The notes beneath the pieces were generated by a model. The model made no database searches and was not told the origin of the DNA. It saw nothing but the letters and a program-made list of their open reading frames with translations. A stretch of 50,914 nucleotides of DNA from Thermotogota bacterium (GTDB taxonomy: Bacteria; Thermotogota; Thermotogae; Petrotogales; Petrotogaceae), in the NCBI GenBank assembly GCA_051748045.1, contig JBNJGY010000010.1, forward strand, positions 1-50,914, given 5' to 3'. How positions within the stretch are numbered: the first letter of the stretch is position 1; each line of letters opens with the position of its first letter. Below, piece after piece: positions 1-50,914 of this stretch. Both the position numbers and the translations under genes were made by a program.

Positions 1-48
1 ATAATTAAAGAATTAAAATGTCATATGATAAACGGAATAAAAAAATAA

Positions 49-86
49 AAAATGGTGGATATATATTTTTATATATCCACCATTTT
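49..86. terminator. Intrinsic terminator hairpin downstream of the alpha/beta hydrolase
   Basis: Perfect 17-bp inverted repeat AAAATGGTGGATATATA-tttt-TATATATCCACCATTTT flanked by A/T runs, 5 bp past the stop at 92. Confidence 0.85.
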
Positions 87-91
87 ATTTA

Positions 92-871
92 TCATAGATA
101 GTCATTAATAATTTTCATAAAGTCTGTTATTCTTTCAAAAAACAATGCATGACCAGTTCCATCAAGTTTAATTAAAGTTGAATTAGGCATTTTATTATGC
201 ATTTCCCACATATGATTATGTGGTGTTATAAAATCTTCTTCTCCAGAAATAAAAAGAACTTCTTTATCAATTGTATGAATTTTGTCTCTTACATCATAAT
301 TTTCATTTGAACAAGCTAATCTATATAGTCCATCAAACCAAGGTTTTGTTAAAGACTCTTTGAACATTTTTCTTCTTTCCATTAACCAATCTAAATTAGA
401 ATCGTAAAAAGGTCTTGAATAAATAAAAGGAAGAGCAAGATCAAAGAAAGTTTCACCGTCATAAGACTTTGCTGCTATTTTCCACACTTCACCAATAGCT
501 TTTAGATAATTATCTATATGATCAGTAGCATTTGGAAGAATCATTTTTTCGACTCTATTTGGGTATTTTATTGCAAATAATAATGCGACTTGTGAACCAT
601 AAGAAACACCTAAAAGAGTAATTTTTTCTATTTGTAAATAGTCTAATAAATACTTTAGATCTTCTACATGAGTTTCAATTGTATATCCTTCTTTTAATCT
701 TGATGATTGACCTTGATCCCTCATGTCATAAGAAATTACTTTATATCCTTCTTTAAATTTCGGTAAATGGTCTTTCCAACTTAAAGCATTCATCATTATT
801 CCATTTAGAAGTATTAATGGTTTACCTTCACCGTGAACTTCATAATATAATCCAATATCATCCAAAAACAC
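92..871 (-). CDS. Alpha/beta fold hydrolase (enol-lactonase/esterase-like)
   Basis: YDMRDQGQS, nucleophile elbow GVSYGS, GEEDFITP acid, GTGH His. Start moved to GTG 871 because GTG 880 lies inside the GAGGTG RBS. Confidence 0.85.
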   Translation of the reverse strand: MFLDDIGLYYEVHGEGKPLILLNGIMMNALSWKDHLPKFKEGYKVISYDMRDQGQSSRLKEGYTIETHVEDLKYLLDYLQIEKITLLGVSYGSQVALLFAIKYPNRVEKMILPNATDHIDNYLKAIGEVWKIAAKSYDGETFFDLALPFIYSRPFYDSNLDWLMERRKMFKESLTKPWFDGLYRLACSNENYDVRDKIHTIDKEVLFISGEEDFITPHNHMWEMHNKMPNSTLIKLDGTGHALFFERITDFMKIINDYL

Positions 872-995
872 ATGAATCACCTCTCAATAAATTCTAATTA
901 TATTATAACATCATTTACAACAAATTTAAAAGATGATTAATTCAAATTATTGGCGATTAAGGTCTTTTTTGGCAGTTAATTATATAAAAACATTG

Positions 996-1049
996 ATTAT
1001 ATGATTTTATGTTAATAACAATACTTGAACGACACTTTATTTTTCATAT
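996..1049 (-). promoter_or_regulatory. Duplicated promoter module, copy 1
   Basis: + strand ATTATA-N18-AATACTTGAACGAC-N7-TTTTCATAT; same layout as 4871..4924. Confidence 0.55.
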
Positions 1050-1061
1050 AAAAAATAAATT

Positions 1062-3083
1062 TTAGGAAATGGAGACTTCTTTTTCTATGTTTATTAAATC
1101 AGTATCTTGTTTAATACTCAAGGAATTAATTTTTATATTTTGTTTTTCAATTTTATTTTTCAAAGAATCCAAGTTTGATTCAAAATACTCAATGTTCTCT
1201 TGCATTTTTATATTCAAATATGCTTCTTTTTCATTTACAAAAATATTTATATCAGTTATTCCAAAAGTTTCAGTAGGAAGGATAAGCCTTATTTTTCCAT
1301 ATGATTTACTAGTTGAAGATTTTTCATTATTAACAATTTCTTCTTTATTAAAAGACAGATAAACAGGTATGCCAAGCATATTAAACATCATATAGCTTGA
1401 ATCACTTAAATTTTTCATAGTTTCCATATTCTGATAAGCGGAGATCGCTTTGCTTATTGTGTTTTGCATAAAAGAGTTGTTTGATGTATTAATTTTATTT
1501 TCTGAGTTTTTCTCATTATTCATAATATCTTTTAGACTTTCTTCAATTTCATTCAAATTATTATGATTAAAAATTAATTTAAAATGAGTATTTTTTAATT
1601 TAAAATCTCCTTCGGAAATTTTTGTATCCAAAATTATCATATTTTTAGTTTTAATATTAGATTTATTATTAGTTATTATATTATTGTTCTTGAGCATTGA
1701 ATCCTGAGTTTTATTGAATGATTTTTTTATTATATTTAGTAGTTCATTTTTATTTTTTATATTATCAGTTTGTAAAAAGAATTTATTTAAGTTTGTCTGT
1801 TCTTTAGTTATATTATTTTTCATAGGGATATCAGATGTTTTATTAAATAAATTTGATTTTATAATTATTTTTGGAGATAAATACGATTTTACAATAGATT
1901 GCTTTTTAATAGGTATATTATTAGTTTGATTTTCTTTAGTTACCAAAGTACTTTTTAAAATGTTAGAAGAATCTTTAGAAAATTTTGGATGATATTTTAA
2001 GAGTAATTTAGAAAAAGAATCTAAAAAACTGTTTTTGTTTTCATTATTTATAAAGAAAAATAGATTTGGTTTTTGTTTATTTTTATCAAAAACAAACTTA
2101 TCTAATAATGAAACAATTTGATTTTTAGTGATTGCGTTATCGTTATTTAATAAACTAACTATTCTGTTCTTTATATCAACATTATTAGTATTTACATCTG
2201 ATTTAGAAATATTATTAGTATTATTCGAAGTCAAATTCTTGTTTTCAAATGTATTGTTAGTTTTATTTAAAAAATGTTTTGTATTATCTACTAAGTTTTT
2301 TGATGAGTTTTCTTTAGCGTTGATTGTGTTATTTTTTAATTCTGTGTTATTTTTATTCAAAATAATTGTTTTATTATTTTTAGCGTTTATTTGTTTTTGT
2401 TTTGGTATATTTTTTTCTTTTATATTTGTATTATTTAATATCAATTTTTTTTGAGTATTTCTAGAATTTATAGTTTCTTTACTTGCATTTTTTTTATTTG
2501 TATTTTTATCTATTAAGTTAAATAATTTTTTTGCAATATTTTTTGCAAGTTGAATTGGATCAGGATTAATTGTTTTGTTTTTTGTAAAATTTTTTGCAAT
2601 GTCTTCTATTATATTCTTCAAGAAAAATTTTATTTTTTCGGGAGATAAAATACTTTTTTTAGAATTATCAATATTATCTGAAATTTTTTTATCTAGAGTA
2701 GTAAAAAAATCACTAAGCCATTTTATGAAAGAAGCTTTTTTAGCATCAGGAATATTTTCTAGATTTATATCAAAAGATAATGTTGTATCATTTATTTTTA
2801 GATTCAAATTGAACATATTATCCAAAATTTGACCTAAAGCTTTAGTCAAAATTTTATTATTGGAGGTGTTTTTAACATCTTCAAATGATAAATTTATTAT
2901 CATACCAGGTTTTAAAGGAATGTCTGATTTATTTTCTAAAAGCAGGACTTTTCCTTTATAATTTACTATTAAAGAATCTTTATTAGCAAAAAGAACTTTT
3001 GCTTTTACTTTGTTATTTCCATTTGTTATTGAATTGTTTTTAGAATTATTTATTAAATTTGAATTAATGTTAAAAAAATCCAC
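1062..3083 (-). CDS. fliK: Flagellar hook-length control protein FliK-like
   Basis: Long N/K-rich low-complexity middle; C-terminal FliK-type domain (IRLILPTETFGITDINIFV...LDSLKNKIEKQNIKINSLSI); sigma28-like promoter upstream. Confidence 0.6.
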   Translation of the reverse strand: MDFFNINSNLINNSKNNSITNGNNKVKAKVLFANKDSLIVNYKGKVLLLENKSDIPLKPGMIINLSFEDVKNTSNNKILTKALGQILDNMFNLNLKINDTTLSFDINLENIPDAKKASFIKWLSDFFTTLDKKISDNIDNSKKSILSPEKIKFFLKNIIEDIAKNFTKNKTINPDPIQLAKNIAKKLFNLIDKNTNKKNASKETINSRNTQKKLILNNTNIKEKNIPKQKQINAKNNKTIILNKNNTELKNNTINAKENSSKNLVDNTKHFLNKTNNTFENKNLTSNNTNNISKSDVNTNNVDIKNRIVSLLNNDNAITKNQIVSLLDKFVFDKNKQKPNLFFFINNENKNSFLDSFSKLLLKYHPKFSKDSSNILKSTLVTKENQTNNIPIKKQSIVKSYLSPKIIIKSNLFNKTSDIPMKNNITKEQTNLNKFFLQTDNIKNKNELLNIIKKSFNKTQDSMLKNNNIITNNKSNIKTKNMIILDTKISEGDFKLKNTHFKLIFNHNNLNEIEESLKDIMNNEKNSENKINTSNNSFMQNTISKAISAYQNMETMKNLSDSSYMMFNMLGIPVYLSFNKEEIVNNEKSSTSKSYGKIRLILPTETFGITDINIFVNEKEAYLNIKMQENIEYFESNLDSLKNKIEKQNIKINSLSIKQDTDLINIEKEVSIS

Positions 3084-3103
3084 ATAATCACCTCACAATA
3101 TTA

Positions 3104-3130
3104 TTATCGGTTATTTATTAAATATATGTA
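3104..3130 (-). promoter_or_regulatory. Putative sigma28 (FliA) promoter
   Basis: Minus strand TACA-N15-ACCGATAA versus consensus TAAA-N15-GCCGATAA, 20 bp upstream of the fliK-like start. Confidence 0.55.
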
Positions 3131-3212
3131 TATATAATATAATTATAAAAAAATATTATTTTATTATATAATATAAATGGAAAATATTTCATCAACAAGG
3201 AGCATTATCAAA

Positions 3213-4055
3213 ATGATAAAACCATATATAAAAGGTATTTATGATAGCCTTTCATTAAAAGAAAAAGAAATTGCAGATTATATAATAAACAATTCTGATA
3301 CAGTTATTAATTCAACTATTTCAGAATTAGCAAAGAACGTAGGAATAAGTGACTCTACAGTTTACAGGTTTATAAGGAAATTAGGTTTTATTGGATACCA
3401 TGATTTTAAGATAAAACTTACACAAGAACTATCTTCAAAAAAGAAAAAAAGAAATATGGATAAAAAAATACCTGATTATGCAAAAAAAATTGTAAATAAA
3501 AATATTAGTTTAATTGACGAGTCACTTAATCTTTTGAATTATGATGATCTACAAAGAGTAATTAATGAGATTTATGAAACTGAAAGAGTATTTTTTATTG
3601 GTGTAGGTAGTTCTTCTTTTGTTTGTGAATATGCAGCAAAAAAATTGAATGTATTAGGTAAACATTCAATTTTTTATAATGATACTCACACTATGAATTC
3701 ACTGATACCAACTTTAAATTCTAATGACCTTATTATTGTTATTTCTCACACAGGAGTTACTGAGGATGTAATAATATTGACTGATGCAATTAGAGAGTAT
3801 TCTAGGAATATTGTTTCAATAACTTCTGGTATTGAATCACAACTGGCAAAGCAAAGTAAAATAGTTCTCACTACAGCATATGCAAAAGATACATCAAAGA
3901 TAGAATTTTTGAGTTCACGCATTAGTGAGTTTATTGTTGTGGAAATTATTATAAATGGTTATTATGAAAAATTAGAAAGAGATAACCCTTTGTATTTAAA
4001 AAATTTATTAAGTAAAATTGATGCTCAAAGATTATCAGAAAAAGGGATAAGATGA
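3213..4055 (+). CDS. RpiR/MurR family transcriptional regulator (HTH + SIS)
   Basis: LSLKEKEIADYI...TISELAKNVGISDSTVYRFIRKLGFIGYHDFK; SIS motifs GVGSS and ISHTG; ATG 3213 follows AAGGAG. Confidence 0.9.
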   Translation: MIKPYIKGIYDSLSLKEKEIADYIINNSDTVINSTISELAKNVGISDSTVYRFIRKLGFIGYHDFKIKLTQELSSKKKKRNMDKKIPDYAKKIVNKNISLIDESLNLLNYDDLQRVINEIYETERVFFIGVGSSSFVCEYAAKKLNVLGKHSIFYNDTHTMNSLIPTLNSNDLIIVISHTGVTEDVIILTDAIREYSRNIVSITSGIESQLAKQSKIVLTTAYAKDTSKIEFLSSRISEFIVVEIIINGYYEKLERDNPLYLKNLLSKIDAQRLSEKGIR

Positions 4056-4547
4056 TTATTCCTTATCAAACAAACCAACTTTTAAAGAATTTTTAATGCT
4101 TTTATATCTCTTAACCTTTGATTCTACTATTTTATCAGAAGTTAAGAGTTTTTTCTTTATCATTAAATATCTAACTTTTTCAGGTTCAGTAAAAAACCAA
4201 TTTCCTGAACTAGAAAATTCAGGAATATTTACTTGGAATTTTGTCCCTATAACTGCCTTTGATTCTAATTTAATTAATCCATTAAGTTTTTTAAAGTAAG
4301 AAATTGCATTATGTGTTCTTCCAACAGATAGATTTAAATTTCTTGCAATTTCTCTTACAGATGTATACATTACAGTATAATTTTTTCCAGTTCCATAGCT
4401 TAAATTATATAAATATAAGTATACTTTAGCAAAAGAACTAGGGGTTAACTGAAGAATATACATAAGTACTTTTTCAGGTATTTGAATAAAAGGTCTAACG
4501 GGTCTAAACTCATAAGAATTTATATTTTTATCTTTATGCTCACTCAT
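4056..4547 (-). CDS. Hypothetical winged helix-turn-helix DNA-binding protein
   Basis: KVYLYLY...YTSVREIARNLNLSVGRTHNAISYFKKLNGLI wHTH pattern; overlaps the upstream ORF by 8 bp. Confidence 0.6.
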   Translation of the reverse strand: MSEHKDKNINSYEFRPVRPFIQIPEKVLMYILQLTPSSFAKVYLYLYNLSYGTGKNYTVMYTSVREIARNLNLSVGRTHNAISYFKKLNGLIKLESKAVIGTKFQVNIPEFSSSGNWFFTEPEKVRYLMIKKKLLTSDKIVESKVKRYKSIKNSLKVGLFDKE

Positions 4548-4851
4548 TTTCCCATTCTTCCTTCGTTATAGCTTTACCACCAATTAACTCGTAATTTTCT
4601 AATCTATAATTTTCATCAAAATTTGCTGATAAATTTATTTTATCATAACATTTACTGCCTATAAATTCTTTATTAATAACATATCCGCCTTTTTCGTAAT
4701 CTCTAGAAAAATCATACCCTCTTCTTAAATGTGTTCTAAATTTTTCTCCACAATTATTGCATTTAAAATATAATACAATATTTTTCCCTTCGTTATAAAA
4801 ATCACCATTTTTACTAATCTTATTTTTTATATTTTTTAAAAAATTGAACAT
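4540..4851 (-). CDS. Small hypothetical protein with CxxC motif (possible Zn ribbon)
   Basis: FKCNNCGEKF and GSKC; ATG 4851 follows GGGAGGTG RBS. Confidence 0.7.
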   Translation of the reverse strand: MFNFLKNIKNKISKNGDFYNEGKNIVLYFKCNNCGEKFRTHLRRGYDFSRDYEKGGYVINKEFIGSKCYDKINLSANFDENYRLENYELIGGKAITKEEWENE

Positions 4852-4870
4852 AGCAACACCTCCCAAAACA

Positions 4871-4924
4871 ATTATATCATTTTTTATTATATATAATACT
4901 TGAACGACTATAAAATTTTCATAT
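4871..4924 (-). promoter_or_regulatory. Duplicated promoter module, copy 2
   Basis: + strand ATTATA-N18-AATACTTGAACGAC-N7-TTTTCATAT; extended -10 TGATATAAT on the minus strand. Confidence 0.55.
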
Positions 4925-4982
4925 TAACAAAAAATTTATTAAAAAATGTGCCAGTCATGTATAATTTAAATGAGGTGATAAC

Positions 4983-7103
4983 ATGAAAAAACTAAAAATT
5001 GAAAATGGAGAACCAATTTTTGGTCCAAAATATATGGATGGAGGAATTAATTTTGGTCTTTTTTCTAGGAATGCAAGTACAGTTACTTTGGAATTATATG
5101 AGAATTTCTATGATGAAAAACCTTTTTTTAGTTATGATTTAGATGAAGAAAATAATAAAACAGGTGATATTTGGCATTTATTTATAAAAGATATAAAAGA
5201 TAGAACTTATTATGGCTGGAGAGTAGATGGAAAGTATAATCCTGAAAATGGTAAAAAATTTAATAAAAATAAGTTATTAATTGATCCTTATTCAATTGCT
5301 GTATCTGGAACATATGATTTTAGTGAAGAATATATTTATGGCTATGATAAAACATCAGATAATGACTTAACTTTTTCTAAAGATGATTCAGCAGCATGTT
5401 CTTGTAAAAGCATAATAATTGATGATAAAAATTACAATTGGGAAGGCATTAAAAACCCAAGAATTAAATTTAATGATACTATTATTTATGAAATGCATGT
5501 AAGACTATTTACAATGAATCCTAATTCTGGTGTAGAAAATAGGGGGACATTTAATGGTCTTATTGAAAAATTAGATTATTTAAAAGATTTGGGAGTAACT
5601 TCTTTAGAGTTAATGCCAATTTTTGAATTTAATCCTGATTCTAATACAAATATAAATCCTAAAACAGGAGAAAAATTAAAAGATGTTTGGGGATACAATC
5701 CTTTAAATTTTTTCGCTGTAACAGGAAATTATACTACTGGACTGAGACTTGGGGAACAAGTTTTTGAGTTCAAAAATTTTGTCAAAGAAGTTCATAAAAG
5801 AGGAATGGAAGTTATACTTGATGTTGTATATAATCATACTGGTGAAGGAAATCATTTTGGACCAACAATTTCTTTTAGAGGAATTGATAATGAAATTTAT
5901 TATATATTAGATAATGACAGAAGATATTATGCAAACTATTCTGGAACTGGTAATACTCTCAACTGTTCTCATACTGTAGTAAAAGAAATGATAACTGATT
6001 CTTTAAGATATTGGGTAAAAGATATGAAAGTAGATGGGTTTAGATTTGATCTAGCTGCAATTTTAGGTAGAGATACAAATGGAAATTGGATTGGAGATTT
6101 ATCTCTTTTAAAAGATATAGCTGATGATCCAATAATTTCCGGTTCAAAATTAATTGCAGAAGGTTGGGATGCAGCAGGTGGATATTATGTTGGAGAGTTT
6201 CCTACAGGTTGGGCAGAATGGAACGGAAAGTATAGAGATACATTAAGAAAATTTATTCGTGGTGATAAAGGACAAGTCGCTGATTTAGCTACAAGAATCG
6301 CTGGAAGTCCTGACTTATTTAAAAAAGATGGTAGAAATCCTACTAACAGCGTTAATTTTATTACAGCACATGATGGCTTTACTATGTGGGATTTAGTTTC
6401 TTATAATAGAAAACATAATTTTTTAAATGGAGAAAATAATAGAGATGGAACTGATGCTAATTTTTCGTTTAATCATGGTATAGAAGGAGAAACTACTGAT
6501 CAAGATATATTAGGCTTGAGAAAAAAACAAATCAAAAATTTTATGGTTATTTTAATGACCTCACAAGGTACACCTATGATTTTAATGGGAGATGAAATTT
6601 TAAGATCACAAAATGGAAATAACAATGCATATTGTCATGATAATGAACTAACGTGGATAGATTGGTCCTTAAAAAGAAAAAACTCTGATATATTAAAATT
6701 CTTTAAAAAGATTATAAAGTTTAGAAAAGATCATGTTTGTTTAAGAAGAGAGCATTTTTTTACTGGACAGGATTATACTGGTGATGGTATAGCAGATGTT
6801 ACTTGGCATGGAATAAAGCCTTATCAGCCAGATTTTGGCAATGATTCTCATACTTTAGCTTATATGATAAGTGGAGAGGATTATTTTGATGAAGATCATC
6901 TTATTGATAATGATGTTTATGTAGCTTTAAATTCTTATACCAAACCTTTAGAATTTGAATTACCACGCCTTAAAAATAAATCATGGTATTTAGTGGTAGA
7001 TACATCAAAAAATTCACCATATGATATCCTTGATATACCAGAGAAAGTTGATATAAAATATACATTAGATGCAAAAAGTTCTATAATATTAATTAGCAAA
7101 TAA
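4983..7103 (+). CDS. glgX: Glycogen debranching enzyme / isoamylase (GH13)
   Basis: IIYEMHVR, WGYNP, DVVYNHTGEG, DGFRFDLA, AEGWD, NFITAHDGFT, NNNAYCHDN. Confidence 0.95.
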   Translation: MKKLKIENGEPIFGPKYMDGGINFGLFSRNASTVTLELYENFYDEKPFFSYDLDEENNKTGDIWHLFIKDIKDRTYYGWRVDGKYNPENGKKFNKNKLLIDPYSIAVSGTYDFSEEYIYGYDKTSDNDLTFSKDDSAACSCKSIIIDDKNYNWEGIKNPRIKFNDTIIYEMHVRLFTMNPNSGVENRGTFNGLIEKLDYLKDLGVTSLELMPIFEFNPDSNTNINPKTGEKLKDVWGYNPLNFFAVTGNYTTGLRLGEQVFEFKNFVKEVHKRGMEVILDVVYNHTGEGNHFGPTISFRGIDNEIYYILDNDRRYYANYSGTGNTLNCSHTVVKEMITDSLRYWVKDMKVDGFRFDLAAILGRDTNGNWIGDLSLLKDIADDPIISGSKLIAEGWDAAGGYYVGEFPTGWAEWNGKYRDTLRKFIRGDKGQVADLATRIAGSPDLFKKDGRNPTNSVNFITAHDGFTMWDLVSYNRKHNFLNGENNRDGTDANFSFNHGIEGETTDQDILGLRKKQIKNFMVILMTSQGTPMILMGDEILRSQNGNNNAYCHDNELTWIDWSLKRKNSDILKFFKKIIKFRKDHVCLRREHFFTGQDYTGDGIADVTWHGIKPYQPDFGNDSHTLAYMISGEDYFDEDHLIDNDVYVALNSYTKPLEFELPRLKNKSWYLVVDTSKNSPYDILDIPEKVDIKYTLDAKSSIILISK

Positions 7104-7126
7104 ATTTATGAAAGCGAGGGATATGT

Positions 7127-8797
7127 TTGAAAACAGATATAGAAATAGCGAGAGAAGCAAAATTAGAAAAAATTGACAAAATTGCCGAACAACTTAATAT
7201 TCCAGAGGAATATCTTTACCCATATGGAAAGTATATAGGGAAGATATCTTCTAGTTATTATGAGAAAATAAAGAAAAACAAAGATGGGAATTTAATTTTA
7301 GTTACAGCTATTACACCCACTCCAGCAGGAGAAGGAAAAACTACTACATCTATAGGTTTAACAATGGGATTAAATAAAATTGGTAAAAATTCAATAGTAG
7401 CTCTTCGAGAACCATCCTTAGGCCCTGTTATGGGTATTAAAGGTGGCGCTGCTGGTGGTGGTTATTCTCAAGTTTTACCAATGGAAGATATTAATTTACA
7501 TTTTACAGGAGATATTCACGCTATAACAACAGCTCATAATTTAGTTAGTGCAGTTATTGATTCTCATATTAAATTTAAAAATGATTTAAATATTGACCCA
7601 ACTCAAGTCTTTTGGAAAAGAGCTCTAGATATGAATGATAGAGCATTAAGAAATATTGTTGTGGGCCTTGGTGGAAAAGCCAATGGATTATCAAGAGAAG
7701 ATGGTTTTATTATTACTGCAGCATCAGAAATAATGGCTGTTTTATGTTTATCAGAAAGCATAGAGGATTTAAAGAAAAAATTATCTAGAATAGTGATCGC
7801 TAGGAATAATGATAGAAAACCTGTTACTATAGGAGATTTAAAAATTCAAGGTGCTTTAGCAATGGTCCTAAAAGATGCTCTTAATCCAAATTTAGTTCAA
7901 ACAATAGATGGTACACCAGCATTTATTCATGGTGGACCATTCGCTAATATAGCTCATGGTACAAACTCAATCATAGCAACAAAAATGGCAATTAAAATGT
8001 CTGATTATGTCGTTACAGAGGCAGGCTTTGGTTCTGACTTAGGAGCTGAAAAATTTTTAGATTTCGTTAGTCCTAACTACGATTTGAATCCAAAAACTGT
8101 GGTTTTAGTAGCAACTGTTAGAGCTTTAAAATATCATGGTGGAATGTCTTTAAAAGAATTAAAAAATGAAAATATTAATTATCTTAGAAAAGGGTTAGAA
8201 AATTTAAGAGTTCATATAGAAAATATGAGAAAATACAATGTCCCTGTAGTAGTAGCTATAAATAAATTTGATACTGACTCTTATGATGAGATCAAAATGA
8301 TTAAAGATTTTTCTGAAGATATGGATGTTGAAGTTAGTATAAATGAAGCATTTATCGAAGGATCTAAAGGTGCTATAGATTTAGCTGAAAAAGTAGTGAA
8401 AACTGTAGATTCTTTTGATGGAAAGTTTAAGCCTTTATATAACCCAGAAGATGATATAGAAGAAAAAATTGAGAAAATAGCTACTAAAATATATAGAGCT
8501 GGTAATGTAGAATTTACACTTCAAGCAAAAAAAATGATTAAATTCTTTGAAAAATATGGATTTGACCATTTACCAATTATAATAGCTAAAACTCAGTCTT
8601 CAATATCTGATGATAAAAAGAAATTAGGAGCTCCAAGTGGATATGAATTTACTATAAGAGATTTTGAACTATCTGCTGGAGCAGGTTTTATAGTTGCTTT
8701 ATCTGGTGAGATAATGAGAATGCCAGGGTTATCAAAAATACCTAATGCTGTTAATTTAGATATAGATAATGATGGAAACATAGAAGGATTATCTTAA
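7127..8797 (+). CDS. fhs: Formate--tetrahydrofolate ligase
   Basis: [54 protein letters not shown]. Confidence 0.97.
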
Positions 8798-8823
8798 AAT
8801 TATAATTTTCCGGGGTGAAATGA

Positions 8824-9633
8824 ATGATAATTAAAGTTGATAAAACAATTAAGGATATTGAAAATGAAATAGACTACCTGAAAAGTAAAACTGAAAGGCC
8901 AAAACTTCTTAGCCTAACTACTAAATTAAATGGTTCAATAAAAGCGTATTTACATTCTCAAGCTGAAATTGCAGAAAAATATGGTATTGATTTTGAATAC
9001 ATTAAAACAGATAATTTGTACGATGATATTAAAAAGTATAATAAAGACGTTTCTGTAGATGCACTTTTTATAGCAAGACCTTTAAAGAAAGAATATGATG
9101 AAAAACAAGTAGCCAAATTAATCAATCCTCAAAAAGACATAGAAGGAATTAGTTATCATAATATAGCTGCTATGTTTTATGAGGATGAATATTTTATACC
9201 TTGTACAGCAGAATCAGCTGTAAAGATACTTGAAGATAATATGGATTTAACTGGTAAAAATATTGCTGTTTTGGGACGTTCTTATACTGTTGGAAAACCA
9301 ATATCGATTTTACTTCAAAAAAAAGGAAGAGACGCAACTTTAACTTTAATTAATTCTAAAACAAAAGATCAAAATGAAATTACAAAAAACTCAGACGCCA
9401 TAATAATCGCTATAGGTTATGCTGAATACTTGAACGAGGATTATGTGTCAAAGGATCAAATTGTAATTGATGTTGGAATTAATGTTAAAAATGGTAAATT
9501 AGTAGGAGATGCTAAAAGATCAATATCCAAAATCTGTGATATTACGCCTGTTCCTGGAGGTGTAGGAAGCGTTACATCTACAATTTTGATGAGAAATGTG
9601 TATAGAGCTAAAATATTAAACAGGGGGTTCTAA
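8824..9633 (+). CDS. folD: Methylene-THF dehydrogenase (FolD family)
   Basis: KDIEG, PCTAE, GRSYTVGKP, IDVGIN, TPVPGGVG; adjacent to fhs. Confidence 0.92.
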   Translation: MIIKVDKTIKDIENEIDYLKSKTERPKLLSLTTKLNGSIKAYLHSQAEIAEKYGIDFEYIKTDNLYDDIKKYNKDVSVDALFIARPLKKEYDEKQVAKLINPQKDIEGISYHNIAAMFYEDEYFIPCTAESAVKILEDNMDLTGKNIAVLGRSYTVGKPISILLQKKGRDATLTLINSKTKDQNEITKNSDAIIIAIGYAEYLNEDYVSKDQIVIDVGINVKNGKLVGDAKRSISKICDITPVPGGVGSVTSTILMRNVYRAKILNRGF

Positions 9634-9634
9634 A

Positions 9635-10663
9635 ATGGAAATGTACTATGACTATGCTATTGAACAAATTGTTTCACTGTGTAAAATCCCAAGTCCAACT
9701 GGATATACTAATAAGGTTATTGATTATTTAAAGACAGAGTTTGATAATCTAGGGCTCGATTTTAAAATCACTAATAAAGGTGCTTTTGTTTCTGATTTAG
9801 GAGGAGAAGGAAATCCTTTATTATTAGCTGCTCATATAGATACTTTAGGAGCTATGGTTAGATCTATAAAATCTAACGGAAAAATAAGGTTGACAAAAAT
9901 CGGTGGTTATCCAGAAAATAATATTGAAGGAGAAAACTGTATAATTCACACTAGAGATGGTAAAGAATATACAGGAACAATACAGCTAACCCATCCTTCA
10001 ACTCATGTTTATAAAGATATAAGAACAATGGAGAGAAATGATGAAAATATAGAGGTTGTTATAGATGAAAAAGTATATAATAAAGATGATGTAGAAAAAT
10101 TAGGAATAAGAACTGGAGATTTTATCTCTCTTGACGCTAGAACAGTATATACTGAATCTGGCTTTATAAAAAGCAGGCATTTAGATGATAAAGCTAGTGC
10201 GGGTATACTAATGTCATTAGCAAGAATGGTAAAAGAGGGCAAAGTGAAATTAAAAAGAAAGGTTTATATAATGTTTACTTCTTATGAAGAGGTAGGCCAT
10301 GGTGGATCAGCTGGTATTCCTAAAGATATTGATGAAATGATTTCAGTTGATATGGGAGCAATTGGTGATGATCTTAATTGTAGCGAGTATCAAGTTAGTA
10401 TTTGTGCTAAAGATTCAGGGGGGCCTTATGATTATAATGTAACTACTAGTTTGATTGATATAGCAGGGTACAACAACATAGATCATGCTGTTGATATTTA
10501 TCCAATGTATGGCTCTGATGTTGAGGCCACTTTGAGAGCAGGATATGATATTAAGCATGGATTGATTGGTCCAGGAGTCTTTGCATCTCATGGCTATGAA
10601 AGAACACATAAAGAAGCTGTTAAAAATACAATAGACTTAATATATAACTACATATCAGAATAA
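9635..10663 (+). CDS. M42 family metallopeptidase (TET-like aminopeptidase)
   Basis: IPSPTG, AHIDTLG, SRHLDDK, YEEVGHG, SHGYER. Confidence 0.9.
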   Translation: MEMYYDYAIEQIVSLCKIPSPTGYTNKVIDYLKTEFDNLGLDFKITNKGAFVSDLGGEGNPLLLAAHIDTLGAMVRSIKSNGKIRLTKIGGYPENNIEGENCIIHTRDGKEYTGTIQLTHPSTHVYKDIRTMERNDENIEVVIDEKVYNKDDVEKLGIRTGDFISLDARTVYTESGFIKSRHLDDKASAGILMSLARMVKEGKVKLKRKVYIMFTSYEEVGHGGSAGIPKDIDEMISVDMGAIGDDLNCSEYQVSICAKDSGGPYDYNVTTSLIDIAGYNNIDHAVDIYPMYGSDVEATLRAGYDIKHGLIGPGVFASHGYERTHKEAVKNTIDLIYNYISE

Positions 10664-10672
10664 AGAAAATAA

Positions 10673-10705
10673 TGAAAGCACTCTATTATAAATGGAGTGC
10701 TTTCA
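10673..10705. terminator. Bidirectional terminator between convergent M42 peptidase and nadE
   Basis: TGAAAGCACTC...GAGTGCTTTCA inverted repeat overlapping the nadE stop. Confidence 0.75.
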
Positions 10706-11534
10706 ATCTTTTTTTATAAGAATATTTTAAAATATTTTTTACTCTTTCTATTTTTGATTGATCATATTTTTCTAAAGATTTCTCATTTTCTAAATCTTTT
10801 AATATATTATCAAGATCATCATATGAAATACCCATGGCGAATTCATCAGTTACCCCAGGCAATAAATCAGGAGATGGAGCTTTGTTTATAATTTTTTCTG
10901 GTACTTTAAGAAGTTTTGCTAAAGCTATTACTTCAGTTTTATAGAGATGAAATAAAGGCTCTATATCTGCAGCATCATCACCATATTTAACAAAAAAACC
11001 AGTTTTATACTCTGATTTATTTGTGGTTCCACTAACAAAATAATTTCTCTTTTCAGCTTCGAAATACATTTCCACCATTCTTATTCTATGTTTAATTCTA
11101 TAAAAGGCTAAACCTTTTCTAAAATCTTCATCACCCTCACCTTTTAGATCAGTAATAAAAGTATCTTCTGATGATTCTTTCCAACGTTTTTTAACATATT
11201 TGTTTTGAACAGTTCTAGGTATAAGAAATGTTGAAGGTTCTAATTTATAAGCGCCTGTTTTTCTTAAAATACCGGTTATATCTTTTTTATTATATTTAAT
11301 TCCGAGCTCTTTACATACTAATAAGGAATCATCAACAGTATTAGGTGAAGAATCTCTTTCTGGTAGTAACAATCCAAATACGTTATCTTTTCCTAGAGAA
11401 TTAACCAAAAGTTTAGCAATAACAGCAGAATCTATACCACCACTTATTCCTATTAGAGCTCCTTTATAATTGTATTTTTTATAAAAATCATGTATAAAAG
11501 ATTCTATTTTTTTCTTTTGTTCTTGTAAATTCAT
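10686..11534 (-). CDS. nadE: NH3-dependent NAD+ synthetase
   Basis: GISGGIDS, RIRM, GTTNKSE, GFFVKYGD, HLYKTEV, KAPSPDL; ATG 11534 preferred by RBS spacing. Confidence 0.93.
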   Translation of the reverse strand: MNLQEQKKKIESFIHDFYKKYNYKGALIGISGGIDSAVIAKLLVNSLGKDNVFGLLLPERDSSPNTVDDSLLVCKELGIKYNKKDITGILRKTGAYKLEPSTFLIPRTVQNKYVKKRWKESSEDTFITDLKGEGDEDFRKGLAFYRIKHRIRMVEMYFEAEKRNYFVSGTTNKSEYKTGFFVKYGDDAADIEPLFHLYKTEVIALAKLLKVPEKIINKAPSPDLLPGVTDEFAMGISYDDLDNILKDLENEKSLEKYDQSKIERVKNILKYSYKKRLKALHL

Positions 11535-11552
11535 AATCAACCCCCTTTTAAA

Positions 11553-12413
11553 TTATATTTCATCGAGTAAAGAAGTATGTTGTTCTGATCTTAAATATAT
11601 ACCTGTAGTTTGAATGCTAGTATGTCCTAGTATATATCTAACTTCTTCAATGTTTTTTCCGGAATTTAATAATTTTTTCGCACATGTATGTCTTAAGGCA
11701 TGAGGCGTCGCGTTTATAAGATTTATATTCTCACCAGATAGATTTATTTTATTTATTTCTTCATTTGCCATAACCACATATTTTTTAAATCTTCTTTGCA
11801 TAGTCCTAGAGGTTGGTACAGTTTTGTTTTTAAGTAATTTATCAAATACATATTTATCTGTATAATTGAGTATTTCTTTAGCATAATAGAATGATATTTT
11901 TAAAATTCTTTCTTTTGAGCCTTTACCATCTATAACGATTTCTGCAAAATCTTTATGTATTATGAAATCATCTCTCTTTAATTTTAGTGCTTCTGAAATT
12001 CTTAAACCCATTTTTAATAAAAGACCATAAAAATATCTATCATAATCATTTTTATTAATATATTTAAATAAAATTTCAGTTTGATTTTCAGTTAAGCCTT
12101 TCGGTACTTGAGTTGGTGTCTCAGTGTAGGCATCCTTCCAATATTGTATCCCATCTATATATTTATTTTCAAAAAGATAATTTAAGAAAGACCTTATTAC
12201 AACAACTCTTAGTCTAATGGTTCTTTTTGATAATTTTGAGTTTTCTTCAAGATACCTTAAGAAAGCTATTTTATTAATACCAATTTCATCAATATATTTT
12301 TTATATGTATTTAAAATTTTTTTGTACTCTTTTATTGTTGAATCTGCTCTTCGTTTAATATATTTAAGATGAGAAAGAAATTCTTCTATATATTTTTCAT
12401 TTAAATCTGTCAT
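11553..12413 (-). CDS. Tyrosine recombinase, XerC/XerD-like
   Basis: Complete catalytic set GLRISE, GKGSKER, PHALRH, LGH...TTGIY; N-terminal SAM-like domain; housekeeping context. Confidence 0.9.
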   Translation of the reverse strand: MTDLNEKYIEEFLSHLKYIKRRADSTIKEYKKILNTYKKYIDEIGINKIAFLRYLEENSKLSKRTIRLRVVVIRSFLNYLFENKYIDGIQYWKDAYTETPTQVPKGLTENQTEILFKYINKNDYDRYFYGLLLKMGLRISEALKLKRDDFIIHKDFAEIVIDGKGSKERILKISFYYAKEILNYTDKYVFDKLLKNKTVPTSRTMQRRFKKYVVMANEEINKINLSGENINLINATPHALRHTCAKKLLNSGKNIEEVRYILGHTSIQTTGIYLRSEQHTSLLDEI

Positions 12414-12500
12414 GTTTATCCCTCCTTTATTATTATATCATCTACTATTGATATTATTTTGTGTTAAAATTATTTAGAAGAAAAAATTATGAGGTGATTT

Positions 12501-13436
12501 ATGAAAGAAAAAAATATCTTAGAAAATAAATTGATTATATTTTTAATTGCTTTGTTATCAAGTGTTCTTTGGGGCTCCGCATTTCCAACTTTAAAGATAT
12601 CTTTCGCTGAACTTAACTTATTAAATGATGATATATGGTCAAAAGTTTTGTTTGCTGGTTTTAGATTTTTAGGATCTAGTATTTTATTATTTATATTTTT
12701 ATTTTTCAGAAAAGAAAAAATGAATGTAAAATTCAGCTCATTATATAAAGTTTTGATATTAGGCCTTTTACAAACAACATTACAATACTTCTTTTTTTAT
12801 AACGGTCTTGCTAATACTTCTGGAATGAAAGCTGCTATACTTCAATCTAGTTCAACTTTTTTTGTTGTATTGTTAGCTCATTTTATATATCATAATGATA
12901 AAATTAATAATAGAAAAATTTTAGGGCTTATAACAGGTTTTTTAGGTATAATTATAACTAATTGGGGTAGTGGATTTAATGTTGAGTTCACTTTTTATGG
13001 TGAAGGATTTTTGTTGATAGCAGGATTTGTAGCTTCATTTGGTACTATTCTTGCCAAACATCTAACAATAAAAATAAATCCTTTTTTAATTACTGCTATT
13101 CAGATGTTTTTCGGCTCTATAATTTTGATAATAATTGGTGCTTCACAAGTAGGCTTATTTTCATTAAAATTTAATGTTCTTAGTTTTTCATTGCTTTTAT
13201 ATAGCTCTTTCTTATCTGCTGTGGCATTTAGTTTATGGTATTCTTTATTAAAATATAATAAAGCTGGAGAAGTAACAATTTATAGATTTATGATTCCAGT
13301 ATCTGGTTCAATTTTATCCAGTATTTTTATATCAGATGAATCATTATCTATCAATATCTTTTTTGCTCTCATTATGGTTGCAATAGGTATTATTTCTGTA
13401 AATTATAAAAAGAATTATAAAAAAGAGATATCTTAG
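12501..13436 (+). CDS. DMT (EamA) family transporter
   Basis: ~10 TM segments, LWGSAFP and FAGFRF signatures. Confidence 0.88.
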   Translation: MKEKNILENKLIIFLIALLSSVLWGSAFPTLKISFAELNLLNDDIWSKVLFAGFRFLGSSILLFIFLFFRKEKMNVKFSSLYKVLILGLLQTTLQYFFFYNGLANTSGMKAAILQSSSTFFVVLLAHFIYHNDKINNRKILGLITGFLGIIITNWGSGFNVEFTFYGEGFLLIAGFVASFGTILAKHLTIKINPFLITAIQMFFGSIILIIIGASQVGLFSLKFNVLSFSLLLYSSFLSAVAFSLWYSLLKYNKAGEVTIYRFMIPVSGSILSSIFISDESLSINIFFALIMVAIGIISVNYKKNYKKEIS

Positions 13437-13456
13437 TTGATAAGATATCTCTTTTT
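13420..13456. terminator. Bidirectional terminator
   Basis: AAAAAGAGATATCTTA-gttga-TAAGATATCTCTTTTT 16-bp stem between convergent genes. Confidence 0.85.
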
Positions 13457-13462
13457 AGCTTT

Positions 13463-13891
13463 TTATTTACTATTATAACTTTCTAAATTTATAACTTCGT
13501 CATAGATTATATTATATAATTTTTTAGTTTTTTCAGCAGTGTGTTCATTTATTAAATATACTTTATTATCTTTGGTTATAATACGAATAAAATGATCTAA
13601 ACTTTTTTTGTTGATATATAATGTTGTTTTACCATAATATTCAATATCAAATATACCTTTCAAAGTATTTCCTAATCCTGCACCGAAAATCTTCATTCCT
13701 ATATTTATATCCTCTTCAATAATTTTCAAGGACTTAATATTTTCTATTTCTATTTTAAAACTAAAAATCCCATAACCCTTTATATAGTTATTATTAACTG
13801 ATATTTTTGATACAAATGTAAAGAAAACTAATCCTAAAACACCTACCATAACAATAAATCTAATGAATTTTTTCCTTTTAATACCCATCAC
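13463..13891 (-). CDS. Membrane-anchored bacterial PH-domain protein (paralogue 2)
   Basis: N-terminal TM; IKSL..IE, GAGLGNTLKGIF, GKTTLYIN; start codon uncertain. Confidence 0.7.
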   Translation of the reverse strand: MMGIKRKKFIRFIVMVGVLGLVFFTFVSKISVNNNYIKGYGIFSFKIEIENIKSLKIIEEDINIGMKIFGAGLGNTLKGIFDIEYYGKTTLYINKKSLDHFIRIITKDNKVYLINEHTAEKTKKLYNIIYDEVINLESYNSK

Positions 13892-13901
13892 TCCATTTTT
13901 A

Positions 13902-14318
13902 TTATTTTAATGAGGATAGTTCCTTAAAAATATTTTCGGTTTCTTCTAGTGTATCTAAATTAAGTATAAAATATTTATCTTCATTTGATGTAATTAAGAT
14001 ATTGTATTTTAAATCTTTATTGTTTATATATAGCTTAGCATTTCCATATTCTCTTATTCTATATACTCCTTTATGGGTTTTTCCAATTCCAGCACCATTT
14101 AACTTAATTATTATATCTACATTTTCTATAATTTCAACATTTTTTATTTCCTCAAAAGCTAAGCTAAAACCAAATAAACCAGAAGCTTTTATTTTATCAT
14201 TTTCAATAGAAACATTCGCATTCAAGACGTTCATAGTTAAAAATGCTAAAAATATTAATACTATACCTGATATTATAAGAGATACTTTAGTATTATTATT
14301 CTTCTTTATTTTAAACAT
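13902..14318 (-). CDS. Membrane-anchored bacterial PH-domain protein (paralogue 1)
   Basis: N-terminal TM; EIKNVEII, NGAGIGKTHKGVY, GNAKLYIN. Confidence 0.7.
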   Translation of the reverse strand: MFKIKKNNNTKVSLIISGIVLIFLAFLTMNVLNANVSIENDKIKASGLFGFSLAFEEIKNVEIIENVDIIIKLNGAGIGKTHKGVYRIREYGNAKLYINNKDLKYNILITSNEDKYFILNLDTLEETENIFKELSSLK

Positions 14319-14319
14319 T

Positions 14320-15840
14320 TTATTCTCCTTCTATCCATTCAACAATTTCTTCTGATAATTTTTCTGAGTGTTCAACAGTGCCTACTTTATTTAACATATG
14401 TCCCATTCCTTCAATATACTTAATCGTAAGATTTTTATTTTTTAATAAGTCTTCTTCATATTCTTTTAATTTTTCATGAGGAGTTTTTAGATCAACAGTT
14501 CCATTTATAATCAGGGTTGGGATTTGTATTTTTTTAAATTTTTCTATAGTATTTGAAGTCAATTCATTTGATTTTACTAAAAAATCATAATCTGCACCAA
14601 AGACTTTTTCTTCTGGATTGTAATTATTGTTTTCTATTTTTTGTTTTATATCGTTAACTTGATCTTTAACTTTTTTTAGCTGATCTATAGTTTGTTTATA
14701 TTGTTCAGAATTATTCAACTTATTAAAATAGTTTATTTGATAATCTATTTGGTAAATCATTTGATCTACAAATTTTTCAGTTCCTGGAGAAATTGCTATT
14801 GCTCTATCAAAATTATTATCGTTAATTAAAGGAACAAAAGTGGCACCTTGAGAATGTCCCAAAAGAATAATTTCATTAAATTCAAAATTATTTTTTATAA
14901 AATTATAGGCATTTTTTGCATCACTTATAAATTCTATTGGATCTATATCTTTATCAATATTCCTAGTTAGATATAGATATGATCTTTTATCATATCTAAA
15001 AGATGAATATCCTTTTTCTGCTAAATCTTCTGCTAGATCTTTGAAAGGTTTTAAAACTACATTTCCTTCTCTTAGAGTTTCATCTCTGTCGTTAGCTCCT
15101 GAACCATGAACAAAAACAAAAATTTTATTTTTTGATTTATTAGGTGTAATTAAAGTACCAGGAATTTCAAAATCATTAGAGTTAAACGAAATCTCTTTTT
15201 CTTTATAATTTTTAGTATTTGAATTCTCATATGCAAAATTAGTATTTAATAATTTTGCGCCTTGTGCAGGAATCTCAATAGATTTAATTTGGTTATCTTC
15301 AAAAATAATTTTTAGTTCTACATTCGCATAATTTATTTTTTGTATGTTGTTTTCTTTATTCGATTTGAAATTAAAAATTGTTTCTCTATTAGAAAGGGCA
15401 AGTTGAGGAATAAAAGATTTTTCAGTAAAATCATTTATTTTTGTTAATGCGTAAATGTGTTCAATAATAAATCCATTATCTATAATATGTACATTATTCT
15501 CTGTTTGAATTTTTGGGAGATTTACACCATTAAATTGATTTATTATTGTTTTTCCATCAAACTCTGAAGTAAGATCTATTCTCTGAACATCATCAACCTC
15601 AATTTTTACATTGTACTTAGAAAAAATATAGCTTTCATTGAATTCTGTTTTACTAACTGTTTTTATTTTTTGGTTTTGGACATTAATTAATGATTTTGAA
15701 GATCCAGTCATTGTTTGTTCATCAAAGTTCATAGTTGCTGTTCCTACTTTTGTACCTTGAACATAATAATCAAAGTCTATCTCTACACTTAAACCCAAAA
15801 TACCCATCAATAAAATTCCCAATAAAAAAATTTTTTTCAT
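14320..15840 (-). CDS. Secreted alpha/beta hydrolase
   Basis: Signal peptide MKKIFLLGILL; VHGSGANDRDE, RYDKR, GHSQG, GTVD, GMGH. Confidence 0.85.
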   Translation of the reverse strand: MKKIFLLGILLMGILGLSVEIDFDYYVQGTKVGTATMNFDEQTMTGSSKSLINVQNQKIKTVSKTEFNESYIFSKYNVKIEVDDVQRIDLTSEFDGKTIINQFNGVNLPKIQTENNVHIIDNGFIIEHIYALTKINDFTEKSFIPQLALSNRETIFNFKSNKENNIQKINYANVELKIIFEDNQIKSIEIPAQGAKLLNTNFAYENSNTKNYKEKEISFNSNDFEIPGTLITPNKSKNKIFVFVHGSGANDRDETLREGNVVLKPFKDLAEDLAEKGYSSFRYDKRSYLYLTRNIDKDIDPIEFISDAKNAYNFIKNNFEFNEIILLGHSQGATFVPLINDNNFDRAIAISPGTEKFVDQMIYQIDYQINYFNKLNNSEQYKQTIDQLKKVKDQVNDIKQKIENNNYNPEEKVFGADYDFLVKSNELTSNTIEKFKKIQIPTLIINGTVDLKTPHEKLKEYEEDLLKNKNLTIKYIEGMGHMLNKVGTVEHSEKLSEEIVEWIEGE

Positions 15841-15863
15841 TTTATTCCCTCCTGTCATATAAT

Positions 15864-15902
15864 CACTGTAATATTATAACAGTACAGTGTATATAAAGTC
15901 AA
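15864..15902 (-). promoter_or_regulatory. sigma70 promoter with overlapping inverted-repeat operator
   Basis: Minus strand TTGACT-N18-TATAAT (TG-extended); CACTGTA-N12-TACAGTG at 15864..15889 straddles the -10. Confidence 0.65.
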
Positions 15903-15920
15903 ATGACTTTTATCATATTT

Positions 15921-15957
15921 TTAAAGGTAGACTTTTATATAAAAAGTCTACCTTTAA
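15921..15957. terminator. Terminator of malY-pgm
   Basis: TTAAAGGTAGACTTTT-atata-AAAAGTCTACCTTTAA, 3 bp past the pgm stop. Confidence 0.85.
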
Positions 15958-15960
15958 TGA

Positions 15961-17685
15961 TTAAACCATATCAAATATTTCTTTTATTTTTGAGTTGATT
16001 AGTTCTAATTTTTTTTCTGATTTTTCTTTATCATCATCTTTTGAATAAATATATATTTTAATTTTTGGTTCTGTTCCTGATGGCCTAATTGCATACCAGG
16101 AACCATCATTAAACCAAAATCTCAGAACATTAGACTTTGGTATTTCTGACAATGATTCTTTTCCATTTTCTATATCTACTTCTTTATTATCTAAGTAATC
16201 AGCGTATTTTATTAATTTTAAACCGTCAATTCTTTCAGGATAATTTTCTCTATAATACTCCATAATTCTTTCAATTCTTTTTTGACCTTCTAATCCTTCC
16301 AAGATCATTGAGTAATTGTTTTCTAATTGATAACCATGATTTGAATAAATATCTTGTAAAACATCTAATAAAGATTTATGTTTTGTTTTATAATATGCTG
16401 CTGCTTCAGATAGCAACATAGCAGCTATTACACCATCTTTATCTCTAACAAAAGTACCAGCAACAAAACCAATACTTTCTTCATAACCAAAAATAAATTC
16501 CCCTGCTCCATTTTCCAATAATTCATTTTCTTTACCACATATATTTTTAAACCCAGTTAATGCTTCATATGTATCAATCCCATAACTTTCTCCTATTGAT
16601 TTTCCAAGATTTCCTGTAACAACAGATTTCACAATGAACCCTTTATTAGGTAATTTATTCTCTTCTTTTCTAGATTCTAAAATATAATTAATTAATAAGG
16701 CTCCAGTTTGATTTCCAGTAAGTGGAACATATTCTCCATTATTATTTTTGACCTCTACTGCAAGCCTATCGCAATCAGGGTCTGTTGCTATTAAAAGATC
16801 AGCATTTTTTTCTTTACCCAAAACTTCAGATAATTTAAAAGCTTTTGTATCTTCAGGATTTGGATATCCTACTGTAGAAAAATCTGGATCGGGATGTTCT
16901 TGTTCTGGAACTACAAAAACATTTTTAAAACCTCTTCTTTCCAAAACTTCTCTTACAGGTTTGTTCCCTGTTCCGTTTAAAGGTGTATAAATAATATTAA
17001 TATTTTTATCTATATTATCCTTAATTGCTAAATTAAGTACTTCTTTTTTATATTTCTCTTTTATATCATGACCAATGTATTCAATCAATCCTTTTTGAAC
17101 TCCATCTTCTAGTTCAATTAGTTTTACATCGCTAAAATAATCAAGAGTTTCAATTTCTGATGTAATACCATCAGCTATATCAGCCATAATTTGACTTCCT
17201 TCTTTCCAGTATACTTTATAACCATTATAGTCTCTTGGGTTATGACTAGCAGTAACAACTATACCTGAAATTGCATTTAGTTCTCTTACCGAATAAGAAA
17301 GAATAGGGGTGGCTGTAATATCATCGTGTAAATACACTTTGATACCTTTATTAGCTAAAATTCTAGCAGCTAATTCAGAAAATTCTTTAGAAAAATATCT
17401 AACATCATAAGCAATAGCTACACCTCTTTTTTTTGCTTCTTCTCCTTGTTTTTCTATAAAGTTAGCTAACCCCTGAGAAGCTCTTCCAACAGTATAAACA
17501 TTCATTCTATTTGTTCCCATTCCTAACTTTCCTCTTAGTCCCGCAGTACCAAATTTAAGATCATCATAGAATCTATCTTTAATTTCTTGTTCGTTATCTT
17601 TTATATCTAACAGTTCCTCTTTTTCTTTTAAAGATAATTGATCTGATTCTATCCATTCGTTATAAAGTTTTAAAAAATCTCTCAT
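15961..17685 (-). CDS. pgm: Phosphoglucomutase/phosphomannomutase
   Basis: FGTAGLRG, TASHNP, DPDCDR, GYEESIG, RPSGTEPK. Confidence 0.93.
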   Translation of the reverse strand: MRDFLKLYNEWIESDQLSLKEKEELLDIKDNEQEIKDRFYDDLKFGTAGLRGKLGMGTNRMNVYTVGRASQGLANFIEKQGEEAKKRGVAIAYDVRYFSKEFSELAARILANKGIKVYLHDDITATPILSYSVRELNAISGIVVTASHNPRDYNGYKVYWKEGSQIMADIADGITSEIETLDYFSDVKLIELEDGVQKGLIEYIGHDIKEKYKKEVLNLAIKDNIDKNINIIYTPLNGTGNKPVREVLERRGFKNVFVVPEQEHPDPDFSTVGYPNPEDTKAFKLSEVLGKEKNADLLIATDPDCDRLAVEVKNNNGEYVPLTGNQTGALLINYILESRKEENKLPNKGFIVKSVVTGNLGKSIGESYGIDTYEALTGFKNICGKENELLENGAGEFIFGYEESIGFVAGTFVRDKDGVIAAMLLSEAAAYYKTKHKSLLDVLQDIYSNHGYQLENNYSMILEGLEGQKRIERIMEYYRENYPERIDGLKLIKYADYLDNKEVDIENGKESLSEIPKSNVLRFWFNDGSWYAIRPSGTEPKIKIYIYSKDDDKEKSEKKLELINSKIKEIFDMV

Positions 17686-17697
17686 ATAATTTCCTCC

Positions 17698-18867
17698 TTA
17701 TTCATTAAATGCAAGTTTTATATTCCTAAGAGCTTTTTCTATGATATCTTTATTTGTAGCTATATTCATCCTAAAAAATCCTTCACCTTCATTGCCAAAT
17801 ATACTTCCTTCTTCTAATCCTACTCCTGCTTTATTTATTAAAATATCCTTTACTTCTTTTTCGTTTCCAAGTTTTCTCATATCCAACCAAATTAAATAAG
17901 TTCCCTCAGGCTTAACAAAAGAAATTTCTGGTATATTTTCTTTTAAAAAATCGTCTATAAAATTTATATTGTTTTGAAGATAGTTTAGAAGTTGATCTAA
18001 CCAATCTCTACCAAAATTATATGCAGCTTCTAAACCTTTGATTCCAAAAATATTAGTTAGATCTGAACTATATCTATTTTTTGACTCTTCAAATTTATCT
18101 TTAAGATTTTTATTTGCTATTACAGCGTTAGCTGTTTCTAATCCTGCTATGTTAAAAGTTTTACTAGGAGCATTGAATGTAATTGTATTTTCTTTTGTAT
18201 AGTCATTGATACTAGCAAAAGGTATGTGTATGTTCCCCCTATATACTAAATCAGCATGTATTTCATCTGAAATTACCAATTTGTTATATTTCTCAGCTAA
18301 ATTTGCAATATTTTTTAGTTCAGTTTTCTTCCACACTCTTCCTACTGGATTTTGTGGCGAGCATAAAATTAATAATTTTATTTCATCATTTTTGAATTTA
18401 TTTTCCATATCTTCAAAATCAATTATATAACCTTTATCTGTATAAATCATTTCATTTTTTACAATTTTTCTATCATTATTTTTTATAACATCAAAAAATG
18501 GATAATAAACTGGAGTTTGAATCATAATTTTATCTCCTGGATTTGTATAAGCATTAATTGCTATTTTTAATCCTGGAACAACTCCTGGAGAAAAGCTTAT
18601 CCATTCTTTTTCTATTTTCCAATCATGATATTTTTCAAACCATCTTATTATTGAATTATAATAACTGTCAGTTCTAGTTGAGTAACCGAAAATACCATGA
18701 TCTACTATAGAAGTTAAAGCGTCTAAAACTTCCTTAGGTGCTTTAAAATCCATGTCAGCTACCCACATTGGAATTACTTCTTTTTTACCAAAAATAGTTT
18801 CATTTAAATCCCATTTTACAGAATTTGTATTTTTTCTATTGATATTTTTATCAAAGATATAAATCAT
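17698..18867 (-). CDS. MalY/PatB family PLP-dependent C-S lyase
   Basis: SVKWD, PMWVADMDF, CSPQNPVGRVW, SDEIHADL, APSKTFNIAGL, EGTYLIWLD. Confidence 0.92.
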   Translation of the reverse strand: MIYIFDKNINRKNTNSVKWDLNETIFGKKEVIPMWVADMDFKAPKEVLDALTSIVDHGIFGYSTRTDSYYNSIIRWFEKYHDWKIEKEWISFSPGVVPGLKIAINAYTNPGDKIMIQTPVYYPFFDVIKNNDRKIVKNEMIYTDKGYIIDFEDMENKFKNDEIKLLILCSPQNPVGRVWKKTELKNIANLAEKYNKLVISDEIHADLVYRGNIHIPFASINDYTKENTITFNAPSKTFNIAGLETANAVIANKNLKDKFEESKNRYSSDLTNIFGIKGLEAAYNFGRDWLDQLLNYLQNNINFIDDFLKENIPEISFVKPEGTYLIWLDMRKLGNEKEVKDILINKAGVGLEEGSIFGNEGEGFFRMNIATNKDIIEKALRNIKLAFNE

Positions 18868-19056
18868 CTCCTTTTTATTATTTTGTTATTATTAAATTTA
18901 AGAAATTTATTAATATACATATATATTCTCATATAAATTGAAATAATTAGCTATAATTAGTTATAAATAAACTTAATTTATTTTTAAAAAAGTGGTAATA
19001 TATATTTGTAGTTGTTTTACCGAGTTTTTCTCTCTATGTTCATAAAATCATTAGAT

Positions 19057-19082
19057 GGTGCTGAAAAGCACCTTTTTTTTTT
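19057..19082 (+). terminator. Leader terminator (attenuator or sRNA end) upstream of psuK
   Basis: GGTGCT-GAAA-AGCACC followed by T10; no + strand gene upstream to terminate. Confidence 0.75.
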
Positions 19083-19106
19083 ATATTAATTAAGAGGTGA
19101 TTATCT

Positions 19107-20039
19107 GTGAAAATATCTATAATTGGTGGTATTAATTATGATCTTTCAATCAATGCATATAATAAAATTATACCATTTGATTCAAATCCTTCAAAAATAT
19201 CATATTCTGCTGGGGGAGTCTCTAGAAATATCGCTGAAGTATTAGGAAAATTATTCAAGACATATAAAAATCATAATATATATTTATACGGAGTCGTTGG
19301 AGATGACCCTGAAGGTGATTTTATACTAAAACAAACCGAGAGATCAGGAGTTGATTGTTCGAATGTTTTAAAAAATAATAAAATAAATACTGGTAAATAT
19401 GTAACTTTCAATGAAAATAATGGTGATATGTATGTTGCTGCTAACGATATGAGAATTTTTGATTATTTAGATAATGATATTTTAAAAAAATGGAAGCATA
19501 ATTTAATTGATTCTGATGTAGTTTTACTTGATGCTAATTTGAATATAGACTTAATTAATGAAATATTATATTTGTTGCCTAAAAATATAATTACGATAAT
19601 TGAAACAGTTTCTATGAATAAAATAATAAAACTAAAAAAGTTAAATTTTACTGTAGATATATTAAAAACTAATTTAAAAGAATTTAAATATCTTTATGAC
19701 TTTAATAATGATAATAAAATTTTAGATGTATGTAAAAATATAAAATCATTTCATGATATAATTATAACAAATGGAGAAAATGAAGTTTTTTATTATAAAA
19801 ACGAAGAGATTAAAAATATAAAGACTATAAAGGCAGATGTTGTTAATACTAATGGTGCAGGGGACTCTTTTACTGGTGGTTTCATTTATGGCATATGTAA
19901 TGGTTATGATTATATTAAGTCTATTAGGTATGGAAATGTTTGTTCTTCTTTTTCTCTTAAAACAAATTATATTTTCCCAGATAATATAAGTTTAAACGAA
20001 ATTAATAAACTATATAGGAGGTATTATTTTGAAGATTAA
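19107..20039 (+). CDS. psuK: PfkB family kinase, probable pseudouridine kinase
   Basis: GGVSRNIAE, GVVGDD, LDANL, NTNGAGDSF; overlaps psuG. Confidence 0.8.
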   Translation: MKISIIGGINYDLSINAYNKIIPFDSNPSKISYSAGGVSRNIAEVLGKLFKTYKNHNIYLYGVVGDDPEGDFILKQTERSGVDCSNVLKNNKINTGKYVTFNENNGDMYVAANDMRIFDYLDNDILKKWKHNLIDSDVVLLDANLNIDLINEILYLLPKNIITIIETVSMNKIIKLKKLNFTVDILKTNLKEFKYLYDFNNDNKILDVCKNIKSFHDIIITNGENEVFYYKNEEIKNIKTIKADVVNTNGAGDSFTGGFIYGICNGYDYIKSIRYGNVCSSFSLKTNYIFPDNISLNEINKLYRRYYFED

Positions 20040-20949
20040 ACTAGATTATTTAGACATTAAACCTGAAGTAAAAAAGGCTATAGATGAAGGTAAACCAGTT
20101 ATTTCTCTTGAATCAACTATTATATCTCATGGAATGCCATATCCTCAAAATGTCGAAACCGCAAAAATGCTTGAAAATATAGCAAGAGAAAAAGGAGTGA
20201 CTCCTGCAACAATAGCTGTTATTAAAGGAAAGATAAAAATCGGTTTAGATGATGATGATCTTGAACATATAGCAACCTCTAAAAATGTTGTTAAAGCAAG
20301 TAGAAGAGATATATCATATGTGATGTCAAAAAAACTAGACGCTGCGACTACAGTCTCCGCTACAATGATTTTTTCAGCTATGGCTGGAATTAAGGTTTTT
20401 GCTACAGGAGGAATAGGTGGAGTTCATAGAGGAGCAGAAAAATCTTTTGATATATCATCAGACTTACAAGAATTATCTAAAACAAATGTAGCTGTTGTGT
20501 GTGCGGGAGCTAAAGCTATTTTAGATTTAAAGCTAACCTTAGAATATCTTGAAACAATGGGGGTTCCTGTAATTGGATATAGAACTGATAATTTACCAGC
20601 ATTCTATTCAAAAAATTCAGATTTACAAGTTCCTTTCAGGTTAGATACAGCTTCTATGATTTCAGATATGATGAAAACTAAATGGGATTTAGGATTAAAT
20701 GGAGGCCTATTAATAGCCAACCCAATTCCAGATGAATATTCTATGGATATTGATTTCATTAATCAATCTATTGAAATAGCTCTTAAAAAAGCAGAAGAGC
20801 TAAATATTACAGGTAAAAAAACAACTCCATTTTTGTTAGAAGAAATAAAAAATATAACAGAGGGAAAAAGTTTAGAATCAAATATTGAATTAGTAAAAAA
20901 TAATGTAATTTTAGCTTGTGATATTTCAAGAGAATACTACAATTTATAA
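20029..20949 (+). CDS. psuG: Pseudouridine-5'-phosphate glycosidase
   Basis: LESTIISHGMPYPQN, ATTVSATM, FATGGIGGVHRG, DISSDL, GKKTTPFLL. Confidence 0.95.
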   Translation: MKIKLDYLDIKPEVKKAIDEGKPVISLESTIISHGMPYPQNVETAKMLENIAREKGVTPATIAVIKGKIKIGLDDDDLEHIATSKNVVKASRRDISYVMSKKLDAATTVSATMIFSAMAGIKVFATGGIGGVHRGAEKSFDISSDLQELSKTNVAVVCAGAKAILDLKLTLEYLETMGVPVIGYRTDNLPAFYSKNSDLQVPFRLDTASMISDMMKTKWDLGLNGGLLIANPIPDEYSMDIDFINQSIEIALKKAEELNITGKKTTPFLLEEIKNITEGKSLESNIELVKNNVILACDISREYYNL

Positions 20950-20982
20950 ATAGATTTTACGGGGAAAATAAGGAGGGATAAA

Positions 20983-21648
20983 ATGGATGTAAAAATAAAA
21001 GATTCTTTTTATAACATGATGAATAAACTTCAAAGAGAAAAAGTAACAACATATATAAAAGAAAAATTGGATAATGATGAAATTTCATACAGAGATCTTT
21101 ATGAACAATTACTAATTCCATATCTTTCTAATTGGGATTGTGATGAAGATATTCAAGAACTATGTATATTTAAAGAACATGTATCGACTTCAATTATTCG
21201 AACTATTATTGAAATAAATTACCCTTTTTTGGTAAAACAAAGAAAAAAGCTTTTGAATGATGGAAGAATATCTGAATTAAGAAAAAAAATATTTGTCGCC
21301 TGTCCATCAGGAGAGTATCATGAAATTGGAGCTAGAATTGTAAGCGATTTTTTTTATATGAATGGATATGAAGTTTTATATGTGGGTGCCAATACTCCTT
21401 TAGATGAAATTATTAAAATGACCAAAGTTTTCATACCTGATTATATAGCTTTTAGTGTAAGTGATCCTTATAACATAATTTCAGCTAAAAAAACTATTTC
21501 AAGATTAAGAGAAAACAATACACAATCAAAAATAATAGTTGGAGGAAGAGCTTTTAAAATAAATCCACATGTTTTTAAACAGATAAAAGCTGATCTTTTA
21601 CTCAATTCATTTGAAGATATTGAAAAATTAGCTGAAGGTGATAAATAA
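20983..21648 (+). CDS. Stand-alone cobalamin-binding domain protein (CarH-like B12 module, no HTH)
   Basis: Helical cap with W...EH; PSGEYHEIG base-off His motif; VGANTP, FSVS, IVGGRAF. Confidence 0.85.
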   Translation: MDVKIKDSFYNMMNKLQREKVTTYIKEKLDNDEISYRDLYEQLLIPYLSNWDCDEDIQELCIFKEHVSTSIIRTIIEINYPFLVKQRKKLLNDGRISELRKKIFVACPSGEYHEIGARIVSDFFYMNGYEVLYVGANTPLDEIIKMTKVFIPDYIAFSVSDPYNIISAKKTISRLRENNTQSKIIVGGRAFKINPHVFKQIKADLLLNSFEDIEKLAEGDK

Positions 21649-22814
21649 TGGCTTTCTTATCTAAAATTGCATTTAGGTTTATGAAAAAAGGTGGAGGACA
21701 AACAATATTAATTATAGCAGGAATCGCAGTTGGAGTTGCAATTCAAATATTTATAGGGTTACTAATTCAAGGTCTTCAAGAAAGTTTAGTTAATCAGACA
21801 ATTGGTGACTCTTCACATGTTTCTATTTCATCTAGTTTAGAAAATGGGAATGTTAAAGACTATAATGATATTATAAGTAATATAGAACAAGTTGATACAA
21901 ACAATAGTATAAATGTTATCAACCCTACAATAGTAAAACCTTCAACTTTACAATTGGAAGAAGCTAACAAAAATATATTAGTTAAAGGAATGCCTATTGA
22001 TAGTGGAGAGAAGATTTATGAGTTTTCAGAGAAAATAACAATTGGGAACACTCCTAATGATGGAGAAGTAATTTTAGGAGAATATTATAAAGAAAAATTC
22101 AACTTACAAGTTGGTGATGAAATAAGTATTTTTATTTTAGATAAATTTGCTTCTGAAAAACTTAAAATATCAGGATTTTTTAAATTTGGAGTTCAAAATA
22201 TTAATGAAAGTTGGTTAATTACTAATCTTAATACTGCACAATCTTTATTTGAAACAAATACAGTAAGCAGTATAGAAATGCAAGTCAATTCGCCTCTTGA
22301 AGTTGAAATAGTTAAATCTTCTTTGAGCGATGAATTGAGTTTAAATGAAAATTTACAAATAGTAACTTGGAAAGAATTAAACGCAGATCTTTTAACAGCA
22401 TTAAGTAGTCAATCATTATCAAGTATAATGATTCAAGTATTTGTTATTATATCAGTATCCTTAGCAATTGCTTCTGTCTTAATAGTTTCAGTTTTACAAA
22501 AATCAAGAGAAATAGGTATTTTAAAAGCCATGGGGATTAAAAATTTTCAATCTAGTATGATTTTTGTGTTAGAAGGATTATTTTTAGGTATAATTGGAGC
22601 TTTGATTGGAGTGGCTTTTGGAATTGGGTTAATATTATCATTTACAACTTTTGCAGTAGAAGCAGATGGAAGTTCAGTGATACCAATAACATTTAATTAT
22701 GGATTTATTATTTTATCTTTTGTAATTGCCGTTTCTTCAGCAGTAATAGCCTCAATAATTGCTGGAAGAAAGTCATCTAAATTGAATCCTATAGAGGTGA
22801 TTAAAAATGGATAA
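21648..22814 (+). CDS. ABC transporter permease, MacB/LolE/FtsX family
   Basis: 1 TM, large periplasmic domain, then 3 TM; KSREIGILKAMG; LNPIEVI. Confidence 0.9.
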   Translation: MAFLSKIAFRFMKKGGGQTILIIAGIAVGVAIQIFIGLLIQGLQESLVNQTIGDSSHVSISSSLENGNVKDYNDIISNIEQVDTNNSINVINPTIVKPSTLQLEEANKNILVKGMPIDSGEKIYEFSEKITIGNTPNDGEVILGEYYKEKFNLQVGDEISIFILDKFASEKLKISGFFKFGVQNINESWLITNLNTAQSLFETNTVSSIEMQVNSPLEVEIVKSSLSDELSLNENLQIVTWKELNADLLTALSSQSLSSIMIQVFVIISVSLAIASVLIVSVLQKSREIGILKAMGIKNFQSSMIFVLEGLFLGIIGALIGVAFGIGLILSFTTFAVEADGSSVIPITFNYGFIILSFVIAVSSAVIASIIAGRKSSKLNPIEVIKNG

Positions 22815-23499
22815 TAATATAATAAAATTAAATAAAGTTAATAAAGTATATGGTGAGAAAATAAAAAATCATGTCATTCATGATATGGATTTAGAAGTCA
22901 AACAAAATTCTTTTCTTTCTATAATAGGACAGTCTGGTAGTGGTAAATCAACACTATTAAATATGATTGGCACTCTAGATACACAAACATCTGGTAACAT
23001 CTATATTGATGGAATAAATACAACAAAAATGAATAAAAAAGAATTGGCTGAACTGAGAAATCAAAAGATTGGATTTATTTTTCAATTTCATTATTTATTA
23101 AATGAATTTTCTGTTCTTGAAAATGTTTTAATACCTTATCAAATTTCTGGAAATAAAATAACTAAAAAGGTTAAAAATAAAGCTATAGAATTATTAGAAT
23201 TAGTTGGTTTAAAAAGTGTTATTAATTCAAACTCTAATAAAATATCAGGAGGACAGCAACAAAGAACTGCTATTGCAAGAAGTTTAATAAATGAACCTCC
23301 AATAATATTAGCTGATGAACCAACAGGAAATTTAGATTCTGATACAACAGAAAGTATATATAATCTCTTTAGAAAAATACATAAAGATTTAAACACAACT
23401 TTTATAGTAATAACTCACGATCAACATGTTGCTGAAAAAACCGATAGGATTATAGAATTAAAAGATGGACGTATAGAATCTGATATATACACTAAATAA
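22807..23499 (+). CDS. ABC transporter ATP-binding protein, LolD family
   Basis: GQSGSGKST, GFIFQFHYL, ISGGQQQR, LADEPTGNLD, ITHD. Confidence 0.95.
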   Translation: MDNNIIKLNKVNKVYGEKIKNHVIHDMDLEVKQNSFLSIIGQSGSGKSTLLNMIGTLDTQTSGNIYIDGINTTKMNKKELAELRNQKIGFIFQFHYLLNEFSVLENVLIPYQISGNKITKKVKNKAIELLELVGLKSVINSNSNKISGGQQQRTAIARSLINEPPIILADEPTGNLDSDTTESIYNLFRKIHKDLNTTFIVITHDQHVAEKTDRIIELKDGRIESDIYTK

Positions 23500-23543
23500 T
23501 ATAATATACAATGTATAGATAGATATAATCTAATAAAATATAT

Positions 23544-23589
23544 ATAAAATACATCGACAATAGTATAACAGATAGTCGGTGTATTTTAT
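23544..23589 (+). terminator. Hairpin/terminator after the ABC operon
   Basis: ATAAAATACATCGAC-N16-GTCGGTGTATTTTAT; the one mismatch is a U-G pair only in + strand RNA. Confidence 0.65.
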
Positions 23590-23772
23590 TATATAGTTAA
23601 TAATAAATATAGATAAGATTATACAGTATAAAAATGTTGTTGATTAAAAATAATAGACTAAAAATTATTATGTGTGTAATATCAAAATGTTATAATAATT
23701 TTTGAAATAAAAAAAAACAAAATTTTATAAAATATTTTTGATCTGAAATTTTCTTTGATTTATTAGTTAACC

Positions 23773-23798
23773 TGTCGGAAAACCTAAGTTTTCCGACA
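23773..23798. other. Isolated perfect inverted repeat (candidate recombination or protein-binding site)
   Basis: TGTCGGAAAAC-CTAA-GTTTTCCGACA in the middle of a 637-bp intergenic gap. Confidence 0.6.
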
Positions 23799-24025
23799 TT
23801 AGATAATAAAGTTTAATATAAAGCTTCTGTATTCTGCTAATGATCATTGTTTTAAGACGGTATCGATAAACGCTTTATTTTGGCTAATGATTATTTATAA
23901 TGATTAATTACATTATAAAAGAATTAAAAGCTTCATATAAACCAAATATGAAAGAGGTATATTTATAATAATTATATAATAAAACAATATAAAAGTATCT
24001 CTATAAAATAAAAGAGAGAATACAA

Positions 24026-24075
24026 TATAAAATAATAAAACTGTTATAAAATAATAAAACTGTTATAAAATAATA
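24026..24075 (+). repeat. 19-bp tandem repeat, ~2.6 copies
   Basis: TATAAAATAATAAAACTGT at 24026 and 24045, partial copy at 24064. Confidence 0.85.
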
Positions 24076-24086
24076 TAAAATCATAA

Positions 24087-24113
24087 ACACATTATATATA
24101 ATATATAAAGTGT
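24087..24113. promoter_or_regulatory. Putative TetR operator
   Basis: ACAC-a-TTATATAT-a-ATATATAA-a-GTGT palindrome just upstream of the tetR RBS. Confidence 0.45.
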
Positions 24114-24136
24114 ATAAAGAGAGGTTCATAATAAAA

Positions 24137-24712
24137 ATGAAGAAAACAACTGAAAAAAGAGTAGAAAAATTAATTAACATTTCAAAAGCAGAATTATTAG
24201 AAAAAGGTATTTCTGGTTTTAGTTTTGACAAAGCAATATCATCTACTAGTTTAAGTAAAGCAACTGTTTATAAATTATTTATTAATAAAGAAGGTTTCAT
24301 AAAAGCTGTTATAAAATCTGCATTAGAAGACATGATTCCACCGTTTAAAAAATTATTAGATAAATATAAATCTTTATCAGATGTTTTGGATGATTTGGAA
24401 AAGATAAACTTTGATGTTAAGTCTATTATAAAACAGTATCCAATAGAAGATTTAATAGATCATAAGGAATACACATCTTATATTAATAAGTTTTATTATG
24501 AATATTTTGGTAAAATTATTATAGATAAGATAAAAGAATTTCAAAATTCAGGTGAAATAAGAAATGATATAAATGCAATTTATATTTTTGAATTTATCAC
24601 ATCTGTGACTAAAGGTATGGGAAACATGTTAATTGATAAAAATTTTAAAGATGTTGTTAACAATTATAATAAATTAATTATGAATGCAATAAAAGGAAAA
24701 GGAGATATATAA
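24137..24712 (+). CDS. TetR/AcrR family transcriptional regulator
   Basis: KGISGFSFDKAISSTSLSKATVYKLFINKE HTH; C-terminal QNSGEIRND; ATG 24137 follows GAGAGG. Confidence 0.85.
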   Translation: MKKTTEKRVEKLINISKAELLEKGISGFSFDKAISSTSLSKATVYKLFINKEGFIKAVIKSALEDMIPPFKKLLDKYKSLSDVLDDLEKINFDVKSIIKQYPIEDLIDHKEYTSYINKFYYEYFGKIIIDKIKEFQNSGEIRNDINAIYIFEFITSVTKGMGNMLIDKNFKDVVNNYNKLIMNAIKGKGDI

Positions 24713-25806
24713 TGTATTTATTACTAGCAAATACCTCATTGGGTTTAGAAAAAATTTTAAAAGAAGAATTAAAAGATAATGGTTTTAAAATTAAAGATGT
24801 AAAAAGAGGAATGGTATATTGTTTAATAGATGAAAAAAATATTCATAACATAAAAAAAATAAGAACTGCTGAAAGAATCTATATGATAATGAAGGAATTT
24901 AAGTTTAAAAAATTAGATGATTATTTTGATAATATATATAATATTGAATGGAATGAATATTTTGGGATAAAAGATAAGGTTATAATCGATAAAGTAATAA
25001 TAAATAGCAAATATCATAAATCAGCAAAAACTTTTCAGTCACTAACTCAAAAAGCAGTATATAAAAAAATGATGGATAAATACAATATTGATTTTATGAT
25101 GGAAAGTAATAACGAATTTAAAATGAGGGTATTTATATTTGGTATAAAAGCTGTAATAGCATTGGATTTATCTGGTGAACCATTGCATAAAAGAAATTAT
25201 AAAAAATTTATCTCAAAAGCTCCTTTAAAAGAACACATTGCCTCTGCTCTAATATTATTTTCAAATTGGGATAAAAAAAGTCCTTTAATAGATCCATTTT
25301 GTGGTAGTGGGACTATACCTTTGGAAGCAGGTTTAATAGCAGCAGATATTTCTGCTGGGTTTATGAGAGAATATGATTATGAAAATATGCAAAAATTTTC
25401 TCATTATAAAAATGATTCTGATAAAGAAATAAATAATCCGGAAATTATTGGAACAGATAAAGAAGAAGATATGATTGAGACATCATTGAAAAATTATGAT
25501 AATATAAAATATGATTTAAATGTATCTTTTTATAAATCAAGTATGGAAAAGATTAAAAATAATTTTTCAAAAAAGGGGACTATAATAACTAATCCACCTT
25601 ATGGAGTAAGATTAGAAGATAAAAAACAAGCTATTAAACTGGTAGAACAAATGAGATATTTAAAAAAAGAATTTCAAGGGTGGGAATTAACTGTTATTAC
25701 AAGTCTAAAAAATTATGAAAAATATTTTGATCATAAAGCAACAAAAACAATTGAAATTATTAACGGTAAAATTAAATCTTTTATTTTTAATTATAAGGAG
25801 TTATAA
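24712..25806 (+). CDS. THUMP-domain RNA methyltransferase (RlmL/YpsC-like)
   Basis: LDLSGEPLHKRNY, APLKEHIA, DPFCGSGTIPLEA, ITNPPYG. Confidence 0.9.
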   Translation: MYLLLANTSLGLEKILKEELKDNGFKIKDVKRGMVYCLIDEKNIHNIKKIRTAERIYMIMKEFKFKKLDDYFDNIYNIEWNEYFGIKDKVIIDKVIINSKYHKSAKTFQSLTQKAVYKKMMDKYNIDFMMESNNEFKMRVFIFGIKAVIALDLSGEPLHKRNYKKFISKAPLKEHIASALILFSNWDKKSPLIDPFCGSGTIPLEAGLIAADISAGFMREYDYENMQKFSHYKNDSDKEINNPEIIGTDKEEDMIETSLKNYDNIKYDLNVSFYKSSMEKIKNNFSKKGTIITNPPYGVRLEDKKQAIKLVEQMRYLKKEFQGWELTVITSLKNYEKYFDHKATKTIEIINGKIKSFIFNYKEL

Positions 25807-25807
25807 A

Positions 25808-27049
25808 ATGAAAAGTAAAAAGATATTATTTTTAATTTTTATGATTTTAAATATATTAATATTTTCTGCAACTGATTATTACTATAATTATAAACCAAAA
25901 ACTAAACAAATAGATGTTTTTGATAATGATTATAAAAAATTAAATAATGAGCTAGATAAAATAACTGAAGAAATTGATTTCTTTATTGGTATTGATATTA
26001 AAAGCATAAAAAAAGAGGATATTTATAGTTTTAATTCATCAAAATATTTTAGACCTGCTTCAACGACTAAATTATTTACTACATATTTAGCTTTAAAAGA
26101 ATTTGGATTTAATAAAAATTTTCAAACACTAATATACTTAGAGGATACTCCTAACTCAGAAGTCACTTCTAATATATACATAAAAGGTTATGGAGATCCT
26201 TTTTTAACTGTTGAAGAATACAAAAGATTTTTAAATAAATTAAAATTAAGTGGAATAAAAACTATTTATGGAGATTTAATTTTTGATTTTTCTTATTATG
26301 ATATTAAAGGTTACGGTGAAGGATGGTTGTGGAATGATCCTCAACCTCAGGTTTTACCTCTTAATCTTTGGACTAACAATAATGCTTTATCTAAAAAAAC
26401 GAGCTATGAAAATCAAAAAGATAGAATAAAGTATTTAACTGTTTACTTACTTAATGATTTGGGGATAAATTTTCAAGGTGAAATTTTCGAAGAAAATGTT
26501 CCTGAACATTTAAATCCATATTTTACTAATAAATCAGAATCTTTAGGTAGTATATTAGAGTTTATGAATAAAGAAAGTGATAATTTTATATCAGAACATC
26601 TTTTTAGATATCTTATAAACAATTGGGAACTAAATAATAAAAATAATTATAAAGATATATCTGAATTAATAAATATTAAGCTCCCTTTTATTCCTGAAGA
26701 TATAGTAATTACAGATGGTACAGGACTTTCAACATATAACTTAGTCACACCTGGTATTATGAATGAATTAATTTTAAAATTAATAGATGATTTTTCATTA
26801 GATAAAACAAAAAATCTTTTAACAACTTCCTACGAAAATGGTGTATTTTTTGACAGATATAAAAAATCAAATTTATGGGTAAAAACCGGCACACTATATA
26901 CTGATTCTGCAATAACTGGTATTATTGAAAGTAAAAATAAAGAATATTATGTTTTTACAATCTTTATTAATAATGCAGTTGAAGAAAGTAAAATAATTAA
27001 AGATTTAGAGATAGATATAATAGAAACTATTTATGAAAATTTAAAATAA
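25808..27049 (+). CDS. dacB: D-Ala-D-Ala carboxypeptidase/endopeptidase (PBP4, peptidase S13)
   Basis: PASTTK (SxxK), GYGDP, SDN, DGTGLS, KTGTL; signal peptide from ATG 25808. Confidence 0.9.
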   Translation: MKSKKILFLIFMILNILIFSATDYYYNYKPKTKQIDVFDNDYKKLNNELDKITEEIDFFIGIDIKSIKKEDIYSFNSSKYFRPASTTKLFTTYLALKEFGFNKNFQTLIYLEDTPNSEVTSNIYIKGYGDPFLTVEEYKRFLNKLKLSGIKTIYGDLIFDFSYYDIKGYGEGWLWNDPQPQVLPLNLWTNNNALSKKTSYENQKDRIKYLTVYLLNDLGINFQGEIFEENVPEHLNPYFTNKSESLGSILEFMNKESDNFISEHLFRYLINNWELNNKNNYKDISELINIKLPFIPEDIVITDGTGLSTYNLVTPGIMNELILKLIDDFSLDKTKNLLTTSYENGVFFDRYKKSNLWVKTGTLYTDSAITGIIESKNKEYYVFTIFINNAVEESKIIKDLEIDIIETIYENLK

Positions 27050-27075
27050 AAATCGGCTTAGCCGATTTTTATTTT
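27043..27075. terminator. Bidirectional terminator between dacB and pfp
   Basis: AAAATAAAAATCGGC-tta-GCCGATTTTTATTTT. Confidence 0.88.
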
Positions 27076-28291
27076 ATTGATATATCTTTAATTTTAAATA
27101 ATCAGGTACACCATTTTTAAAAGGTGGATAGTATTCCCCATTTATTAGTGGTTTGCAATATTCTAAAAATTTATCAGTAACATACAAACCATCGGTAGTT
27201 ATGAAATCTTTTGGTAAATACTTAGTTTCGTTTGCTATTTTGCTTAGTGGAGCGAGTTTGTATTCTATTTGATAAGGAGAGTTAGAAACTCTTTCAAAAG
27301 AAACCATATATCCACTTATTCCATTTGTTGCAAATTCAACTGCTTTTTCACCAGCGATAATAGCTTCATTTACATCGGTTAGAGAAGACAAATGTCTTCC
27401 ACTTCTTTGTAAATAATCAGGAATAGCTGTATGAACTTTTAATTTTAATTCGTTATGAATTAAATCAGATATTACTTTACCTGCATATCCTAATTGTTTA
27501 TTACCAAAATTATCTTTATATCCAAGATCTGATATGAATTTTCCATCTGGATATTTAATTCCTTCTGAAACTGCAATTGAACAATATCCATCGTCGTTTA
27601 TCGCATCATTTATTTTTGAAAGAAATTTGTCTTTTTTAAATGAAATTTCTGGTAGAAGTATAACATGCGGCCCAAAATTATTGTTTATATTTGCCATTGC
27701 AGTTGAAGCTGCAAGCCAACCGGCATGCCTTCCCATGGTTTCTAAAACGAATACTTTTGTTGAATCTTTTGCCATACTTTTTACATCAATACTTCCTTCT
27801 AAAATTGAAGTAGATAAGTATTTAGCAGCTGAACCAAAACCAGGAGTATGGTCTGTATGCGGAAGATCATTATCCACAGTTTTTGGGATCCCCATTACTT
27901 TTAAGTCATATCCAGTAGATTTGGCGAACTCAGCGATTTTATTTGCAGTATCCATGGAGTCATTTCCACCGTTATAGAAAAAATAACCAATATTATATTT
28001 TTTAAAAATTTCAAATATATTTGTAAGTATTGGATCATTATTACTTTCAATCTTTCTTCTACAAGACCCAAAAGCACTAGAAGGAGTATATTTTAATAAT
28101 TCAATCTCTTTTTCTGGTAAATCTTTCATATTCATTAAATGCTCGTTTATAATTCCATTAATACCATTTATTGATATATACACATTTTCTATATTAGAAG
28201 CCAGAAAAGAACTCCTAATAACCCCATAAGCTGAAGCATTAATAACACTTGTAACTCCGCCAGATTGAGCATAAACTACATTTTTTTTCAT
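27074..28291 (-). CDS. pfp: Phosphofructokinase, predicted PPi-dependent
   Basis: QSGG, GGNDS (Asp variant) and PKTVDND (Lys variant) typical of PPi-PFK; MGRHAGW. Confidence 0.88.
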   Translation of the reverse strand: MKKNVVYAQSGGVTSVINASAYGVIRSSFLASNIENVYISINGINGIINEHLMNMKDLPEKEIELLKYTPSSAFGSCRRKIESNNDPILTNIFEIFKKYNIGYFFYNGGNDSMDTANKIAEFAKSTGYDLKVMGIPKTVDNDLPHTDHTPGFGSAAKYLSTSILEGSIDVKSMAKDSTKVFVLETMGRHAGWLAASTAMANINNNFGPHVILLPEISFKKDKFLSKINDAINDDGYCSIAVSEGIKYPDGKFISDLGYKDNFGNKQLGYAGKVISDLIHNELKLKVHTAIPDYLQRSGRHLSSLTDVNEAIIAGEKAVEFATNGISGYMVSFERVSNSPYQIEYKLAPLSKIANETKYLPKDFITTDGLYVTDKFLEYCKPLINGEYYPPFKNGVPDYLKLKIYQ

Positions 28292-28303
28292 TTAATACCC
28301 TCC

Positions 28304-29092
28304 TTATCTAAGTGCAATATTTTCTTCTTCACTAGATTGAGTTGTATAATTATCTTTGTCAGCTGGAATGACCATTCCAAAACCTTGAGCATTTTTTGCT
28401 CCCAAACCAGAATTTAGAGTTAACTTAATTAATTCTTTATCTCCTTTTAATTTAAAATAACCAGTCCAACCTTTGATTATAATTCCTTTATAGAATAACA
28501 ATTTTTCATTTTTTTCAGTTATACCATAGGGCTCTATAGTAATTGATTTTCCATCAGTACGAATACCTAATGCATTTGCTTTTCTTTTTAAATTATCTTC
28601 GACTAGTTTTTTAAAATCTGTAGAATATGGTGAAAAATAATGAGTATATCTATTCCCATTTGGTAGAACAATAGTTGAATAAGTAGTTATAGGAGACAAT
28701 GTTTTTACTAGTAAAGAATCATCAGAATTCTCTATAACCATTTCAGTCTTTTTTAAAGTAAAATAATTTTTTTCAACTCTGAAAATATCTTCAGATTCAA
28801 TAGATTTAAAAATTGCATCTATAATTTCTTGCATAGGTGATGCAAAATAAACTATAAAAGAACCATTGAATTTCATTCTTTTATGCTCTACTTTGAAAGA
28901 ACTCAAAGGATAAATTCTTGAAAATGTAAAAAGTTTAAGTTTTTTATTGTCAATAATTGTTCCATCATCATGATAATCTGGAATAGCATCTGACATTAGA
29001 TTATAGAACATACCCTGTAAAGGCCTATTATAATGAACTGGTAAATCAACAATTTCATCTTGAACAGGCTTAAATTCCAATTTTAATACCAT
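28304..29092 (-). CDS. cas6: CRISPR-associated endoribonuclease Cas6, stand-alone
   Basis: LPVHYN..LQG..Y, HDDG, KLFTFS, TLSPI, G-rich loop GLGAKNAQGFG. Confidence 0.92.
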   Translation of the reverse strand: MVLKLEFKPVQDEIVDLPVHYNRPLQGMFYNLMSDAIPDYHDDGTIIDNKKLKLFTFSRIYPLSSFKVEHKRMKFNGSFIVYFASPMQEIIDAIFKSIESEDIFRVEKNYFTLKKTEMVIENSDDSLLVKTLSPITTYSTIVLPNGNRYTHYFSPYSTDFKKLVEDNLKRKANALGIRTDGKSITIEPYGITEKNEKLLFYKGIIIKGWTGYFKLKGDKELIKLTLNSGLGAKNAQGFGMVIPADKDNYTTQSSEEENIALR

Positions 29093-29200
29093 TTAAATCC
29101 CCCCAAACAAAATATCTGTACATTAAATATATATTTAATAATAGCACAATTATTATATCAAAAACAAACATATAATAAAACTATATATATAAATTAAAAA

Positions 29201-29223
29201 TAAACCCGGTAATACCGGGTTTA
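29201..29223. terminator. Terminator after the sugar ABC ATPase gene
   Basis: TAAACCCGGT-aat-ACCGGGTTTA with a minus-strand T run. Confidence 0.8.
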
Positions 29224-29240
29224 ATTAAAAATGAAGTTGA

Positions 29241-30353
29241 TTAAAATATTGCTTCTTCTGTTTCTTTATCAAAAGCATGCATAGCATTCATATCAAATAC
29301 TAATTCCATATCTTGCATAGCTTCTGCTTCGGTTCTTGGTGTAACTTTAGCAGTAAATGTTTGGTCTGCTATTTTTGCATGTAATAATGTTTCTGCACCT
29401 AATGGTTCAACTACTTCTATTTTTGTTTTTAATACATTTCCTTCATGAGCAGCCCCTTCTTTTTCTTCATAAAAAGCTTTATCATATATATCCTCAGGTC
29501 TTATACCAAATAAAAGTTCTTTATCTATATAATCTTCAAAATGTTTTTCATATTTTTCTGGTACTTCCAAGTTTATACCTTCATGTTTAAGCCATATTCC
29601 ATTTTCTTTTACAACTTTTACATTCATGAAATTCATAGCAGGAGTTCCTATGAAACCAGCTACAAATACATTTCTTGGTTGATGGTAAACTTCATTTGGA
29701 CTGCCTATTTGTTGTACCCAACCGTCTTTAAGAATAACTATTTTATCTGCCATTGTCATAGCTTCAACTTGGTCATGAGTAACATAAGCTATAGTCGCAT
29801 TTAATCTTAAATGTAATTTTTTAAGCTCAGCCCTCATTTGGACTCTTAGTTTCGCATCCAAATTTGAAAGAGGTTCATCAAATAAGAATACTTTAGGATC
29901 TCTTACAATAGCTCTACCAACAGCAACTCTTTGTCTTTGTCCACCGGATAGTTGCTTAGGTTTATTTTCTAATAAATGTTCAATATCTAAAATCTTAGCG
30001 GCGTTTCTAACTCTTTGATCAATTTCATCTTTTGGCATTTTTCTTAGTTTTAAACCGAAAGCCATATTATCATAAACTGACATATGTGGATATAAAGCGT
30101 AATTTTGGAAAACCATGGCAATATCTCTATCTTTTGGTTCAACATCATTTATAACTTTATCGTCAATTTTAATAGTACCTTTTGAAATATCTTCTAATCC
30201 AGCGATCATTCTTAATGTAGTAGTTTTCCCACAACCAGATGGACCTAATAAAACAACAAACTCTTGGTCTTTAATAGTAAAATCACAGTCTTTTACCGCA
30301 TGAAATCCATTTGGGTAAATTTTATTTACTTTAGATAATAATACGTCTCCCAT
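29241..30353 (-). CDS. Sugar ABC transporter ATP-binding protein (MsmX/MalK/UgpC family)
   Basis: GPSGCGKTT, MVFQNYALYPHM, LSGGQRQR, FDEPLSNLD, FVAGFIG, C-terminal TOBE domain; no permease nearby. Confidence 0.95.
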   Translation of the reverse strand: MGDVLLSKVNKIYPNGFHAVKDCDFTIKDQEFVVLLGPSGCGKTTTLRMIAGLEDISKGTIKIDDKVINDVEPKDRDIAMVFQNYALYPHMSVYDNMAFGLKLRKMPKDEIDQRVRNAAKILDIEHLLENKPKQLSGGQRQRVAVGRAIVRDPKVFLFDEPLSNLDAKLRVQMRAELKKLHLRLNATIAYVTHDQVEAMTMADKIVILKDGWVQQIGSPNEVYHQPRNVFVAGFIGTPAMNFMNVKVVKENGIWLKHEGINLEVPEKYEKHFEDYIDKELLFGIRPEDIYDKAFYEEKEGAAHEGNVLKTKIEVVEPLGAETLLHAKIADQTFTAKVTPRTEAEAMQDMELVFDMNAMHAFDKETEEAIF

Positions 30354-30368
30354 TTTTGCACCTCCGAG

Positions 30369-30623
30369 TTATAAATCAAAATCTTTAAAAAACTTTTTGA
30401 AATTTTTATATTCTTCAATATCATCTATCTCTAATAAAGATAGATCTTTTATTTCATCTATAAACTTTAATATATTATTGTATTTTTCATAATTAACTAA
30501 CATCGCTTCAGGCTTTCCATTTTTAGTAATTATAATATCCGATTTCTTAGAATTTTCAATAACTTCTGAAAACTTTGCTTTTGCTTGAGCAATACTATAA
30601 AAATTAATTTCATCTAAGTTCAT
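30369..30623 (-). CDS. Phd/YefM family antitoxin-like protein, orphan
   Basis: YSIAQAKAKFSEVIE...IIITKNGKPEAMLVNYEKY; acidic C-terminus. Confidence 0.88.
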   Translation of the reverse strand: MNLDEINFYSIAQAKAKFSEVIENSKKSDIIITKNGKPEAMLVNYEKYNNILKFIDEIKDLSLLEIDDIEEYKNFKKFFKDFDL

Positions 30624-30634
30624 ATACCCACCCC

Positions 30635-30672
30635 TTGACTATAATTATAGTCAAAATAATCATTAATGTCAA
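30635..30672 (-). promoter_or_regulatory. Consensus sigma70 promoter with a 20-bp perfect palindromic operator
   Basis: Minus strand TTGACA(30672-30667)-N17-TATAAT(30649-30644); TTGACTATAATTATAGTCAA at 30635..30654. Confidence 0.85.
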
Positions 30673-30748
30673 ATAAATGATTTAAGCATGAAATTTAGAA
30701 ATATATTAATAATTAATAATAATAACACATAAATCAAAATAATTGAGG

Positions 30749-31099
30749 TTATCCACTTTTATCTATTTTTTTTCTTCTTAATCCTTCTTGCACATTATAA
30801 TATCCTTTTTTAATTGCATTTTTACCTTTCTGGATATTCATTTGATCATTTTTTAAATTATTCATTTTCTTTTCAATTAGCTCTTTTCTAGCTTTGTCTT
30901 TATTTATTATTTCTTCTAATTTTTCTTTTACTTTTTCCATATCAAAAAAGTTTTCTAATTTTTTAAATGTTTTCATTCTTGAATCCATTAAAGAATTATA
31001 TTTGATAAAATCTTCATTTTCTATTGCATCATCTAGATTATTTTCTATTAAGTCAAGTTCTGATATAATTAAATCTATTTCTTTATTTAGTTCATCCAT
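30749..31099 (-). CDS. Helical hypothetical protein, FliT-like flagellar chaperone
   Basis: 116 aa, all-helical; AIENEDFIKYNSLMDSR and C-terminal KGY..IDK pattern resemble FliT. Confidence 0.4.
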   Translation of the reverse strand: MDELNKEIDLIISELDLIENNLDDAIENEDFIKYNSLMDSRMKTFKKLENFFDMEKVKEKLEEIINKDKARKELIEKKMNNLKNDQMNIQKGKNAIKKGYYNVQEGLRRKKIDKSG

Positions 31100-32435
31100 T
31101 TCTATTCACCTTCTTTCTGTCTCTGAGATAATTTTTAACATCCTCAAGTTCTTTTTTAGAAATTCCTTCTTTCCACCAATATGGTATATATGTGTTATTC
31201 AATAAAAGAGGATCTGTATCACTAGGCAAAAGACCTTGTTTGATTAATTGAACATAATCTTTTGTTCCAGGTATAGGAGTATATTCATTAATATTTGCGT
31301 TAATTCCAAGTTCTAGACAAAAATCAATGGCCTCATATAACTCTTCAATTTCTTGACCAGGAAGATTAGAAATTATATATGCTCCAATATTATCCAGATC
31401 AATTCCAGAGTTTTTGAAACATTTAACAGCATTAATTAAATCAATATTAGTTACTTTGTTACCTGTTTTTTTCTGCATTTCAGGATTTGAAGTTTCATAT
31501 CCAAGTTTTATTATTTTAAATCCAGATAATTTTAACTGATCTGAAATAGATTGATTGATTATATGGGCATGTATTCCATTAGGTAGATGATAATTTACAT
31601 TGAAATTTTCTAGCATCTTTAGCATCTCTTTTAAATTTGGTCTTAGAAGAAATGCATCATCAAAAAATACAATGTCTTTTATTTGAGGATGTTTTGCTAA
31701 TATATTTGATAATTCTCTTTCTATACTATATATTGTTTTATACTTAAATTTCCACATATTTGGAGTTGAACAATAACTACAGTTATATGGACACCCTATA
31801 GAATTCAATATAACTGCGTATGGAATTTTATTATTATATTCAGAATAATCTAATAAAATATTTTCAAACCAATCATATTCTTCAATATCTTTTTCTTCAT
31901 AATATCTTAAAATCTTATTTATTGCTTGTATTCCCGTTCCGTTAATAATATTTACGTTATACTTAGAAAAAATATTTCTAGAATGTTTTGGATATAAGTT
32001 TGAATATATACCTCCCATGAAAATTGGAGTCTCTGGGAAAAATTCTCTAATAGTTTCAATAGTTTTTAACCCACCATAATACCAATAGGTTAAAGTTACA
32101 CCTGTGATAATCCCATCAATATTTTGAATTTCTTTTAGTTTTTCTTTTAATAGTTCTTTAGGTATCCCATAACGTTTGAATTTTCTATCTATAAAATTTA
32201 TCAAAGAAGGCATTTTTACTTTCTCTGTGTAAAATTTACCAGTACCATAGTATTTGTCTCTTGGTATTGTATATTTTTCTATACCTTCCATGTACCTATC
32301 TAAATTGTCTATGAATATAATTTCATGCCCTTGTTTTTTTAATATTTTTGAAATATAAAGCAATCCTAAAGGTTTAAGCCAGAAATCATAAGCTGCAGAA
32401 TCATAAATCCAAGGATTGATTACTAGAAATTTCAA
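31092..32435 (-). CDS. B12-binding-domain radical SAM protein
   Basis: PLGLLYI and MGGIY cobalamin-type domain; GCPYNCSYC; FFDDAF. Confidence 0.85.
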   Translation of the reverse strand: MKFLVINPWIYDSAAYDFWLKPLGLLYISKILKKQGHEIIFIDNLDRYMEGIEKYTIPRDKYYGTGKFYTEKVKMPSLINFIDRKFKRYGIPKELLKEKLKEIQNIDGIITGVTLTYWYYGGLKTIETIREFFPETPIFMGGIYSNLYPKHSRNIFSKYNVNIINGTGIQAINKILRYYEEKDIEEYDWFENILLDYSEYNNKIPYAVILNSIGCPYNCSYCSTPNMWKFKYKTIYSIERELSNILAKHPQIKDIVFFDDAFLLRPNLKEMLKMLENFNVNYHLPNGIHAHIINQSISDQLKLSGFKIIKLGYETSNPEMQKKTGNKVTNIDLINAVKCFKNSGIDLDNIGAYIISNLPGQEIEELYEAIDFCLELGINANINEYTPIPGTKDYVQLIKQGLLPSDTDPLLLNNTYIPYWWKEGISKKELEDVKNYLRDRKKVNRNG

Positions 32436-33217
32436 TTATCATCACCCAGTTCATCTAAAAGAAAATAATATAATCCTTTCAAAGTTAAATTTGAATCGTA
32501 ATTATCAAAAATCCAAGATTTATTTTTTAATGATTTTGCCATACCTCCAGTAGTAACTATTTTGTATTTATCATTATCCTCTGATTGGATTTCTTCAATT
32601 AATTTTTCTAAACCATATATAGTTAATTTAATTATCCCAATTTGTAAATTGTCTATAGTATTAATACCTTTATTATAATCAGGAATATCGAGTTCTATTT
32701 GAGGTAATCTAGCTGTATTAGAAAAAAGAGCTAACATAGATGTTTTGAAACCTGGAGAAATTGAACCGCCTACAAAATCTCCTTCTTCTACAATATCTAC
32801 TGTAATAGCAGTTCCAAAATCAATTGCAATAACATTTTTACCATAATCTTTTCTTGAAGCGATTACATTAGCTATTCTATCTGGTCCTATTTCATGTGGA
32901 TATTCAGCTTTATATTTAATATTGAAAACATTTTTAGTATGATCTAAAAAATATGTACTACAATTAAAATATTTTTCTCCCATTTTTTTAATCATATAAT
33001 TCATACTTGGGACAACTGAAGCAACAGCAATAGAATTTATTTCTTTAGTATTAATCTCATTTATTGTTAGTAAATTGTATAAATGAGAAAAAAGTTCATC
33101 TTCAGTTTCAAAAGTATTAGTTCCAATTCTTATAGTTTTTATTTGTTCAAAACCAGTAATTTCTTTGATAATGCCTATAACCATATTAGTATTTCCAACA
33201 TCTATTAATAAAAACAT
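32432..33217 (-). CDS. coaX: Type III pantothenate kinase
   Basis: IDVGNTN, SVVP, GPDR, IDFGTAIT, TARLP, TGG. Confidence 0.93.
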   Translation of the reverse strand: MFLLIDVGNTNMVIGIIKEITGFEQIKTIRIGTNTFETEDELFSHLYNLLTINEINTKEINSIAVASVVPSMNYMIKKMGEKYFNCSTYFLDHTKNVFNIKYKAEYPHEIGPDRIANVIASRKDYGKNVIAIDFGTAITVDIVEEGDFVGGSISPGFKTSMLALFSNTARLPQIELDIPDYNKGINTIDNLQIGIIKLTIYGLEKLIEEIQSEDNDKYKIVTTGGMAKSLKNKSWIFDNYDSNLTLKGLYYFLLDELGDDN

Positions 33218-33236
33218 ATTTTCCTCCATCTCTTAA

Positions 33237-34235
33237 TCAAATTATTTTATTTGCTGCTTTTCTTAATCTATTCATAATAGCAATTCCTATTCCTTTATCT
33301 TCAATTGGTTGAACTACGATGTTTTTATATTTTTTATCGTATTTTCTTAACATATAAAATAGATTAACTCCAAATTCATAATAATTATTATCATTAGCTA
33401 TTATTTCATATGTATAGTTTTTCTTTTTAAAGAATTCTTCCTGTGATTTTAAAATAAGAAAAATTGGATTTTCTATCTCATCAATTTTACTAATATTTTC
33501 CATAATTAAAACATCACTATCTGGAGCATAATGTCTGTATTTCATTCCTGGGGCGATAGCTATGTCTGCTTCCTTGTTTCCATAAATAAAACTTGGAATC
33601 TTTATTTCTCCAAATATTTCTTTTAACTTTTCTGGTGGGATTGGACCTGGCCTCAATAATGTAGGTATTTCTTCTGTTAGATTTATAATAGTGGACTCTA
33701 TACCAAATTCTAATTTTCCAGAGACCAAGATATAATCGACCTTATCTTTCATATCTTCTATAACATGTTCTGGATATGTAGGTGAAGGTTTTCCCGATAT
33801 ATTTGCAGATGGAGCAGCAATAGGAAGATTAGATGCTTCTATGAGCTTGTTAGAAATTGGATGAGCAGGAATTCTAATTGCTACAGTTTCTCTTCCTGCA
33901 GTTATATCATATGGCACAATATTTTTTTTGTTTAAAACAAAAGTGATTGGACCTGGTACCAAAGTTTCTATTTTTTCATACATATCAAATGGTAAGTAAC
34001 AATATTGTAAAACATCTTCTAATTTGGAAAAATGAAGAATCAATGGATTATCAGAAGGTCTGCCTTTTGCTTTATATATTTTTTTAACAGCGTTTGCTGA
34101 AAGCCCATTAGCCCCCAATCCATAAACTGTTTCTGTGGGGAATATAACAGTTTTATCATTCTTTAAAGCATTAGCAGCTTCAAAAATCTTATTTAAATCA
34201 ATATTTGAAATATTTAGTTCATATATTTTACTCAT
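33237..34235 (-). CDS. sua5: L-threonylcarbamoyladenylate synthase (Sua5/TsaC)
   Basis: PTETVYGLG, KGRPSDNPLI, APSANISG, APGMKYRHYAP. Confidence 0.95.
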   Translation of the reverse strand: MSKIYELNISNIDLNKIFEAANALKNDKTVIFPTETVYGLGANGLSANAVKKIYKAKGRPSDNPLILHFSKLEDVLQYCYLPFDMYEKIETLVPGPITFVLNKKNIVPYDITAGRETVAIRIPAHPISNKLIEASNLPIAAPSANISGKPSPTYPEHVIEDMKDKVDYILVSGKLEFGIESTIINLTEEIPTLLRPGPIPPEKLKEIFGEIKIPSFIYGNKEADIAIAPGMKYRHYAPDSDVLIMENISKIDEIENPIFLILKSQEEFFKKKNYTYEIIANDNNYYEFGVNLFYMLRKYDKKYKNIVVQPIEDKGIGIAIMNRLRKAANKII

Positions 34236-34337
34236 TTTATACCTTCTTTCTTTTATTGTTTTATTATATTTTAACAGATTTAAAAAACAAAAATATGAAA
34301 TTTTATTTTAAATAAAAAAATTGTTTTTAATAAAACA

Positions 34338-34444
34338 AGAAATAAATTTCATTATATACATCTTATTGCTTTAGAAGTATCATAAACCTATTAAATCAAG
34401 TTTGAAAAATATTTCATAAATGATAAAATTTTCATATATGAAAA
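34338..34444 (+). promoter_or_regulatory. Repeated TGAAA-N4-TTTCA-like boxes and a 16-bp palindrome upstream of glnA
   Basis: AGAAATAAATTTCA 34338, TGAAAAATATTTCA 34403, TGATAAAATTTTCA 34421, TTTTCATATATGAAAA 34429..34444. Confidence 0.45.
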
Positions 34445-34462
34445 AGTTTTAGGAGGGATTAT

Positions 34463-35821
34463 ATGAACTTAAGAAAGTATGATGGAGATTTATCCAGTGT
34501 AGACTTTTTAGATATGATGATGATCGATATATCAGGTAACATGAGACATGTATCACTTGCAAAAAGTTATATTACCGACAAAACTTTTGAAGAAGGAATA
34601 GGATTTGACGCTTCAAATTTAGGTTTTGCAAAAGTAACTAAATCAGACATGGTTGCTGTACCTGATATGGATAAAGCTTTTATTGAAGAAAAGGATGGAT
34701 TTAAAATACTTCATGTTTTTTGTGATGTAGTTGATCCCTTTGATAATGAAAGAGTTTTTGAACAATATCCAAGAAACGTAGTTAAAAATACATGTAAATA
34801 TTTAAAAGATACTGGAATAGCAGATTCTGTTAAAATGCTTGTTGAATTAGAATTTCATGTTTTTGATGAAGTAAGATATTCTTCAGCTCATAATCATTCT
34901 TATTATTCTTTGAATTCTTCTGAAGGAATTGGAGAAACATTTGGTTCTTTACCTAGAATGCCTCATGATTCAGGTTATCATAAACTTTATCCAGAAGAAA
35001 AATATTTCACCTTTAGAAATAGTGTTGTAAGTGTATTAGAAGGATTAGATATACCTGTAAAGTATCATCATCATGAAGTAGGTATTGCTCAACTAGAAAT
35101 TGAATTGAATTTCATGAGTTTAGAAGATGTAGCTGATAACATAAGTATAGCAAAATGGGTTATTAAAAATATTGCAAATGAAATGGAATTATATGTAACT
35201 TTCATGCCTAAACCAATATATAAAATGCCTGGAAATGGTATGCATGTTCATCAATTCTTAGAAAAAGACGGAAAATCTCTTTTTATAGGAGATAAAGAAC
35301 ATGGTTTAAGTGATGTTGGGCTACATTATACATGTGGAATATTAGATCATGCATTATCTGGTTCTTTATTAGCATTTACTAATCCTAGTACAAATTCTTA
35401 TAAAAGATTAGTACCAGGCTTTGAAGCTCCTGTAAGTGCTACATATGCAAAAGGAAGTAGATCAGCTGCGGTTAGAATTCCTGGATATCTTAAAAAAGAT
35501 TCAGTAAGAATTGAATATAGAACTGGTGATGCAACATGTAATTTATATTATGCTTTATCAGCAATGGTTTTAGCTGGTATAGATGGTATATTAAATAAAT
35601 CAGATCCTAAAGCTAGAGGCTACAATTCAGCTGATAATATTGAAGAAAAAATATTCCCACTAGATTTAGACGCTGTTCTAGATGGATTAAAAAAAGATTT
35701 TGACTATTTAAATAAAGTCTTCCCAGAATCATTGATTGATGAATGGATTATTATTAAAAAGAAAGAAGCAAATTACGTTTATAATGCACCCACTCCTCAA
35801 GAGTATGAGCTATATTTCTAA
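34463..35821 (+). CDS. glnA: Glutamine synthetase family protein (type I)
   Basis: FDAS, ELEF, HHHEVG..QLEI, TFMPKP, GNGMHVHQ, NSYKRLVPGFEAP, RIEYR. Confidence 0.9.
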   Translation: MNLRKYDGDLSSVDFLDMMMIDISGNMRHVSLAKSYITDKTFEEGIGFDASNLGFAKVTKSDMVAVPDMDKAFIEEKDGFKILHVFCDVVDPFDNERVFEQYPRNVVKNTCKYLKDTGIADSVKMLVELEFHVFDEVRYSSAHNHSYYSLNSSEGIGETFGSLPRMPHDSGYHKLYPEEKYFTFRNSVVSVLEGLDIPVKYHHHEVGIAQLEIELNFMSLEDVADNISIAKWVIKNIANEMELYVTFMPKPIYKMPGNGMHVHQFLEKDGKSLFIGDKEHGLSDVGLHYTCGILDHALSGSLLAFTNPSTNSYKRLVPGFEAPVSATYAKGSRSAAVRIPGYLKKDSVRIEYRTGDATCNLYYALSAMVLAGIDGILNKSDPKARGYNSADNIEEKIFPLDLDAVLDGLKKDFDYLNKVFPESLIDEWIIIKKKEANYVYNAPTPQEYELYF

Positions 35822-35827
35822 AAAAGT

Positions 35828-35853
35828 AAGAGGACTGAAAATTCAGTCCTCTT
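35828..35853. terminator. Bidirectional terminator between glnA and fliJ
   Basis: AAGAGGACTGAA-aa-TTCAGTCCTCTT with flanking A/T runs. Confidence 0.82.
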
Positions 35854-36292
35854 CTTTTTTATTTATATACATTTTCTGAGCAATTTCATCTATTTCTTTA
35901 ATATCATTCTTTTTCATAGCAAAATCGAATTCTTCTTTTTTTCTTAATTTAAGCTTGTCCAAAATATCTTTATCCATTTTCTTTTTTAAATAATTATTCC
36001 TTGCTTTATCTTCCTCTAAAATAGCATTTTGATAAATCCGAACTTGTAAATCTCTTTTATTTTTTAGGGATTGTCTATATCTAATCATTTCTTGTATCTT
36101 TGCTGAAGTTATTTCTGATTTAAGATATTGATCAAAATGTTTATTGTATTCATTGATTTCTTTATTTATATTATTTAGTCTATTTTCTTCTATTAATCTT
36201 AGTTGAATCTTCTTTCCAAGTTCTTCTTTTGCACTTTCTTCCAATTTTTCTCTTAAATTTTGTACTTTTTGTAGAGAAAATTTAAATCTCAT
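35843..36292 (-). CDS. fliJ: Flagellar export protein FliJ
   Basis: FKFSLQKVQNLR..EE.AK..L N-terminus, coiled coil, K.LDKLK...IDE C-terminus, 149 aa. Confidence 0.82.
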   Translation of the reverse strand: MRFKFSLQKVQNLREKLEESAKEELGKKIQLRLIEENRLNNINKEINEYNKHFDQYLKSEITSAKIQEMIRYRQSLKNKRDLQVRIYQNAILEEDKARNNYLKKKMDKDILDKLKLRKKEEFDFAMKKNDIKEIDEIAQKMYINKKEED

Positions 36293-36307
36293 AAATATCG
36301 CCTTCTA

Positions 36308-37945
36308 TTATTTAATACCGTATCTATCTAATTTATAATACAAGTTTCTGACAGTTAATCCTAATTTTTTTGATGCTTCAGTTTTATTTCCATGACATAC
36401 TTCTAAAATTTCCATAATAATTCTTTTTTCATAATCCTCAACTAATTCTTTTAATGTTCCAGAATTTTTTTCTTTATTTTCTATTATTTCTGGTATATGA
36501 GAAGAAGTGATTATTGAATCATTATTCTCTAAATTAAGAATAGATCTATCTATAACATTTTCTAATTCTCTTATATTCCCATTCCAAGAATAATCCTTTA
36601 GTTTTGCTATCGCATCATCAGTAAAATCATAAATTACTCTACCATATTTTTGATTTAAAGAGTGTAATATTTGCCTAGCGAGTTTCGGGATATCTTTTGT
36701 TCTTTGTCTTAAAGGTGGAATATCTATTGTAACAACTGATATTTTATAATATATTTCTTTTGAAAATTTACCTAAACTAATTAATGTTTTTAAGTCTTCT
36801 GTTGTAGAGAAAATAAATCTAACATCTGGTTTTATATCAAAAAAATCACTTTCAAATTCGTTGTCTCTCAATAATTTCAATAATTTTTCTTGTGTTTCTT
36901 CTGATGCTTCATGAATATTTTCAATGAAAAGAGTTCCTTTATCTGCTAATGCTATATAGCTTTTTTCTCCAAATAACATTTCATTTTGCTTATTTTTCTG
37001 AATCATAGAAAGATTTATTTTTAAATAAGTATTTTCTTTTCTTTCAGAATAATTATGTATGGACTGGGCTAATATTTCTTTACCTACGCCATATTCTCCT
37101 TGAATTAAAACATTAACTTTTGTCTGTGATGCTTTTTGAGCTTGTTTTATAACATTTTTCATTTCATTTGATTCACTAACTATATCTTCAAAAGAATACC
37201 TTGCTTTTTCTTTTTTTAACATTCTTTTAGTAGCTTCAAGTTCATTCATCAATCTTTGAATTTCCGAGATATCATGAATAACTGCTACAGAGCCTTTAAA
37301 TTCATTTTTAACAAAGTAAGGTGTAACTGAAGCTAAAACATCTTTTTTACTACCTGCTACTTTTTTTCTTACGTTAAATATTGGTTTTTTTTCTCTTGCA
37401 CATTTAATATGTAAACTTTCACCTTCTTCAATGTCTATTGAAGCTGGCTTACCTATTACTTCTCTCGGAGTTAATCCTGTAATTTTAGTATAAGCTCTGT
37501 TAACCATTACAACTCTACCTTCTTGATCAGCTACTGATATTGCGTCAGTAGTAGAATCAATTATAGAAGTTAACATAGCTTCAATTTCTCTTAAGTTTGT
37601 TACTTCTTCCGCAAGTTTTTGTACAGTAGTTACGTCTCTAAAAACAGCTGCTGAAGCAATAGTCTCATCTTTATCATTTTTAATAGGAAATCTTGATGTT
37701 ATTATAACTTTATTCCCTAAATTTTGTAATCTATCAAGTTCAGATTCTCCTGTTCTTAAAATAATATGTAATCTGGTATTTGGTACTGTTTCAACAACAT
37801 TCTTATCTAAAACTGAACTTCTTTCCAAATCTAAAATTCTACAAGCTGAATCATTTATAAAAAAAAGATTTTCATGTTCATCTATAGCTATTACTCCTTC
37901 TTGTAGCTGATCTAGAATAGATTTGATTAATTCATCGTTGTTCAT
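36308..37945 (-). CDS. PAS-PAS-AAA+-Fis HTH regulator (degenerate sigma54 activator family)
   Basis: Two PAS domains, GEYGVGKE, PPLRQR, WNGNIRELEN, GNKTEASKKLGL...LYYKL; ATG 37945. Confidence 0.88.
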   Translation of the reverse strand: MNNDELIKSILDQLQEGVIAIDEHENLFFINDSACRILDLERSSVLDKNVVETVPNTRLHIILRTGESELDRLQNLGNKVIITSRFPIKNDKDETIASAAVFRDVTTVQKLAEEVTNLREIEAMLTSIIDSTTDAISVADQEGRVVMVNRAYTKITGLTPREVIGKPASIDIEEGESLHIKCAREKKPIFNVRKKVAGSKKDVLASVTPYFVKNEFKGSVAVIHDISEIQRLMNELEATKRMLKKEKARYSFEDIVSESNEMKNVIKQAQKASQTKVNVLIQGEYGVGKEILAQSIHNYSERKENTYLKINLSMIQKNKQNEMLFGEKSYIALADKGTLFIENIHEASEETQEKLLKLLRDNEFESDFFDIKPDVRFIFSTTEDLKTLISLGKFSKEIYYKISVVTIDIPPLRQRTKDIPKLARQILHSLNQKYGRVIYDFTDDAIAKLKDYSWNGNIRELENVIDRSILNLENNDSIITSSHIPEIIENKEKNSGTLKELVEDYEKRIIMEILEVCHGNKTEASKKLGLTVRNLYYKLDRYGIK

Positions 37946-38888
37946 TTTCCTCACCCCAATAAGATTTAAGTTTATGATGTTGAACCCAACCGTTACTTAG
38001 TTCTAAATCCCCCATATATTCGACGACTTCTTCATATTCTTCTTTATATAAAAATCTATTTAATTTTGGATATTCTTTAACTTCATTTACAGGAACATAT
38101 TGGTCCATAAGACTAATATATATTTCTTCAGATAATTCATATTTTATAAATTTCAGAGCTTCTTTAGCTTGGCTAATATGATTAGGAAGTACTAATATCC
38201 TTATAATCATACCCCTTTGAAGTATTCCATTTTCATCAATATGAAAATTATTTCCTATTTGATTATACATCATTTTGATTGATTTTTTAGCATTATCCCA
38301 ATATTTTTTTACATTTGAATATCTTTTAGCTAAAATATTACTAGTATATCTTATATCAGGTAAATATATGTCAACAACATCATTTAAAAGGGCTATTATT
38401 TCTGGGTTTTCATAAGAACTAGTATTCCATACTATAGGAAGCCTAAACCCTTTTTCTATAGCTAATATAAGTGCATCGAATATAAAAGGTAAATAAGGTG
38501 TAGCAGTTATAAGATCTAAATTTTTTGCTTTTTTTACATTTTGTATATCGAGATAAATTTCTGCTAGTTCTTCAACGGATCTAAATTTACCATTACCTTT
38601 TTGTGAAAATAAAAAATTTTGACAATAAACACACTTCATACTACAATTACTAAAAAAGACTCCTCCTGCTCCTGTATTTCCAGTTAATGGTGGTTCTTCT
38701 CCAGGATAAAGAACAAATTCTGAAATTTTAATTTTATTATCAGCTCCACATATTCCTGTTGAAACATTTCTGTTTGCATTGCATTTAATTGGACATAATG
38801 TACAATTGTTTATATGATTATATAATAAATCTCTTCTTTTATGTAATTCTCCAGAATTATATAATTTTATATAAGAAGGTACTTGCAT
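37932..38888 (-). CDS. Radical SAM protein, PflX-like
   Basis: CTLCPIKC, GEEP, FFSNCSMKCVYCQN, DIYLPD, RILVLP, MDQY; ATG 38888 follows GGAGG. Confidence 0.85.
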   Translation of the reverse strand: MQVPSYIKLYNSGELHKRRDLLYNHINNCTLCPIKCNANRNVSTGICGADNKIKISEFVLYPGEEPPLTGNTGAGGVFFSNCSMKCVYCQNFLFSQKGNGKFRSVEELAEIYLDIQNVKKAKNLDLITATPYLPFIFDALILAIEKGFRLPIVWNTSSYENPEIIALLNDVVDIYLPDIRYTSNILAKRYSNVKKYWDNAKKSIKMMYNQIGNNFHIDENGILQRGMIIRILVLPNHISQAKEALKFIKYELSEEIYISLMDQYVPVNEVKEYPKLNRFLYKEEYEEVVEYMGDLELSNGWVQHHKLKSYWGEENEQR

Positions 38889-38915
38889 ATATATTTCCTC
38901 CAAAAATTCGTTTTA

Positions 38916-39737
38916 TTATAAAGCGCAGCATTGAAAAGAATAATTAATAATAAAATTATTATTTTCAGCACGTTTAATAGTGTTATTAATTGGTTGAACA
39001 ATTTTATCCATATATTTTAATGACATTTTTTGTAATTCTTTTTTATATGTACCTTTAGGTTGCATGCATCCAAGAGTTAATTTTATATCAGGAAATTCTT
39101 TTCTATATAATTTCATAATTTTTTCTACTTCATTTAAAATTGGTGGATTCTTTTTTTCATAAAAAGTATCTTTTGTTGGTATGAAAATAATAAAAATTAA
39201 CTCATCTAATTTATTAAAAGAATTTTTTAAAATTTTTATTGCATCATATTCATGATTAATTTGTCCACCTTCTAAACCAATAGTGATATGTGGTTTTACA
39301 TTGAAATTATTGTTCATTAGTGTATAAAAGCTAGAGATCATTTCTTTATAATAATTATTATTATATACATTTTTATATACTGACTCACTTCCAACAATAT
39401 CGAAAGAAATAGAATCATGTAACTTATATAATTTTGAAATATATTCATCATTATTATCAATAATACCTGTATGTATATTGTATTTTAAATTATATTTTTG
39501 TTTCAAGGTATATAATTTATTGTAGTGTTCTATAATCGGGACCTCTATTTTTGAATTCATACCTCCACTTATTAAAAAAGATTTAAATCCCTCAATAGAT
39601 AATTCTTCAATATCAGATATAGAATTCATATCTTTAAGATAGTGTTTATTACAATGTTTACAATTCAAATAACAATAATTATTTGTTGTAGAAATAGATT
39701 TTGTCTCTCTTAATTTTACAAATTCAATATTTTTCAA
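38916..39737 (-). CDS. BioB-related radical SAM protein, LipS1-like
   Basis: CYLNCKHC, LISGG, HTG, PHITIGL, LGCMQP, C-terminal CC. Confidence 0.75.
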   Translation of the reverse strand: MKNIEFVKLRETKSISTTNNYCYLNCKHCNKHYLKDMNSISDIEELSIEGFKSFLISGGMNSKIEVPIIEHYNKLYTLKQKYNLKYNIHTGIIDNNDEYISKLYKLHDSISFDIVGSESVYKNVYNNNYYKEMISSFYTLMNNNFNVKPHITIGLEGGQINHEYDAIKILKNSFNKLDELIFIIFIPTKDTFYEKKNPPILNEVEKIMKLYRKEFPDIKLTLGCMQPKGTYKKELQKMSLKYMDKIVQPINNTIKRAENNNFIINYSFQCCAL

Positions 39738-40474
39738 TTTTCATTCTTCCCTTTTAATAGTTTATTGCAAGCTTGTTTTGCTGCTAATTGTTCAGCTATT
39801 TTTTTTGAATGTCCTTCGCCAATTCCTAAAATATCTTCATTTATTTTTACTGCGATCTTATAGAATTTTATATGAGAAGGTCCATGAGAGTTTATTACTT
39901 CATATTCTGGTAAAGCTTTATATATTTCTTGAGTAATTTCTTGTAATTTTGTTTTATGGTCTAAAAACAATTCTCCTCTTACAGCTTTTTTAATGTAAGG
40001 GATTAATCTTTTTAACACATATTCTTTTGTATATTCATATCCCAAAGATAGATATATCGAAGCGAATAAAGATTCTATAGCATCTGCGAGAATAGAATGT
40101 TTTTCTCTACCCCCGTGTTTATCCTCTCCTGTGCCTAAAAGAATAAACTTATTTAAATTAATTTTTTTAGCTACTTCTGTTAGTATTAATTCAGATGCAA
40201 CTGTAGCTCTAATCTTCGACATATCTCCCTCTGAAAGATTAAACTTATTAAAAAGGAACTCGGAGATTATGAGTTCTAAAACTGAATCTCCGAGAAATTC
40301 CAATCTTTCATTAGATTTTAATTTTCTTCCTTTATTTTCTTTTTCAAATACAAAAGAAGTATGACATAAAGCGTTGAATAAAATATCTTTATCCATATTT
40401 TGTGGTAATTTTAATGATTTTATAGCTTTTTCAACGTTTTTTAATTCTTTTTTTGTCATATTACTTTGATTCAT
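39734..40474 (-). CDS. rnc: Ribonuclease III
   Basis: NERLEFLGDSVL, ADAIES, dsRBD DHKTKLQE...SKKIAEQLAA. Confidence 0.97.
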   Translation of the reverse strand: MNQSNMTKKELKNVEKAIKSLKLPQNMDKDILFNALCHTSFVFEKENKGRKLKSNERLEFLGDSVLELIISEFLFNKFNLSEGDMSKIRATVASELILTEVAKKINLNKFILLGTGEDKHGGREKHSILADAIESLFASIYLSLGYEYTKEYVLKRLIPYIKKAVRGELFLDHKTKLQEITQEIYKALPEYEVINSHGPSHIKFYKIAVKINEDILGIGEGHSKKIAEQLAAKQACNKLLKGKNEN

Positions 40475-42360
40475 TAATATAACTCCTTAATCATGTTTGA
40501 AATACTAACAACATCTAAATTATTTTGTTTTTGAATCAATTTAGACGATCCAGAAGCAGCATAATTATTATATCCTAAGTTGATAAATTTTTTAACAGGT
40601 ATTCCGTTGTTTATTAATGTTCTGGATATTTCATTTGCTATTCCATTATTAACGTTATGATCTTCTAATGTTATTACTATTTTATTTTTTAGATATGGAA
40701 TTATTTTTTCTTCATCAAATTCTAAAGGAGTTGGTATACCAATAACATTAATATTTATATTTTCCTTTTTTAATTCGTCAGAAACTTTTACAGCAGTATT
40801 TGTATAAGTTCCATAAGATATCAAAGTAATGTCTTCTCCTTTTCTTAATATATCAACATCTCCATATTTAAATTCGTAGTTATCTCCATAGAATACATTA
40901 CCATTTTCATCTAAAATTATATCTAATTTTGATCTTCCCATTGTTATAACTACATTTCCGTCATAAGCTGCTGCATATCTTACAGCTCTATCTGTTTGGT
41001 TAGGATCATTTGGTACTATTAATTTAGTATTGTATAAGCTTCTTGTAAGGCCTATATAATTAACTTCTTGATGTGTTTTACCATCTTCACCTACATCAGT
41101 ACCAGAATGTGTAATTGCAGTTTTTAAATTTGTATGATTTATGTCATTCAATCTTTGCTGATTGAAAGGTTCATCTAAACCAAATACTCCAAAATCAGCA
41201 AAAAATGTTAAAACACCAGAAGTAGACATAGAACCTGCTATAGTTGCAGCGTTATGTTCTTGGATACCAATTTGTATATATCCTTCAGGGTTGACTTCTT
41301 TAAACTTAGCTAATTTTACTGAAGGTAAAAGATCACAATCTAATGCCGCCACAGGAAATTTTTCTTTATTTATTTTAGCTAAATCAGCAACTGCATTTCC
41401 AAAAGCTGATCTATTATCAATTTTTTTATCTTTTTGATAAATCGTTGGAGTTCCTTGATCTACATCTAATTTAATATTTGGATATGAAACTTTTACTTTT
41501 TTTAAACTTAAATTTTCTCTCATTACTCTATATTTTTCTATATCATTTTCAATATTTAATTCTTTTAGAGCTTTTTCAAGTTCATCATCAGATAAAGCAG
41601 CACCATGGTATTCATGTCTATTTTCCATGAAAGATACACCTTTACCAATTATGGTGTTTGCTATTATAACAGTAGGGCCTAATTTGTTTTCTTCAGCTAT
41701 TTCTAAAGATTCATTTATTTGAGTTAAATTATGACCATCTATTTCTATAATATTCCAACCAGCTGAAATATATTCTTCTTTAATATTTACAGGTAAAACA
41801 TCTCTAGCTCTTCCAGAAATTTGAATGTCGTTATAATCAACTAAAACAATTAAATTATTTAGATTTTCTTTTTTGGCAGTTCTTCTGGCTTCTGCTAATT
41901 GGCCTTTTGGGCTTTCTCCATCACTTGAAAAAACATAAACTTTAGAATCATCATTTCTCATTTTTGCAGCTAACGCAAAACCTACTCCTGTTGATAACCC
42001 TTGCCCTAGATTACCTGTAGACCATTCTACTCCAGGTATACCTCTGGTAACATGTCCTTCAAAAATAGAACCAGGATGCCTAAATCCACTTATTACATCA
42101 TCAATTGCAAAGAAACCTAATCTTGCCAAAGAAGAGTAAATACCAGGAGATGTATGACCATGTGATACAACAGTTTTATCTCTTTTATTTTCAAAAGGTT
42201 TTTTTGGATCAATATTTGCTCTATTATAAACAGATAAAAATAATTCTAATGAAGACATAGATCCTCCCGGATGTCCAGAAGATGCGACTGATGTCATCTT
42301 CAAAATATCTCCTCTACATAATCTTGCTATTTCTTTTAATTCGCTTAAACTATTTTTCAA
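40474..42360 (-). CDS. tkt: Transketolase
   Basis: SGHPGGSMS, SHGH, STGNLGQG, SDGE, GKGVSFME, GIQEHN, VGEDGKTHQ. Confidence 0.9.
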   Translation of the reverse strand: MKNSLSELKEIARLCRGDILKMTSVASSGHPGGSMSSLELFLSVYNRANIDPKKPFENKRDKTVVSHGHTSPGIYSSLARLGFFAIDDVISGFRHPGSIFEGHVTRGIPGVEWSTGNLGQGLSTGVGFALAAKMRNDDSKVYVFSSDGESPKGQLAEARRTAKKENLNNLIVLVDYNDIQISGRARDVLPVNIKEEYISAGWNIIEIDGHNLTQINESLEIAEENKLGPTVIIANTIIGKGVSFMENRHEYHGAALSDDELEKALKELNIENDIEKYRVMRENLSLKKVKVSYPNIKLDVDQGTPTIYQKDKKIDNRSAFGNAVADLAKINKEKFPVAALDCDLLPSVKLAKFKEVNPEGYIQIGIQEHNAATIAGSMSTSGVLTFFADFGVFGLDEPFNQQRLNDINHTNLKTAITHSGTDVGEDGKTHQEVNYIGLTRSLYNTKLIVPNDPNQTDRAVRYAAAYDGNVVITMGRSKLDIILDENGNVFYGDNYEFKYGDVDILRKGEDITLISYGTYTNTAVKVSDELKKENININVIGIPTPLEFDEEKIIPYLKNKIVITLEDHNVNNGIANEISRTLINNGIPVKKFINLGYNNYAASGSSKLIQKQNNLDVVSISNMIKELY

Positions 42361-42377
42361 AACAGAACACCTCCATT

Positions 42378-43223
42378 TTATTCTTTTTCTATTTTTTCAT
42401 CTAAATTATTAAAATATTGAAAAGGTACTTTAATTAGTATTGGTTGATTTTCTTCAATTACCTGTAACGTGACTTCTTTTAAGAAAACATTTACAGTTAT
42501 AACTTTTGCTGGTTTATTGTCATATTCAATAGTTGAATTTTCATTTGGTACATTTCTTAGAACCTCTTCATAAAAATCATTTTCATATTTTAAACAGCAT
42601 AATAATTTTCCGCACCTACCAGATATTTTCGCAGTGTTAATCATCATTTGTTGGGTTTTCGCTAACTCCATTTTTATAGATGAGAATTCTCTTAAAAATC
42701 TAGCACAACATGCAACTTGACCACAAAGTCCTAATGAGCCTTTCATTTTAACTTCGTCTCTTATACCAACTTGCCTTAATTCTATTCTAACCTTGTATTT
42801 TTTAGCTAATATCTTTACTAATTCTCTGAAATCAACTCTTGAATCAGCACCAAAAAATATAATTAATTTTGATTTATCAAATGTATACTTAGCTTTTAAT
42901 ACTCTCATATCTAAATTTAATTCTTCAGATTTTTCTTGAGTGAAATGTTTTACATCATTTGCATCTTTTAAATTACTCTCATGTAATTGTTTATCTTCTT
43001 CAGTTAGCTTTCTTATAATGGGTGTAGGGTCATTATCTAAGTCATCTATATTTCTTTCTTTTAAAGGACTTATTATTTTTCCTACTTCTAATCCCAAATC
43101 AGAATTTACCAAAACAAGATCATTTATATTAAATTCTTCTGTTGGATCACTTGGTGTATAAAAATACATTTTATCTTTTTTCATAAGCTCAACACCATAA
43201 ACATTTATTTGTAAATCTGGCAT
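42378..43223 (-). CDS. ricT: RicT/YaaT (PSP1 domain) Fe-S protein
   Basis: RVDFRELVK, RIELRQVG.RD, GLCGQVACC, ISGRCGKLLCCLKYE. Confidence 0.9.
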   Translation of the reverse strand: MPDLQINVYGVELMKKDKMYFYTPSDPTEEFNINDLVLVNSDLGLEVGKIISPLKERNIDDLDNDPTPIIRKLTEEDKQLHESNLKDANDVKHFTQEKSEELNLDMRVLKAKYTFDKSKLIIFFGADSRVDFRELVKILAKKYKVRIELRQVGIRDEVKMKGSLGLCGQVACCARFLREFSSIKMELAKTQQMMINTAKISGRCGKLLCCLKYENDFYEEVLRNVPNENSTIEYDNKPAKVITVNVFLKEVTLQVIEENQPILIKVPFQYFNNLDEKIEKE

Positions 43224-43234
43224 ATTAAATCCTC

Positions 43235-44236
43235 CTATTTTTTTGAATAAGCCTCATTAAGTCTAACAAAATGATTAATAATTTCCAAAGGAAAATTATG
43301 ATTTGATAAAGATGAATTAATAATTTTATTGTTATATTTATAGGTATCTAAAATTATTTTTGTTTTAAAAACATATTCTTCTATTCCAAAAAATTCTATA
43401 AAATCATAATTATACATGTATTTCCATTTATTGGTTAATTTTGAAATTAAAGAGTCATGAATGAATATATTTGATAGTAGAGATATCATCTGTAAATACT
43501 CTAATGGATTTTCAAGATTTTTTTTAATATCTTTTAGATTATTTATAGTTTTTAAGAGAAATTCATTATTGTTTTCAGTGATTATTTTTTTTATAATATA
43601 ATAATATGAATAAATAAATATCGCTTTATTTTTTGTGTCCGATTTAAATTTTTTAATATTTTTTAGTGCTTTTTCATAGTTGATCTCTTTTAGATTATTT
43701 ATAAAATCATCTAAGTCTTGTTCATTCATATTATTAAAAAAATCTACGTATTCAAGACCTAAAGAACTATATAAGTTAAACATTTTTATGTTTTTATCTT
43801 TTATTTTAGAAAAAAGATGGATTTCTTCTTTAGGAAAAGGGATATCAAACCTCGTCAAACGACTTTTTGTAGTAGATAACAAGTCATTCCAAGAATTTGT
43901 GTGGGTAATTATAACAGCGAAACTAGGGGGTTCTTCTAAAACTTTTAATAATGAATTTTCTGCTTGATCATTAAGTTTATCGATTTCATTGATTAAAACA
44001 ATTTTTATTTTTGAATAATTAGGTTTATATTTTAAAAAATCGTGAATATCTCTAATTTGATCGATTTTTATATTACCCTTATTTGGTTTAATATCTAATA
44101 AATCTAGTTTATTAAAATTATTAAGTTCATCTATTTTCTTTTCTATAAATTTTTTATTGTTATAAACTTCTAAAGAATGAAAACATATAGAATTTCCCGC
44201 AAAATTATCTATTTTCATTTCAAAAATTGAACTCAT
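43235..44236 (-). CDS. holB: DNA polymerase III subunit delta-prime
   Basis: IKIDQIRD, AENSLLKVLEEPP, LLSTTKSR; yaaR-holB-yaaT synteny. Confidence 0.82.
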   Translation of the reverse strand: MSSIFEMKIDNFAGNSICFHSLEVYNNKKFIEKKIDELNNFNKLDLLDIKPNKGNIKIDQIRDIHDFLKYKPNYSKIKIVLINEIDKLNDQAENSLLKVLEEPPSFAVIITHTNSWNDLLSTTKSRLTRFDIPFPKEEIHLFSKIKDKNIKMFNLYSSLGLEYVDFFNNMNEQDLDDFINNLKEINYEKALKNIKKFKSDTKNKAIFIYSYYYIIKKIITENNNEFLLKTINNLKDIKKNLENPLEYLQMISLLSNIFIHDSLISKLTNKWKYMYNYDFIEFFGIEEYVFKTKIILDTYKYNNKIINSSLSNHNFPLEIINHFVRLNEAYSKK

Positions 44237-44246
44237 AAAAATCTCC

Positions 44247-44711
44247 TTATCTATATAAATCTAGTAAAAGACCGTTAATTTCTTCAACTCTTGAGGCGTA
44301 AAAAAGAGTATTTTTTTCTTTAATCATTACTGCATCTGTTATTTCTTTTATTTTATTATCTACTACTTCTGCTATAACGTGTAATCTTGGTGAATCATTT
44401 TCCATGTCTATATCTTCTTTAACTTTATATAATTTTTTTTCTATTTTTTTCAAAAATTCTTTTATTGAGTGTTTATAATTTTTTAAATTATTCTGTGTTG
44501 GGGACTTAACAAATCTATTTCCAAAATTTAGTATTTCATCCATTAATTTTTTTATTTCTTTTTCTGAGATCTTGTATTCTGTGTTACTCAAAATATCAAA
44601 AAATCCATCTTCAATAGATTTACTATTAGTAGAAGATGTTTTTTTTCTTTTAGATTTTTTTGTTTTTTTTGAATTTTCTGATTTATTATTACCTGTGGGG
44701 TTGATATACAT
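44247..44711 (-). CDS. yaaR: YaaR/DUF327 family protein
   Basis: G.RF..SPT...L..YK..IK.FL and EEINGLLLDL; upstream of holB. Confidence 0.8.
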   Translation of the reverse strand: MYINPTGNNKSENSKKTKKSKRKKTSSTNSKSIEDGFFDILSNTEYKISEKEIKKLMDEILNFGNRFVKSPTQNNLKNYKHSIKEFLKKIEKKLYKVKEDIDMENDSPRLHVIAEVVDNKIKEITDAVMIKEKNTLFYASRVEEINGLLLDLYR

Positions 44712-45764
44712 TTATACCACCTCTATATAATTTTCTATTATTTCAGTTAGCTTTTTCTCAATATCTTCTTTTTTAACATTTTCTATTAGTTTACCTTTTT
44801 TGAATATTGCAGCAGATTGTCTACTACCAGCTATTGCTATATCAGCATGTTTAGCTTCTCCTGGCCCATTCACTACACATCCCATTACAGCAATAGTAAT
44901 ATTTTTTTCTAAATTTTCAAATTTTTTTGTTATAAGTTTAACTTTATTTGTTAAATCTTCTATATTTATTTCTGTTCTTGCACAAGTTGGACAAGATATA
45001 ACTTTAATTCCTTTTCTTAGTCCCAAAGTTGTTAAGAGCTTTTTTGCTGCTAATACTTCATTAACAGGATTACCTGAAATTGAAATTCTGATGGTATCTC
45101 CTATATTATTTAATAATAAAGCTCCTATTCCTGCAGAAGAGGATATTATAGAATCTTCATAAACCCCGGCTTCTGTGACACCTAGGTGCAAAGGATATTC
45201 TATTTTTTCAGAGATAATTTTATTAGATAAATAAGTTTGCCTAACATCAGAAGATTTCATAGAAATAACTATATCATTAAATCCATTTTGTTCTAACAAT
45301 CTTACTTGATATAAAGCACTATTAACCATAGCCATTTCTATTGTATCATCTTCAAAGCGTTTATCTAAAGACCCAGAATTTGCGCCGACTCTTATAGGGG
45401 TTTTATATTCTTTAGCTACTTTAACAACTTCTTTTACTTTCCAATCAGAACCTATATTACCAGGATTCAATCTGATTTTTGCAATTCCTGCTTTTATAGC
45501 ATCAATTGCTATTTTATAGTCAAAATGAATATCTGCTATTAGAGGAACAGGAGATTTTTTAACTAATTTTTTTAATGTGATTATATCTTCTAGATTTCTT
45601 ATAGATAACCTTATTAACTCAGCCCCTGCTGCGTTTAGTTGTTTGATCTGATTGATTGTTGAGTCAAAATCCGATGAATCTGTATTAGTCATAGTTTGGA
45701 TTACAACAGGATAATCTCCACCAATTTTTATATTTGAAACATTTACAAATTTTTCTGAAAACAT
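44712..45764 (-). CDS. ispG: HMBPP synthase
   Basis: QTMTNT, ADIHFD, RLNPGNIG, HLGVTEAG, SCPTCAR, MGCVVNGPGE; ATG 45764. Confidence 0.96.
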   Translation of the reverse strand: MFSEKFVNVSNIKIGGDYPVVIQTMTNTDSSDFDSTINQIKQLNAAGAELIRLSIRNLEDIITLKKLVKKSPVPLIADIHFDYKIAIDAIKAGIAKIRLNPGNIGSDWKVKEVVKVAKEYKTPIRVGANSGSLDKRFEDDTIEMAMVNSALYQVRLLEQNGFNDIVISMKSSDVRQTYLSNKIISEKIEYPLHLGVTEAGVYEDSIISSSAGIGALLLNNIGDTIRISISGNPVNEVLAAKKLLTTLGLRKGIKVISCPTCARTEINIEDLTNKVKLITKKFENLEKNITIAVMGCVVNGPGEAKHADIAIAGSRQSAAIFKKGKLIENVKKEDIEKKLTEIIENYIEVV

Positions 45765-45774
45765 AATATCAACC

Positions 45775-47274
45775 TCAATTAAAAAATCTACTAATGTCAT
45801 TAAAAGCTATAAAAATCATAAGTCCAATTAATATTATAAAACCAATTACATGGATTAATGATTCAACTTTTGGATTTACTCTTCTTCTAGATATCATTTC
45901 GTAAAGAGAAAATATTATTCTTCCTCCATCTAAAGCTGGTAATGGAAGTAAATTGATGACACCTAAGTTTATTGTTATCAAAGCTAGTATATTAAGAATC
46001 GATTCAAATCCTGCTCTAGAAGCCTGCCCAATAATTGTGGCGATTCCTATAGGACCTGCTATTTCATCAGTTCCAGTTTGACCTGTAAATAATTGTTTAA
46101 TTACCTGAACAACTGATTCCATTAAAGTTTTAGCCCACCCAAAAGAGACAGGTAATATTTCAGTTAAAGAAGGTTTTAATCTATTATCAGATGTGTTTAC
46201 TATTCCAGGTTGAGAGAATATATTTATTAATTCTGTTTTATTAGTTTTTAAATCCGTTTTTTCACCATTTCTTATAACGGTCATTGATATTTCTGTATCC
46301 TCAAAAGGTTTGATAATATTATTTATTTGTTCGTTTGATATTTCTAACATAACAGTATCTTCAGGAATATTCAGCCTATTTATAGTATTAACAAAATCAA
46401 TACCATTATCAATTGATTTATCTTCAATTTCAGTTATAATATCTCCCTTTTGAAAAATTTGATAATCTTTTGCAATTACATTTGTAAATAAATCAAAATT
46501 AACTCCAATAATATATCTAGAACTAATAACATTTTTTGACTCTAATGTTCCTTGGATTTTTTTATCATTATTAGAAAATGTAATGGGATCCCCAGGTTCC
46601 ATTTTGCTTAAAACACTTATATCTTGTTCTATATTATTGATTTTTTCAATACTTGATATATCAGTATTCCCAGAAAAGTTGGATAATGTAATCACATATT
46701 CTTCTGGAACTTTCATAGGTGTAATTTCTTTTTCAATAGTTTTTTGATCTCTAATTATTTCTAAATTGATTTCTTCTCCTTCTCTTATTTCCAAATTAAG
46801 AATTTGTGAGTCGAATACATAGTCACCATTAACTTTTTTAATAATATCTCTTGATTGTATTCCTGCTTCGTAAGCAGGGGTATCTTCTCTTACTGATTGA
46901 ATTCTAACCTGTGGAAGGCCATATATTAATCCTGAAGTTGCTATTACAATTATACCAAGTATAAAAGAAAAAAGGGGACCTGCAAATGATATTAATAATT
47001 TTTGATATGGTTTCTTATTGAATAAAAGAGTTGGATCATCATTATCTTCAATATTTTCTAAATCATCTTCACCGGCTAATTTAACATAACCTCCAAGTGG
47101 AATCATTCTAATTGCAAAGTCAGTTTTTTTACCTTTTTTAAAAAATAACTTTGGCCCAAATCCAATTGAGAACTCCAAAACCTTCGTATTGAACATTTTA
47201 GCAAATATAAAATGACCAAACTCATGAACAACTACTATTACAGTAAAAATTATTAAGAACCATAGTATTGCCAT
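45775..47274 (-). CDS. rseP: RIP metalloprotease RseP
   Basis: HEFGH, FSIGFGP, PLGGYV, PDZ domains, NLLPLPALDGG. Confidence 0.95.
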   Translation of the reverse strand: MAILWFLIIFTVIVVVHEFGHFIFAKMFNTKVLEFSIGFGPKLFFKKGKKTDFAIRMIPLGGYVKLAGEDDLENIEDNDDPTLLFNKKPYQKLLISFAGPLFSFILGIIVIATSGLIYGLPQVRIQSVREDTPAYEAGIQSRDIIKKVNGDYVFDSQILNLEIREGEEINLEIIRDQKTIEKEITPMKVPEEYVITLSNFSGNTDISSIEKINNIEQDISVLSKMEPGDPITFSNNDKKIQGTLESKNVISSRYIIGVNFDLFTNVIAKDYQIFQKGDIITEIEDKSIDNGIDFVNTINRLNIPEDTVMLEISNEQINNIIKPFEDTEISMTVIRNGEKTDLKTNKTELINIFSQPGIVNTSDNRLKPSLTEILPVSFGWAKTLMESVVQVIKQLFTGQTGTDEIAGPIGIATIIGQASRAGFESILNILALITINLGVINLLPLPALDGGRIIFSLYEMISRRRVNPKVESLIHVIGFIILIGLMIFIAFNDISRFFN

Positions 47275-48407
47275 TATTGAACCTCCTTGATATGCTCTTC
47301 TGCGATTTTTCTACATTTTTTATCTAATTTGTATATATCTTCAAAATTATTTATTTTTAAATTGATTTTTTTTGTTTGTTCTATTACATAATTAATGGTT
47401 GATATTATATCTAAAAATTTTATTTTATCTTTTAAAAAATATTCAACCGCTACTTCATCAGCAGCATTTAGGGCTATATGTAATTTTTGATTTCCTAAAA
47501 TGTCTTCTAATAGTTTTAAAACAGGGTATTTATTATAATCAGGCTTCTCAAATTTAATTTCTGTATTAATTAAATCAGGTGATTGATACCTGTATTTTCT
47601 TTTCGGATAAGTTAATGCATATGCAATAGGTATTTTCATACTGGGTATTCCATAATGCATTTTAATAACACCATCTTTAAATTTTACCATTGAATGGATA
47701 TGAGAATTCCTATTAATAAAAATGTTTATTTTACTTGTTTTAAATAAATAAAATGCTTCAATAACTTCTAACATTTTATTAACCATTGAAGCGGAATCAA
47801 CAGTAATTCTTTTTCCCATTGACCAAGTAGGATGATTTAGAACTTCTTTTTTAGTGATATTTTTAAAATGATTGATAGGTATATCTCTTAAAGAACCTCC
47901 AGAAGCAGTTAACATAATTTCATCAACATTTTCTTCTCCTAAGATAAGTTGAAAAATTGCACTATGTTCACTGTCTACTGGAATTAATTCATTATTATTT
48001 TTTTTAAAAAGATTCAGTATTAAGTCTCCACCTAAAACAAGAGATTCTTTATTAGCTAAAGCTATTCTTTTTGAACAATTAGAAGCTTTTATAGTATGAG
48101 CTAATCCAGCAGCTCCAGAAGTGGCGATTAAAGAAATATCTGGGTTGGTTTTTTCTAATACTATTTCTGTTGAATCAGAACCAACAAATATTTCACAACC
48201 ATTATAATATTTTGGTATTTTTTCTTGTGGGTTTGAAATTGCTGCAAATTTAAGATGAAATTTATCAATCACTTTTTTTAGTTTTTTCCAATTAGAATTA
48301 ATTGAACCACCAATTATTTGAATATCATTATTTTCTGTTTCTTCAATTACTTCTTGTGTTTGAGTACCAATAGAACCGGTTATTCCAGAAATAAAAATGG
48401 TTTTCAT
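47274..48407 (-). CDS. dxr: 1-deoxy-D-xylulose-5-phosphate reductoisomerase
   Basis: GITGSIG, LANKESL, PVDSEHSAIFQ, TASGG, HPTWSMG, NAADE. Confidence 0.96.
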   Translation of the reverse strand: MKTIFISGITGSIGTQTQEVIEETENNDIQIIGGSINSNWKKLKKVIDKFHLKFAAISNPQEKIPKYYNGCEIFVGSDSTEIVLEKTNPDISLIATSGAAGLAHTIKASNCSKRIALANKESLVLGGDLILNLFKKNNNELIPVDSEHSAIFQLILGEENVDEIMLTASGGSLRDIPINHFKNITKKEVLNHPTWSMGKRITVDSASMVNKMLEVIEAFYLFKTSKINIFINRNSHIHSMVKFKDGVIKMHYGIPSMKIPIAYALTYPKRKYRYQSPDLINTEIKFEKPDYNKYPVLKLLEDILGNQKLHIALNAADEVAVEYFLKDKIKFLDIISTINYVIEQTKKINLKINNFEDIYKLDKKCRKIAEEHIKEVQ

Positions 48408-48483
48408 TAAAACACCTCTTCTTGCTTATTTTGTTAAAATAAATTATAATATAAATATATTCATTATTGTGGGGGTTTTTTCG

Positions 48484-49506
48484 TTGTCAAAAATATTCAT
48501 ATATAATTTAATATTCTCATTCTTTATAGGTTTATTTTTATTTATGCCTATAAATAGATTATACATCATATTAATTTTAATCTTGTATATATTTTTTAAC
48601 ATTTATCTTATCAAAAAGAATTCAAATAAAGACAAAGTATATAAAAATATTAAAACACACGACACTATAAGCCATCTTAAACATTTAATAAAAAATGAAA
48701 CAAGTTCTGAAGATGTAATTATAACAAACAATGAAGAGAATATTTATCCTGAATATCAGTTAATAGAATTAGATTTATCTTCTAATTATAAAGTTTATGT
48801 AAAAAATAAAAAAAAGAATTTAGATACTGAAGAAAAAAATTATATTATTTATATTTTAAACCTTTATAATGATTATCAAACAAAAAAGTACAAAGAAAAT
48901 GAGATAAGAAGAGAAGTGAAATTATCAAAAATTCAATTTATTTCTAAACTTAGGATATTGTCAGATAAGTTTGATTGTGGTAGGGATGGTCACACTAGAA
49001 GAGTTGGAAATTTATCAAAGCAACTAGCTTTAGACATTGGATTAAATGAAAAGTATTCATATGAAATAGGTTTATATGCACCGCTGCATGATATAGGAAA
49101 ATCACTTGTTCCTTCAAATATATTAAATAAACCAGGAAAATTAAATCGTCAAGAATATGAAATAATCAAAAAACATGTTTTATATGGAGCAGAAATACTT
49201 CAAGGTATAGATTGGTTAAAAATAGCTTGGGAAATATCTTTATACCATCATGAAAGATTTGGTGGAGGGGGTTATCCTTTCTCAATTTCTGGCAATAAAA
49301 TACCAGTATCAGCAAGAATTGTTTCTATTATAGATGTTTATGATTCAATTAGAGGGAAAAAAGTATACAAAGAAAATTTATCTCATAATGAAACTCTAGA
49401 AAAAATGATACAAATGCAAAATCATTATAAACATTTTGATCCTGAATATTTCGATATTTTTCTTAAAAATAATGAAAAATATGACATTATTTTTCATCAA
49501 AATTAA
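48484..49506 (+). CDS. Membrane-anchored HD-GYP domain phosphodiesterase
   Basis: Two N-terminal TMs; HTRRV, LHDIGK, HHERFGGGGYP, IDVYD; TTG 48484 follows GGGGG RBS. Confidence 0.85.
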   Translation: MSKIFIYNLIFSFFIGLFLFMPINRLYIILILILYIFFNIYLIKKNSNKDKVYKNIKTHDTISHLKHLIKNETSSEDVIITNNEENIYPEYQLIELDLSSNYKVYVKNKKKNLDTEEKNYIIYILNLYNDYQTKKYKENEIRREVKLSKIQFISKLRILSDKFDCGRDGHTRRVGNLSKQLALDIGLNEKYSYEIGLYAPLHDIGKSLVPSNILNKPGKLNRQEYEIIKKHVLYGAEILQGIDWLKIAWEISLYHHERFGGGGYPFSISGNKIPVSARIVSIIDVYDSIRGKKVYKENLSHNETLEKMIQMQNHYKHFDPEYFDIFLKNNEKYDIIFHQN

Positions 49507-49581
49507 TTATATGGCTTTTGTTAGATTTAACATTTTGTTTTTTTATAGTTAAGAAATTTAGTGTATTCTCATACTTAGAAA

Positions 49582-49613
49582 CTTTTAATAATAGTCCTGT
49601 GAGGCTATAAAGG
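49582..49613 (+). promoter_or_regulatory. PyrR-binding RNA loop overlapping the uraA Shine-Dalgarno
   Basis: CTTTTA-ata-ATAGTCCTGTGAGGCTAT-AAAGG matches the PyrR consensus UUUAA...ARUCCNGNGAGGYU. Confidence 0.85.
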
Positions 49614-49624
49614 AGGAATATAAT

Positions 49625-50860
49625 ATGGCTGAGTATGAAAGAACTATCAATTTAAAAGAAGGTTTTAGTTTAAAAGGTATTACAACAAAGAAATTTATTT
49701 TATCTTTACAACATTTCATCGCTATGTTTGGAGCTACAATACTAGTTCCATTGCTTACAGGTTTTGACCCTCTAGTAACACTCTTCGCAGCTGGTATAGG
49801 TACACTTCTTTTTCATTATTTAACAGGTTTTATAGTTCCAGTATTTTTAGGTTCTAGTTTTGCTTTTATAGCTCCAGTTTTAATGGTTAAAGAAGCGACC
49901 GGAGATTTATCTTATGCCTCAGGAGCAATTATGATATCTGGATTAACTTATCTAATATTTTCTTTAGTAGTTAAAATAATTGGTTATAATGTTTTAAGAA
50001 AGTTATTCCCTACAGTAGTTACTGGAACAATGATAATAATTATTGGTCTCACACTCGCTCCAACGGCTATCGACATGGCCTCTTCAAATTGGTTTATAGC
50101 ACTTTCCACACTTCTAACAGTAGTTATATTTTCTACATTCTTTAAAGGTTTTCTAAGTATGATACCTGTGTTAATAGGAGTTTTAGTAGGCTATTTAGTA
50201 GCCTCTATAACAGGTAATGTTGATTTCAATGCTGTTAATAACAGTTCTTGGTTATCTTTGCCAGAATTTATGTTACCAAAGTTTTCAATATACGCAATAT
50301 CTGTAACTGTACCGGTAGTCTTTGCAACTTTTATGGAACACATTGGTGATATAACAACAAATGGCGCAGTTGTAGGAAAAGATTTTATTAAAAAACCAGG
50401 ACTGCATAGAACATTAATGGGTGATGGACTAGCTACAGCATTTGCTGGTTTTGTGGGAGCCCCTGCTAATACAACATACAGTGAAAATACAGGAGTACTA
50501 GCATTAACTAAGAATTATAACCCAGCAATAATTAGAGGAGCTGCTTTACTAGCTATATTATTTTCTTTCTTATCAAAATTCGGTGTAATATTAAGAACAA
50601 TTCCTGAATCAGTAATAGGTGGAGTTAGTATAGTTCTTTTTGGAATGATAGCTTCCGTAGGAATTAGAACATTAGTAAATGAAAAAGTTGATTTAACTAA
50701 TTCAAAAAATCTATCTATAGTATCTTTAATGTTAATTCTTGGTTTGGGTGGAGCCTCAATTAAATTTGGAAATGTTGAATTTCAAGGTGTGGCATTAGCA
50801 GCTATAGTTGGATTAATTGCAAATTTAATAATACCTAATATGAAGAAAAAAAATAAATAA
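49625..50860 (+). CDS. uraA: Uracil permease (NCS2 family)
   Basis: QHFIAMFGAT, FLGSSFAF, EHIGD, TTYSENTG, LFGMIA; PyrR site upstream. Confidence 0.93.
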   Translation: MAEYERTINLKEGFSLKGITTKKFILSLQHFIAMFGATILVPLLTGFDPLVTLFAAGIGTLLFHYLTGFIVPVFLGSSFAFIAPVLMVKEATGDLSYASGAIMISGLTYLIFSLVVKIIGYNVLRKLFPTVVTGTMIIIIGLTLAPTAIDMASSNWFIALSTLLTVVIFSTFFKGFLSMIPVLIGVLVGYLVASITGNVDFNAVNNSSWLSLPEFMLPKFSIYAISVTVPVVFATFMEHIGDITTNGAVVGKDFIKKPGLHRTLMGDGLATAFAGFVGAPANTTYSENTGVLALTKNYNPAIIRGAALLAILFSFLSKFGVILRTIPESVIGGVSIVLFGMIASVGIRTLVNEKVDLTNSKNLSIVSLMLILGLGGASIKFGNVEFQGVALAAIVGLIANLIIPNMKKKNK

Positions 50861-50870
50861 ATATATAAAT

Positions 50871-50914
50871 AAAAGAAAGAAGGATTAAAATTAATTTTAA
50901 TCCTTCTTTCTTTT
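50871..50914. terminator. Terminator after uraA
   Basis: 44-bp perfect palindrome AAAAGAAAGAAGGATTAAAATT/AATTTTAATCCTTCTTTCTTTT. Confidence 0.85.

Follow-up and report, generated by a model that had tools for sequence, protein, structure and literature searches.

The window, by which we mean the whole 50.9-kb stretch of DNA that was analyzed, carries a solo cas6 gene that is inherited vertically under purifying selection of housekeeping level, and that persists in genomes where no CRISPR effector genes were found. We consider the chances roughly even (about 0.5) that it encodes a domesticated, core-genome Cas6 with an RNA role independent of CRISPR, possibly one that still processes crRNA in trans. 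More tentatively, this protein would act in most of the family as a housekeeping RNA-processing or RNA-binding Cas6, produced from the same transcript as a PPi-type 6-phosphofructokinase (PPi-PFK) and directed at host RNAs independently of CRISPR, its conserved histidine being dispensable in two genera. The original prediction had offered two readings, namely that crRNA maturation is tied to glycolytic expression or that this Cas6 is domesticated for RNA processing outside CRISPR. Domestication is the better supported of the two because selection is at housekeeping level, because the gene persists where neither effectors nor cognate repeats were found, and because the histidine was lost with no relaxation of selection. 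The tie to glycolytic expression was weakened by the gene arrangement in two relatives, as described below.

An intact Cas6 with conserved motifs

Solo cas6 starts with an ATG at position 29092, ends with a stop codon at 28304..28306 and has an intact reading frame of 262 aa (Table 1). It had been described as an intact Cas6 gene, and profile searches bore this out. The protein contains the Pfam domains Cas_Cas6_C (4.3e-32) and Cas6 N-terminal (5.1e-08), and it scored 101.9 bits against the cas6 equivalog TIGR01877 (cut-off 58.65), 112 bits against PF01881 (cut-off 23) and 33.5 bits against PF21350 (cut-off 27). The PADLOC Cas6b profile matched at 1.6e-57. An AlphaFold2 model (pLDDT 87.9, pTM 0.86) predicts two tandem RRM (ferredoxin-like) domains. 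When this model was compared with the PDB using Foldseek, the best nine matches were all Cas6 or Cas6-related proteins, with TM-scores of 0.69-0.81, the best solved structures being 5yi6, 3qjj and 3i4h (0.72-0.81).

Cas6 enzymes are characterized by site-specific cleavage of CRISPR repeat RNA, which leaves an 8-nt 5' handle, and the catalytic role of a His, a Tyr and a Lys is known from the Pyrococcus furiosus enzyme. The histidine of the HDDG motif to which attention had been drawn is present as His41 and occupies a column at least 90% conserved in an alignment of 114 Cas6 sequences (alignment A1). The column of Tyr30 is nearly invariant in the same alignment, and Lys53 aligns with the Lys preceding the FTFS motif in 3pkm; we take the P. 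furiosus counterparts of these two residues to be Tyr31 and Lys52. The GLGAKNAQGFG loop was also found, at residues 229-239. Its residues G229, G231, N234, G237, F238 and G239 are invariant across A1, and the whole loop is unchanged in 14 of the 16 full-length orthologues, with conservative changes in the genera g3 and g5. The tail of about 20 residues that had been called acidic is real, but its acidity is only mild (five acidic and two basic positions per 20 residues); it differs among orthologues, and residues 255-262 were modelled at a pLDDT below 50. As far as can be judged from its sequence, solo Cas6 lacks none of the hallmarks of a functional crRNA endonuclease.

Table 1. Features of the cas6-pfp region, in coordinates of the window.
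Feature	Position	Strand	Evidence and remarks
Solo cas6	28304..29092	-	262 aa; coordinates include the stop codon; profile and PADLOC matches, AlphaFold2 model
His41 codon, conserved His of this Cas6 subfamily	28970..28972	-	Alignment A1
Glycine-rich loop GLGAKNAQGFG, residues 229-239	28376..28408	-	Alignments of A1 and of the orthologues
Gene for a MalK-type ABC transporter ATPase, whose place upstream of cas6 is conserved	29241..30353	-	Pfam ABC_tran 2.9e-34; OB_MalK and TOBE domains
Intrinsic terminator hairpin ending the ABC ATPase transcript	29201..29223	-	Terminator scan: stem of 10 pairs (5 of them G-C), then a T run
TGATATAAT, candidate extended -10 promoter element for cas6-pfp	29152..29160	-	Read from sequence
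cas6 ribosome-binding site GGGGGG	29099..29104	-	Read from sequence
cas6-pfp spacer, 12 bp, GGAGGGTATTAA, with pfp ribosome-binding site GGAGGG	28292..28303	-	Read from sequence
pfp, PPi-type 6-phosphofructokinase, 405 aa	27074..28291	-	NF010675 550.4 bits (cut-off 273); Pfam PFK 1.3e-53
Intrinsic terminator ending the cas6-pfp unit	27042..27076	-	Terminator scan: 16-pair stem

Operon anatomy and transcription

The terminator that had been placed between cas6 and its upstream neighbour was found by the terminator scan. An equivalent ABC-cas6 hairpin was flagged by our script in 10 of 14 relatives and was recognized by eye in all 14. The further proposal that cas6 possesses a -10 element of its own stood in part. 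The element TGATATAAT is there, and it fits what we take to be the extended -10 consensus, but a sigma-70 scan for complete -35/-10 sites did not pick it up. RNA-library contigs extend to positions 29186-29199, upstream of TGATATAAT, so that the promoter assignment stays a candidate one. A GGGGGGAT-type ribosome-binding element likewise precedes cas6 in the relatives.

Downstream of cas6, the 12-bp interval containing the pfp ribosome-binding site is present as described, and the corresponding spacer measures 12-51 bp in 13 of 14 relatives. The pfp product is assigned by profile to the NF010675/PRK14072 subfamily; the Thermotogales-type PPi-PFK (NF041103) was ruled out, with a score of 64.9 where 550 is needed. 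No terminator was detected between cas6 and pfp in the window, and none of the 14 spacers of relatives was flagged by the terminator script, which stretches stems greedily into the T run and thus missed a terminator-like hairpin that we called by eye between the two genes in G006. The cas6-pfp junction is spanned by RNA-library contigs, which come from two runs of a single study. These are Logan contigs, from which transcript ends, strand and expression level cannot be read, and they make co-transcription of the two genes plausible; uncovered stretches and depth values were left out of account. A functional tie to pfp is weakened because genome G003 keeps cas6 while its pfp lies on another contig, and because the hairpin of G006 separates both genes. 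The linkage may mainly provide steady expression of cas6, rather than a functional coupling to glycolysis.

Distribution, phylogeny and selection

Orthologues of solo Cas6 (56-96% identity) were found in 18 of the 26 genomes of the window's family, representing eight of its ten genera, and in none of 125 other Thermotogota genomes. Clade members carry the source names Oceanotoga, Petrotoga, Defluviitoga and Tepiditoga. Among about 5.8 billion proteins, identity falls from 56% directly to 37% or less outside this clade. In 17 of the 18 genomes cas6 is preceded by the ABC ATPase gene, the contig of the 18th stopping within cas6, and in 17 it is directly followed by pfp. The conservation of cas6-pfp synteny across Thermotogota, which had been suggested as a check, therefore holds for 17 of 18 bearers within the family but for none of the 125 genomes outside it.

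The 16 full-length orthologues form a single clade (SH-aLRT 100). In the tree this clade is closest to Cas6 proteins from cas loci within the same order (support 88). One of the locus-linked relatives, L023, adjoins an array of the ACCTATGAGGAATTGAAAC class. The cas6 tree broadly follows that of pfp and the ABC ATPase, the major groupings being the same. Over the same nine genome pairs, dN/dS was 0.04-0.25 for cas6, compared with 0.02-0.25 (pfp) and 0.02-0.14 (ABC ATPase gene); dS was saturated (>1.2) for several genome pairs. The cas6 value was 0.043 within the window's genus, 0.054 for the pair G008-G014, 0.11 for G017-G019 and 0.22 for G019-G023. In addition, 87 alignment columns are invariant over the 16 full-length proteins from eight genera. 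These results indicate that solo cas6 is inherited vertically under purifying selection as strong as that on housekeeping genes.

This selection extends to proteins that have lost a conserved residue of the presumed active site. His41, Tyr30 and Lys53 are all kept in the window protein and in six of the eight genera; g3 lacks the His, and g5 has a deletion at this position. For the His-less orthologues of g3, dN/dS was 0.04-0.11. Since His-independent Cas6 enzymes exist, loss of the His is no proof of lost cleavage.

The cas modules of these bacteria behaved differently from solo cas6. Within the window's genus, solo Cas6 keeps 88-96% identity, whereas identity for the type I-B Cas7 of the window genome, described below, is no more than 37-40%. 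A search of the 38 other genomes of the order gave no match to this Cas7 at E <= 1e-20. The cas modules turn over; solo cas6 does not.

CRISPR content of the window genome

The window was said to contain neither another cas gene nor an array, and profile, tblastn and repeat scans bore out both points. TRF, a k-mer scan and Rfam at gathering scores gave no array in the 50.9 kb; family scans for Cas1, Cas2, RAMP and Cas6, together with tblastn searches using type I-B, type III-C and adaptation proteins, gave no other cas gene on the window contig. Degraded repeats or cas fragments flanking solo cas6 were not found either (TRF, k-mer scan and tblastn).

Elsewhere in the genome, cas genes do occur. 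A contig of 7.1 kb (C69) carries a type I-B locus in the order cas6 (3' end only)-cas8b-cas7-cas5-cas3-cas4-cas1 (5' end only), with PADLOC matches of 3.9e-28 for Cas8b, 4.8e-28 for Cas7b, 1.3e-24 for Cas5b, 8e-141 for Cas3b and 6.8e-52 for Cas4b. This is the only cas locus found in the genome. The truncated cas6 and cas1 genes lie at the contig ends, and cas2 and the array were not assembled. Two metagenome scans, one with Cas8b and the other with a 41-nt exact stretch, gave no match that would extend the contig. As the I-B locus includes a cas6 of its own, solo cas6 is not the only cas6 gene of this genome. The arrays of the window genome are probably unassembled, because the shortest assembled contig is not below 2.5 kb. 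The sole array candidate given by a k-mer scan of all 158 contigs, located at one end of contig C2, was rejected because it is a coding repeat rich in Gln. The two repeats of the relatives were absent from the window genome even when up to six mismatches were allowed.

Solo Cas6 in relatives with and without CRISPR machinery

The alternative that survives best is that solo Cas6 is purely a CRISPR enzyme, i.e. a constitutive, core-genome Cas6 that matures crRNA in trans for the current type I-B or type III modules and that has been retained since immunity is almost always in use in this family. Its specificity would then track the current repeat class or be broad. We regard this explanation as a serious one, with a chance somewhat short of even. 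It is in line with the canonical motifs and fold of the protein, with the locus-linked position of its closest tree relatives (L023 lying by an array), and with the presence of a Cas1 match in 22 of the 26 genomes of the family. It draws its most direct support from G021, a Petrotoga-type genome in which no Cas6-family gene apart from the orthologue was found. This genome has a complete III-C module, with flanking arrays of 41 and 32 repeats (73 in all) and no cas6 of its own, located on a different contig from solo cas6. A trans CRISPR role remains tenable because the G021 orthologue is the only Cas6 alongside this module. PMC7145637 discusses how distant arrays may be used in trans.

Genome G008 points in the same direction, as its only Cas6, the solo one, coexists with an array of about 52 repeats whose cores are nearly identical. 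Neither this genome nor G019 or G011 revealed Cas1, Cas2, a Cas3-core match above the curated cut-off, a RAMP protein or a second Cas6, the search for effectors in G008 and G019 having left out 8000 bases each, where cas genes could lie; G011 showed sub-threshold cas fragments only. A Cas5 scan with PF09704 was uninformative, giving no match even in G001, which has Cas5. The loss of cas genes in G008 may be recent, because such a large array remains, while G019 retains a short, decaying array remnant. The arrays of G008 and G014 and their leader of about 170 nt can be aligned; a clean deletion of the cas operon in G008 relative to G014 was not demonstrable, as the flanks are not syntenic.

Several results argue against a purely CRISPR function. 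The orthologue is intact in G008, G019 and G011 despite the missing effector genes. A second Cas6 would be redundant in the window genome and in G001, each of which has a I-B locus with its own cas6, that of G001 also containing the array, yet dN/dS is at its low genus value there. The ancestral repeat class of solo Cas6 has the 3' half ACCTATGAGGAATGGAAAC, and repeats in the window's genus and in its sister genus are of the class TCTAACA...TATTTAAAT. The genome-wide repeat search in relatives, which covered the ancestral class, gave no match in G000, G001 and G002 and matches at chance level only in G009 and G011. The ancestral class was not recovered in the window's genus, and even so dN/dS there is 0.043. 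The orthologues of the two genera that lost the His are still under purifying selection, and solo cas6 stays in place while cas modules come and go.

A second alternative, which we consider unlikely, is that solo Cas6 cleaves nothing and has turned into an RNA-binding factor without catalysis or into a protein partner, for instance an RNA chaperone or a regulator of the adjoining sugar-metabolism genes. Selection on the His-less orthologues of g3 and g5 would be explained in this way, the ABC ATPase and pfp genes on either side are conserved, and the fold match 3qjj bears the title 'One RAMP protein binding different RNA substrates'. However, the retention of all three putative catalytic residues in the window protein and in most genera argues against it, and there was no sign of a protein partner.

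That solo cas6 is a leftover of a decayed CRISPR-cas locus, whose frame was spared since nonsense or frameshift mutations would lower pfp expression by polarity, is disfavoured and very improbable: pfp does rely on the upstream promoter region in most relatives (short spacers, no terminator), but polarity selects against stops and not against the amino-acid changes that the low dN/dS and the invariant columns exclude, cas6 is intact in G003 with no pfp downstream and in G006 despite the hairpin, and no degraded repeat or cas fragment lies alongside.

A proposed domestication of a core-genome Cas6

We favour domestication and propose the following course of events. A structurally canonical Cas6 would have exited its CRISPR-cas context in the ancestor of most of the window's family and would have been fixed as a core-genome gene, becoming the promoter-proximal member of a cas6-pfp unit downstream of a sugar-transport ATPase gene. 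Its retention would reflect a benefit independent of the resident CRISPR-Cas system. We infer that the likeliest benefit is sequence- or structure-specific binding of at least one host RNA, together with cleavage in most genera. The chemistry could be provided by His41, Tyr30 and Lys53, in conjunction with the glycine-rich loop and the two predicted RRM-type domains. Where arrays of the ACCTATGAGGAATGGAAAC class occur, solo Cas6 probably also matures crRNA in trans, which would give mature crRNA with an 8-nt ATGGAAAC handle.

We searched for a host RNA substrate among repeat-like sites genome-wide and with Rfam in the window, and found none. Solitary repeat-like sites with up to three mismatches numbered five in the window genome, against two in a reversed control; they were rejected as candidates, being not above chance, and the best match lay inside an ORF on contig C153. 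Rfam at gathering scores gave no family on the window. The lack of a substrate in these searches speaks against domestication, as do the hallmarks of a crRNA endonuclease that the protein has kept, the fit of the G021 orthologue to the III-C module, the array of G008 and the array remnant of G019.

A solo cas6 gene is usually dismissed as CRISPR debris or as a trans helper. Here such a gene behaves like a housekeeping gene across eight genera, with a fixed position, selection as strong as on a glycolytic enzyme, and retention in genomes that yielded no effectors. Should it act on a host RNA, this would be a clear case of the recruitment of a CRISPR RNA endonuclease into ordinary physiology, a question made directly testable by cultivable relatives (Petrotoga, Oceanotoga, Defluviitoga and Tepiditoga). 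A role as a shared crRNA maturase, on the other hand, would explain how type III modules that have no cas6 work in these bacteria, and would show that one CRISPR part can join the core genome while the rest turns over. Under either reading, annotators should not conclude from this solo cas6 that a functional CRISPR system is present or absent.

Comparison with known systems

Exapted CRISPR modules, in which Cas proteins are kept without an adaptation module or array and are presumed to have non-canonical roles, are described in parts of PMC8730458. The examples given there are multi-gene effector derivatives, such as a Streptomyces I-E derivative with a STAND NTPase, and its passages on Cas6 contain no solo Cas6 fixed in a housekeeping operon. 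A paper on isolated cas loci (PMC5294841) does not mention cas6. Literature searches on orphan or stand-alone cas6 and on Cas6 in Petrotoga returned nothing pertinent, as judged in part from titles.

Solo Cas6 shares its family and two-domain fold with the Cas6 proteins of type I-A, I-B and III systems, represented by 5yi6, annotated as CRISPR-associated Cas6, and by the P. furiosus enzyme (3i4h and 3pkm). Sequence matches reached 2.4e-13 with 5yi6 and 6.9e-11 with 3pkm, and the glycine-rich loop and the FTFS motif are common to these proteins. In the HMMER alignment, the His of solo Cas6 lies six residues earlier than that of P. furiosus. Unlike these enzymes, solo cas6 is located outside any cas locus or array, evolves at a housekeeping rate and is transmitted vertically in a family.

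Among the five best fold matches is Pyrococcus horikoshii PH0350 (3qjj and 3qjp), presumably non-catalytic, which provides a precedent for a His-less RNA binder with a Cas6 fold. The window protein differs from it in retaining the His; the orthologues of g3 and g5 are His-less.

The fold matches also include TTHA0078 of Thermus thermophilus (4c8y and 4c8z), which we take to be a stand-alone gene. It is a single cas6 apart from the effectors, for which supply in trans is possible, and the situation in G021 is similar. In contrast to a gene of this type, solo cas6 heads an operon with a glycolytic enzyme, and the position is kept in 17 of 18 genomes. It is also retained where searches for effectors found none, and in a genus with arrays of a different class that are served by their own Cas6.

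An intact cas6 gene precedes pfp

The 262-residue ORF upstream of pfp was identified as Cas6 by Pfam (Cas_Cas6_C, 4.3e-32; Cas6 N-terminal domain, 5.1e-08), by the TIGR01877 cas6 equivalog model (101.9 bits for a cut-off of 58.65) and by PADLOC Cas6b (1.6e-57). The 405-residue ORF that follows belongs to the PPi-phosphofructokinase subfamily NF010675 (550 bits for a cut-off of 273). An AlphaFold2 model of the solo Cas6 reached a pLDDT of 87.9 and a pTM of 0.86, with a pLDDT below 50 in the last eight residues only. The best matches of this model among solved structures were the Cas6 structures 5yi6, 3ufc, 3qjj, 3i4h and 3pkm (TM-scores 0.69-0.81), and the sequence itself matched 5yi6 at 2.4e-13. 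No CRISPR array was found in the window and no second cas gene on its contig by family scans and tblastn. No Rfam family reached its gathering score in these 50.9 kb, with no tRNA, riboswitch or CRISPR-DR model among them. The original prediction of an intact Cas6 without array or other cas gene in the window was thus borne out, and the terminator said to set cas6 apart from the upstream gene was recovered by the terminator scan, as was the 12-bp gap to pfp by reading the sequence.

Features of the cas6-pfp pair and its borders in the window
Feature	Position	Strand	Basis
cas6 ORF, 262 aa	ATG at 29092, stop 28304..28306	-	ORF reading
pfp ORF, 405 aa	27074..28291	-	ORF reading, NF010675
cas6-pfp spacer, 12 bases, GGAGGGTATTAA	28292..28303	-	
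Candidate -10 element, TGATATAAT	29160..29152	-	Read from sequence
Terminator hairpin 3' of the ABC ATPase gene	29223..29201	-	Terminator scan
Terminator hairpin 3' of pfp	27076..27042	-	Terminator scan

On the other side of pfp, a THUMP/methyltransferase-like ORF (24712..25806, plus strand) overlaps by about 90 nt, as listed, an S13 D-Ala-D-Ala carboxypeptidase ORF (25715..27049, plus strand). The latter probably starts at an internal Met near MKSKKILFLIF, where a signal-peptide-like stretch begins.

The gene pair is conserved within a single family

Orthologues of the solo Cas6, in open frame and with 56-96% identity, were present in 18 of 26 genomes of the family (10 genera searched). The eight genomes lacking one were all seven of genus g9 and the sole g4 genome, which is only 62% complete. 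Outside the family, no match exceeded 38% identity in a search spanning 151 Thermotogota genomes (48 genera, 11 families). In a search of about 5.8 billion proteins, the next matches below 56% identity had 37% or less. Named sources above this gap were Oceanotoga teriensis, Petrotoga sp., Defluviitoga sp., Tepiditoga spiralis and "Petrotogaceae bacterium".

According to tblastn on the loci, a MalK-type ABC ATPase gene lies upstream of cas6 in 17 of the 18 genomes, the contig of the other ending inside cas6, and pfp lies immediately downstream in 16. A seventeenth case is G004, where cas6 is split over two contigs and the one carrying its 3' end runs on into pfp. The cas6-pfp adjacency seen in the window therefore extends to 17 of the 18 orthologue-bearing genomes, all in its own family. 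In the exception, G003, the link is broken and cas6 kept: pfp is on a different contig and cas6 is followed by convergent genes whose first residues resemble glycine-cleavage proteins. Neither cas6 nor the ABC gene was found within 1.5 kb of pfp at 12 loci of genus g9 and the sister family.

An antitoxin-like gene of Phd/YefM type (84 aa; PF02604, 5.5e-14; 30369..30623, minus strand) precedes the ABC ATPase gene of the window by 15 bp, with no adjoining toxin partner. A comparable small ORF occupies this position in G003, and the gene appears to be part of a conserved block, radical-SAM / coiled-coil / Phd-like / ABC / cas6 / pfp. The pfp matches in the closest relative, a 68%-complete MAG (G002:C68, L006/L156), cover only residues 1-71 and 177-405 of the phosphofructokinase encoded in the window, with about 100 nt between them; misassembly, a frameshift or a deletion within the gene could account for this.

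cas6 and pfp form a probable two-gene unit in most genera

In the window, cas6 is preceded by a ribosome-binding site, GGGGGG, and the minus-strand terminator scan detected no terminator between cas6 and pfp. Of 14 genomes measured, G006 had a spacer of 172 bp and the other 13 had spacers of 12-51 bp. All 14 showed a hairpin downstream of the ABC gene, which our script flagged in ten, and a G-rich ribosome-binding site ahead of cas6. None of the cas6-pfp spacers was flagged by the script for a terminator. The script, which extends stems into the T run, for this reason overlooked a 10-pair hairpin in G006 that is visible by eye right after cas6 and has a T-rich tail. These data indicate that cas6 heads a two-gene unit in most genera; in G006 the link to pfp is probably broken, with cas6 kept.

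Parts of the window were matched in 10 RNA-labelled runs from three of the four studies listed, all labelled salt lake metagenome, and three runs were aligned. Contigs of 605 nt (27956..28560) and 356 nt (28034..28389), from two runs of one study, span the junction without mismatch. They are consistent with cas6-pfp co-transcription, bearing in mind that this evidence consists of contigs only, that DNA carry-over is possible and that two genes on one contig need not share a transcript. The start of cas6 is covered as well, by RNA-library contigs reaching 29186-29199. The -10 element proposed for cas6 itself, TGATATAAT, is present, but these contigs extend upstream of it.

The solo Cas6 proteins form one constrained clade

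We built a tree of 61 Cas6 sequences, comprising 16 full-length orthologues, 22 locus-linked Cas6 of the order and every second protein from P0019 to P0063, without four partial sequences (L021, L022, L027 and L034). In this comparison with locus-linked proteins, the orthologues form a single clade (SH-aLRT 100), with a stem of 1.13 substitutions per site and short internal branches. Locus-linked Cas6 proteins that also come from this order are its closest neighbours (support 88). For 14 genomes, a pfp+ABC tree shows the same major groupings as the cas6 tree, in which the branches leading to genera g3 and g5 are long. Over nine genome pairs, cas6 had a Nei-Gojobori dN/dS of 0.04-0.25, compared with 0.02-0.25 in pfp and 0.02-0.14 in the ABC gene; dS exceeds 1.2, and is saturated, in several pairs, the less diverged ones giving 0.07-0.25.

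Eighty-seven columns are invariant across the 16 full-length orthologues, with the stretches PVHYNRPLQG, FT[FY]SRIYP, YTHY, PYG.TEKNEK, KGWTGY and the glycine-rich loop, and the C-terminal tail is variable and unconserved. The His41 column is at least 90% conserved in an alignment of 114 sequences. This His is replaced in g3 (QYFGSS) and deleted in g5; the g3 orthologues are under purifying selection (dN/dS 0.043 over 207 codons and 0.114 over 203 codons).

CRISPR-Cas systems of the orthologue-bearing genomes

The window forms contig C10 of a draft assembly (158 contigs, 2.41 Mb, 99.65% complete, no contig below 2.5 kb). Elsewhere in this genome, a second Cas6 match corresponds to the C-terminal 37 residues of a gene truncated by the start of a 7.1-kb contig, C69. 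This partial cas6 is followed by cas8b, cas7, cas5, cas3, cas4 and the first 42 codons of cas1. The organism therefore possesses a type I-B locus that includes a cas6 of its own. Scans of all contigs detected neither cas2 nor arrays, the family scan no type III RAMP gene, and two metagenome scans no sequence extending C69. The lone match of the CRISPR k-mer scan (C2, ~127549..127675, at a contig end) was rejected as an array, being a Gln/Pro/Ala-rich coding repeat of CAACAACAA...GCTCCACAG units. In the genus's two other genomes, the best matches to the Cas7 of C69 share 37-40% identity with it; a search of 38 further genomes of the order gave none at E <= 1e-20. The I-B proteins of G001, a congener, and of C69 are 28-35% identical, against 88-96% for solo Cas6 among members of the genus. 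Judged by these identities, effector modules turn over; solo cas6 does not.

Two repeat classes were distinguished. The first (3' half ACCTAT[AG]AGGAAT[GT]GAAAC) is present in genera g2, g3, g5, g6, g7 and g9, had no match in any of the three genomes of the window's genus and gave nothing above chance in G009 and G011. Arrays of the second (TCTAACA...TATTTAAAT) occur in the window's genus and its sister genus: that of G001 (L035, G001:C5) lies inside a I-B locus with its own Cas6 (PADLOC type PDLC01784), and those of G009 (L168/L169, G009:C13, C6) adjoin type III RAMP genes, and a weak match to Cas6 lies close by.

A PF01881 scan showed the pfp-linked gene to be the sole Cas6 in five of the 18 genomes (G002, G008, G011, G019 and G021). 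G021 carries a complete III-C module (Cmr1, Cmr6, Cas10, Cmr4, Cmr5, Cmr3) between arrays of 41 and 32 repeats; no cas6 was found in this locus and no Cas1 in the genome, and on gene content the pfp-linked Cas6 is the sole candidate maturase. Neither G008, a single-contig genome, nor G019 gave a Cas1, Cas2 or RAMP match, or a Cas3-core match above the cut-off, in scans covering all but 8000 bases of each, which could hide cas genes. The array of G008 (~52 repeats with near-identical cores, G008:C1:1134826-1138274, L129/L130) is flanked by sugar ABC-transporter genes and apparent tryptophan-synthesis genes, with no cas gene within 20 kb in a stretch free of masked sequence, and its ~170-nt leader is similar to the one preceding an I-B array in a congener. 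A two-repeat CRISPR remnant of G008 (L131, G008:C1, ~1819000-1824300) adjoins genes for a UvrD-like helicase and a DNA methylase as well as a truncated AAA_15 ATPase gene, and the region looks like a decayed defence island. G019 retains only a short decaying array remnant, and G011 sub-threshold cas3, cas1 and cas2 fragments with repeat matches at chance level.

Possible roles of the solo Cas6

We favour, with a probability of about one half, a benefit independent of CRISPR. Solo Cas6 would most likely bind and cleave host RNA, trans crRNA processing being retained where cognate arrays exist. No host RNA substrate was identified among repeat-like sites genome-wide or by Rfam in the window, and the mechanism is therefore one that we infer. 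A purely CRISPR role, as a shared, trans-acting crRNA maturase, is somewhat less likely. It fits G021 and perhaps G008, but explains four observations poorly. Selection on cas6 is strong in a genus in which the I-B loci have a Cas6 of their own and the arrays belong to the other class; cas6 is retained where no effector genes were found; the conserved His has been lost in lineages that stay constrained; and the gene evolves at the same rate as a glycolytic enzyme. These four points lead us to prefer the CRISPR-independent benefit, and the two roles may both hold. A decaying remnant is strongly disfavoured by these data, and an accident of gene order is excluded by them as an explanation of cas6-pfp.

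Stand-alone cas6 genes are already known. We found no published description, in the main texts of mostly open-access literature, of a solo cas6 conserved in a housekeeping operon, and the Cas6 passages of the exaptation review PMC8730458 contain none. The use in trans of distant arrays is discussed in passages of PMC7145637.

Follow-up and report, generated by a model that had tools for sequence, protein, structure and literature searches.

A Phd/YefM-family gene without a toxin and a conserved palindrome precede an MsmX-type ATPase gene in Thermotogae: a probable domesticated antitoxin

The phd-msmX operon and its products

The window, by which we mean the whole 50,914-nt stretch of DNA analysed here, carries a two-gene operon in which a small gene of the Phd/YefM antitoxin family is followed by the gene for a sugar-type ABC ATPase (Table 1). 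The promoter matches the TTGACA-N17-TATAAT consensus at 12 of 12 positions, the sole match of that quality between 28900 and 31100, and the hairpin that ends the operon is the sole terminator-like site in the same interval. A TTGAC(A/T)-like box occurs at the same distance in most loci of the window's own family, G-rich boxes stand at the position of the GGGGTGGG leader in relatives, and GGAGGTG before the ATPase gene is kept in nearly all relatives' loci. The original prediction had described a consensus promoter with its −10 box in a perfect palindrome, an 84-aa Phd gene and, 15 bp further on behind GGAGGTG, an ATPase gene; every one of these elements is in place on the minus strand.

Table 1. 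Elements of the operon and their positions in the window
Feature	Position	Strand	Remark
−35 hexamer TTGACA	30667..30672	-	17-nt spacer to TATAAT
Perfect 20-bp palindrome TTGACTATAATTATAGTCAA	30635..30654	.	presumed operator of the Phd-like dimer; half-sites TGACTATAA
Conserved 18-bp core of the palindrome, TGACTATAATTATAGTCA	30636-30653		
−10 hexamer TATAAT	30644..30649	-	inside the 20-bp palindrome
Short leader with ribosome-binding site GGGGTGGG	30624..30634	-	before ATG at 30623
phd-like gene, 84 aa	30369..30623	-	Phd/YefM fold; without toxin partner
Intergenic spacer, 15 nt	30354..30368	-	GGAGGTG ribosome-binding site of the ATPase
MsmX/MsmK/MalK-type ATPase gene, 370 aa	29241..30353	-	
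Terminator-like hairpin with T run	29201..29223	-	end of the two-gene operon

The two genes appear to share this one promoter. By sequence scan of 28900–31100, the 15-nt gap between them holds neither promoter nor terminator. A separate ATPase promoter had been named beforehand as an argument against joint control; none that is promoter-like was found in the gap, even in a genus (g6) where it stretches to 100–163 nt and where there is also no terminator-like site and no stable fold (z +1.31). The gap measures 2–43 nt in most loci and −8 to 163 nt overall. As an internal promoter within phd, the best candidate was a 10/12 match at 30559-30532, which we rejected as it did not rise above the shuffle background (20 found vs 16.3 expected). 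Four metatranscriptome runs (X2, X3, X4 and X7; three studies) have contigs that cover the ATPase open reading frame, one X2 contig corresponding to 29239-30350. Phd is covered by none of these contigs; as strain differences can break an assembled contig, this missing cover is no evidence on transcript structure in either direction.

The 84-aa protein is a member of the Phd/YefM family, both by sequence cut-off (PF02604 PhdYeFM_antitox, E 5.5e-14, 52.1 bits vs a cut-off of 29.8; TIGR01552, E 2.4e-11, 42.8 bits vs 20.8) and by modelled fold. Its AF2 model (pLDDT 84) comprises a strand-helix-helix-strand-strand domain followed by two helices, with elements E6-10, H11-16, H18-25, E29-34, E37-42, H45-65 and H69-81. 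Every top match in a Foldseek search of the PDB is a Phd, YefM or RelB2 antitoxin, with about 50 residues aligned at 0.9–2 Å and E-values that are weak (best 3e-3) owing to the small size of the protein; the matches include Phd on its operator (4zm0, 4zm2) and YefM-YoeB on 26-bp DNA (6l8e). The best solved-structure match is Rv2865 of the RelBE2 (Rv2865-Rv2866) system of Mycobacterium tuberculosis (3g5o_A, profile E 1.4e-4, fold rank 1). Residues A12, K15, S19, T33, N35, G36 and P38 of the N-terminal domain are invariant. The C-terminal half is also conserved across the class, with F54, D60 and L63 kept in at least 90% of 44 sequences and the consensus DLYLLDIGD, up to the last 15–20 residues, which differ among families.

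The 370-residue product of the second gene has ABC_tran (PF00005, 2.9e-34), OB_MalK (PF17912, 4.5e-13) and TOBE (PF03459, 2.8e-7) domains, and passes the UgpC/MsmX-type model NF008653 with 503 bits against a cut-off of 432. It is the one full-length MsmX-type ATPase in the genome; the next paralogue is 47% identical over residues 18–264 only. Seven loci encode a binding protein and a permease pair with no ABC ATPase within 3.5 kb (on contigs C4, C8, C13, C18, C35, C42 and C71, the C42 locus sitting at a contig edge), and a further permease pair lies on C29. The best reading of this gene content is that the MsmX-type ATPase would energise several sugar importers that lack an ATPase of their own. 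MsmX of Bacillus subtilis and MsmK of Streptococcus pneumoniae and Caldicellulosiruptor bescii are shared ATPases of CUT1 sugar importers. The window protein resembles them: it is of the MalK type and encoded on its own, while the sugar-importer loci of the genome have no ATPase gene. A MalK homologue and mal operons without an ATPase are described for Thermotoga in the relevant portion of PMC2246101. For C. bescii, the msmK sections of PMC8579813 report that deletion established MsmK as the shared ATPase, that it is essential for oligosaccharide use, and that the gene is highly expressed with only a weak XylR site; those sections describe no antitoxin-type regulator for msmK.

Conservation across the class Thermotogae

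Of 151 class genomes searched with a profile, 141 (114 of the 117 of good quality) have the phd-like gene in exactly one copy, as do 56 of 61 relatives. The original prediction had suggested a check for conservation of the gene pair and its palindrome, and had counted a toxin gene in relatives, the sign of a recent loss, as evidence against itself. No such toxin was found: the ATPase gene directly follows the phd-like gene in 30/30 relatives' loci, in 20/20 further loci chosen across the class and in 23/23 Thermotogota-titled contigs among the matches listed. A palindrome of the same type precedes the pair in all 73 loci inspected. The window ATPase is 63–95% identical to the gene after phd in 43 aligned relatives. 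In a phylogenetic tree, the phd-like proteins of Thermotogota group together in a single clade with support 100/99, and its subclades correspond to taxonomic families. With the ATPase in the toxin slot of every locus inspected, and a single clade that follows taxonomy, the replacement is ancient; judged by these comparisons, the ATPase at the toxin position is not the outcome of a recent toxin loss.

One family (f5, 2/2 genomes) has the ATPase orthologue but neither phd nor the palindrome; the regulator is therefore dispensable for ATPase function. Among 178 columns with conservation of 95% or more, the f5 ATPase carries seven changes, all conservative; leave-one-out controls gave 0–8 changes (median 1), and f5 stands outside the 44 reference rows.

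The small protein might still be a working antitoxin, neutralising a toxin encoded elsewhere or forming an addiction or defence pair in which excess ATPase is the harmful partner. We regard this as very improbable. Its family match, operon layout and operator are those of type II modules. However, the only two ParE/RelE-superfamily matches in the genome adjoin its two other Phd/YefM genes, which have YoeB and ParE toxins of their own and no copy of the palindrome, and a search for that superfamily revealed no ParE/RelE-type orphan toxin. Toxin-antitoxin modules are mobile and patchily distributed, being often lost and transferred, whereas the phd-like gene is almost always single-copy, its tree follows taxonomy, and its neighbour is the ATPase rather than a cognate toxin at every locus inspected. 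The ATPase, moreover, is an ordinary, highly conserved transporter subunit that one lineage keeps alone.

The palindrome within and beyond the class

Perfect 20-bp palindromes are not rare in this genome, which holds 61 against 10–17 in five block shuffles. The one in the window stands above chance because class-wide it is conserved ahead of these two genes, and because it is present as a single copy in its own genome. The other own-genome match, at C7:32379-32398, has three mismatches, which is the level of a reversed-pattern control; the search for further copies proposed at the outset thus yielded none in this genome beyond control level.

A core of the form TGACTATAATT[AG]T[AG]GTCA sits 11–31 nt before the phd start in 30/30 loci, and variants of it are present in 20/20 further class loci. 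The exact 18-bp core occurs in 105 of the 151 class genomes, once in each except in one genome, and the reversed-pattern control gave 0 matches in each of the 151. Variants stay symmetric: locus L043 has TGACCATAATTATGGTCA, which likewise forms a perfect palindrome. Loci of family f2 have it across the −35 box and the spacer, and their TATAAT is a distinct element further downstream. The palindrome contains a consensus −10 box that can be read from either strand, so its conservation is in part that of a promoter.

A scan for the core returned at least 119 stretches. At least 80 contigs with the core were distinguished among the matches listed, comprising 23 from Thermotogota, with phd and the ATPase, and 57 from elsewhere. 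A PF02604-type gene lies beside the core in 33 of these 57, many of them at 55–69% G+C, in the order motif-phd-toxin in 11 and motif-putative toxin-phd in 22, again among the matches listed. All ten antitoxins tested match PF02604. Among their partners, 4/4 from phd-first loci of the ParE type match ParE_toxin; of five from toxin-first loci, one matches ParE_toxin above the cut-off, one falls below it (21.4 vs 23 bits) and three are without a match; and one of the ten partner proteins tested is a PIN protein. Spacing agrees with the window: TTGAC-type boxes lie about 17 nt upstream, while the first gene starts at the palindrome or a few bases from it. The Phd proteins of these loci share 30–59% identity with the Thermotogota proteins over the N-terminal 40–55 residues only, and have the invariant N-terminal residues listed above in common with them.

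Elsewhere the site stands apart from such genes. Among the matches listed, 24 of the 57 contigs from outside Thermotogota have no Phd gene within 1.6 kb of the core, some of them G+C-rich (L064, L110, L131 and L112), implying either that the site is not exclusive to Phd operons or that a Phd protein acts on it in trans there. The presence of the palindrome at Phd-containing toxin-antitoxin operons is nevertheless strong, if indirect, evidence on the identity of the binder: as Phd is the sole protein common to all three gene contexts, it is most likely the one that would bind the palindrome.

These same observations bear on whether the small protein has ceased to bind DNA, the palindrome serving instead as a strong symmetric promoter or as the site of another factor, and the protein acting on the ATPase as a chaperone, inhibitor or assembly factor. 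The TATAAT on both strands and the core contigs with no Phd gene nearby would suit such an arrangement, and a predicted complex with the ATPase, described below, lends weak support to its last part. Against it, the TGAC/GTCA arms outside the −10 box are conserved as much as the box, and the L043 variant has changed symmetrically; in f2 the palindrome is kept where it is not the −10 box; the invariant N-terminal residues recur in operator-linked antitoxins of other phyla; and the site accompanies Phd genes even in genomes rich in G+C, in which chance alone would not be expected to give an A+T-rich 18-mer. We therefore consider a loss of DNA binding unlikely. The Thermotogota clade does sit on a long stem (2.37 changes per column), along which the protein might in principle have come to recognise other DNA, with the site retained for its promoter function.

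Probable autorepression and a possible feedback from the ATPase

Our preferred explanation, to which we assign a probability of roughly three in four, is that a domesticated Phd/YefM antitoxin autorepresses the phd-msmX operon through the palindrome. The N-terminal domain of a Phd-like dimer would bind TGACTATAATTATAGTCA; as this site overlaps the −10 box of the operon's only promoter, binding would repress synthesis of both the protein itself and MsmX, which may serve the several sugar importers without their own ATPase. The cassette of promoter, operator and Phd gene is the one that drives Phd-ParE/RelE operons in other phyla; the ATPase would have entered the toxin slot at or before the root of Thermotogae and been inherited vertically since. 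The analysis shows the operon's anatomy, the family and fold of the small protein, the conservation, the single copy of the site and the sharing of the cassette, whereas we infer DNA binding, repression and a physiological purpose, probably a steady, self-limiting supply of the shared subunit. The original prediction had read the toxin-less Phd gene ahead of a sugar ABC ATPase gene as an exapted repressor, a reading that gains support from the class-wide conservation of the pair and its palindrome and from the occurrence of the same palindrome at Phd toxin-antitoxin operons.

With Phd-Doc of phage P1 and with YefM-YoeB, the window operon has in common the PF02604 family, the fold, a palindrome over the promoter and a small antitoxin gene tightly coupled to a second gene. 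Unlike in those systems, the second gene encodes a 370-aa ABC ATPase, and the phd-like gene is a vertically inherited, single-copy core gene of the class; the operator sequence presumably differs from theirs as well. The ParE/RelE-linked Phd operons of Actinomycetota, Chloroflexota, Nitrospirota and other phyla carry this 18-bp palindrome at the corresponding promoter position, but they keep a toxin gene before or after phd. It thus seems that the control circuit of a toxin-antitoxin module has been put to new use in regulating a housekeeping enzyme. In a literature search, with subscription journals and supplements outside its scope, we found no paper on the phd-ATPase pair or its operator; four 16-mers of the palindrome occurred in 0 papers of the literature text searched, and a paper on the carbohydrate regulons of T. 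maritima (PMC3750489) contained 0 occurrences of the ATPase and antitoxin terms searched.

The Phd-like protein may also bind the ATPase, in a feedback resembling that of toxin-antitoxin modules, which would extend autorepression without excluding it. The C-terminal helices would contact ATPase that is free of permease, and this free ATPase would either act as co-repressor or be held inactive, until induced transporters draw it to the membrane and the operon is derepressed. The original prediction had offered the small protein as perhaps a binding partner of the ATPase, and a complex prediction bears it out to the extent of a score of 0.60 (runs 0.60, 0.69 and 0.53) against 0.01 for the best of three controls, which we grade as weak support and which gives no interface. 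Of 157 solved complexes 116 reached the mark used, as did 2 of 215 mismatched pairs; these counts apply here only roughly because we used our own alignments; scores at the mark but no higher than 0.60 were obtained for 18 of the 157 solved complexes and for both passing mismatches, and, unless a pairing is already likely on other grounds, a score at this level is wrong more often than not.

Other observations pull in both directions. The runs agree in at least 95% of contacts, with partner pLDDT of at least 77; the class-wide conservation of the C-terminal half, with an amphipathic last helix modelled at 69-81, is consistent with a binding surface; in the ancestral cassette the binding partner is the product of the neighbouring gene; and the tight coupling of phd and msmX, with gaps of 2–19 nt and one overlap, suits a pair of proteins made in fixed proportion. 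There is also a precedent for an ABC ATPase that holds a transcription factor, as E. coli MalK binds the activator MalT. Yet the last 15–20 residues of the Phd-like protein vary by family although the ATPase is so highly conserved, and the motif E-x-x-D-L-x-L-L-x-x-x-D-P is found in toxin-bound relatives too, such that its conservation may be structural. The ATPase of the phd-less lineage f5 shows no clear relaxation, and, as weak evidence, no fused Phd-ATPase protein was present among 7,999 scored candidates of 171–2000 aa. On balance, we judge binding of the ATPase to be possible, at somewhat under even odds.

A more specific form of this feedback, which we put forward tentatively and hold to be rather doubtful, is that the ratio of idle ATPase to repressor, and not any sugar, sets msmX transcription on a converted toxin-antitoxin circuit throughout the class. 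The Phd-like dimer would sit on the operator and, through its C-terminal helices, bind free ATPase in the way that an antitoxin binds its toxin. Newly induced transporters, whatever their substrate, would withdraw ATPase from the repressor and thereby cause more to be made. If true, this would be control of the conditional-cooperativity type, in which supply of a shared subunit is fitted to the total demand from many importers, each under its own regulation. The closest working analogy is MalK-MalT of E. coli, in which transporter activity feeds back on transcription. MalT, however, is a large STAND activator of the mal regulon, whereas the window protein has the Phd fold and is the proposed autorepressor of the ATPase gene itself.

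Autorepression by a domesticated antitoxin, if correct, would offer a clear example, and an ancient one, of the regulatory cassette of a toxin-antitoxin module surviving the exchange of its toxin for a housekeeping gene. Toxin-antitoxin modules would then be a source of ready-made autoregulatory circuits, beyond their roles as selfish or defence elements. How cells with one ATPase for many sugar importers set the amount of the shared subunit is a practical question, for which the Phd-like protein is a simple candidate regulator; the organisms concerned attract study as producers of hydrogen from carbohydrates. The phd-like genes are annotated throughout as 'type II toxin-antitoxin system Phd/YefM family antitoxin', which would then inflate toxin-antitoxin counts in Thermotogota and hide a metabolic regulator. 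The 18-bp palindrome, in turn, becomes the predicted operator of a large antitoxin subfamily in many phyla, and three gene contexts around one site provide a natural swap set for studies of Phd-fold specificity.

Lastly, the original prediction had pointed to cas6-pfp next door as a second defence-family orphan ahead of a carbohydrate gene, a remark that is peripheral to the phd-msmX operon. We had considered the Cas6-like neighbour as a partner of the Phd-like protein and dropped it, as the synteny is limited to the window's own family whereas the C-terminus of the Phd-like protein is conserved class-wide. Within that family, the Cas6-like gene is kept beside msmX in 8 of 10 genera.

An antitoxin-like gene and an ATPase gene in one operon

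The 84-aa Phd/YefM-like gene (phd) and the 370-aa MsmX/MalK-type ATPase gene (msmX) lie in one compact unit behind a promoter whose −10 box is enclosed by a perfect palindrome, the presumed operator. We re-found the promoter, palindrome, ORFs, spacer and domain matches, and every detail observed in the original prediction was correct. Searches of the operon, and of the longer spacer found between the two genes in genus g6, returned no internal promoter, terminator or structure; nothing pointed to an independent promoter for the ATPase gene. RNA contigs covered the ATPase and left phd uncovered, though such contigs are unable to show transcript ends.

Features of the operon and of the two genes behind it
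Feature	Position	Strand	Remark
Whole compact unit	30672-29201	minus	
Promoter TTGACA-N17-TATAAT	upstream end of unit	minus	sole 12/12 match in 28900-31100
Perfect 20-bp palindrome TTGACTATAATTATAGTCAA	30635-30654		encloses −10 box
Leader, 11 nt	between palindrome and 84-aa ORF	minus	with GGGGTGGG
phd-like ORF, 84 aa	30369-30623	minus	
Spacer, 15 nt	between both ORFs	minus	with GGAGGTG
ATPase ORF, 370 aa	29241-30353	minus	
Terminator-like hairpin	29223-29201	minus	no other in region
Solo Cas6-like gene	28304-29092	minus	PF01881 (4.3e-32), TIGR01877
PFK-family (pfp-like) gene	27074-28291	minus	

Perfect 20-bp palindromes as such are not rare in this genome, which holds 61 against 10–17 in block shuffles, many of them hairpin-like; conservation is what counts. 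A genome search for further copies of the operon palindrome returned a single occurrence, at the operon itself.

PF02604 (E 5.5e-14) and TIGR01552 both match the small protein, and identical proteins from Thermotoga, Defluviitoga, Mesotoga and Marinitoga are named 'prevent-host-death' or 'Phd/YefM family antitoxin' in public sources; named proteins among the 120 listed of 153 (E ≤1e-12) are all from Thermotogota genera. In an AlphaFold2 model (pLDDT 84) derived from 44 relatives, a strand-helix-helix-strand-strand core is followed by two C-terminal helices. The Foldseek matches listed among solved structures were all Phd, YefM or RelB2 antitoxins, some on operator DNA, with weak E-values (best 3e-3) owing to the protein's small size; by profile, the closest solved relative is Rv2865 (3g5o_A, E 1.4e-4). 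In the C-terminal half, F54, D60 and L63 are conserved class-wide, and the pattern E-x-x-D-L-x-L-L-x-x-x-D-P is also present in toxin-bound relatives. The last helix differs between families. Outside the window's own family, many of these proteins have an acidic run and then a terminal EEV or QEV (loci L027, L036-L044, L048, L049, L051 and L055), which might serve in docking or as a degradation signal; own-family proteins terminate in FFKDFD(L/Y).

Conservation and history within the class Thermotogae

Homologues of the small protein occur once each in 56 of 61 related genomes. With a profile of 30 homologues (match threshold E ≤1e-8), we found exactly one match in 141 of the 151 class genomes surveyed, and in 114 of the 117 with a completeness of at least 90%. 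All 30 first-returned loci have an MsmX-type ATPase downstream (gap −8 to 163 nt) and the conserved 18-bp centre of the palindrome, the core TGACTATAATT[AG]T[AG]GTCA, 11–31 nt upstream of the start codon. Twenty further loci were taken from other families, 12 in genomes without the exact core; each has the ATPase 2–43 nt downstream and a variant palindrome 4–28 nt upstream, such as TGACTATAATTCTAGTCA, TGACCAGAATTATGGTCA and TGACCATAATTATGGTCA, the last of which is perfect again. The slot from which a toxin might recently have been lost is therefore occupied by the ATPase in relatives as well (30/30 and 20/20 loci), and phd, msmX and the palindrome are linked in all of these. Of the 151 genomes, 105 contain the exact core, as a single site in all except one of these, and none contains its reversed pattern. 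In family f2 the palindrome spans the −35 box and spacer, with a separate TATAAT downstream, and is thus kept even where it is not the −10 box. Six g6 loci (L011-L015 and L017) have 101–163 nt between phd and the ATPase gene, rather than 2–43 nt, and this spacer is partly G+C-rich; in L011, the one locus examined, neither a promoter-like or terminator-like site nor a stable fold was found in it.

The protein tree contains 79 sequences, among them the two ordinary Phd/YefM proteins encoded in the window's own genome, and gives a coarse picture, resting on 94 columns only. In it, the 44 Thermotogota sequences form one clade (100/99; long stem, 2.37 changes per column) with subclades that correspond to taxonomic families; toxin-linked relatives fall outside this clade, and the deep forks are unresolved. 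The two ordinary modules (C110:1549-2078 and C100:1984-2590, loci L033 and L035) carry downstream toxins, YoeB with YefM (1.4e-40) and ParE with Phd (3.6e-18), and the palindrome is absent at both. The simplest history is that the ATPase gene was captured into a toxin slot, or the cassette placed in front of the ATPase, once, at or before the class root, followed by vertical descent with one loss in family f5. A decayed toxin–antitoxin locus was also considered and is rejected, the linkage of phd, ATPase and palindrome being old and fixed class-wide.

Ten class genomes lack a match, and five of these were examined. Two (G074 and G094) also lack the orthologous ATPase (best matches 46% identity), so that both genes are absent or unassembled together, and a third (G058) has nothing beyond 52% paralogues of the ATPase. 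In f5 (G053 and G059) an ATPase orthologue is present (67–68% identity) with neither a phd-like gene nor an upstream palindrome; it lies directly behind an unrelated gene and has promoter-like sequence of its own. At one f5 locus (L175, G053:C204:1-3508) the upstream neighbour is an unrelated carboxylase-like gene, whose end lies about 40 nt before the ATPase's extended ORF; the second f5 locus is L176 (G059:C332:1-2475). Family f5 is a natural phd-less lineage, in which the small protein is unnecessary for the ATPase to exist, and its ATPase showed no clear relaxation; it offers a natural control for experiments.

At this locus an antitoxin, together with its presumed operator, was long ago put to new use ahead of the whole class's shared sugar-transport ATPase, and the arrangement has become fixed. 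The original prediction of an antitoxin exapted in front of such an ATPase is borne out. Antitoxin autoregulators and shared MsmX-type ATPases are kinds already known, and their combination here is a new variant; the literature, subscription journals and supplements aside, yielded no description of the pair or its operator.

The same promoter–operator cassette in other phyla

An exact-core scan of one genome per species gave at least 119 stretches, 80 of them with flanks. The 23 titled Thermotogota, some from genomes already in the class survey, all carry phd and the ATPase. Among the remaining 57, 33 have a Phd-family ORF beside the core and 24 do not (local profile, E ≤1e-3). The 33 bear the titles Actinomycetota, Chloroflexota, Nitrospirota, Spirochaetota, Thermodesulfobacteriota, Planctomycetota, Gemmatimonadota, Myxococcota, Methylomirabilota, Binatota and others, and many are contigs of 55–69% G+C, where an A+T-rich 18-mer is unexpected by chance. 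Gene order is palindrome, phd, second gene in 11 of the 33 and palindrome, 102–120-aa protein, phd in 22. When ten pairs were passed through Pfam, every small protein matched PF02604; phd-first partners matched ParE_toxin (4/4) and in one case PIN, and toxin-first partners matched ParE_toxin above cut-off in one of five, below it in another, and nothing in three.

The cassette has the window's geometry, with TTGAC-type boxes about 17 nt upstream of TATAAT, and the first gene starts at the palindrome's last base (actinobacterial loci, GGTCATG) or a few bases off. Actinobacterial Phd–ParE operons (L056, L065, L082, L097, L100, L104, L109 and L121) place the start codon 8 nt after TATAAT and probably yield a leaderless mRNA; compared with this form, the Thermotogota cassette has acquired a short leader carrying a ribosome-binding site. 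One and the same cassette is thus found in three gene contexts that share no protein other than Phd, the strongest evidence here for Phd as the palindrome binder. Separately, one Rhodothermaceae-titled MAG (G+C 0.64–0.65) carries the perfect 18-bp palindrome three times, at 1601-1618 of contigs L064, L110 and L131, nested in a longer palindrome with half-sites TATAGTCA / TGACTATA either side. No Phd gene lies within 1.6 kb of these copies, which may represent a repeated element or be targets of a trans-acting Phd.

The shared ATPase, its putative control and a neighbouring Cas6-like gene

The 370-aa protein, with ABC_tran, OB_MalK and TOBE domains, scores above the cut-off of a UgpC/MsmX-type model. 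Its genome has 37 BPD_transp_1 permease and 74 ABC_tran matches. At seven loci, one of which lies at a contig edge, genes for an SBP_bac_8 binding protein and two permeases occur without any ABC ATPase gene within 3.5 kb; one further permease pair lacks both binding protein and ATPase. Similarity to the ATPase that extends past the nucleotide-binding domain is seen in a single other protein (47% identity over residues 18-264), which belongs to a complete transporter locus of its own. Thermotoga mal operons are reported to lack an ATP-binding gene, and a Thermotogales-specific MalK homologue has been proposed to serve them (PMC2246101). A single MsmK is reported, from deletion, to serve many CUT1 importers in Caldicellulosiruptor (PMC8579813).

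Most likely, a dimer of the small protein would bind the palindrome and block the promoter, so that phd and msmX would jointly be under negative autoregulation. The original prediction also raised the ATPase as a binding partner. A model of the Phd–ATPase complex scored 0.60 against 0.01 for the best control, graded 'weak support', and gave no interface; of 157 solved complexes 116 attained the mark, as did 2 of 215 mismatches, and only 18 of the 157 lie at 0.60 or under, together with both passing mismatches. Runs agreed in at least 95% of contacts, with partner pLDDT of at least 77, and no fused Phd–ATPase protein was found. The conserved C-terminal positions would fit such binding; the occurrence of the C-terminal pattern in toxin-bound relatives and the variable last helix speak against it. 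Tentatively, and at somewhat under even odds, the C-terminal helices of the small protein may hold the ATPase. If so, toxin–antitoxin-style protein binding would tune the supply of a shared transporter subunit, a testable possibility.

Right behind the operon terminator, 12 nt ahead of the pfp-like gene, lies a Cas6-like gene. The window has no CRISPR array, and the only other cas sequence in the genome is part of a Cas1 gene (C69:7000-7125), cut off by the edge of its contig. The Cas6-like gene retains its place behind the ATPase gene in 8 of 10 own-family genera, at 58–96% identity. A conserved Cas6 that lacks both an array and neighbouring cas genes is worth separate attention.
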